Part shown: positions 1 to 28,457 of the stretch, one piece after another | Layout of the letters: the number at the start of each line of letters is the position of its first letter | How positions within the stretch are numbered: position 1 is the stretch's first letter | Source: Bacteroidales bacterium | GTDB lineage: Bacteria > Bacteroidota > Bacteroidia > Bacteroidales > DYOH01 | Reading direction: 5' to 3' | Assembly (NCBI GenBank): GCA_030632545.1 | Contig: DAOVUO010000001.1 | Span: 1-28,457 of the forward strand | Length of the DNA: 28,457 nt | The notes under the pieces: generated by a model | Told to the model about the DNA's origin: nothing | The model's database searches: none | What the model saw: the letters and a program-made list of their open reading frames with translations, nothing else | Position numbers and translations under genes: made by a program

Positions 1-51
1 ACTTAATTTGCGCTTTTTTTATATTAAGGGATTGTGATGGAATAAATTGAC

Positions 52-170
52 AGTTTTAAACCAAGTTATTTTGTTTTTTAACAAGTTGAAAAATCTGCGA
101 ATAGCGAGCTATTTAAAGAATTTTCAAGGAAGTTAAAAGGCAAAAGAACAAGTTTTAAGCCAAGTTATTT
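52..170. repeat. Two copies of a 20-bp direct repeat (19/20 identical), 99 bp apart
   Basis: 52-71 AGTTTTAAACCAAGTTATTT and 151-170 AGTTTTAAGCCAAGTTATTT; the second copy contains the stop codon of the TPR/PP2C gene. Confidence 0.7.
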
Positions 171-2966
171 CGGAACAATCCCTAAGCTAAATCCTATAAC
201 AATCACATCATCAATTTGCTCTCGAGTTCCACGCCAAGTTTCAAATTCATTTTGAACAGAAATTTGCTGCTCATGCATTTTCTGCTGATTTATACTTAGT
301 AAAAAATTCTTTAATCTCTTAGACAAATATTTTCGCCCCGATTCTCCACCAAATTGATCAACAAAACCATCGCTAAACAAATAAAGAGTATCTCCCTCGT
401 TATAAGGAATTGCATTATTTGTAAACTCATGAACCTTACCACTATGAATTCCAATTGGCATTTTATCAGCCTTCCATTCATGTAAAACTAGTCCGTTATT
501 TTCAATTTTTATATCAGACTGATAATCATCTCTGTTTGAAATTAAATATAATGGATTATAAGCACCAGCGTAATCTATTTTCTTGTTCTCCATATCAATA
601 ACTAATAACGAAATATCCATACCATCTTTCGCTTCATCCATTTTCCCCGTTTGATGAAGCGAGCTGATAACTAAACTCCTCAGTTTTTCAAGAATAATTG
701 AAGCCTTACTAACTGGTTCTTCGCCAACAATCCTATTCAAATACGAAATTCCCAACATACTCATAAATGCACCAGGCACTCCATGTCCAGTACAATCTCC
801 AGCTACAATAACAATTTTTTGTTCCTGTTGACTAATCCAATAAAAATCACCACTAACAATATCCCTTGGCCTATAAAAAACAAAATTTTCTGGTAAAAAT
901 TCATTAAAATAGCCTGTTGGCGGCAATACTGCTTGTTGAATTCTTCTCGCATATACAATACTTGAAGTCATTGATTCTTTTTGTCTAGCTATCTCATTTC
1001 TATGTACTTCAATCCTATTTCTCTGTTTTTCTATCTCTTCTTTTTGCTTAGCAAGTTCACTATTATGCTCAGCCAGTAATTTATTTGTTCGTTTACTTTG
1101 CTTATTTAAACGAATCAATAGAAAAACAAGCACAATACCAAGCAATAATGCACTTCCAAGACCAGCAATCTGCCAATTACGTTTTTCTAAATCCTGTTCT
1201 CTTTCACGTATTTTTAATTCACTTATAGTATTTTCTTGATTTAAAATGTCAATCTCTTGTTTTTGTTTTTCCTTATGGTATTTAGAAATAACTCGCTCTG
1301 CTTTTAATCGGCCAACCATTCGACTTAACTTCCTCGATACTTGAGCTTTTTTAGCAAGAACACTTTTCATTCTCAAACCATAATCATCCTCCAAGTTTTG
1401 AGTTTTATACTTATATTTTTGATGTAAAATACTAATCTGACGTGTTTTTTCTTCTGAAACAGAAAAACGCAATTCTGAATATTTTTTATAATACTCTAGT
1501 GATTTAGCACAATCATCTGCACTCGCAAAAATTTCGGCTAAACTCCTATAATTATTGAAAAGAACCTCATTCAAATCCAACTCTTGGGATATTTGCAAAC
1601 TTTGACTCAATAATAATTTTGCTGTATCAATTTTTCCCATTTTCAAATAAGCATTTGCCTGATTATGTAATGCTATTGCCATTCCTTTTAAGTATTTTAA
1701 CTCAAGGCTTAATTCTTTAGATTGATTATAATAATTAACTGCCTGATTATAATCTTTTTCATCAAATTTCACATTACCAATATTATTTAAAGTAATAGCT
1801 TGTTCTTTCATATATCCGTGCTTCCTTGCTAGTTCCAGCGAACGAAAATAGTTTTGCAAAGCATCCGACCAGCGTTCTTTTTCATAATATATTACACCAA
1901 TATTATTATACGTTAACAATTTCTCTTCCTCATTATTAAGCCTATCCTCTAAATTAAGTGCGTGATTATAAAATTTTAATGCACTATCAAAATCCTCGGT
2001 GGAATAATATAGATTCCCAATATTATAATTAAGCTGTGCCTGCTCCTCTTCTTTATTCTGATTTTTATAAATATTCAATGCTTTTTGATAATTGTATAAT
2101 GCCTCATCAAACATTAATTTGCTATCATAAACTGAAGCAATATTATTATACAAAATTGGTAGGTTGGATGAATTTTGCTTATTTTTTTCAATACTTAAAG
2201 ACTTCTGATAAGATGATAATGCCAATTTCCAATTACCTTGATAAAACTCGATGTTTCCTTTATTAAGCAATAAAGTTGAATATAATTCGGAATTTGCGCT
2301 GCTATCAATCTTACTAAAAGCCTCGTTTATTGCCTCCAACGATTTCGTAAGCTTGTTTTGTTGCTGATAATCAAGTGCTAATTCTAGCATGGCCTCTGCC
2401 TGTGCGAGAGGCGTTTCATTAATTATACTGTCCGACAATTCATTAATATCTTGTAACTCTGGTTGATTTTCAATATTACCATATTTTGATTGGATGGAAA
2501 TATTTTTAATTATCAGATTTGACTCATTATACATCATTCCCTGCAAAATATGTACTTGTCTTACATCAAAAGGTAATTTTGCATATACGCACTCGGCAGT
2601 ATACACCTCAGCATCAGCTTCTTCGTAATACTGTTCTGCTGGATTAATCTGTTCTTTACCAGCTATTAATAAGCCATTTTTTCTGAGATTTTGAATAAGC
2701 TGTAAATTACTAACTTGAAGACGATTATTTACATTAACCAAATTCCATGTATATGAAGTAAATGCACCACTAAATGTAATCAGCTCACCAGCTTTAGGCG
2801 TAATTCGTATATAAAAAATAGTATGTAAATTCGTATAAGCTACTGAATCAATAAATACTCCTGTTTTATTTGACTCGTACTGCATATTTACATCTACAAA
2901 TTCATTTTGAGCATTTAAGCTCCCAATAACTATAAATAGAAATATTAAAGTAAGTTTTATTCTCAT
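165..2966 (-). CDS. Membrane-anchored TPR-repeat sensor with C-terminal SpoIIE/PP2C-family (RsbU-like) Ser/Thr phosphatase domain
   Basis: N-terminal signal peptide; multiple TPR repeats (e.g. YNNIASVY..ALYNYQKAL, YNNIGVIY..AL, LNNIGNV); one TM (WQIAGLGSALLLGIVLVFLLIRL); coiled coil; PP2C motifs SGDFYW, GDCTGHGVPGAFMSM, DGMDIS, LFSDGFVDQFGG, DDVIVIG. Confidence 0.88.
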   Translation of the reverse strand: MRIKLTLIFLFIVIGSLNAQNEFVDVNMQYESNKTGVFIDSVAYTNLHTIFYIRITPKAGELITFSGAFTSYTWNLVNVNNRLQVSNLQLIQNLRKNGLLIAGKEQINPAEQYYEEADAEVYTAECVYAKLPFDVRQVHILQGMMYNESNLIIKNISIQSKYGNIENQPELQDINELSDSIINETPLAQAEAMLELALDYQQQNKLTKSLEAINEAFSKIDSSANSELYSTLLLNKGNIEFYQGNWKLALSSYQKSLSIEKNKQNSSNLPILYNNIASVYDSKLMFDEALYNYQKALNIYKNQNKEEEQAQLNYNIGNLYYSTEDFDSALKFYNHALNLEDRLNNEEEKLLTYNNIGVIYYEKERWSDALQNYFRSLELARKHGYMKEQAITLNNIGNVKFDEKDYNQAVNYYNQSKELSLELKYLKGMAIALHNQANAYLKMGKIDTAKLLLSQSLQISQELDLNEVLFNNYRSLAEIFASADDCAKSLEYYKKYSELRFSVSEEKTRQISILHQKYKYKTQNLEDDYGLRMKSVLAKKAQVSRKLSRMVGRLKAERVISKYHKEKQKQEIDILNQENTISELKIREREQDLEKRNWQIAGLGSALLLGIVLVFLLIRLNKQSKRTNKLLAEHNSELAKQKEEIEKQRNRIEVHRNEIARQKESMTSSIVYARRIQQAVLPPTGYFNEFLPENFVFYRPRDIVSGDFYWISQQEQKIVIVAGDCTGHGVPGAFMSMLGISYLNRIVGEEPVSKASIILEKLRSLVISSLHQTGKMDEAKDGMDISLLVIDMENKKIDYAGAYNPLYLISNRDDYQSDIKIENNGLVLHEWKADKMPIGIHSGKVHEFTNNAIPYNEGDTLYLFSDGFVDQFGGESGRKYLSKRLKNFLLSINQQKMHEQQISVQNEFETWRGTREQIDDVIVIGFSLGIVPK

Positions 2967-3208
2967 GTGATAAAAATTATACTTAGACTAAAAATTCGTT
3001 GATTTACTAATTGATAAAAAACGTGGGGCAAAACAAATTCTACCGTATCTCAATGCTAAAGTTACAAAATCTATACGAAAAGAATATTATTTTAAATAAT
3101 AATTAATTAAAATAATTCTAAAAACGAAAAACTGCTCTTAACTTTATAACTAATCAGCTTAGAACCACAAGTAACTAATTAAAGTTTTTTTTGATTACGA
3201 AGCCCCTA

Positions 3209-3949
3209 TTATACAGATTTCCAAACCAATCTAACTGTCAGGAATATTTTATCATCTTTATCTTGCAAGCTAAGTATATGCTCCTTTTTACTCAATTCAT
3301 TATGTACATAAGCAAATAGTTTCTGACCATATTTAGCTTCTTTTAAAAAATTTATCTCAATTTCAAACGGACGGTGCTTCGAAAGAAATTCTAAAGGATA
3401 ACTATCTAAAATTTTTCTTACATAACTAACATTATTGGCGTGCAAATTTAAATCTAAATCAGAATAAAGAATTTCAGATTCACGAAGTAAATTTCTCATT
3501 TTTGGCACAACAATTTTTTGTGGCTTTTCCTCTACTGCCACTTTATCTGTAGTATGGTCAAGACTCTCAAGTACATTTGACATTCGTATAGGACGATGAT
3601 TTACAGCATCTAAAACTAGCCAAGTGCTGGTTGCCGTAACCATTTCATTATCAAAAGAGTCGGTAATGATAAAATCACGATAAGCGGCAAGACTATCGGC
3701 AGTTTTTGGCCAAGTTTGAAGTTTTAGCTCAGTTTTCCATTTTGGAATAGAATTAATTTTTACCAAAAAACGAGATAATACCCAAAACTGTTTTTTTTCT
3801 TTCATATTATCCCAACCAAATCCTAAAGTTTCAGCATGGCGCGAAGCTCCATCTTGTAATCTGTTTATAAGACTAATTAAATCTAACTCCTGAAATAAGT
3901 TGGCTTCGTAGGTACGAACGGTAAAATTATCTGTCCAAATTTTTTGCAT
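3209..3949 (-). CDS. Acyl-ACP thioesterase (FatA/FatB-like double hotdog)
   Basis: N-terminal FTVRTYEAN..LQDGASRHAETLG, WVLSR, TWP, STWLVLD...RPIR, and C-terminal catalytic-type motif SDLDLNLHANNVSY. Confidence 0.88.
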   Translation of the reverse strand: MQKIWTDNFTVRTYEANLFQELDLISLINRLQDGASRHAETLGFGWDNMKEKKQFWVLSRFLVKINSIPKWKTELKLQTWPKTADSLAAYRDFIITDSFDNEMVTATSTWLVLDAVNHRPIRMSNVLESLDHTTDKVAVEEKPQKIVVPKMRNLLRESEILYSDLDLNLHANNVSYVRKILDSYPLEFLSKHRPFEIEINFLKEAKYGQKLFAYVHNELSKKEHILSLQDKDDKIFLTVRLVWKSV

Positions 3950-3951
3950 AA

Positions 3952-5136
3952 TTATTTATTAAAATTGGTTTGAAGACCAATTGGACTTGCATAAGTTTTT
4001 ACATCTTCGGCATCAATTTTATCATTACAGAGTATAATTAAACGTTCAATTACGTTTCTGAATTCACGGACATTCCCTGTCCAATTTATTTTCTGAAGCT
4101 CAGCAATAGCATTATCAGTTAACTCGGGCTTAGAAGAACCACTTTCTTCGCAAATTAGATTTATAAAATGCCTAGCTAAAAGTGGAATATCATCAAGTCG
4201 TTGATTTAATGTTGGTACTTGTATTAAAATAACACTTAAACGATGATAAAGATCCTCTCTAAAATTACCATTTTTTATTTCTTGCTCAATATTTTTATTC
4301 GTTGCAGCTATAACACGCACATCTACTTTAATGTCTCTATCACTACCAACTCTCGAAATTTTATTTTCTTGTAAAGCTCTCAATACTTTAGCTTGCGCAG
4401 ATAAGCTCATATCTCCAATTTCATCTAAAAATATTGTTCCACCAATGGCTTGTTCAAATTTTCCTTTACGCTGCTTATGCGCTGAAGTAAAAGCCCCTTT
4501 TTCATGCCCAAACAATTCACTTTCAATCAATTCAGATGGAATTGCGGCACAATTTACTTCAATAAACATATTTCCTGCACGTATGCTTTTTTCATGTACC
4601 CACCGTGCCACGACTTCTTTTCCTGTTCCGTTAGCACCAGTAATTAAAACACGTGCATCAGTAGCAGCTATTTTATCAATTATAGCTTTTATTTGATTAA
4701 TTGCTGGAGATTCGCCTATCATATCGTAGGCTTTACTCACTTTTTTGCGTAATTTTTTAGTTTCTGTAATTAAATGAGTTTTATCTAGGGCATTACGTAC
4801 TGTGATAAGTAAGCGATTCAAATCAAGCGGTTTTTCGATAAAATCAAATGCTCCTTTTTTAATTGCCTCCACGGCTGTATCTAAAGAAGCATGCCCACTA
4901 ATCATTATAACAGGAACATCAGTACCCATTTCAAAAATAGAGTCTAAAACTTCAATGCCATCCATCCCTGGCATTTTTATATCTAATAATATGACATCAT
5001 ATTTTCCATTCTTTATTTTCTCTAGTCCAACAAGACCATCTTCTGCTATATCAACCTTATATTCTTCGTACTCCAAAACATCTTTAAGTGTATTTCGTAT
5101 CGCTCTTTCATCATCAATGACTAGGACTTGTGCCAT
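3952..5136 (-). CDS. Sigma54-interacting response regulator (NtrC/NtrX family: REC + AAA+), no C-terminal HTH visible
   Basis: REC domain (VIDDE, LLDIKMPGMDG, ISGH, FIEKP); Walker A GANGTGKE; ESELFGHEKGAFTSA; Walker B IFLDEIG; EDLYHRLSV; WTGNVRE. The ORF ends about 25 aa after the AAA+ domain. Confidence 0.9.
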   Translation of the reverse strand: MAQVLVIDDERAIRNTLKDVLEYEEYKVDIAEDGLVGLEKIKNGKYDVILLDIKMPGMDGIEVLDSIFEMGTDVPVIMISGHASLDTAVEAIKKGAFDFIEKPLDLNRLLITVRNALDKTHLITETKKLRKKVSKAYDMIGESPAINQIKAIIDKIAATDARVLITGANGTGKEVVARWVHEKSIRAGNMFIEVNCAAIPSELIESELFGHEKGAFTSAHKQRKGKFEQAIGGTIFLDEIGDMSLSAQAKVLRALQENKISRVGSDRDIKVDVRVIAATNKNIEQEIKNGNFREDLYHRLSVILIQVPTLNQRLDDIPLLARHFINLICEESGSSKPELTDNAIAELQKINWTGNVREFRNVIERLIILCNDKIDAEDVKTYASPIGLQTNFNK

Positions 5137-5410
5137 AATTATTTTACATTTTTCGAATTTGAAAGCAAATTAGTAAAAAAACTTGATATTATTAAAAATA
5201 TTCGATTTTATTCTGCTAAAATCACTAATTTCCAATTATTCAAGCTTAAAATAACACAAAATAAATCACACTAATCTATATACTCATCAATATAAATCAA
5301 TAGATTACACTTCCATACATTAAATATATATTGTTTTTATGTAAAAAAACTAAACTATATAAAACAGCATATTCTTTGAGCCTTCAAAATTTAAACAAAA
5401 ACAAGTATAT

Positions 5411-5444
5411 AAAAAAAGCGTCTGCACATTGAGTACAGACGCTT
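5411..5444 (-). terminator. Intrinsic terminator downstream of clpX
   Basis: Minus strand reads AAGCGTCTGTAC-TCAAT-GTGCAGACGCTT (12-bp stem with one G-U) followed by a T run, about 20 nt after the clpX stop. Confidence 0.8.
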
Positions 5445-5464
5445 ACATTCCGTTATAAAATTAT

Positions 5465-6679
5465 TTATGCAATTCTTAATCTCTGAACACTTGCCTGCTC
5501 CATTTTTTGCTTGGCATAATCAAGTGTAACTGTATAATTTTCAACTTTTTCAGATGGTAAATCAAACATAGCATCTACCATAATTGCTTCACAAATTGAA
5601 CGTAATCCTCTAGCACCAAGTTTAAACTCAACAGCTTTATCTACAATATAATCAAGCACATCTTTCTCAAATTCTAAATGGATTCCATCCATTTCAAAAA
5701 GCTTATTATATTGTTTAATAATAGAATTTTTCGGCTCTGTAAGAATAAGGCGCAAAGCATCTCTATCTAACGGGTTTAGATGAGTTAAAACTGGCATTCT
5801 ACCTATTATTTCAGGAATAAGGCCAAAAGATCTTAAATCCTGAGGTGCAACATATTGCAATAAGTTATCTTTATCCAACGAACCTGCATCTTTATCTACC
5901 CCATAACCAACTACTTTCGTATTCAGCCTTTGTGCAATTTTACGCTCAATACCATCAAAAGCTCCCCCTGTTATAAACAATATATTTTTGGTATTTACAG
6001 GTATCATTTTTTGATCTGGATGCTTACGTCCTCCTTGTGGCGGCACATTTACAATAGCTCCTTCAAGTAGCTTTAATAATCCTTGCTGAACACCTTCGCC
6101 AGAAACATCGCGCGTAATTGAAGGATTATCTCCTTTACGTGCAATTTTATCTAATTCATCAATAAAAACTATTCCTCGCTCAGCAGAAGCCAAATCATAA
6201 TCAGCCGCCTGTAATAAACGTGTAAGAATACTTTCAATATCCTCTCCTACATAACCTGCCTCTGTCAAAACGGTGGCATCTACTATAGTAAACGGAACAT
6301 GAAGCATACGTGCAATTGTACGTGCAAGTAAGGTTTTTCCTGTACCAGTTCTACCAACAAGCAAAATGTTGGATTTTTCAATTTCTACATCATCATTAGT
6401 CTTTTCTTGTGTTAAGCGCTTATAATGATTATAAACAGCCACAGAAAGCACTTTTTTTGCTTCTTTTTGACCAATAACATATTGATCTAAAAAAGCTTTT
6501 ATTTCCCTAGGTTTAAGTAATTTAACTTCGCTTAACTTAAAATCATCATCTCGCTTAACCTCTTCGTTTACAATATCGTAAGCCTGTTTTGCACAACTCT
6601 CACAAATATGTCCCGAAACTCCCGCGATTAATAAATTTACTTCCCCTCTATTCCTTCCACAAAACGAACATTTATCCAT
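5465..6679 (-). CDS. clpX: ATP-dependent Clp protease ATP-binding subunit ClpX
   Basis: Zn-binding CSFCG...ICESC; YVIGQ; Walker A GRTGTGKT; [14 protein letters not shown]; Walker B FIDELDKI; [14 protein letters not shown]; GARGLRS. Confidence 0.97.
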
Positions 6680-6691
6680 ACTTCCTCTCTA

Positions 6692-7381
6692 TCAAATCTT
6701 TACTAAAACTTCATCAATCATTCCATATTCCTTAGCTTCTTCGGATGTCATCCAATAGTCGCGATCACTGTTTTCTTCAACTTTTTCAATTGTCTGGCCT
6801 GAATGATGCGCAATTATTGTATATAACTCTTTTTTAAGCTTATTTATTTCTCTTGCTGTAATTTCAATATCCGAAGCCTGTCCTTGAGCACCACCCATTG
6901 GCTGATGAATCATTACACGAGAATGCTTAAGAGCAGTACGTTTACCTTTTGCACCGGCTGTTAAAAGAACAGCTCCCATAGATGCAGCCATACCCGTACA
7001 AGTTGTTGACACATCAGCATTTATATACTGCATAGTATCGTAAATACCTAATCCAGCATAAACTGAACCACCTGGAGTATTAAAATAAATTTGAATATCT
7101 TTTGTTGGGTCGGTTGATTCAAGAAACAAAAGCTGCGCTTGAACAATATTTGCTACCTCATCGTAAATAGGCATTCCCAAAAAAATAATTCTATCCATCA
7201 TTAAACGAGAAAAAACATCCATTTCTGCAATATTTAACTGACGTTCTTCGATAATTCGAGGAGTTATTGAATTATAATACTGAGCATTAAATGTAGACTG
7301 AAATTGATGCATAGTTAAGCTATTAATTCCTACATGCTTAACTGCGTATTTTCTAAATTCATCATTAGGTATCATACTCAT
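6692..7381 (-). CDS. clpP: ATP-dependent Clp protease proteolytic subunit ClpP
   Basis: MDVFSRLMMDRIIFLG; NTPGGSVYAGLGIYDTMQ; catalytic Ser in AASMGA, His in MIHQP, Asp in SDRDYWM. Confidence 0.97.
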   Translation of the reverse strand: MSMIPNDEFRKYAVKHVGINSLTMHQFQSTFNAQYYNSITPRIIEERQLNIAEMDVFSRLMMDRIIFLGMPIYDEVANIVQAQLLFLESTDPTKDIQIYFNTPGGSVYAGLGIYDTMQYINADVSTTCTGMAASMGAVLLTAGAKGKRTALKHSRVMIHQPMGGAQGQASDIEITAREINKLKKELYTIIAHHSGQTIEKVEENSDRDYWMTSEEAKEYGMIDEVLVKI

Positions 7382-7407
7382 TTTTGTATATTTTTTATAT
7401 TAATGTG

Positions 7408-7415
7408 CAAATGTA
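7408..7415 (-). promoter_or_regulatory. Putative Bacteroidota sigmaA -7 element for clpP-clpX
   Basis: Minus strand TACATTTG(CA) matches TAnnTTTG, 26 nt upstream of the clpP ATG; no canonical -33 TTTG seen. Confidence 0.6.
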
Positions 7416-7557
7416 AGTATATTTTTTTACTTGATTTTTATAAACTTTCACTTTATGCAAAAAAAATGAACTGCAATATTCTAAAAATAGAATAAACCAT
7501 ATTTTTTTTTCACATTCAAAAAGCTGCAACAACAATCAGCGACTTACTTCTAACAAT

Positions 7558-9729
7558 TTAATCAATTTGAAGATTAGTCATATTTTTAGTCAAATTAAAA
7601 TCGTAATCTGGATACTCAAATATTGAAGCTCTTTTTTCAGAATAGCTAAAAGAATAATTCCATATAGATTCGTATTCCTGAATATCCTCGCCAAACTCTT
7701 TCAATTGCATTAAAAAAGAATAAATTGATTTTGACTCAATAATATCCACCTTTTCCATTTTTTGGATTATTGGACTATGCTTTCTATTACTATCATGATC
7801 AAATCTAAGAATTCTACGTCCATCGAGACTCAAACCTATGACTCTAAATCCAAGGCTTTTACCTACACCAGGCAAATTCAAAACAGTTTTATCGGTAGCT
7901 AAAAATGGTATATCAGCAAAATTACGAATTTCATCAAGCTCCTTTGCAATATCAATTGTTTTCTCTACTAAAGAGTTAATTTTTTCATTTAATTCATCAG
8001 GATATCGTCCCCAAATTTTTTCTTCCTTCAACTCTTGAACAGCTCTAGCATTAGTCGCAAAATTCACAATATTCTCATTAAAACCTTTAACTGTAAATGT
8101 ATAATATGGTATTACACCAATGTCATTCAACACTTTACGTAATTTTGCTGTATGGCCTCTACGTGCAGCAGCCGACGTAAGAACTAATTGATTTGTAACC
8201 AACCAACCTGCTTTTGAAATATTTTCAATTGCATTCTTTGCTTCTGGTGTTATCTCCATTGCTGACTCAAAATGTGTTTGCACCACAAATTGTTTAAGTC
8301 CAAGTTTTGCAGCTTTTTCCTTAAATTCCTTCAGAATCTTAATCAAATCGGGTGTTATGCGCTGCGGCAAATAAGCAAAAATTCTCGTTCCTAATCTTAC
8401 CCTTAACATTTCTGCATATTTTCCACCATCTGGACGCTTAATATTTGCTTCTTTTTTTCTCTTTGCCATATCGTAAACAGCATCAAGAATCATTTTCAAT
8501 GATTTATCGCTACTCATAAAGGCATCACCACCAGTAATTAAAATATCTCTTAATTGCGAATCATTTTCAAAATAATCTAAATATCTTTTCAAGCGTTTTG
8601 GCCAAGTATCTTCAGGAGATAATTTATCCAAATTAAAATTAAGATCGCCTCTCTGAAAACCGTACATACGTTGACATGAAACACATAAACCAGCGCAAGC
8701 ACGTCCCATTGTTGAAGGAATTAAAATGGCTACTTCTGGATAACGGCGATGGACACTATCATGTGATGGCAGAAGCCATCCTGCTGCATTTGGCTTTCCT
8801 GGCTCAACAATATCTTCCTTTTCCCAAGCTTTTATATCACCAAACTCATCTATTAACTCCTGACTATAAATCACATACTGCCTAATTGTTAAATCATTTC
8901 CTTTAGCTTTAGTATTTAATAAACTAAGATAATGCAAATTTACAAAAAATGGAATCCCTTTCTTTACTGCTTTATGCAAAACATCCATAGTTTTGGCATC
9001 AAACGAATTATCTAGTAATTCATTTAATAAAATTGGATTACGAACAGCAAATTGCAGATGAAAAGTTTTATCATTCCACCATTTATTCATTAAAATTAAC
9101 TTCTCTTCAAAACTTGTATTTTCAGGCCAATTATATTTTGCCCGAACAATTTCACCTTTGTCTATTTTATTTATTAATATCCTTATTATTCTATCTTTGT
9201 TTTCTTTACGTTCAAGAATAACATCATTGTCTAAACCAGAAGAATGTCGTTGCATCCAATTCTCTACATCTTTTTTTGTTGCCTTTGGAAATACAAAATA
9301 TCCTGACAACTGGCGAAATAGATATAAAAAATCATAAGCAAAATCAACAGAAACTATTTCGTTAAACTTTAAATACTGGAATAATATTTCTAATGGTCGA
9401 TTAATAATCTCAATAGAATTATTATTTAAATCATCGAGTTTAAGTCCATTATTATCAATATAATCTAATAATCGTATTACAGCAATACTCCTATTACTAG
9501 GCTCTGCTTTCCCATGTATATATTGATTATTATAAAGCTGAAATGCATTAATATCATTTTTCAGCAAATCAAATAAATACTCTTTTAAATTCTGAAAAAA
9601 AGTTTCAATTGAATTTGATTGGTTTAATAAATTTGCTAGCTCAGGATTTTCATTTAAAATATCAGTTCTAATCTGAATGACTAATTCTTTTTTATTTTGA
9701 ATTCTTGTGTTATTAAGAAGTTCAAACAT
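7558..9729 (-). CDS. Long KamA-family radical SAM/PLP 2,3-aminomutase-like enzyme (substrate probably not lysine)
   Basis: HRRYPEVA; CxxxCxxC (CAGLCVSC, C345/349/352) followed by QR; LITGGDAFM; RLGTR..LPQRIT; THFE..EIT; NQLVL; PYYTF; C-terminal NLPGVGK (PLP-lysine region). About 220 aa longer at the N-terminus than clostridial KamA. Confidence 0.88.
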   Translation of the reverse strand: MFELLNNTRIQNKKELVIQIRTDILNENPELANLLNQSNSIETFFQNLKEYLFDLLKNDINAFQLYNNQYIHGKAEPSNRSIAVIRLLDYIDNNGLKLDDLNNNSIEIINRPLEILFQYLKFNEIVSVDFAYDFLYLFRQLSGYFVFPKATKKDVENWMQRHSSGLDNDVILERKENKDRIIRILINKIDKGEIVRAKYNWPENTSFEEKLILMNKWWNDKTFHLQFAVRNPILLNELLDNSFDAKTMDVLHKAVKKGIPFFVNLHYLSLLNTKAKGNDLTIRQYVIYSQELIDEFGDIKAWEKEDIVEPGKPNAAGWLLPSHDSVHRRYPEVAILIPSTMGRACAGLCVSCQRMYGFQRGDLNFNLDKLSPEDTWPKRLKRYLDYFENDSQLRDILITGGDAFMSSDKSLKMILDAVYDMAKRKKEANIKRPDGGKYAEMLRVRLGTRIFAYLPQRITPDLIKILKEFKEKAAKLGLKQFVVQTHFESAMEITPEAKNAIENISKAGWLVTNQLVLTSAAARRGHTAKLRKVLNDIGVIPYYTFTVKGFNENIVNFATNARAVQELKEEKIWGRYPDELNEKINSLVEKTIDIAKELDEIRNFADIPFLATDKTVLNLPGVGKSLGFRVIGLSLDGRRILRFDHDSNRKHSPIIQKMEKVDIIESKSIYSFLMQLKEFGEDIQEYESIWNYSFSYSEKRASIFEYPDYDFNLTKNMTNLQID

Positions 9730-9961
9730 TTGCTTTCCTTTCTATTTTTTTAATTTGTTAATAATAAATTTTATGATTTCCTATACAGTAATACTTCGTT
9801 CAGTTTTAAGTTAAAGCGCTGAATATCTAGCAGTTATACTTAATAAATTTATTTTTGCAAACAACTATCATTCAATGCCTTAGAAATATTTGACGAACCA
9901 TTGATACAGAACATAGGAATATAATAAAAAAAACTCTTTTTTTAAAACTTTTAACTAATAC

Positions 9962-11383
9962 TTACAAAATATTTTGGCGTGTAGCGTCTAATTTTATAAA
10001 TATAAAAAGCATTACTGTAAAGCTCCAAAGAGATGATCCTCCATAGCTAAAAAAAGGCAATGGAATACCCACAACTGGTGCTAAACCTATTGTCATGCCA
10101 ATATTAACTACAAAATGAAAAAACAAAATAGACGCTACTGCATAACCATAATACATACTAAATTCCATTTTCTGTCGCTCTGCCATTATGAGTATTCGCC
10201 AAAAAAGCACTAAAAATAAAATAATAACAGTAGTAGTTCCAACAAAGCCCCATTCTTCGCCAACTGTACAAAAAATAAAATCGGTGCTTTGCTCAGGAAC
10301 GAATTTATACTTTGTTTGTGTTCCTTGTAAAAATCCTTTTCCAATTAAACCACCTGATCCAATGGCAATTTTTGATTGATTTACATTATATCCTATTCCT
10401 CTCGGGTCTTCCTTTTCGCCTATAAGGACTAATATTCTGTTTTGTTGATGTGTGCCTAATACTTTTGAAAATATGTATTCTACTGAAAATAAAAACAAAA
10501 TTGAGGCATAAACCAGAGACAACACAACTAAAGCAACTTCCAACTTTTTCCTATAAATCCAGTATATATAAACAATTGAAGATAAAACTAAGGCTATGAA
10601 AACTAAATAATGAAGTTCAATATTGACTTCGGTTAAATTAGCGGTTATCCAACTAATAATTAATGTAAAAGTGAATACTGCCAATGCAGGTGCCAACTCG
10701 TTAATCTTTCCCGAATTAATTAATAAAAGTATAGATGCAACTAAAATAACAAACAACTCAAGGCTGAAAATATTAACTTTAAAACTGGCTATAAATAATA
10801 TAGCAAAAAATACAGCGAGTAATAAAATCCAACCAGGCAACCCTTTTCGGTAAAGTACTATAAACAAAGAGAAATATACTAATGCTGAACCTAAATCATT
10901 TTGTAAAATAATAAGAACTAAAGGCAACATAATAACAATAACAGCTTTAGCCAAGTCTCTTTTATTTCCAATATCAAAATTAAAACGGCTCATTAATCTA
11001 GCAAGTGCCAAAGCAGTAGCAAACTTGGCAAACTCAGAAGGTTGAATCCGAAAAGAACCTATTTCAATCCATGAAGCGGCTCCATTAATATCACGTGCAA
11101 ATATCAACACTAAAATTAATACCAAAATAATAAAGCCATATATTGCATACGCAAAAAAATGGTAAAATTTAACTTCAATCAATAATACTATAAATGCAAT
11201 AACAATTGCAGCTCCAATCCACAATAACTGCTTTCCATAACGCTGACTCAAATCTATAATTTGTTCATGTTCTTCGTTATATACGGCAGCATAAATGTTT
11301 ATCCATCCCAGAAAAACAAGTAAGCCATACAATGATATGGTGAACCAATCTAAATTTATTATCCAGTTTCGTGTATTAGACAA
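9962..11383 (-). CDS. rodA: Rod shape-determining SEDS peptidoglycan polymerase RodA (long Bacteroidales type, TTG start)
   Basis: GAASWIEIGSFRIQPSEFAK; LQNDLGSAL; GYNVNQSKIAIGSGG; PEQSTDFIF; GIPLPFFSYGGSS; directly downstream of mrdA. Confidence 0.95.
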   Translation of the reverse strand: MSNTRNWIINLDWFTISLYGLLVFLGWINIYAAVYNEEHEQIIDLSQRYGKQLLWIGAAIVIAFIVLLIEVKFYHFFAYAIYGFIILVLILVLIFARDINGAASWIEIGSFRIQPSEFAKFATALALARLMSRFNFDIGNKRDLAKAVIVIMLPLVLIILQNDLGSALVYFSLFIVLYRKGLPGWILLLAVFFAILFIASFKVNIFSLELFVILVASILLLINSGKINELAPALAVFTFTLIISWITANLTEVNIELHYLVFIALVLSSIVYIYWIYRKKLEVALVVLSLVYASILFLFSVEYIFSKVLGTHQQNRILVLIGEKEDPRGIGYNVNQSKIAIGSGGLIGKGFLQGTQTKYKFVPEQSTDFIFCTVGEEWGFVGTTTVIILFLVLFWRILIMAERQKMEFSMYYGYAVASILFFHFVVNIGMTIGLAPVVGIPLPFFSYGGSSLWSFTVMLFIFIKLDATRQNIL

Positions 11384-11388
11384 TTTCC

Positions 11389-13200
11389 TTACTTTTTATA
11401 TTTAAACGTTGTATTAACTAATCGATATTCCCATTCAGGATGAGAAATACTATCTCGTAAATATTTTTCTACCATTAAACTTGCCAATGGTGCTGCATAA
11501 GTAGATCCATAACCTGCATTCTCTAAATATACAGCAACTGCAATTTTAGGATTAATTTTAGGTGCAAAAGCTACAAAAATAGAATGGTCTTTTCCATGTG
11601 GGTTTTCTGCCGTTCCTGTTTTACCACAAATATCTAATCCTTCAATAAATGCGTTAGGTGCAGTTCCTCCAGGCAAAAGTACTCTTTCCATTCCTTTAAT
11701 TACATCATCAAAATAAGAACTATCAATATTAATAATTTGCTTTTGCGAAAATTTAGATGGAATTGTATCTATGCCCTCTATTTCTTTTATTAAGTGGGGA
11801 ATATAATAATATCCTCTGTTTGCAACTATAGCTGTCATATTTGCCATTTGCATAGGACTAAAGCCCAGTTCACCTTGACCTATTGCCATTGAGATAAGCA
11901 TTAATGGACGCCATTTATCCTTTCCATAATATTTATCAAAATGCGAAGCTTCGGGGATATAACCTTTTAGTTCTTGAGCCAAATCTGTTCCTAATTTTTT
12001 TCCCAATCCAAATTGCAAAACGTAGTCTCGCCATTTGGTATAGGCTTTACCTATTGTAGAATAATCCTTATTTCTTAAAATTCTATCAAATACATTACAA
12101 TAATAAGCATTACATGATCCTTGAATAGAATAGAAAAAATCAATTGAGGAATAATGATGGCATCTTAATGTAAAATTACCAACATGATAACCACCCGAAC
12201 AATTAAAATGAGAATATATTGTAATTACCTTTTCCTCTAAACCTATTAAGGCATTAACTATTTTAAAAGTAGAGCCTGGTGGGTATTGAGCCATAACAGC
12301 TCTATTAAAAAGTAATTTATCTTTATCGTTACGCAATTGGCCATAATTTTTTGCAATGTTTTTTCCTACAAGTAAGTTTGGATTATAACTAGGCGAGGAG
12401 ATAAGACATAAAATTTCGCCCGAAGAAGGTTCTATCGCAACAATACTTCCCCTCTTTTGTCCCATAAGTTTTTCACCATAAAGTTGAAGATCGGCATCTA
12501 TACTCAACATAATATTTTTACCACTTATTGCTATCTCATCAAATTCACCATTTTTATATGAGCCACGGACACGATTTCTAGCATCTACGCTATACATTTT
12601 TTTCCCTTTTTGACCTCTAAGGATTTCTTCATACGTTTTTTCTATTCCCGTGATACCAATATAATCGCCTTGTTTATAGTACTTATTACTAGCTACTATA
12701 TTTTTATTTACCTCACCTATGTAGCCCAATATATGTGCAGCACTTTTCAATGGATAATAACGTAATGCTCTGGTTTGCAAATAAAATCCTGAGAACATCC
12801 ATTTAATTTCCTGAAATTTTGTAAAAATACTATCAGGAATTTCTTTATAAACTGTTGCAGGTAAAGATGGTCTTTTTTTAGCCTTATTATATGCAGTATA
12901 AAATTTTGCAGAATCTAAACTCAAAACTCGCATAAATGCTACAGTGTCATACTCTTGTACATTTTCGGGGATAACCATTAAGTCAAAAGAGCTAAGGTTT
13001 TCAACAAGTAATGCGCTATCTCTCGAATAAACTAAACCTCGTGTAGGGAACTCAATAACAGTTCTACGTGAATTATTTTCTGCCGATTTTTTATATGTAT
13101 TGTCTAAAGCCTGAATTGAAAATAAGCGAATTACAAAGATTAGCCCGACTGAAAGCATCAGTATAAGAACGACATAATATCTGTTAGCATATTCATTCAT
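11389..13200 (-). CDS. mrdA: Penicillin-binding protein 2 (elongasome transpeptidase)
   Basis: N-terminal TM; PTRGLVYSRD; SxxK in YPPGSTFK; SxN in GSCN; KTG in GKTGTAEN; located between mreD and rodA. Confidence 0.95.
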   Translation of the reverse strand: MNEYANRYYVVLILMLSVGLIFVIRLFSIQALDNTYKKSAENNSRRTVIEFPTRGLVYSRDSALLVENLSSFDLMVIPENVQEYDTVAFMRVLSLDSAKFYTAYNKAKKRPSLPATVYKEIPDSIFTKFQEIKWMFSGFYLQTRALRYYPLKSAAHILGYIGEVNKNIVASNKYYKQGDYIGITGIEKTYEEILRGQKGKKMYSVDARNRVRGSYKNGEFDEIAISGKNIMLSIDADLQLYGEKLMGQKRGSIVAIEPSSGEILCLISSPSYNPNLLVGKNIAKNYGQLRNDKDKLLFNRAVMAQYPPGSTFKIVNALIGLEEKVITIYSHFNCSGGYHVGNFTLRCHHYSSIDFFYSIQGSCNAYYCNVFDRILRNKDYSTIGKAYTKWRDYVLQFGLGKKLGTDLAQELKGYIPEASHFDKYYGKDKWRPLMLISMAIGQGELGFSPMQMANMTAIVANRGYYYIPHLIKEIEGIDTIPSKFSQKQIINIDSSYFDDVIKGMERVLLPGGTAPNAFIEGLDICGKTGTAENPHGKDHSIFVAFAPKINPKIAVAVYLENAGYGSTYAAPLASLMVEKYLRDSISHPEWEYRLVNTTFKYKK

Positions 13201-13709
13201 TATTTTCTAAAAAAGGCAAATTGAATTATTACTATAAGTACAACGGAATAAATACTCCCAAAAAATATTTTTAGCAAATCATTGAAAAAATAATCAAATG
13301 AAAAAGAAACTAAAAAATAATAGGCAATTGAAAATGTAAAAACTGAAAAAACAGTATATTTTAAAACCCAAACAAATCCATAATAATCTAATCTTGGCGA
13401 TGTTCCATTTTCATAACCATCGTAAGGCGAAAGTGCGTCAAGAAATACTGGCCTTAGATAAGCCATAAAAGAAACAGCCGCAGCATTTACACCCAAAGTA
13501 TCATTAATAATGTCGATTGAAAGCCCCGCAAAAAAAGCTAATACTAAGACAAACCACTTAGGCAATTCAAAAGGTAAAATTAATATTGCCAATAAAAATA
13601 CAAAAGGTTGTAATTGTAATTGACTGAGCTTCATATTATCAAACAAAAATGCTTGAATAAAAACAAATAGTACTAAAATTCCGATATGTATAATAAAATT
13701 CCGAAGCAT
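13200..13709 (-). CDS. mreD: Rod shape-determining protein MreD
   Basis: 169-aa polytopic membrane protein with ILILPF..LAFFAGLSIDII..LGVNAAA..FMAYLRP; its stop overlaps the mrdA ATG by 1 nt. Confidence 0.88.
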   Translation of the reverse strand: MLRNFIIHIGILVLFVFIQAFLFDNMKLSQLQLQPFVFLLAILILPFELPKWFVLVLAFFAGLSIDIINDTLGVNAAAVSFMAYLRPVFLDALSPYDGYENGTSPRLDYYGFVWVLKYTVFSVFTFSIAYYFLVSFSFDYFFNDLLKIFFGSIYSVVLIVIIQFAFFRK

Positions 13710-13712
13710 AAT

Positions 13713-14591
13713 TTAAATTTCTTCACTTAAGTTTTCATCTTCGTCTAAGTTAGGCAAATCTTTTGTGTTATCTACTTCAAAGTCCAAATCTTCCTCTAAC
13801 CGTCTATTTCTTAACATCTTTCTAAGTCGAGTCACAACATCTTCAATACTAATTTTAGTAGATTGCGGTGCGGAAAGTTTTGGAATATCTGAAAACAAAA
13901 CCATTATATCACCAGAAACATTTACAATTTTCAACTTAAAAATTTCGCCAATTTCCGTATCTTCAGTTCCAAACATCACTTTATCAAGATTTTCGTAGCC
14001 TGTTTTTATCGAAGAAATATCATTATAAAAAAATTCGTTAGTTTCTTCATGCATAATACTACCACCAAGCCAATCAAAAATGCAACTAAATACGCTCACA
14101 TAATTTTTAGTCAAAATCAACACATCTACTGACCACGATGTATAACGATAAGCCCCATCATTACCTATTTTGCGATTAATTTGGCCGTAATATCCAGGTG
14201 CTTTCCAATAGAGAGGTGTTGGTAAAATCAAAAAACGCTCTGAATCTAACTTACTTTTATCTATTTCAAATCTTTCAAATGCTCTAGCTTTTACTTTTTC
14301 CGTTAAATCCTCCAACAGCCATTCATCCATTTCCTGATCTACAGGGTTACTCTCAAATCTCTCAAGTGCACTTAAATAAGGTTTTTTCCATTGACTAAGA
14401 AAATAAAACCCTGCAAAAATAGCCAGAATCCCAAACGGAATTAAAGGATAAGAGAAAAAACGAATCAAAATACCAATTCCCACTAAAAAAGCAACTCCAA
14501 AAAGCAACATTGCTATCAGATACAAACCCTTTTTTTCAGGATAATTAGGTCTTTCTACAAAAAAATAATTGCTAATTTGAATACTCTTCAT
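13713..14591 (-). CDS. Hypothetical protein: two N-terminal TM helices, soluble domain, acidic tail (does not resemble MreC)
   Basis: 292-aa ORF 27 nt after the valS stop and 3 nt before the mreD ATG; hydrophobic hairpin at about aa 24-66; no family recognised. Confidence 0.75.
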   Translation of the reverse strand: MKSIQISNYFFVERPNYPEKKGLYLIAMLLFGVAFLVGIGILIRFFSYPLIPFGILAIFAGFYFLSQWKKPYLSALERFESNPVDQEMDEWLLEDLTEKVKARAFERFEIDKSKLDSERFLILPTPLYWKAPGYYGQINRKIGNDGAYRYTSWSVDVLILTKNYVSVFSCIFDWLGGSIMHEETNEFFYNDISSIKTGYENLDKVMFGTEDTEIGEIFKLKIVNVSGDIMVLFSDIPKLSAPQSTKISIEDVVTRLRKMLRNRRLEEDLDFEVDNTKDLPNLDEDENLSEEI

Positions 14592-14618
14592 GGGGAAATT
14601 ATTTACAATTCTACTTTA

Positions 14619-17285
14619 TCAATCTTCTAATCGCTTTAATTGTTCATTAATAGCAGAAATTTTTGATTTTGCATCAGCTTTCTTTTTACGTTCAATATCT
14701 ACAACCTTTTTGGGAGCATTATTAACAAACCTGTCGTTACTTAGTTTTTTATCTACTGATATAAGAAACCCCTCCTCATACTTAAGCTCTGCTTTTAATT
14801 TCAAAATTTCTTCTTCAATATTTAACATGCCATCCATTGGTACAAAATATTCATCTACAGACACTCGAAATGAAACAGCCCCTTCAATAGCCTCATCACT
14901 TTTCTCAAAAAGTTCCAAATTGACTATTTTCATCACAGACTTTATATAACGCTCACTAAACTTTTGATTTGGCTTAACTAATAGTTTTAAAGAATCCTTA
15001 CTAGCAATATTTTTTTCTTTCCGTATTCTTCTTACCTCAGAAATAACATTCATCGAAGTTTCAAAATCCTGCAATATATCAGTATCAAATTCACCAACTT
15101 TAGGGTATTCGCTTAAACTAATGCTTTCTCTCTCATTTTTATCACGAAGTAAAAACCAAATCTCCTCAGTAATAAATGGCATAAATGGATGAAGCAACTG
15201 AATAAGCTTTTCTATATAAACAATTGTTGCTTCGTATGTTTTTAAATCAATAGAAGCTTGATATGCAGGTTTAATCCATTCCAAATACCATGATGAAAAA
15301 TCATCCCAAAACAGCTTATAAACTGACATTAAGACTTCAGACAAACGAAAAGTTTCGTATTGCTGCTCCATTTGAACTATTGTACTATTCAACTTATTAT
15401 CAAACCATTCAATCGCTTTTTTTGCATATTCTGGCTGTTCCAAACTTTCATCTACATTCCACGATTTGACTAATCTAAAGGCATTCCAAATTTTATTCGC
15501 AAAATTTCGGCCTTGCTCTGGTAATGGATAACCTTCTAGTCCTGTTTTAGGATTTTTTTGAATATCAAAAAGTAAATCATTTCCTGCTGGCGAACAAAAT
15601 AGCATTCCAATTCGTACTGCATCAGCACCATAATCATCAATCAATTTTAATGGATCGGGCGAATTTCCAAGCGATTTTGACATTTTACGCCCTTGTCCAT
15701 CACGAACTATACCCGTAAAATAAACATTTTTAAATGGCAAATTGCCTTCATACTCATAGCCTGCCATAATCATCCTTGCAACCCAAAAGAAAATAATCTC
15801 TGGTGCAGTAATCAAATCATTCGTTGGATAGTAATATTTAAAATCTTCGTTTTCTGGATTATTTATTCCATCAAAAACAGAAATTGGCCATAACCAAGAT
15901 GAAAACCAAGTATCTAAAACATCTTCCTCTTGATGTATATCGCTAATTACAAGTTTTTTATTGCCTGTTTTTTCAATCGCTTTTGCTAAAGCTTCTTCTT
16001 TACTTTCAGCAACTACAAAGTCGTTGGAATTTTGAATATAATAAGCTGGGATTCTGTGTCCCCACCATAATTGTCGAGAAATATTCCAATCTTGAACATT
16101 TTCCATCCAATGGCGATAGGTATTTTTATATTTTGCAGGATGAAACTTTACATCGTCAGACATAACCGCTTCTAATGCTGGTTTAGCCAATTCCTTCATA
16201 TTTACAAACCACTGCATAGAAAGTTTTGGCTCAATAACCGCATTTGTTCGTTCACTAAAACCAACTTTATTTATATAATCTTCAACTTTTTCTAAACTTC
16301 CAGATTTTTCTAAATCTTTTACAATTTCTTTCCTTACCTCAAATCTATCTTTACCAATGTAAAGTTCAGCTTTCTCACTTAAAGTTCCATCATCGTTAAG
16401 TATATCAATATTATCAAGATTGTGCTTAATTCCAATTTGATAATCATTTAAATCGTGAGCTGGAGTAATTTTCAAGCAACCAGTACCAAATTCCATATCC
16501 ACATATTCGTCCTGAATAATTGGTACAACACGGTTTACAAGTGGTACAATTACTTTCTTTCCTTTTAAATGAACAAAACGAGTATCATTAGGATTTACAC
16601 AAACTGCTGTATCACCCAATATTGTCTCTGGACGAGTGGTGGCAATACTTACAAAATTATTTTCTGTTCCTTCAATTTTATACTTTAGATAATATAATTT
16701 TGACTGAACTTCTTTATGCAATACCTCTTCGTCTGAAATTGCAGTTTTAGCACTAGGATCCCAATTTATCATTTTAACACCACGATAGATATTGCCTTTT
16801 TGATAAAGCTCAATAAAAACCTTTATCACACTTTGACTTAAATCTTCGTCCATGGTAAATTTTGTTCTATCCCAATCGCAAGAAGCTCCGAGCTTTTTTA
16901 ATTGCTCCAAAATTATTCCACCATGCTTTTCTTTCCATTCCCAAGCGTGCTCAAGAAACTGGTCGCGAGTTAAATCCCATTTATCAATACCTTCGTCTTT
17001 TAATTTTGCTACAACTTTAGCCTCAGTAGCAATTGATGCATGATCGGTTCCAGGAACCCAACAGGCATTATATCCTTTCATTCTGGCTCTACGAACCAAA
17101 ACATCCTGAATAGTATTATTGAGCATATGCCCCATGTGTAGTACTCCTGTAACGTTTGGAGGAGGAATTACAATGGTGTATGGCTCACGCTCGTCTGGCT
17201 CACTATGAAATATTTTATTTTCCAACCAGTAGCTATACCATTTATGTTCAATGCTTTTAGGGTCGTATTTTGCCTGAATTTCCAT
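14619..17285 (-). CDS. valS: Valine--tRNA ligase
   Basis: [14 protein letters not shown] (HIGH variant), [29 protein letters not shown]-terminal coiled coil. Start moved to MEIQAKY (17285) because the ORF-track start at 17315 lies only 2 nt from the -7 element. Confidence 0.97.
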
Positions 17286-17316
17286 ATAATAATCTTTAAA
17301 TACTTTTTTTAGCACA

Positions 17317-17324
17317 CAAAAGTA
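17317..17324 (-). promoter_or_regulatory. Putative sigmaA -7 element for valS and the downstream operon
   Basis: Minus strand TACTTTTG matches TAnnTTTG, 31 nt upstream of the valS ATG at 17285. Confidence 0.55.
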
Positions 17325-17351
17325 AAAATATATCTCTTATGTATAGTAATT

Positions 17352-18122
17352 TTAGAAGCTGAAACTAAGAAAATTTTGCGATGAATAAAATAATTTATTC
17401 AAAGGGCTATTATCTTTAACTGGTGGCTTAGCATCGTAGCTAAAATCAAATGCTACTCCAAATTTAAGATTCTCAATAATCGTAAAATATAATCCAGTTT
17501 GCGAAGATATTCTATAATCCATCCAATCATCAAGTTTTGGCTGATAATAAGTTACATGATTCATACTCACCTTATCATTCAAACTAAAATCAAATGTAAG
17601 TATAAAATCACCTTTAATTTGATTAGTAACTGTATTATAATCGTCTATATATACCTCATTTTCAAACATTACCAATGGTGCTAAATACAAAGTAAAAACA
17701 TCTTTGTCAATAAGCTTAAACCTAGGGCCATAACCATTAATAAATCTCCGTTGCAAATATTTTATATAATTAAATTGATGCTGCACAAATGCTTCAAAAG
17801 TGAGCCACTTCCTTGACTCACAAGTATAATTATATCTAATATGTTCAAAACCACCATTAAGCACTTGATCTAAGGTGTCAATTTTTAAAATAGAAGATCC
17901 GCCAAAAATTAATAAAGTATGTTTATTGTTTGAATACTGAAGCCCCCAATTAGCATTAAACGAGCTAATTGTTCTAGTGTTTTGTGTAAATTGATAATTA
18001 GCAGAAACACTTGCTTGCCAACCTTGTTTTTTGTTTTTACGCAAAGTTTCTATATTAATCAACTGACCATAAGAAAATTGAGTAACAAAAAACATGCTCA
18101 ACAATACGATTATTCTTTGCAT
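17352..18122 (-). CDS. Outer-membrane beta-barrel protein, DUF481-like
   Basis: Signal peptide from MQRIIVLL (start 18122); NGGFEHIRYNY, FEAFVQHQFN..L..RFINGYGPRF, HVTYYQP...DYRIS, YDAKPP; C-terminal Phe (SFSF). Family recognised from memory. Confidence 0.7.
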   Translation of the reverse strand: MQRIIVLLSMFFVTQFSYGQLINIETLRKNKKQGWQASVSANYQFTQNTRTISSFNANWGLQYSNNKHTLLIFGGSSILKIDTLDQVLNGGFEHIRYNYTCESRKWLTFEAFVQHQFNYIKYLQRRFINGYGPRFKLIDKDVFTLYLAPLVMFENEVYIDDYNTVTNQIKGDFILTFDFSLNDKVSMNHVTYYQPKLDDWMDYRISSQTGLYFTIIENLKFGVAFDFSYDAKPPVKDNSPLNKLFYSSQNFLSFSF

Positions 18123-18194
18123 AATAAACAAATTTTTCCTCAAATATAATCTGTAATTTATTGATTTAAAAATTAATTAGCTGATAATCATAAA

Positions 18195-20087
18195 TTAATC
18201 ATAAAAACGCCAAGAAACACCGAAGCGAAAATAAGTATCGGCCAAAGGATAATCAGGAATAGTATAGAAAAGCTCCTTTGTAATCAAATAATTAAGATTT
18301 GTAAACTTCAAAAACACTCTCGAACGGCGCAATTGAGCATTTACAAAAAAGTTGACTAAAGGCATTCCGCCAATCAAATCATTTTTTTGCAAATAAAACA
18401 AGGCTGTTGCTGGATTATAATACGGTGCATAATAACTTGAAAAATAATATGCTTCAAAACCAATTTGGTTAAACATCGACTTTGATATTGTTTTACCTTC
18501 GTAGTAAAAACTTCCTTTATATGTAATTTCAGGATATTTAAAATTAATTGTATCCGATAATTTTTGATAAGTTAAATTTGTTCCTAAACGAAATCTCCAG
18601 ATTTTAAGAATATGAGCCACTTGTACATTCATGTACTTCAAATCACCATTTAACTGAGCTGCCTTTGCATTTTCATCAAAATATACAGGATTAGTTAACC
18701 GACCATTTTCCCCTGATAAAACTAAATCAAGCTTTTTTATTGAGATAGAAGCTTTAGTATTTACTAAATTCTCTCTTTCAAGAGTTGCATCCCAGCTAAC
18801 TCTATTGCCGTAATATCTGTACAGCCACGGCGAAGGAGTACGATAACTATAGTTTCCAAAAACATTTATAACTATTGGGAACTTTTCAGAAAATAAATTC
18901 AAATTAGCATCAGCTTTTAAAGCATTATCGTCAGCTCTACTTCCCTTTGTAAAAGTCTCGTAACTTAATTTCCAATTGAAAAATTTCCCACTTTCACTAT
19001 AAAAACCAAATTTATACCAATTCTCTATATTTATACCAATATTATTAGTTGTAACATATTCTCTGAAATTATAAATTTCGCTGCTTTTATACATAAACTC
19101 ACTAAATACACCAAGTTTAATTATAGGCAAAAGCTCATCGCCTGTTTTAGCATAAAGTTTAAAAATTAAATCACTATGATAAATTGAATCGAAAGATTGT
19201 ATAGAATCGTAATCAAAAGCACCGCCATACACAATTTCATCAACAGCATTATCTCTATAAATTTTATATTTAGGCGTATACAAAAGAGACTGTCCTAAAA
19301 TTAGCAATGGTTTTTTAATTATAATCTCCTGAATTGTATCTTTACCTTCAATATTTACTATTTCTGTTTTTTTAATATTTAAAGGAATCGTGTAAATAAT
19401 ATTTTGACTAAATTGCTTTTCGCCATAAACATTACTTGCATTATCCATTTTTAAAGGAATCTGATTTCCAAACATTTCTATAGAATCATTTATTCCGCCA
19501 TTCTCATAGTTTGTTTGCTTATTGAACATAGCATACGAAAAAAATCTAAAATTCTTTTTCTGGTAATTAGTTGAAGTGTAAACCGAGCTTCCTCTAGTCT
19601 GTTGAAAGTTATATGCCCCTTCAGAACCATTAAATCCACCAAACAAAGTAAAATTCCAAAATGGATTAATATTTCTACTATGCATTACTCTCACAACATT
19701 TTCCTTATCACGCCTAGGGCCTGTATATAAATGAAAATGTGTATAAGGTTTAGTTGTATTCAAATATTGCACATCAGAAGAATTAATCCAATAATCTTGA
19801 ATATGCTGCAAAAAGATAAAACCATTATAAATGGAAGGTCTATAAATTGTTGAATAATAAGGAAGTCCTAGATTACCCAAAAACACGTTAGAATAATCTT
19901 TGTCATAAAATGGATAATAATTTTGAAAGCCAGATAACGAAGTATCAACTGGCATTTCACTTATTTTTAAATTTTTAATATCGACTTTAAATATTTCAAT
20001 TTTAGCAGCTATGATTGAATCTTTTTGTGCTATTAATCCTTTAAAAATAAAAAAAATAAAAAAAAGTAAAATTAGTTTCTTCATCAT
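18195..20087 (-). CDS. Bacteroidota putative porin (large outer-membrane beta-barrel)
   Basis: Signal peptide; FLGNLGLP, NTTKPYTHF, HSRNINP.WNF, NYENGGI, C-terminal PDYPL..TYFRFGVSWRFYD amphipathic strand. Confidence 0.78.
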   Translation of the reverse strand: MMKKLILLFFIFFIFKGLIAQKDSIIAAKIEIFKVDIKNLKISEMPVDTSLSGFQNYYPFYDKDYSNVFLGNLGLPYYSTIYRPSIYNGFIFLQHIQDYWINSSDVQYLNTTKPYTHFHLYTGPRRDKENVVRVMHSRNINPFWNFTLFGGFNGSEGAYNFQQTRGSSVYTSTNYQKKNFRFFSYAMFNKQTNYENGGINDSIEMFGNQIPLKMDNASNVYGEKQFSQNIIYTIPLNIKKTEIVNIEGKDTIQEIIIKKPLLILGQSLLYTPKYKIYRDNAVDEIVYGGAFDYDSIQSFDSIYHSDLIFKLYAKTGDELLPIIKLGVFSEFMYKSSEIYNFREYVTTNNIGINIENWYKFGFYSESGKFFNWKLSYETFTKGSRADDNALKADANLNLFSEKFPIVINVFGNYSYRTPSPWLYRYYGNRVSWDATLERENLVNTKASISIKKLDLVLSGENGRLTNPVYFDENAKAAQLNGDLKYMNVQVAHILKIWRFRLGTNLTYQKLSDTINFKYPEITYKGSFYYEGKTISKSMFNQIGFEAYYFSSYYAPYYNPATALFYLQKNDLIGGMPLVNFFVNAQLRRSRVFLKFTNLNYLITKELFYTIPDYPLADTYFRFGVSWRFYD

Positions 20088-20166
20088 ATCAAAAATATCT
20101 TTGTACTACTCATAGCACTTTAAATGCTATAATCTATCGCCTTTATAATTATTAAAAATTATAGTG

Positions 20167-20174
20167 CAAACTTA
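20167..20174 (-). promoter_or_regulatory. Putative sigmaA -7 element for the porin gene
   Basis: Minus strand TAAGTTTG(CA), about 80 nt upstream of the start. Confidence 0.5.
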
Positions 20175-20253
20175 ATCCAAATCGTAATTAATAAAAAATT
20201 AATAAAAAAAAGAACCACAAAAATTGTGATTCTCTCAAGCCGTAATTGCCTAT

Positions 20254-20760
20254 TTATTTACTATTTTCAACAATTGAACTCGGAATATTATATGTGGTCA
20301 TTTCTCCAGTATTATCATCCTCTCTCTGCTCCGAAACATATTTTATTTTAAACATCTTCCCAACTAAATCCTTATTAATAGCCAATTCAGGTCCAAAAAA
20401 TGGGATTGTCTGATTCATAGAATTTTCTTGAGGGTTAAAATAAAAACTTTTTTCTTTACCCGATTTATCCTTAAAAAAATAGAAATAACTCATATCTAAA
20501 ACAGATGCGTCAACAAAACTCCCTTCAAAAACGCTTATTTCGGCAGTTGCTTGTTCTGTTTCCTCAATATTCTCCGCAATTTCTTCGGCCTGATTTAAAC
20601 TTTCCTCAGTTGTATTAGATTGACCTTCTTCAGTTACTTCAACAATTTTAGCCTTCCCTGAGTTCGCAGTTTTTTCTTCAGGCTCACCACATCCAAACAT
20701 AAATAAAACACTAAATAAAACTGACAGCACTAAATAAAATGTATTTTTTCTCATAATCAT
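20254..20760 (-). CDS. Hypothetical lipoprotein
   Basis: Basic N-terminus, hydrophobic core, lipobox MFG-C, acidic low-complexity linker, small beta-rich C-terminal domain. The start could be 20754. Confidence 0.75.
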   Translation of the reverse strand: MIMRKNTFYLVLSVLFSVLFMFGCGEPEEKTANSGKAKIVEVTEEGQSNTTEESLNQAEEIAENIEETEQATAEISVFEGSFVDASVLDMSYFYFFKDKSGKEKSFYFNPQENSMNQTIPFFGPELAINKDLVGKMFKIKYVSEQREDDNTGEMTTYNIPSSIVENSK

Positions 20761-20796
20761 TTGTTTTGATATAATTTAATCAGCAAAAAAACAGCT

Positions 20797-20804
20797 CAAA
20801 AGTA
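20797..20804 (-). promoter_or_regulatory. Putative sigmaA -7 element for the lipoprotein gene
   Basis: Minus strand TACTTTTG in the 75-nt gap between the GH25 gene and the lipoprotein gene. Confidence 0.45.
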
Positions 20805-20835
20805 ACAAATATCGTTTTAAATAAAAGTTTTTAAA

Positions 20836-21507
20836 CTAAGGAATACATATTTTTCTTAAAAATGACATATCACCAGCAAAATAATTCAAGTCTACTGGAT
20901 GATCAATCCCATTCACTCTACCTTTATCCGTATACTGCCAAATATGCCACATAAAACCATCTGACAAAACAGGAACATTATTACTATATGCTGCTATCCA
21001 TAAAGGATAGCCAGGAAAATATCCAGAGAGATTATCGTTATAAAAACTTTTTCCTGTATATATTATGGGCTTAACTTTATATTTTTTCTCTGCTAATCTG
21101 AGCCATATTCTCACATTCTCTCTAATTTTTTGTTTATCAGGCAATTTAGAAGCTTGCTCAACATCAAGAATTGGAGGAAGATCGCCACTCTGTAATCTTA
21201 CATATTTAGAATAATTTTTAAACTGCTCAACTGGCGAACTATAAAAATTAAAAAAATGATAAGCACCTCTCACTAATCCAGCTTTTCTAATTAACTTCCA
21301 ATTATAATCAAAATAGGTGTCATGCCAATCAGTACCTTCAGTAGCCTTTACTATCGCAAAACTAATTTGCGTGTTTCTTACTGCACGCCAATCAATATCG
21401 TCCTGATAATGAGACACATCAACGCCAACTACTTGCGATGTATTTTCATCAGAATTACAAGAAAACAAAATAAATAGTAGAATAATAAACTGTGATATTT
21501 TATACAT
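20836..21507 (-). CDS. Glycoside hydrolase family 25 muramidase (lysozyme), predicted lipoprotein
   Basis: GVDVSHYQ, KATEG, RGAYHFF, catalytic DxE in ILDVE, IIYT, LWIAAY, WQYT..G.V.GI..VDLN; lipobox LFS-C. ATG at 21507 preferred over TTG at 21519. Confidence 0.9.
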   Translation of the reverse strand: MYKISQFIILLFILFSCNSDENTSQVVGVDVSHYQDDIDWRAVRNTQISFAIVKATEGTDWHDTYFDYNWKLIRKAGLVRGAYHFFNFYSSPVEQFKNYSKYVRLQSGDLPPILDVEQASKLPDKQKIRENVRIWLRLAEKKYKVKPIIYTGKSFYNDNLSGYFPGYPLWIAAYSNNVPVLSDGFMWHIWQYTDKGRVNGIDHPVDLNYFAGDMSFLRKICIP

Positions 21508-21582
21508 TTGTGCAAACAATTAAAATTTTAAACAAAAAAAATATTTTTTTTCTAAAAAACACTAATTTTTTAAAAAAATGTC

Positions 21583-21590
21583 TATATTTG
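21583..21590 (+). promoter_or_regulatory. Putative sigmaA -7 element for tRNA-Leu (and tig)
   Basis: TATATTTG(CA), 12 nt upstream of the tRNA 5' end, preceded by long A/T tracts. Confidence 0.7.
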
Positions 21591-21602
21591 CATCGCTAAA
21601 AA

Positions 21603-21684
21603 GCGGATGTGGCGTAATTGGTAGCCGCGCTAGACTTAGGATCTAGTGCCTCACGGCGTGGGGGTTCGAGTCCCTTCATCCGTA
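21603..21684 (+). tRNA. tRNA-Leu (anticodon TAG), CCA not encoded
   Basis: Acceptor stem GCGGATG/CATCCGT; D-loop TGGTA; anticodon arm CTAGA-CTTAGGA-TCTAG; long variable arm GCC-TCAC-GGC; T-arm GGGGG-TTCGAGT-CCCTT; discriminator A. Confidence 0.97.
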
Positions 21685-21691
21685 CTAAAAT

Positions 21692-21734
21692 GCCGCCTCT
21701 CTTACTTACAGGTAAGGTCTGGCGGTTTTTTTTT
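21692..21734 (+). terminator. Terminator-like hairpin between tRNA-Leu and tig
   Basis: CCGCC/GGCGG outer stem, CTTAC/GTAAG inner stem, small internal loop, followed by nine T. Confidence 0.6.
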
Positions 21735-21762
21735 AAATTTAAAAACTTTAAACTTTTGATTG

Positions 21763-23151
21763 ATGGATATCACAAGAGAAAATATTAGTGAACTCAACGA
21801 CATTATTAAAATTAAAATCGAGGAAAACGATTTTATAGAGGTTGTAGAAAAAGCACTTAAAGATTATAGAAAAAAAGCCAACCTTCCAGGTTTTCGTCCA
21901 GGACGTGTTCCAATGGGTTACATTAGGAAAGCCTATGGAAAATCTGCAAAAGCCGATGAAATTAATAAAATGCTTTCAGAGTCTTTATTCAATTATCTTA
22001 AAACAGAAAAAATACAATATCTTGGAGAACCAATTCCGTATCATTTAGAAAATGAGGATAAAGTAGATTTTGAAAACGACAAAGAATTTGAATTTGCCTT
22101 TGAAATTGGAATTTCGCCCGAAATTGAATTAGAATTAAATAATGAAACTATAATTAATTTCTACAAAGTTACTCCAGAAGAAAAGTATATTAACTCAACT
22201 ATTGAGGATAATCAGAAACGACTTTCTACTGAAACAGAAATTGATGAAATTTCGGAAGATGAAGATATGTTGCGTGCAGATTTTGCTCAAGTTGACGAAA
22301 ATAAAGCATTAATCGAAAATGGTGTAGTTGCATTAGATGTTTTAGTTGCCATTAATATGGTAAAAGATGATGAGCTAAAAGAAAAATTCAAAGGACTAAA
22401 AATAGGTGATTCTATAGATTTTAATCCTTTAAAGGCATTTGAAAACGAAACAGAAGTAGCTGCCTTACTTAAAATTGATAAGGAAAACACAGAAGGTTTA
22501 AATGCAGATTATTTATTATCCGTAAAAAAAATCATACGTTATACACCAGCCGAACTAAACGAAAAGTTTTATAAAGGTCTTTTTGGTGAAGAAACAACAG
22601 TTAGTAATGAGGAAGAATTAAAAGAAGAAATTAAAAAGAAAATTGCTCAAGAATTTGAGTCAGAATCTGAAGCACAATTCTTTTTAGATTTTAAGGATAA
22701 AATGATTACAGAGCTCGACATTAGTTTACCAATGGAGTTTTTGAAAAAATGGATAAAATTAGCTTCAAAAGAAAACAAAGAACTAGATGATGAGACATTT
22801 GACAAAGAATTTCCGAAATTTGCTGAAGATTTAAAATGGCAAATTATATCTGGAAATATTTTTCAAAAAAATGAATTAAAAGTTGACGATGCAGCAACGA
22901 ACAAAGCTGCTGAAGAACTTGTAATAGCTGATTTGAAAAGATATGGCTTACCTCCAGCTTCTATAAATGCGGAGCTCGTACAGCAATTTGTACATTCGAT
23001 GCTAGAAAAAGAAGAAGACAAAGAAAGAGTTAAAAGAAAAGCAGAACAAGAGGTACTTACTAATTTTATTAAAGCAACAATCAAACTAGACGAAAAAGAA
23101 ATTAGTATTGACGAGTTTAACGATTTGAATAAAACACTAGAAGAGAAATAA
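21763..23151 (+). CDS. tig: Trigger factor
   Basis: Ribosome-binding motif ANLPGFRPGRVPMG; N-terminal MDITRENISELN..IKIKIEENDF typical of Bacteroidota; acidic 460-aa chaperone. ATG at 21763 (TTG at 21760 is in frame). Confidence 0.95.
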   Translation: MDITRENISELNDIIKIKIEENDFIEVVEKALKDYRKKANLPGFRPGRVPMGYIRKAYGKSAKADEINKMLSESLFNYLKTEKIQYLGEPIPYHLENEDKVDFENDKEFEFAFEIGISPEIELELNNETIINFYKVTPEEKYINSTIEDNQKRLSTETEIDEISEDEDMLRADFAQVDENKALIENGVVALDVLVAINMVKDDELKEKFKGLKIGDSIDFNPLKAFENETEVAALLKIDKENTEGLNADYLLSVKKIIRYTPAELNEKFYKGLFGEETTVSNEEELKEEIKKKIAQEFESESEAQFFLDFKDKMITELDISLPMEFLKKWIKLASKENKELDDETFDKEFPKFAEDLKWQIISGNIFQKNELKVDDAATNKAAEELVIADLKRYGLPPASINAELVQQFVHSMLEKEEDKERVKRKAEQEVLTNFIKATIKLDEKEISIDEFNDLNKTLEEK

Positions 23152-23168
23152 CTTTCTTTTTGAACAAA

Positions 23169-23226
23169 ATATTTGAAATAAAAAAAACTTCTATCATTTG
23201 ATAGAAGTTTTTTTTATTTCAAATAT
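23169..23226. terminator. Perfect 27-bp inverted repeat; probable bidirectional terminator between convergent tig and rsmA
   Basis: ATATTTGAAATAAAAAAAACTTCTATC-ATTT-GATAGAAGTTTTTTTTATTTCAAATAT; a T8 tract follows the core stem on each strand. Confidence 0.85.
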
Positions 23227-23281
23227 GCAGAAAATATTGATTTAGAAAGACATATTGACGTAGGGGCTTAGAAACAATTTA

Positions 23282-24070
23282 TTATAGTTTTGATTTTATT
23301 ATTTTTTCAATGATATTGGTTAACTCTACAAACTCTTTAACCGAAAGTTGTTCTGGACGTTCAGTTGCAAATTTATCAGGTAAAGTTTCGCCTTGAGTTA
23401 ATCCTTTAAGTGAGTTCCTAAGCACTTTTCGGCGCTGATTAAAGCCTTGTTTAATTACTTGTTTAAATAATTTTTCGTTACAGCCTAAATTTAACTCTTT
23501 CTTTCTTATTAATCTTATAACCCCAGATTTTACTTTTGGTGGTGGTGTAAAAACATTTTCGTTTACTGTAAATAAATATTCAATATCATAATACGCTTGT
23601 AATAACACGCTTAATATTCCATAAATTTTCCCTCCTGGCTTAGCCGCAATTCTTTCAGCTACTTCTTTCTGAAACATTCCAACTAGCTGCGGAATTAATT
23701 CGTAATTTTCGTAAACCCTAAACAAAATTTGACTTGAAATATTATAAGGGAAATTCCCAATAATTGAAAACTGTTCGCCTTTAAAAAAATCGTTCAAATT
23801 GATTTTTAAGAAATCAACAGAATGAATAACATCTTGTTTATAAGGCCATTTATTTTTTAAAAAATCAACAGATTCTTTGTCAATCTCAATTAAATGCAAA
23901 TTTAACTCTTCAATTTCAAACAGAAAATCTGTTAAAACTCCCATTCCTGAACCAATTTCAACAACATTTTTACTCTGACTTATTACTAAGCTATCAACTA
24001 TCTGTTTAGCAATTCCTTTGTCATTCAAAAAATGTTGTCCTAAATGCTTTTTGGGTCTTACATTACTCAT
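23282..24070 (-). CDS. rsmA: 16S rRNA (A1518/A1519)-dimethyltransferase RsmA/KsgA
   Basis: PKKHLGQHFL, EIGSGMG, EID, GNFPYNISS, QKEVAERI, YGILSV, VFTPPPKVKS, QRRKVLRNSL, RPEQLS. Start MSNVRPKK at 24070 overlaps the upstream stop by 8 nt. Confidence 0.96.
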   Translation of the reverse strand: MSNVRPKKHLGQHFLNDKGIAKQIVDSLVISQSKNVVEIGSGMGVLTDFLFEIEELNLHLIEIDKESVDFLKNKWPYKQDVIHSVDFLKINLNDFFKGEQFSIIGNFPYNISSQILFRVYENYELIPQLVGMFQKEVAERIAAKPGGKIYGILSVLLQAYYDIEYLFTVNENVFTPPPKVKSGVIRLIRKKELNLGCNEKLFKQVIKQGFNQRRKVLRNSLKGLTQGETLPDKFATERPEQLSVKEFVELTNIIEKIIKSKL

Positions 24071-25226
24071 CGCTATCTCCTTCCTCAATAAAAATATATT
24101 CACCATCTACCTTAAACAGAGGTAGTTTAATTACTGCATTCTTCATTTTTTCTTCTATCTTCTTAATATCTCTCAAACGCTTTTCTTTTTCGGCAGGTTC
24201 TAAATTATTTAGGCTCTCACTTATTTCACCTTTTTGTGATTTTAAATCATTGAGCTTCCACTGCTGAACTTTCACTTGATCTTTGATAATTTCTAAGGAA
24301 TCAATAATTGATTTTTCCAATAATGCTGCGCTAGTTAAATTCTGCTTTGCCATTAATCCATCGTAAAACAAACTGATTATTTCCTTTATTTCATCTGTAT
24401 TATTATCACTTTTTAAATCAGCCACTACATCAACCACAATTTGATGAACAATATCTGAAATAGCATTTTTTAATGTAGATTCTATTGATGATCCGATTAA
24501 AGGAATTCTTGAAAGTGTTTTAATATCATTACTATTCTTTACAGCAGATTGTACTTTCACATCAACATATTCTTTTAAATCTTGATCAAATCTTTGAGAA
24601 AAACTCTCAAAAATCTCCTTTACTTTATTCGTTGTAATTTCAATAAGATTTTCCTTTCGAGGCAAAATTATGTCTGAATTTATCTTATCAAAAACAGGAG
24701 TCCCAGAGCCAATTTCTGTCTGTACCCCAGAAATAATATTCACAACAACCCTATCAGAAACTTCCTCGGACAAAATATTTATTAAACGGTTAAATTGTTT
24801 AAAAATAAGATTTTTAGAAATATCTATTAATTGCAATTTACTCAAACGTACAAAAATTGAAACTACTCTAAGCAAACGAAGCCACCGCAAACTTCCAACA
24901 GGAATACTCCCAAGTACATCATACCAATGCATTATTGGATAATAATACCACTTTTCGTAATCCTTATTTTTAATAGCTAAAATCCATTGAAAAATTATTT
25001 CAATAAAATAAAAGCCTACAAAATACAAATCATAAAGCCAAAATTGCTTATGAAGTGGCAAATAAAAAGCATGAAATCCTGTTAATTTTAAGTGTAAAAA
25101 ATTATTTACAGGTTCGTAAGCATAAATACTATCAAAAACTATCCAAATTAAATTAACAAACAATACTATTAAGACTACAATATCTACAAAAATAATTCTC
25201 AGAATTTGTTCTTTTGTTTTACTCAT
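24063..25226 (-). CDS. Ion_trans-like voltage-sensor (S1-S4) membrane protein lacking a pore domain, with a large soluble helical C-terminus
   Basis: S2 DLYFVGFYFIE, S3 WYDVLGSIP, S4 LRWLRLLRVVSIFVRLSK; no later TM pair or selectivity-filter motif. Likely start MSKTK at 25226 (ORF track gives 25241). Confidence 0.75.
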   Translation of the reverse strand: MSKTKEQILRIIFVDIVVLIVLFVNLIWIVFDSIYAYEPVNNFLHLKLTGFHAFYLPLHKQFWLYDLYFVGFYFIEIIFQWILAIKNKDYEKWYYYPIMHWYDVLGSIPVGSLRWLRLLRVVSIFVRLSKLQLIDISKNLIFKQFNRLINILSEEVSDRVVVNIISGVQTEIGSGTPVFDKINSDIILPRKENLIEITTNKVKEIFESFSQRFDQDLKEYVDVKVQSAVKNSNDIKTLSRIPLIGSSIESTLKNAISDIVHQIVVDVVADLKSDNNTDEIKEIISLFYDGLMAKQNLTSAALLEKSIIDSLEIIKDQVKVQQWKLNDLKSQKGEISESLNNLEPAEKEKRLRDIKKIEEKMKNAVIKLPLFKVDGEYIFIEEGDSDE

Positions 25227-25357
25227 TTTCTTATAATTCAATTTTCTCTAATTTCACAAATCAATCATAAATAAGTCACTATCAATATAAAAAGCACTCT
25301 TAAAAGAGTTTAAAATCAGACAATTGACGACTTTATAAAAAAAACTAAGCTTATGGT

Positions 25358-26089
25358 TTAGCTTAGAATAAATTCTACTTCCTTAAATAAATATAATCTA
25401 ATTTGCCCATTTTTATCATTAATCTTTAACCGTCCAATATCATCAACACCAACTATTTGTCCATTAAAAACTCCATTTTTATCCGAATAAGTACTCAATT
25501 GTTCAAAACCCAATAATACCGAATAATATTCTTGAAACAAAAACTGAATTTGATTTCTCTTCTCAAAATAAAAACTAAACGAATCTAAAAACTCATTTAA
25601 CAAATTACTTAAATTAAACTTTTTATCAGTAATCAAACCCAAAGAAGTTGCAGAACTTAGATATTCAGGAAATTTCATTTGATTAATATTTATTCCACAA
25701 CCTATTATCGAAGTAATAATATTAGATGCTCGTATAGTATTTTCTATCAACAATCCTGCTATTTTTTTATTATTTACATAAATGTCATTAGGCCATTTTA
25801 TCCATACATTTTTTGTATATTTTTCTATAACTCTATGAATTGCAAGTGAACTTATCATATTCAATAAAAACACTTTATCTATTGAAAAATCCATTTTTTG
25901 TAAAACTAAAGAAAAAGTTAAACTTTCACCAACACTACTCCACCATTTATTTTCTCTCAATCCTCTACCAGCAGTTTGCTTCTTCGCCCAAACAACAAAA
26001 GACTGTGAATTAGAGCTCTTTTTCAACAATTCTTGCGCATAATTATTGGTTGAATTAAGTTTATTTACCGTAATTAATTTATAATTCAT
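25358..26089 (-). CDS. birA: Biotin--[acetyl-CoA-carboxylase] ligase, without N-terminal DNA-binding HTH
   Basis: NSTN, QTAGRG...W, IKWPNDIY...KKIAGLLIEN, GCGININQ, C-terminal GVDDIGRL. Confidence 0.94.
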   Translation of the reverse strand: MNYKLITVNKLNSTNNYAQELLKKSSNSQSFVVWAKKQTAGRGLRENKWWSSVGESLTFSLVLQKMDFSIDKVFLLNMISSLAIHRVIEKYTKNVWIKWPNDIYVNNKKIAGLLIENTIRASNIITSIIGCGININQMKFPEYLSSATSLGLITDKKFNLSNLLNEFLDSFSFYFEKRNQIQFLFQEYYSVLLGFEQLSTYSDKNGVFNGQIVGVDDIGRLKINDKNGQIRLYLFKEVEFILS

Positions 26090-26138
26090 AAATAATATTA
26101 AAATAATAGATTTAAGTTTTTTTTATCGTTTCATTCTA

Positions 26139-26146
26139 CAAATTTA
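26139..26146 (-). promoter_or_regulatory. Putative sigmaA -7 element for the birA operon
   Basis: Minus strand TAAATTTG, 49 nt upstream of the birA ATG. Confidence 0.55.
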
Positions 26147-26148
26147 TG

Positions 26149-26156
26149 TAATTTTG
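26149..26156 (+). promoter_or_regulatory. Putative sigmaA -7 element for rsfS-ftsH
   Basis: TAATTTTG(C), 60 nt upstream of the rsfS ATG at 26217. Confidence 0.55.
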
Positions 26157-26216
26157 CCCATTATTTCTGTGTCAGATTATAACACATTTAAAAATATATT
26201 TAGTGAAGCAATTTTT

Positions 26217-26591
26217 ATGAAAAATAAAATCAAAAATCAAGAGTCCGAACTATTAGTTATTGAAATAATTGAAGCAATTCAACAAAAAAAAGGTAAAAAT
26301 ATAATTTCGCTTAATCTTGGAAAATTAGAACAATCAATTTGCGATTATTTTATAATTTGTCATGCCGATTCCACGACACAAGTCAACGCTATAGTTTTTG
26401 GTATTGAAGATTATTTGAAAAAAACACTGAATATAAAACCATTAAGCATAGAAGGAACGCAAAACTCACAATGGGTTTTATTGGACTACGGTGATGTTGT
26501 AGTTCATGTATTTTTGGAAGAATACCGTGGCTTTTATAAACTAGAAACGCTTTGGGCAGATGCCGAAGAAAAAAAACATACTGAAGTGTGA
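26217..26591 (+). CDS. rsfS: Ribosome silencing factor RsfS (Iojap)
   Basis: KKGKNI, CDYFIICHADSTTQVNAI, EG...SQWVLLDYGDVVVHVF..EYRGFYKLETLW. Start set at MKNKIK because the ORF-track start (26154) lies inside the promoter element. Confidence 0.93.
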   Translation: MKNKIKNQESELLVIEIIEAIQQKKGKNIISLNLGKLEQSICDYFIICHADSTTQVNAIVFGIEDYLKKTLNIKPLSIEGTQNSQWVLLDYGDVVVHVFLEEYRGFYKLETLWADAEEKKHTEV

Positions 26592-26695
26592 CAATCTAGC
26601 ATAAAAAAACTATTAAAACTGCCGATTCTTCATATAATTAATTTTGGTATAAGAATTGGCATAACTTCTACTAATTTTCATTTTTTTGAATAATA

Positions 26696-28457
26696 ATGAC
26701 TACAAACGATAATTCCGAAAACAAAAATAAGCTTAAACCAACCGGTTTCAATAACAATAATCTATGGATTATTGGATTAATTGTTGCCGCTTTATTTGCA
26801 CTACAGTTATTTAATTTAGGCTCAAATGCCAAAGAAATTACTTGGGTTGAATTTGAGCGAGATATATTAAGAAATCATGAGGTAGAAAAAATTGTTATTG
26901 TTAATCGCGAACGCGCCGAAGTTTTCTTAAATACTAATGCCTTAAAATCAGGAAAATATACTGATGATTTAAATAATGGTTTTGGTAGCATGAGCTCAGG
27001 TGGACCACATTTCTTTTTTACAATAGGTTCTATAGAAATGTTTGAAAAAAGGATTGAGCAATCTCAAGCCAATTTTAGTGCAGAGCAACAAGTTGAAGTA
27101 AGCTATGAAACACGTAAAGATATTGTGGGTGAATTAATAGGTTGGCTGTTTCCAATTATTATTCTAGTCGCAATTTGGCTATTTATCTTCAGAAAAATGA
27201 GTGGTGGTGCTGGTGGTGGCGGTGCTGGAAATATTTTCAGTATTGGAAAATCAAAAGCAAAAATATTTAATAAAGAAGACGATAAAGTAAAAACTAATTT
27301 TAACGATGTTGCTGGTTTAGAAGAAGCAAAAGTTGAAATTTCTGAAATTGTAGATTTCTTAAAAACACCTGAAAAATATACTGCGTTAGGTGGAAAAATC
27401 CCTAAAGGTGCTCTTTTAGTTGGCCCTCCAGGCACAGGAAAAACGCTTTTGGCAAAAGCCGTTGCAGGCGAAGCGGATGTACCATTTTTCTCTCTATCAG
27501 GTTCAGATTTTGTAGAAATGTTTGTTGGTGTTGGAGCGTCAAGAGTTAGAGATTTATTTGCTCAAGCAAAGCAAAAATCGCCATGTATTATCTTTATTGA
27601 TGAAATTGATGCAATTGGCCGTGCTAGAGGGAAAAACCCAAATATGGGCTCAAATGACGAACGAGAAAACACATTAAATCAGCTACTTACAGAAATGGAC
27701 GGTTTTGATACTAATGCTGGTGTAATAATTCTTGCAGCCACCAACCGTGCAGATGTTCTTGACCCAGCCCTGTTAAGAGCAGGACGTTTTGACAGACAAA
27801 TTAGCGTTGAAATGCCTGACTTAAACGAAAGAAAAGAAATTTTCTTAGTTCACATGAAACCTTTAAAATTATCTGAAAGTGTAAATCACATATTTTTAGC
27901 AAAACAAACACCTGGTTTTTCAGGAGCAGATATTGCAAACATTTGTAATGAAGCTGCACTTATAGCAGCTAGAAATGGTAAAAAACAAATCGAAAAACAA
28001 GATTTTCTTGATGCTGTAGATAGAATCATTGGAGGACTTGAAAAACGATCAAAAATAATATCTCCTTCTGAAAAAAAGCGCATTGCGTACCATGAAGCAG
28101 GACATGCTACAGTAAGTTGGTTTTCTGAGCATGCTCACCCATTAGTTAAAATAACTATCGTACCTCGTGGCAAAGCACTTGGTGCAGCTTGGTATCTACC
28201 TGAGGAAAGACAATTAAACACAACTGAGCAGATGCTAGATGAAATGTGTGCAACTCTCGGGGGAAGAGAATCAGAAGAACTTACTTTTGGGAATATATCC
28301 ACTGGAGCACTAAACGACTTAGAAAAAGTTAATAAACAAGCATTTGCAATTGTTGCATATTTTGGTATGAGTGATGAGCTTAAAAATATTTGTTTTTACG
28401 ATTCTACTGGAAGGAATGAGTACTCATTTAACAAGCCATACAGTGAAAAAACGGGTG
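26696..28457 (+). CDS. ftsH: ATP-dependent zinc metalloprotease FtsH (3' end runs off the window; absent from the ORF track)
   Basis: Manual translation from ATG 26696: two TMs, Gly-rich linker, [14 protein letters not shown], Walker [56 protein letters not shown], zinc motif HEAGH at about 28090. Confidence 0.96.

What the first reader, a model, noticed from the sequence alone, without database searches (positions are those of the whole stretch)
7558..9729. KamA-like radical SAM enzyme carries the glutamate 2,3-aminomutase Lys/Asn signature rather than the lysine-binding Asp/Asp pair
Seen: the segments PYYTFTVK (K548, nt 8086-8088) and VLNLPGVGK (N618, nt 7876-7878; K624). Established: in Clostridium subterminale lysine 2,3-aminomutase the equivalent segments are PYYIYQCD (Asp293) and VVDAPGGGGK (Asp330, PLP-Lys337), and both Asp residues bind the lysine side-chain amine. 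Glutamate 2,3-aminomutase (Eam) of C. difficile has Lys and Asn at these positions. By-eye alignment puts K548 on Asp293 and N618 on Asp330. The Fe-S motif, the Arg after it and a candidate PLP lysine are retained. Inference: automatic annotation as lysine 2,3-aminomutase is probably wrong, and the enzyme likely acts on an acidic substrate, e.g. making beta-glutamate, a known compatible solute. No acetyltransferase (AblB-like), EpmA or lysine-fermentation genes lie nearby, which fits a non-lysine role.
Basis: partly seen in the sequence, partly recalled or inferred. Interest (0 to 1): 0.72.

Follow-up and report, generated by a model that had tools for sequence, protein, structure and literature searches.

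The report
Long KamA enzyme with glutamate-type pocket
This gene encodes a double-length relative of lysine 2,3-aminomutase in which lysine and asparagine replace the two lysine-gripping aspartates, so it most likely makes beta-glutamate rather than beta-lysine and is often mislabelled in databases.

Summary
ORF 7558-9729(-) encodes a 723-aa KamA-family radical SAM/PLP protein. K548, N618, K624 and R354 sit at the stated codons.

K548 aligns with Asp293 of Clostridium lysine 2,3-aminomutase by four methods. N618 aligns with Asp330 by MAFFT and by a Foldseek end-point, but hhalign did not reproduce that second site. Both residues are invariant in 125 family members. Every lysine- or arginine-type relative I fetched has Asp at the first site.

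The protein is not an orthologue of C. difficile Eam (111 bits against a 650-bit cut-off). It belongs to a distinct long clade found mostly in anaerobic Bacteroidota. That clade shares a ~200-aa N-terminal domain and the K/N pair with a ~600-aa clade. The ~600-aa clade includes a Methanotorris igneus protein, and MJ0634 is the window protein's best Swiss-Prot fold match. A 2022 paper reports a methanogen glutamate 2,3-aminomutase; that it is of this long type rests on my memory.

Best reading: glutamate 2,3-aminomutase, confidence about 0.55. The osmolyte role is untested, and gene context is not conserved. The scan has met this family before on other DNA and reached the same reading.

The parts
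7558..9729 (-). Whole gene: 723-aa long-form KamA-family radical SAM/PLP aminomutase-like protein (stop codon 7558-7560)
   Evidence: ORF list and translation. TIGR00238 145 bits. AF2 model pLDDT 91. The only strong PDB fold match is LAM 2A5H.
9085..9729 (-). Residues 1-215: helical N-terminal domain specific to the long and ~600-aa KamA clades
   Evidence: No Pfam hit. No PDB fold match with E below 0.9. AFDB cluster matches are only members of the same families. Aligns with the N-terminus of the Methanotorris igneus protein (BLASTP 20-692 to 4-597) and of MJ0634 (Foldseek 19-692 to 15-619). Atlas clusters of this type carry PF28531 DUF8427, but which part of the protein it covers was not determined.
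8770..9084 (-). Residues 216-320: KamA N-terminal helical region (WWND...PYYLSLL...HRRYP) preceding the barrel
   Evidence: Profile alignment to LAM residues 16-74. hhalign 219 onward matches LAM 41 onward.
8050..8769 (-). Residues 321-560: radical SAM partial TIM barrel core
   Evidence: phmmer, hmmsearch and hhalign to LAM. Pfam Radical_SAM weak hit 341-516.
8674..8697 (-). C345-x3-C349-x2-C352, the [4Fe-4S] motif; these are the only three cysteines in the protein
   Evidence: 125/125 and 128/128 conserved.
8668..8670 (-). R354, equivalent of LAM Arg134 (binds the substrate alpha-carboxylate in LAM)
   Evidence: Alignment CQR/CTR. Invariant. The role of Arg134 is from memory of the LAM structure paper.
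8524..8532 (-). G400-G401-D402, the SAM-binding GGD motif
8086..8088 (-). K548, at the position of LAM Asp293 (side-chain pocket, site 1)
   Evidence: Conserved 125/125 in the long form and 127/128 in the ~600-aa clade.
7912..8034 (-). Residues 566-606: helical insertion, about 32 residues of it found only in the long form, lying between the two pocket sites
   Evidence: Gap opposite the M. igneus protein in BLASTP. Helices 571-574, 578-588 and 594-605 in the model.
7876..7878 (-). N618, at the position of LAM Asp330 (side-chain pocket, site 2); register supported but not proven
   Evidence: MAFFT. Foldseek end-point L617 = EpmB R324. Invariant in 253 sequences. hhalign did not reproduce it.
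7858..7860 (-). K624, candidate PLP Schiff-base lysine (LAM Lys337 equivalent)
   Evidence: MAFFT. Conserved 125/125 and 127/128.
7561..7857 (-). Residues 625-723: C-terminal domain without the LAM zinc-binding cysteines; D646 and H651 are invariant in the long form only, while H645 is largely shared with the ~600-aa clade
   Evidence: No Pfam hit. No Cys. Conservation counts.
9730..9961 (-). 232-nt upstream intergenic region; no known riboswitch
   Evidence: Rfam E-value scan found only a chance-level hit. Sequence read.

Best explanation
The gene most likely encodes a SAM-, [4Fe-4S]- and PLP-dependent amino acid 2,3-aminomutase. Its side-chain pocket is built for a carboxylate rather than an amine, which points to glutamate 2,3-aminomutase (L-glutamate to beta-glutamate).

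Shown here:
- The catalytic apparatus of lysine 2,3-aminomutase is kept: CxxxCxxC, GGD, His486, Asn513-Gln514, PYY, the Arg after the cluster and a Lys in the Gly loop.
- The two Asp positions that hold the lysine epsilon-amine in the Clostridium enzyme are Lys548 and Asn618, invariant across the family.
- The protein forms one clade with ~600-aa KamA proteins that share its extra N-terminal domain and the same K/N pair. That clade includes the protein of Methanotorris igneus, an archaeon that accumulates beta-glutamate in response to salt.

Inferred:
- Lys548 and Asn618 bind the gamma-carboxylate.
- Chemistry then runs as in LAM: an external aldimine forms with PLP, the 5'-deoxyadenosyl radical abstracts the C3 hydrogen, and the amino group migrates through an azacyclopropylcarbinyl radical.

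The physiological use of the product (osmolyte, catabolic intermediate or building block) is unknown.
For: - Residues and their invariance.
- Site 1 alignment by four methods.
- Site 2 by MAFFT and the Foldseek end-point.
- K/N occurs only in the long and ~600-aa clades among the KamA proteins sampled. The named lysine- or arginine-type proteins, including an AblA next to ablB and an AblA-like protein next to epmA, all have Asp at site 1.
- Trees: long + ~600-aa is one side of a branch with 100/97 support and SH-aLRT 100 with M. igneus included.
- BLASTP to the M. igneus protein: E 1e-52, full length, with K and N matched.
- Best Swiss-Prot fold match is MJ0634 (E 6e-30, residues 19-692). Second is C. 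difficile glutamate 2,3-aminomutase (1e-18), ahead of all LAMs.
- The ~600-aa clade scores about 60 bits higher on the Eam model than on AblA.
- M. igneus accumulates beta-glutamate with rising NaCl (PMC1224877).
- A methanogen glutamate 2,3-aminomutase has been reported (Tunckanat 2022; title seen).
- Ancylomarina euxinus carries both a true AblA (630 bits, above the 525 cut-off) and a long form, so the long form is not a redundant LAM.
- No AblB or EpmA in this genome or its closest relative.
Against: - No enzyme of the long clade has been assayed.
- The long clade sits on a very long stem (2.5-3.1 changes per site). It has insertions near the active site: 3 residues before the first Cys, 19 residues at 423-441, and about 32 extra residues within 566-606.
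- Its own HMM scores do not favour Eam over AblA (111 against 106 bits).
- Site 2 was not reproduced by hhalign.
- I could not fetch any C. difficile-type Eam or MJ0634 sequence. The K/N rule for Eam, and the link between MJ0634-type proteins and the characterised methanogen enzyme, therefore rest on memory of two papers that are not held.
- ~600-aa relatives occur in NRPS / acyl-CoA dehydrogenase clusters, so the wider clade need not have one substrate.
- No conserved neighbour or riboswitch points to a role.
Confidence: 0.55

Rival explanations
1. It is a 2,3-aminomutase for another amino acid with an acidic or polar side chain, such as aspartate, 2-aminoadipate, glutamine or a D-amino acid. 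The long-form insertions would have reshaped the pocket.
For: Long stem branch and clade-specific insertions next to the pocket. Relatives in secondary-metabolite clusters suggest varied beta-amino acid products. Extra invariant basic residues R524 and R562 are shared with the ~600-aa clade.
Against: The K/N pair, R354 and the other core residues are the same as in the ~600-aa clade that includes the beta-glutamate-accumulating methanogen. Nothing found points to another specific substrate.
Confidence: 0.24
2. It uses radical SAM chemistry other than a free amino acid 2,3-amino shift, for example acting on a peptide, protein or other large substrate held by the extra N- and C-terminal domains.
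For: About 300 residues beyond the LAM core have no recognisable fold relatives. The LAM zinc site is missing.
Against: The PLP lysine and the alpha-carboxylate arginine are invariant. The same N-terminal domain is present in the methanogen-type proteins. No partner gene is conserved.
Confidence: 0.1
3. It is a lysine 2,3-aminomutase, as JGI labels many members, feeding beta-lysine to osmolyte, EF-P or fermentation pathways.
For: Family membership and source names.
Against: Both lysine-binding Asp positions are replaced, one by a cationic Lys. AblA scores 106 bits against 525 and EpmB 64 against 369. No AblB or EpmA in the genome. A true AblA coexists with a long form in Ancylomarina.
Confidence: 0.03

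Closest known systems
Methanogen-type long KamA proteins: MJ0634 (Q58051, 620 aa), the Methanotorris igneus 598-aa protein (P0419), and by my recollection the Methanococcus maripaludis C7 glutamate 2,3-aminomutase of Tunckanat et al. 2022 (Biochemistry 61:1077)
   Same: Same architecture, with a ~200-aa N-terminal helical domain followed by the KamA core. Full-length homology (BLASTP 1e-52; Foldseek E 6e-30, TM by hit 0.74). Same K/N pair, N-x-P-x-x-G-K loop, RRYP and CQR motifs. One well-supported clade.
   Different: Only 22-29% identical. The long form is about 110-125 residues longer through a 26-aa N-terminal insert, 3 aa before the cluster, ~17-19 aa at 423-441, ~32 aa at 570-605 and a 31-aa tail. 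It has the long-form-only invariants D646 and H651 and sits on a very long stem. It is bacterial, mostly Bacteroidota. That MJ0634 or P0419 are orthologues of the assayed enzyme was not testable here.
Glutamate 2,3-aminomutase Eam of Clostridioides difficile (Q185C5; NCBIfam TIGR04368; Ruzicka & Frey 2007)
   Same: Lys and Asn replace the Asp pair (for Eam this is from my memory of the paper's abstract). Second-best Swiss-Prot fold match (E 1e-18).
   Different: Not an orthologue: 111 bits against the 650-bit cut-off. Eam is 422 aa and lacks the N-terminal domain and the insertions. No Eam sequence could be fetched for a direct alignment.
Lysine 2,3-aminomutase of Clostridium subterminale (PDB 2A5H) and AblA (TIGR03820)
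   Same: Fold (Foldseek E 3e-15, TM by target 0.66), CxxxCxxC, GGD, His, Asn-Gln, PYY, Arg134 equivalent and PLP lysine.
   Different: Asp293 is Lys and Asp330 is Asn. The Gly loop is one residue shorter. No zinc-site cysteines. Extra domains. 106 bits against 525. No ablB partner.
EpmB (YjeK) of E. coli, the EF-P beta-lysylation aminomutase
   Same: KamA core fold (Foldseek E 6e-15).
   Different: EpmB keeps Asp288 and Glu325. 64 bits against 369. No EpmA in the genome.

Membership tests
KamA family (radical SAM + PLP 2,3-aminomutases, TIGR00238) | CxxxCxxC [4Fe-4S] motif and GGD SAM motif | tested here: met
   C345/C349/C352 and G400-G401-D402, invariant.
KamA family (radical SAM + PLP 2,3-aminomutases, TIGR00238) | Lysine in the Gly-rich loop for the PLP aldimine | tested here: met
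   K624 aligns with the GGGGK lysine and is conserved 125/125. PLP binding itself was not tested.
KamA family (radical SAM + PLP 2,3-aminomutases, TIGR00238) | Family HMM score above the curated cut-off (199.2 bits) | tested here: not met
   145 bits. The ~600-aa relatives pass at 293-365 bits. This is a divergent branch rather than a non-member: hhalign to LAMs gives 99.85% probability.
KamA family (radical SAM + PLP 2,3-aminomutases, TIGR00238) | Fold of lysine 2,3-aminomutase | tested here: met
   2A5H is the only strong PDB match: E 3e-15, TM by target 0.66.
Lysine 2,3-aminomutase (LAM / AblA, TIGR03820) | Asp293 and Asp330 bind the lysine epsilon-amine | tested here: not met
   Lys548 and Asn618 occupy these positions.
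Lysine 2,3-aminomutase (LAM / AblA, TIGR03820) | Equivalog HMM at or above 525 bits; C-terminal zinc cysteines; ablB or lysine-fermentation neighbours | tested here: not met
   106 bits. Only three Cys, all in the cluster motif. No AblB. All neighbours are housekeeping genes.
Glutamate 2,3-aminomutase, C. difficile type (TIGR04368) | Lys and Asn at the two Asp positions | tested here: met
   K548 is firm. N618 is supported, with a possible +/-1 register error. That Eam has K/N is from my memory of Ruzicka & Frey 2007; the paper is not held.
Glutamate 2,3-aminomutase, C. difficile type (TIGR04368) | Equivalog HMM at or above 650 bits | tested here: not met
   111 bits.
Glutamate 2,3-aminomutase, C. 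difficile type (TIGR04368) | Converts L-glutamate to beta-glutamate and not lysine | not testable with these tools
   Needs an anaerobic enzyme assay.
Methanogen-type long KamA (MJ0634 / M. igneus / reported M. maripaludis Eam) | N-terminal extension of roughly 160-200 aa homologous across the clade | tested here: met
   BLASTP from residue 20 to residue 4 of P0419. Foldseek from 19 to 15 of MJ0634. AFDB cluster hits of the N-domain model are only such proteins.
Methanogen-type long KamA (MJ0634 / M. igneus / reported M. maripaludis Eam) | Forms one clade with these proteins, apart from the short KamA enzymes | tested here: met
   100/97 and SH-aLRT 100 with M. igneus included. The long form is a separate sub-branch on a long stem.
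Methanogen-type long KamA (MJ0634 / M. igneus / reported M. maripaludis Eam) | Orthology of the sampled archaeal proteins to the enzyme shown to give beta-glutamate | not testable with these tools
   The paper and the M. maripaludis C7 sequence could not be obtained.
EpmB (TIGR03821) | HMM at or above 369 bits; EpmA partner; acidic pocket residues | tested here: not met
   64 bits. Only LysRS-level hits to the EpmA model. K/N instead of D/E.

The most novel reading that the evidence does not exclude
The long-form KamA enzymes may be an unrecognised bacterial route to beta-glutamate, or to a related beta-amino acid, in anaerobic Bacteroidota. Carriers include human-gut Bacteroides, Parabacteroides and Phocaeicola. 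Beta-glutamate is a faecal metabolite reported to rise in prodromal and manifest Parkinson's disease, and its microbial sources are essentially unannotated (PMC12502400). The clade-specific N-terminal domain and insertions would then be a new regulatory or oligomerisation module on a radical SAM aminomutase.
Probability: 0.3. Interest if true: 0.7.

Novelty: new variant of a known kind. Interest (0 to 1): 0.5.

Why it matters
**Annotation.** Thousands of database entries of this type are called lysine 2,3-aminomutase or are left as 'KamA family protein'. kamA is used as a marker of the lysine-to-butyrate pathway in gut metagenomics (for example PMC3994512, listed). A glutamate-type enzyme under that name would inflate such counts.

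**Biochemistry.** Only two glutamate 2,3-aminomutases have been reported. A third, architecturally distinct lineage with an unexplained N-terminal domain and no zinc site would widen the family. It would also test the Asp-to-Lys/Asn specificity rule.

**Physiology.** The biological sources of beta-glutamate outside methanogens are poorly known. Cultured carriers exist (Ancylomarina euxinus, Saccharicrinis, Desulfocicer vacuolatum, gut Bacteroidales), so the question is directly testable.

Tried and rejected
**Reference sequences I could not obtain.**
- I looked for a true C. difficile-type Eam (TIGR04368 at or above 650 bits) to align against. None turned up in 401 genomes of the window's phylum, in the plasmid collection, in two Peptostreptococcales records or in four genomes that carry the long form.
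- Ruzicka & Frey 2007 and Tunckanat 2022 are not held. A search for the locus tag found nothing.

**Searches that gave nothing useful.**
- A homologue search with the core cut out returned only fragments of the long family.
- No known riboswitch lies upstream. The promoter scan was not above shuffles.
- The N-terminal domain has no fold relative in the PDB, and AFDB clusters returned only its own families. No Pfam hits for the N- or C-terminal parts.

**Conserved gene context: rejected.**
- Of 80 related loci, only the closest relative shares clpP-clpX and four share rodA/mrdA.
- The most frequent neighbour, a MOP-type flippase, occurs in 15 of 82 loci.

**Housekeeping role: rejected.** The long form was found in only 5 of 401 and 2 of 301 sampled genomes.

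**Spirochaetota origin: rejected.** I briefly suspected this from the unnamed phylum sample. SusD/RagB genes in the genome, Porin_10 in the window and synteny with a Bacteroidota-labelled MAG rule it out.

**Residue-level superposition on 2A5H: not possible.** Model coordinates are not exposed.
Full report
**The gene and its setting**

ORF 7558-9729 on the minus strand encodes 723 residues. A 232-nt upstream spacer and a 176-nt downstream spacer flank it. It lies between rodA (9962-11383) and clpP-clpX (6692-7381 and 5465-6679).

Everything else in the window is housekeeping: valS, mreD, mrdA, a sigma-54 response regulator, an acyl-ACP thioesterase, tig, ksgA, lipB, rsfS, ftsH, a Porin_10 protein and a GH25 lysozyme.

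The genome is a 78%-complete MAG of 3.16 Mb. It is Bacteroidota: it has SusD/RagB genes and Porin_10. The window is syntenic with a MAG labelled Acetofilamentum sp., with ClpP 92% and ClpX 84% identical. The same DNA is held in cold-seep metagenome runs.

**Checking the observation**

The codons are as stated:
- K548 at 8086-8088, within PYYTFTVK.
- N618 at 7876-7878 and K624 at 7858-7860, within VLNLPGVGK.
- The cluster motif is C345-AGL-C349-VS-C352, followed by Q353-R354.

These three cysteines are the only ones in the protein.

*Site 1.* phmmer and a family profile against PDB 2A5H align ...IPYYTFT with ...RPYYIYQ without gaps up to residue 546/291. K548 therefore falls on Asp293. The same pairing comes from MAFFT L-INS-i with real sequences: AblA next to ablB from Peptoclostridium acidaminophilum and Bacillus velezensis, LAM of Acetoanaerobium, E. 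coli EpmB, Xenorhabdus BlsG, and a Rhizobium AblA-like protein next to epmA. hhalign profile-profile comparison agrees at 99.85% probability.

*Site 2.* MAFFT places N618 on the Asp of VVDAPGGGGK and K624 on the PLP lysine, with the Gly loop one residue shorter. Foldseek's alignment to E. coli EpmB ends at L617 = R324. In EpmB, Asp288, Glu325 and Lys332 have the same 37 and 7 spacing as LAM Asp293, Asp330 and Lys337. N618 therefore faces the Asp330 equivalent.

There is a caveat. hhalign stopped at residue 560 for the long family. For the ~600-aa relatives it chose a different register with two large gaps. I treat site 2 as supported but not proven.

*Conservation.* K548, N618, K624 and R354 are each 125/125 in long-form proteins that are 41-100% identical to each other. 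They are 127-128 of 128 in the ~600-aa sister clade.

**What the protein is**

It is a divergent KamA-family member and falls below every curated cut-off:

| NCBIfam model | Score (bits) | Cut-off (bits) |
|---|---|---|
| TIGR00238 (KamA family) | 145 | 199 |
| Eam | 111 | 650 |
| AblA | 106 | 525 |
| BlsG (arginine 2,3-aminomutase) | 77 | 600 |
| EpmB | 64 | 369 |

The AlphaFold model is confident (pLDDT 91). The only strong PDB match is LAM 2A5H.

At least 8000 proteins of about 730 aa share the full architecture at 54-69% identity (only the 8000 best candidates were scored). Most come from Bacteroidales and Marinilabiliales MAGs, and JGI calls many of them lysine 2,3-aminomutase.

Named carriers include:
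- Ancylomarina euxinus and Saccharicrinis.
- Two Desulfobacterota, Desulfocicer vacuolatum DSM 3385 and a Desulfosarcina MAG.
- The gut species Bacteroides finegoldii, Parabacteroides distasonis and Phocaeicola massiliensis. The B. finegoldii protein has CYYTFSVKG and VLNLPAIGK.

The family is patchy. It was found in 5 of 401 genomes sampled from the window's phylum and in 2 of 301 from the class of Ancylomarina.

**Relatives that inform function**

A whole-library search found only about four full-length 50%-identity clusters of the long form. After them comes a set of ~600-aa proteins at 27-31% identity. These share the N-terminal domain, RRYP, CxQxCxYCQRNWE, PYYxFxxKGK and FNVPxLGK.

Trees put long + ~600-aa on one side of a branch from all short KamA enzymes, with support 100/97 and SH-aLRT 100. 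The long form is a monophyletic sub-branch on a stem of 2.5-3.1 changes per site.

A profile search with the ~600-aa proteins returned the 598-aa protein of Methanotorris igneus at rank 11 (917 bits). BLASTP of the window protein against it gives E 1e-52 over residues 20-692 to 4-597. PYYTFTVKG pairs with PYYTFNTKG, and TDKTVLNLPGVGK pairs with TDKPIFNVPRLGK.

Independently, the best Swiss-Prot fold match is MJ0634 of M. jannaschii: 620 aa, E 6e-30, residues 19-692 to 15-619. C. difficile glutamate 2,3-aminomutase follows at 1e-18, and the LAMs follow after that.

The ~600-aa clade scores about 60 bits higher on the Eam model than on AblA.

M. igneus accumulates beta-glutamate preferentially as NaCl rises (PMC1224877). 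[quoted passage not shown] My recollection is that this enzyme has an N-terminal extension of about 160 aa. The paper is not held, so the link from MJ0634-type proteins to the assayed enzyme is inference.

**What argues against lysine**
- Neither this genome nor its closest relative has AblB or EpmA.
- Ancylomarina euxinus has both a true AblA (630 bits, above the 525 cut-off) and a long form.
- All lysine- or arginine-type enzymes sampled keep Asp at site 1.

**What remains open**

Gene context gives no help. Only the closest relative shares clpPX. The commonest neighbour, a flippase, is present in 15 of 82 loci. The B. finegoldii neighbourhood is unrelated. No known riboswitch lies upstream.

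The N-terminal 215 residues form a helical domain with no PDB relative, and AFDB matches only within these families. Atlas clusters of this type carry PF28531 DUF8427, and one of them is auto-named glutamate 2,3-aminomutase.

Compared with the methanogen type, the long form has extra segments:
- about 26 residues at 191-216;
- three residues before the first Cys;
- about 19 residues at 423-441;
- about 32 residues at 570-605;
- a 31-residue tail.

It lacks the zinc cysteines of LAM.

Two ~600-aa relatives sit in clusters with NRPS, acyl-CoA dehydrogenase and 2-hydroxyacyl-CoA dehydratase genes. The wider clade therefore also serves secondary metabolism.

**Verdict**

It needs two corrections:
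- The protein is not a C. difficile-type Eam. It is a distinct long lineage allied to the methanogen-type enzymes.
- The compatible-solute role is only one possibility.

The cold-seep origin and the many saline-sediment relatives fit that role. Carriage by gut Bacteroidales does not obviously fit it.

Earlier notes of this scan on other genomes describe the same family, and one follow-up reached the same active-site reading. If the activity is confirmed, the gut members become candidate sources of faecal beta-glutamate, a metabolite reported to rise in Parkinson's disease (PMC12502400).

Noticed in passing
L114:7083-8873 and L115:2301-4121: Two ~600-aa K/N-type KamA proteins (P0327, P0361) lie in apparent natural-product clusters. 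These hold an NRPS module, an AMP-ligase, a carrier protein, acyl-CoA dehydrogenase, ETF, 2-hydroxyacyl-CoA dehydratase with its activator, or asparagine synthase. This suggests a beta-amino acid building-block role for part of the clade.
   Followed up: partly
L088 / L106 (Desulfocicer vacuolatum DSM 3385) and L086 / L105 (Desulfosarcina MAG): Long-form genes at 53-54% identity to the window protein occur in Desulfobacterota and nest among the Bacteroidota sequences in the tree. This indicates transfer between phyla. D. vacuolatum is a cultured strain that also has a short KamA and further ~830-aa KamA-like ORFs.
   Followed up: partly
window 165-2966 (-): A 933-aa TPR + SpoIIE (PP2C phosphatase) protein. 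Homologues lie within 8 kb of the long KamA gene in 7 of 80 related loci. This is a weak, unexplained recurrence.
   Followed up: no
L108 (G403:C16) and G000:C66:4603-5085: The closest relative has a second, 457-aa KamA-like radical SAM protein. It has neither the Asp pair nor K/N (PYYMFVARDT, no Gly-rich loop) and sits on a very long branch. The window's genome has a weak counterpart (20 bits). Function unknown.
   Followed up: no
P0379 (600 aa, ~600-aa clade): This member has Asn instead of the PLP lysine (LGN rather than LGK) and CGRNLE instead of CQRNWE. It is possibly an inactive or re-purposed paralogue.
   Followed up: no
window 7561-9729 (-): The 723-residue protein contains exactly three cysteines, all in the radical SAM motif. 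The zinc site that ties LAM subunits together cannot exist in the same form. D646 and H651 are invariant in the long form only; H645 is also largely conserved in the ~600-aa clade.
   Followed up: partly
search of 401 genomes of the window's phylum: 163 of 401 genomes have a KamA-family match. Most are short (about 380-485 aa) and score 400-510 bits on the Eam model but below its cut-off. None passes as a true C. difficile-type Eam.
   Followed up: no
window 21760-23151 (+) versus 5465-7381 (-): The trigger factor gene lies 14 kb from clpP-clpX and on the opposite strand. The long KamA gene, the elongasome genes and valS lie in between, unlike the tig-clpP-clpX order common in other bacteria.
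   Followed up: no

What the first reader, a model, noticed from the sequence alone, without database searches (positions are those of the whole stretch)
24063..25226. Pore-less bacterial voltage-sensor protein (S1-S4 plus cytoplasmic helical effector)
Seen (ORF-track numbering): S1 with D20 and N30; S2 with D71, aromatic Y78 and E81; S3 WYD108VLGSIP; S4 with R119, R122, R125 at i+3 spacing, then R132 and K135. After S4 about 255 residues are amphipathic or charged, with no S5-P-S6 hairpin or filter motif, ending in a charged coiled-coil-like tail. Established: this charge pattern defines voltage-sensing domains, and pore-less ones are known mainly from eukaryotes (Hv1, VSP phosphatases, TMEM266). 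N30 sits where Hv1 has its selectivity Asp and the S4 reads RWxRxxR rather than RxWRxxR, which argues against a plain Hv1 proton channel. Inference: a membrane-potential sensor coupled to an unknown cytoplasmic output. From memory, similar proteins occur in marine proteobacteria as unannotated ion transporters; this was not checked.
Basis: partly seen in the sequence, partly recalled or inferred. Interest (0 to 1): 0.68.

Follow-up and report, generated by a model that had tools for sequence, protein, structure and literature searches.

The report
Bacterial voltage sensor without a pore
This gene encodes a membrane protein whose first third is a true relative of the voltage-sensing module of nerve-type ion channels, but it is joined to an unknown helical cytoplasmic domain instead of an ion pore; the family occurs in hundreds of bacterial species and has never been studied.

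Summary
These residues are almost invariant in 230 relatives: D/E71 99%, F/Y78 99%, E/D81 99.6%, D/E108 99.6%, R122 99%, R125 100%.

Pfam does not recognise the protein. A profile-profile comparison nonetheless aligns S1-S3 in register with bacterial Ion_trans channels (probability 95.9%, E 5.8e-9; reversed control 4%, E 0.01). A second run extends the alignment through S4.

After S4 there is no membrane-spanning segment, no selectivity-filter motif and no match to S5-P-S6. The roughly 200-residue conserved helical domain matches no known family.

The family is found in at least 587 species genomes, including Bacteroidota, Calditrichota, Marinobacter, Alcanivorax, Desulfobacterota and spirochaetes. 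Databases call it "hypothetical" or "ion transporter". It has no conserved gene neighbour. A Marinobacter homologue is present in RNA-seq assemblies.

It fails both Hv1 signatures: S4 lacks RxWRxxR, and mid-S1 has Asn, not Asp.

Best reading: a pore-less voltage sensor coupled to a new cytoplasmic domain. Voltage sensing itself is untested.

Two reviews (2023, 2024) state that prokaryotic voltage sensors always come with a pore. This scan has already noted other pore-less bacterial sensors of different architecture on other DNA.

The parts
24063..25241 (-). Whole ORF: 392 aa from TTG 25241, more likely 387 aa from ATG 25226. Stop codon TAA at 24063-24065.
   Evidence: The public gene call is 387 aa (P0002). 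Full-length homologues of 335-390 aa exist in at least 587 species genomes.
25122..25208 (-). S1 (residues about 12-40), with D20 on the inner side, N30 in the middle and D37 on the outer side.
   Evidence: Highest hydropathy in the protein: KD19 3.0 here, 2.5 as the family mean. The AF2 model has a helix at 10-41 with pLDDT 82-91. It aligns to Kv S1, with D20, N30 and D37 opposite Kv D, S and E.
25047..25121 (-). S1-S2 periplasmic loop (residues 41-65), with two short helices and conserved Y60 and H64.
   Evidence: AF2 helices at 43-52 and 54-65, pLDDT above 90. Y60 is conserved in 92% and H64 in 83%. A sub-branch carries an insert of about 150 aa here. The periplasmic placement is inferred from topology.
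24972..25046 (-). S2 (residues 66-90): D71, F74, Y78-x-x-E81 (charge-transfer-centre pattern) and W86.
   Evidence: Conservation. It aligns in register with the Kv S2 acidic-aromatic-acidic pattern. The family consensus F78-xx-E81-xxx-R85 fits the general VSD S2 motif [FYW]xx[ED]xxx[RK] quoted in PMC4969798. This protein has Q85.
24894..24950 (-). S3 (residues 98-116): W98, P102, H105-W-Y-D108, G111, P114.
   Evidence: D/E108 99.6% and P114 100%. It aligns to the Kv S3 motif IIDlLSilP. The S3-S4 connection is about 12 residues shorter than in Kv.
24834..24893 (-). S4 (residues 117-136): R119, R122, R125; small residue S128 where a fourth charge would sit; then R132 and K135.
   Evidence: Conservation (S/A/G/T at position 128 in 94%). 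It aligns with the Kv S4 arginine ladder. AF2 helix at 120-135, pLDDT about 75.
24708..24833 (-). Post-S4 linker (I139-D140) and a long amphipathic helix carrying the near-invariant acidic motif E159-E160-x-S-D163-R164.
   Evidence: Conservation. AF2 helix at 145-178. It is not hydrophobic. A role as coupling element is inference.
24234..24707 (-). Conserved all-helical cytoplasmic domain (residues 179-336), with P182, P194, Y225, P247, G250, D275 and the QVKVQQW328K motif. It may be two repeats of about 100 aa.
   Evidence: AF2 model is all helix, pLDDT 80-95 over most of it. No Pfam, NCBIfam, PADLOC or PDB sequence match. Internal repeat hint: hhalign P 2.7e-4, probability 41%. No TM segment.
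24066..24233 (-). Lineage-specific charged coiled-coil-like tail (residues 337-392).
   Evidence: Present only in the closest relatives (P0003, P0004, P0008, P0010) in alignment A1. The AF2 helix runs to 369, then the model is disordered with pLDDT below 50.
23282..24070 (-). Downstream rsmA/ksgA gene. Its likely start ATG at 24070 overlaps the target's stop by 8 nt (ATGAGTAA).
   Evidence: Pfam RrnaAD, E 3.9e-51. Sequence read. The same arrangement occurs in L002, L003 and L142.

Best explanation
The gene encodes an inner-membrane protein of an uncharacterised, widespread bacterial family.

**Shown**
- Residues about 12-136 form a compact S1-S4 voltage-sensor domain homologous to those of Kv and BacNav channels.
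- It has three S4 arginines, an aromatic-x-x-Glu charge-transfer centre in S2 and an Asp in S3.
- No pore domain follows.

**Inferred**
- Topology: N-terminus and C-terminal domain in the cytoplasm, S1-S2 loop in the periplasm.
- Mechanism: a change in membrane potential shifts S4.
- The shift passes through the short conserved I-D linker to the long post-S4 helix with the invariant EE-x-SD-R acidic cluster.
- That helix may pair with the inner S4 charges R132/K135 or with the basic S2-S3 loop.
- The movement rearranges a roughly 200-residue helical cytoplasmic domain, possibly a duplicated unit.
- The output would be a change in conformation, oligomeric state or partner binding, not ion flow through a dedicated pore.

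What the output acts on is unknown.
For: **Real gene under selection**
- 464 clusters at 90% identity and 300 at 50% identity, matching over the full length.
- At least 587 species genomes in several phyla.
- One copy per genome among the relatives searched.
- A Marinobacter homologue lies in RNA-seq contigs at depth 10-64, against 0-9 immediately upstream.

**VSD homology**
- hhalign probability 95.9%, E 5.8e-9 for S1-S3.
- hhalign probability 84%, E 7.6e-6 for S1-S4.
- Reversed controls: probability 3-5%, E about 0.01.
- Recurrent sub-threshold PF00520 hits in 14 of 50 members.
- 89 of the top 100 named Atlas clusters for the N-terminal domain are Ion_trans.
- The only Foldseek hits are NavAb and KCNQ1.

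**Functional charges nearly invariant**.

**No pore**
- Hydropathy and motif scans.
- The Kv alignment ends at S4.

**Topology**
- The positive-inside pattern is read directly from the sequence.

**Coupling element**
- E159, E160 and D163 are conserved in 97-99%.
Against: - No experiment shows charge movement.
- Pfam's Ion_trans model misses this protein entirely.
- Structural matches to solved VSDs are statistically weak: Foldseek E 3.7 and 7.9, TM 0.35-0.44.
- I could not inspect model coordinates, so it is unconfirmed that the arginines face the acidic residues.
- The S3-S4 hairpin is about 12 residues shorter than in Kv, which might limit S4 travel.
- The cytoplasmic domain has no recognisable enzymatic or signalling fold, and there is no conserved gene neighbour. 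The 'output' is therefore undefined.
- A same-genus genome carries a copy that has lost several of the key charges, so the sensor function is dispensable or changeable in at least one lineage.
Confidence: 0.5

Rival explanations
1. The voltage-sensor domain is itself the conduction path. It would carry a voltage-gated proton, cation or anion leak through the S1-S4 bundle, as in Hv1 or the omega pores of S4 mutants. The cytoplasmic domain would only regulate gating or assemble the protein.
For: - Only three S4 arginines are followed by a conserved small residue (S/A/G/T128 in 94%) where a fourth charge would sit. From my own recollection, not checked here, Hv1 has Asn at the corresponding place.
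- Replacing an S4 arginine by a small residue opens gating-pore currents in NavAb and Nav channels (PMC13095418).
- Conserved His residues sit at both ends of the bundle: H64 83%, H105 85%.
- The family is concentrated in marine and saline bacteria.
Against: - Both Hv1 signatures fail. S4 has no RxWRxxR, and mid-S1 has Asn rather than Asp (PMC4969798).
- In hHv1 the D112N change abolishes proton selectivity and gives Cl- permeation (PMC4969798).
- An uncontrolled leak would be costly for a bacterium.
- Nothing in the data shows conduction.
Confidence: 0.2
2. The S1-S4 bundle is a voltage-sensor-like scaffold that no longer responds to voltage. This would resemble the S1-S4 of non-voltage-gated 6TM channels. 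The protein would sense a ligand, lipid, pH or metal, or simply anchor the helical cytoplasmic domain to the membrane.
For: - The S3-S4 hairpin is very short.
- The periplasmic loop is conserved, with Y60 and H64, and one sub-branch has a 150-aa insert there. This looks like a ligand-facing surface.
- A same-genus copy keeps the fold but has lost D20, N30, D37, D71 and R132.
Against: - The complete set of buried charges and the aromatic of the charge-transfer centre are nearly invariant across phyla. That is hard to explain unless they work together as in a functional sensor.
- From general knowledge, not tested here, degenerate sensor-like domains usually lose the arginine ladder.
Confidence: 0.2
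3. It is a detached sensor subunit that assembles in trans with a separately encoded pore-only channel or a transporter and confers voltage dependence on it.
For: - The window's genome has two further K+ pore (Ion_trans_2) genes besides its one Kv-type channel.
- A 2026 paper title and abstract report functional co-assembly of a VSP sensor domain with pore-only Kir2.1 (PMC13755035, listed; the paper itself was not read).
Against: - No pore or transporter gene is a conserved neighbour in any lineage examined.
- The pore genes lie on other contigs.
- The large conserved cytoplasmic domain is unexplained by this model.
Confidence: 0.07
4. The C-terminal half hides an unconventional pore domain, so the protein is a divergent channel after all.
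For: - Some databases name members 'ion transporter'.
- Moderately hydrophobic amphipathic helices lie around residues 250-277.
Against: - No segment after S4 reaches transmembrane hydropathy. The family median maximum is 1.07, and only 7 of 230 barely exceed 1.6.
- There is no conserved filter-like motif.
- No alignment to S5-P-S6.
- The AF2 model shows soluble-type helices.
Confidence: 0.03

Closest known systems
Voltage-sensor domains (S1-S4) of prokaryotic Kv and BacNav channels, Pfam Ion_trans PF00520
   Same: - Four helices with the same order of signature residues: S1 acidic and polar residues, S2 acidic-aromatic-xx-acidic, S3 Asp-xx-x-x-Pro, and an S4 Arg ladder at i+3 spacing.
- Profile-profile homology at probability 84-96%.
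   Different: - No S4-S5 linker or S5-P-S6 pore.
- Not detected by the Pfam model for this protein.
- The S3-S4 connection is about 12 residues shorter.
- Only three ladder arginines, with a small residue at the fourth place.
- The S1-S2 loop contains two conserved short helices.
- A helical cytoplasmic domain of about 200-250 aa follows.
Hv1 / HVCN1 voltage-gated proton channel
   Same: - Pore-less S1-S4 protein with three S4 arginines, followed by a non-basic residue.
- A C-terminal helical or coiled-coil region.
   Different: - Lacks RxWRxxR. This protein has RWLRLLR and the family consensus is RFLRLLR.
- Lacks the mid-S1 Asp (Asn in 95%).
- Keeps the outer S2 acidic residue that Hv1 lacks (PMC4969798).
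- Has a much larger cytoplasmic domain.
- Hv1 is reported only from eukaryotes (PMC10377628, PMC13095418).
Voltage-sensing phosphatases (Ci-VSP / TPTE)
   Same: A sensor domain coupled through a post-S4 linker to a cytoplasmic effector rather than a pore.
   Different: - The effector here is an all-helical domain with no phosphatase, C2 or any known catalytic motif.
- The family is bacterial.
TMEM266 (HVRP1 / C15orf27)
   Same: A pore-less sensor with a long cytoplasmic tail of unknown output, no mid-S1 Asp and no known conductance.
   Different: - TMEM266 carries the RxWRxxR motif (PMC4969798).
- It is a vertebrate protein.
- No detectable sequence relationship was seen here beyond the shared sensor fold.
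Other pore-less bacterial sensor families noted earlier in this scan (AI notes e1-5253137, e1-931121, e1-1565347 and others)
   Same: Bacterial proteins with a channel-type voltage sensor and no pore.
   Different: - Those have other partners: a 1211-aa protein, HAMP-like or PH modules, an HPP domain, or 132-aa stand-alone sensors.
- By their summaries they are closest to PF00520-type Kv sensors.
- None was reported with this helical EEVSDR/QVKVQQWK domain.
- I did not test those notes.

Membership tests
Voltage-sensor domain superfamily (S1-S4 of voltage-gated ion channels) | Detectable homology to S1-S4 of Ion_trans channels | tested here: met
   - hhalign probability 95.9%, E 5.8e-9 for S1-S3.
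- hhalign probability 84%, E 7.6e-6 for S1-S4.
- Reversed controls: probability 3-5%.
- The Pfam HMM alone fails for this protein, but 14 of 50 members give weak hits.
Voltage-sensor domain superfamily (S1-S4 of voltage-gated ion channels) | S4 with basic residues at every third position | tested here: met
   R119, R122 and R125 are conserved in 88%, 99% and 100%, followed by R/K132 and K/R135.
Voltage-sensor domain superfamily (S1-S4 of voltage-gated ion channels) | Charge-transfer centre: aromatic-x-x-acidic in S2 plus Asp in S3, and an outer S2 acidic residue ten positions earlier | tested here: met
   - F/Y78 99%, E/D81 99.6%, D/E108 99.6%, D/E71 99%.
- The family consensus fits the general S2 motif [FYW]xx[ED]xxx[RK] (PMC4969798).
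- This protein has Q at the last position.
Voltage-sensor domain superfamily (S1-S4 of voltage-gated ion channels) | Four-helix-bundle fold superposable on solved sensors | tested here: inconclusive
   - Domain model: pLDDT 87, pTM 0.72.
- The only PDB hits are NavAb (6c1p) and KCNQ1 (9vei), at E 3.7 and 7.9, TM 0.35 and 0.44.
- Model coordinates could not be inspected.
Voltage-sensor domain superfamily (S1-S4 of voltage-gated ion channels) | Voltage-dependent charge movement | not testable with these tools
   Needs electrophysiology or voltage-clamp fluorometry.
Voltage-gated cation channels (Ion_trans, 6TM) | S5-P-loop-S6 pore domain after S4 | tested here: not met
   - No TM-grade hydropathy after S4.
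- No conserved filter motif.
- The alignment to the Kv profile stops at S4.
Hv1 proton channels | S4 signature RxWRxxR | tested here: not met
   This protein has R-W-L-R-L-L-R and the family consensus is R-F-L-R-L-L-R. The aromatic is one position off and is not a conserved Trp. Signature as given in PMC4969798.
Hv1 proton channels | Asp in the middle of S1 (hHv1 Asp112), required for proton selectivity | tested here: not met
   - The mid-S1 polar position is N30: Asn in 219 of 230 and Asp in 6 of 230.
- Equivalence to Asp112 is inferred from alignment to the Kv mid-S1 Ser. It was not aligned directly to Hv1.
Voltage-sensing phosphatases | PTEN-like phosphatase and C2 domain after the sensor | tested here: not met
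   No Pfam or NCBIfam family at E up to 10 in the C-terminal 250 residues. No PDB sequence match.
DUF445 (PF04286), a lead from the ESM Atlas for the C-terminal domain | Profile similarity to DUF445 proteins | tested here: not met
   hhalign of the family profile against 30 Bacteroidota DUF445 proteins gives probability 1.8%, E 0.028.

The most novel reading that the evidence does not exclude
This is the most widespread non-channel voltage sensor of bacteria. It would be a protein that reads the membrane potential with a genuine S1-S4 sensor and converts it into a cytoplasmic conformational signal through a previously undescribed helical domain. It is present in cultivable, genetically tractable marine bacteria (Marinobacter, Alcanivorax). 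If so, direct voltage sensing uncoupled from ion conduction is not a eukaryotic invention.
Probability: 0.4. Interest if true: 0.8.

Novelty: new variant of a known kind. Interest (0 to 1): 0.62.

Why it matters
**What the reviews say**
[quoted passage not shown] **What this family shows**
- It is a clear sequence-level counter-example to the first statement.
- It occurs in hundreds of species, including cultured and sequenced Marinobacter and Alcanivorax strains in which knock-outs and expression are routine.

**Why that is useful**
- Bacterial membrane potential is now known to be dynamic (title and abstract of PMC9934018, seen in the search list; the paper was not read).
- Proteins that read the potential directly, other than channels, are essentially unknown.
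- This family gives a concrete, testable candidate.
- It is also a compact natural sensor with a minimal S3-S4 loop, which could interest people who study or engineer voltage sensors.

Tried and rejected
- **Family libraries.** Pfam, NCBIfam and PADLOC scans of the protein gave nothing. The only hit was a chance FliP match, E 0.059.
- **PDB by sequence.**
  - The full-length profile (A1) found one sensor, a NaChBac-Nav1.7 chimera at E 2.2, plus insignificant Sca-family and CCDC90B matches.
  - The N-domain profile (A2) found only insignificant hits to sodium-channel beta-1 (E 0.065) and a complex I subunit (E 2.6).
- **Foldseek, whole model.** It returned only long-helix noise with E at or above 0.3: chemoreceptor signalling domains, Tc toxin shells and SMC coiled coils. 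I do not read these as homology.
- **DUF445.** The ESM Atlas suggested DUF445 for the C-terminal domain at score 0.65. Profile-profile comparison rejected it at probability 1.8%.
- **'SecA' names.** The Atlas also showed automatic 'SecA' names for sister clusters. I did not follow these. The listed NCBI and UniProt names I looked up are 'hypothetical' or 'ion transporter'.
- **Gene neighbourhood, 80 loci.** No partner is conserved across phyla:
  - an amidase downstream in the Marinobacter group;
  - an amidohydrolase upstream in Cyclobacteriaceae-type loci;
  - rsmA downstream in the window's lineage;
  - T9SS cargo genes or LPG-synthase-like genes elsewhere.
- **Long sub-branch.** The 150-aa loop insert has no Pfam match.
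- **Literature.** Six searches found no paper on a bacterial pore-less sensor family of this kind.
  - Inspecting AF2 coordinates.
  - A multimer prediction.
  - A direct alignment to Hv1, Ci-VSP or TMEM266, because no tool gave me those sequences.
Full report
**The gene**

The minus strand carries an ORF at 24063..25241. It is 392 aa from a TTG; an ATG at 25226 gives 387 aa and is the start used by the public gene call. The finding's residue numbers follow the 392-aa frame, and I keep that numbering.

The window is AT-rich, about 30% GC. The flanking genes are housekeeping genes:
- trigger factor
- rsmA/ksgA
- a biotin-protein ligase
- rsfS
- ftsH

The likely rsmA start overlaps the target's stop by 8 nt, ATGAGTAA. 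The same arrangement occurs in three related loci: L002, L003 and L142.

**The observation**

Hydropathy shows one strongly hydrophobic helix (S1), one moderately hydrophobic helix (S2) and two weakly hydrophobic helices (S3, S4). Nothing of transmembrane grade follows residue 140.

**The family**

- Word-seeded search found 464 clusters at 90% identity.
- Exhaustive HMMER search found 300 clusters at 50% identity.
- Nearly all match over the full length and are 335-390 aa long. None carries a precomputed Pfam domain.
- Lineages include Bacteroidota (Bacteroidales, Cytophagales, Flavobacteriales, Chitinophagales), Calditrichota, Gammaproteobacteria (many Marinobacter, plus Alcanivorax, Halomonadaceae and Moraxellaceae), Desulfobacterota, Spirochaetaceae, Bdellovibrionales and Balneolales.
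- Source names are 'hypothetical protein' or 'Ion transporter' / 'ion transporter', for example UniProt W5Z2K9 and R8B624.
- Within the window's own order the gene is patchy. It was found in 7 of 41 genomes searched, including all four genomes of the window's family, always as a single match.
- A sub-branch of 445-488 aa has an insert of about 150 residues between S1 and S2. The insert has no Pfam match.

**Is the N-terminal domain a voltage sensor?**

Direct HMM searches are almost blind to it:
- Pfam gives nothing for this protein, even at E up to 10.
- The six-frame PF00520 search of the whole genome finds only one canonical Kv-type channel, on another contig.
- A PDB profile search finds one sensor, a NaChBac chimera, at E 2.2.

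Profile-profile comparison is clear. All three runs below use hhalign.

| Query profile | Target profile | Probability | E-value | Region aligned |
|---|---|---|---|---|
| A1 (50 sequences) | 120 homologues of the genome's own Kv channel | 72% | 3.5e-5 | residues 19-130, S1-S4 |
| Family, 230 sequences | same Kv profile | 84% | 7.6e-6 | 91 columns, residues 19-130 to Kv 22-124 |
| Family, 230 sequences | diverse Ion_trans profile, 41 sequences, mostly from 30 Bacteroidota genomes | 95.9% | 5.8e-9 | S1-S3 |
| Family, 230 sequences | reversed-sequence controls | 3-5% | about 0.01 | 13-23 columns |

The register is the canonical one:
- D20, N30 and D37 lie opposite the Kv S1 D, S and E.
- D71 and E81 lie opposite the two S2 acidic residues.
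- The aromatic at position 78 sits three residues before E81.
- D108 lies opposite the S3 Asp of IIDlLSilP.
- R119, R122 and R125 lie opposite the Kv arginine ladder.

Further support, each weak alone:
- 14 of 50 members give sub-threshold PF00520 hits, best E 0.008.
- 89 of the 100 nearest named Atlas clusters for the N-terminal domain are Ion_trans clusters, score 0.78, a lead only.
- The AF2 model of the domain (pLDDT 87, pTM 0.72) has just two PDB hits. Both are voltage-gated channels, NavAb 6c1p and KCNQ1 9vei, at E 3.7 and 7.9 and TM 0.35 and 0.44.

The signature residues are close to invariant over 230 sequences. Percentages are listed under the observation check.

I conclude that the domain is a divergent but genuine member of the voltage-sensor superfamily. 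It has three peculiarities:
- The S3-S4 connection is about 12 residues shorter than in Kv.
- There are only three ladder arginines, followed by a conserved small residue at position 128.
- The S1-S2 loop is structured and conserved, with Y60 and H64.

**Is there a pore?**

No.
- The family's mean hydropathy after S4 peaks at 0.74.
- The per-sequence maximum has a median of 1.07. Only 7 of 230 sequences exceed 1.6, by a hair.
- Filter-like motifs are rare and not conserved.
- The alignment to full-length Kv stops at the end of S4.
- AF2 models the rest as soluble-type helices.

**The C-terminal domain**

- A short conserved I139-D140 linker follows S4.
- Next comes a long helix (145-178) carrying the almost invariant E159-E160-x-S162-D163-R164 motif.
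- Further helices follow, punctuated by invariant P182, P194, P247 and G250.
- The conserved part ends with QVKVQQW328K329.
- Residues 337-392 of this protein form a charged helix plus a disordered end. Only the nearest relatives share them.
- Nothing known matches the domain: not Pfam, NCBIfam, PADLOC or PDB sequences, and no significant Foldseek hit.
- The DUF445 lead from the Atlas failed.
- The domain may be an internal duplication. Residues 153-193 align with 253-294 at hhalign P 2.7e-4 and probability 41%, sharing an (E/A)-(V/I)-S-D motif. This is weak.

**Context and expression**

Across 80 loci, no neighbour is conserved beyond single lineages. The protein therefore appears to act alone, or with partners encoded elsewhere.

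In four RNA-seq runs of a cultured organism, the M. salarius homologue region (L062) is covered as follows:
- Contigs start about 95 nt upstream of the gene and run on into the downstream amidase.
- Their depth is 10-64, against 0-9 for the region just upstream.

This indicates transcription. Assembled contigs cannot prove a single transcript.

**Mechanism**

*Shown:*
- a sensor homologue with a complete charge set
- no pore
- a conserved acidic helix directly after S4
- a conserved novel helical domain

*Inferred:*
- N-in and C-in topology, from the positive-inside distribution
- S4 movement with voltage
- coupling through the post-S4 helix to the cytoplasmic domain
- an output that is conformational rather than conductive

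I give this full chain about 0.5.

The main rivals are:
- Conduction through the sensor itself (0.2). The small residue at the fourth ladder position favours it. The failure of both Hv1 signatures argues against it; PMC4969798 gives RxWRxxR and Asp112, and records that D112N is Cl- permeable.
- A sensor-like scaffold that no longer senses voltage (0.2).
- A detached sensor serving a pore encoded elsewhere (0.07). The genome does have two extra K+ pore genes, but on another contig.
- A cryptic pore in the C-terminal half (0.03).

**Comparison with what is known**

It works like the pore-less sensor proteins of eukaryotes (Hv1, VSP, TMEM266), but it is a member of none of them. See the membership table.

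Two reviews state that prokaryotic sensors always come with a pore, and that Hv-type proteins are absent from bacteria and archaea (PMC10377628; PMC13095418). Six literature searches found no description of a family like this.

This scan's own earlier notes list several other pore-less bacterial sensor families on other DNA, with different partner domains. I did not test those notes. They indicate that the general phenomenon recurs. None was reported with this C-terminal domain.

**Verdict**

- It is a new variant of a known kind: the voltage-sensor superfamily in a new bacterial architecture.
- The family is large, partly cultivable and expressed, so the question is experimentally accessible.

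Noticed in passing
L142:430-1395 (same-genus genome G001, contig C108): The orthologous position in a same-genus genome is again followed by rsmA with an 8-nt overlap, but the copy there is only 35% identical. It has lost D20, N30, D37, D71, R132, the EEVSDR motif and the QVKVQQWK motif, while keeping D108 and R119/R122/R125. The genome search also counted one TAA inside its match. This points to relaxed selection or a change of function in that species.
   Followed up: partly
P0227, P0228, P0231, P0243, P0263 (homologues of 445-488 aa): A sub-branch of the family carries an insert of about 150 residues, mostly charged, between S1 and S2. That is the predicted periplasmic loop. The insert has no Pfam match and might be a ligand-facing domain.
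   Followed up: partly
window 24063-24070: The stop of the sensor gene and the likely start of rsmA overlap as ATGAGTAA. The same gene order occurs in L002, L003 and L142. This suggests co-transcription or translational coupling with a ribosomal RNA methyltransferase in this Bacteroidales lineage only.
   Followed up: partly
L062:5853-5925 (Marinobacter salarius, just upstream of the homologue): Many unrelated RNA-seq contigs of high depth (up to about 550) join or end in this roughly 70-nt stretch. It behaves like a dispersed repeat (REP-like element) or a highly expressed small RNA copy.
   Followed up: no
L001:1015-1836 (own genome, contig C284): The genome's one canonical Kv-type channel (TVGYGD filter) ends in a Cys/His-rich tail, C-x2-C ... 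C-x2-C. Some homologues are annotated with a zinc-ribbon Pfam domain (PF13248).
   Followed up: no
ESM Atlas clusters: The nearest feature-space neighbours include large Actinomycetota clusters of 256-302 aa named 'putative ion transporter', mostly without Pfam hits. There are also 110-133-aa sensor-only clusters in Actinomycetota and Minisyncoccota. These may be further pore-less sensor families. Two sister clusters carry an automatic 'SecA' name that looks like a mis-annotation.
   Followed up: no
L023/L024/L032 and other Marinobacter-type loci; L006/L012/L025: Two unrelated amide-hydrolase genes sit next to the homologue in two phyla. An amidase-signature enzyme lies directly downstream in 22 gammaproteobacterial loci. 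An Amidohydro_1 enzyme lies directly upstream in Cytophagales loci. This may be coincidence.
   Followed up: partly
window 20836-21519 (-): A GH25 lysozyme-family gene (Pfam E 1.5e-46) sits among the housekeeping genes upstream of trigger factor.
   Followed up: no
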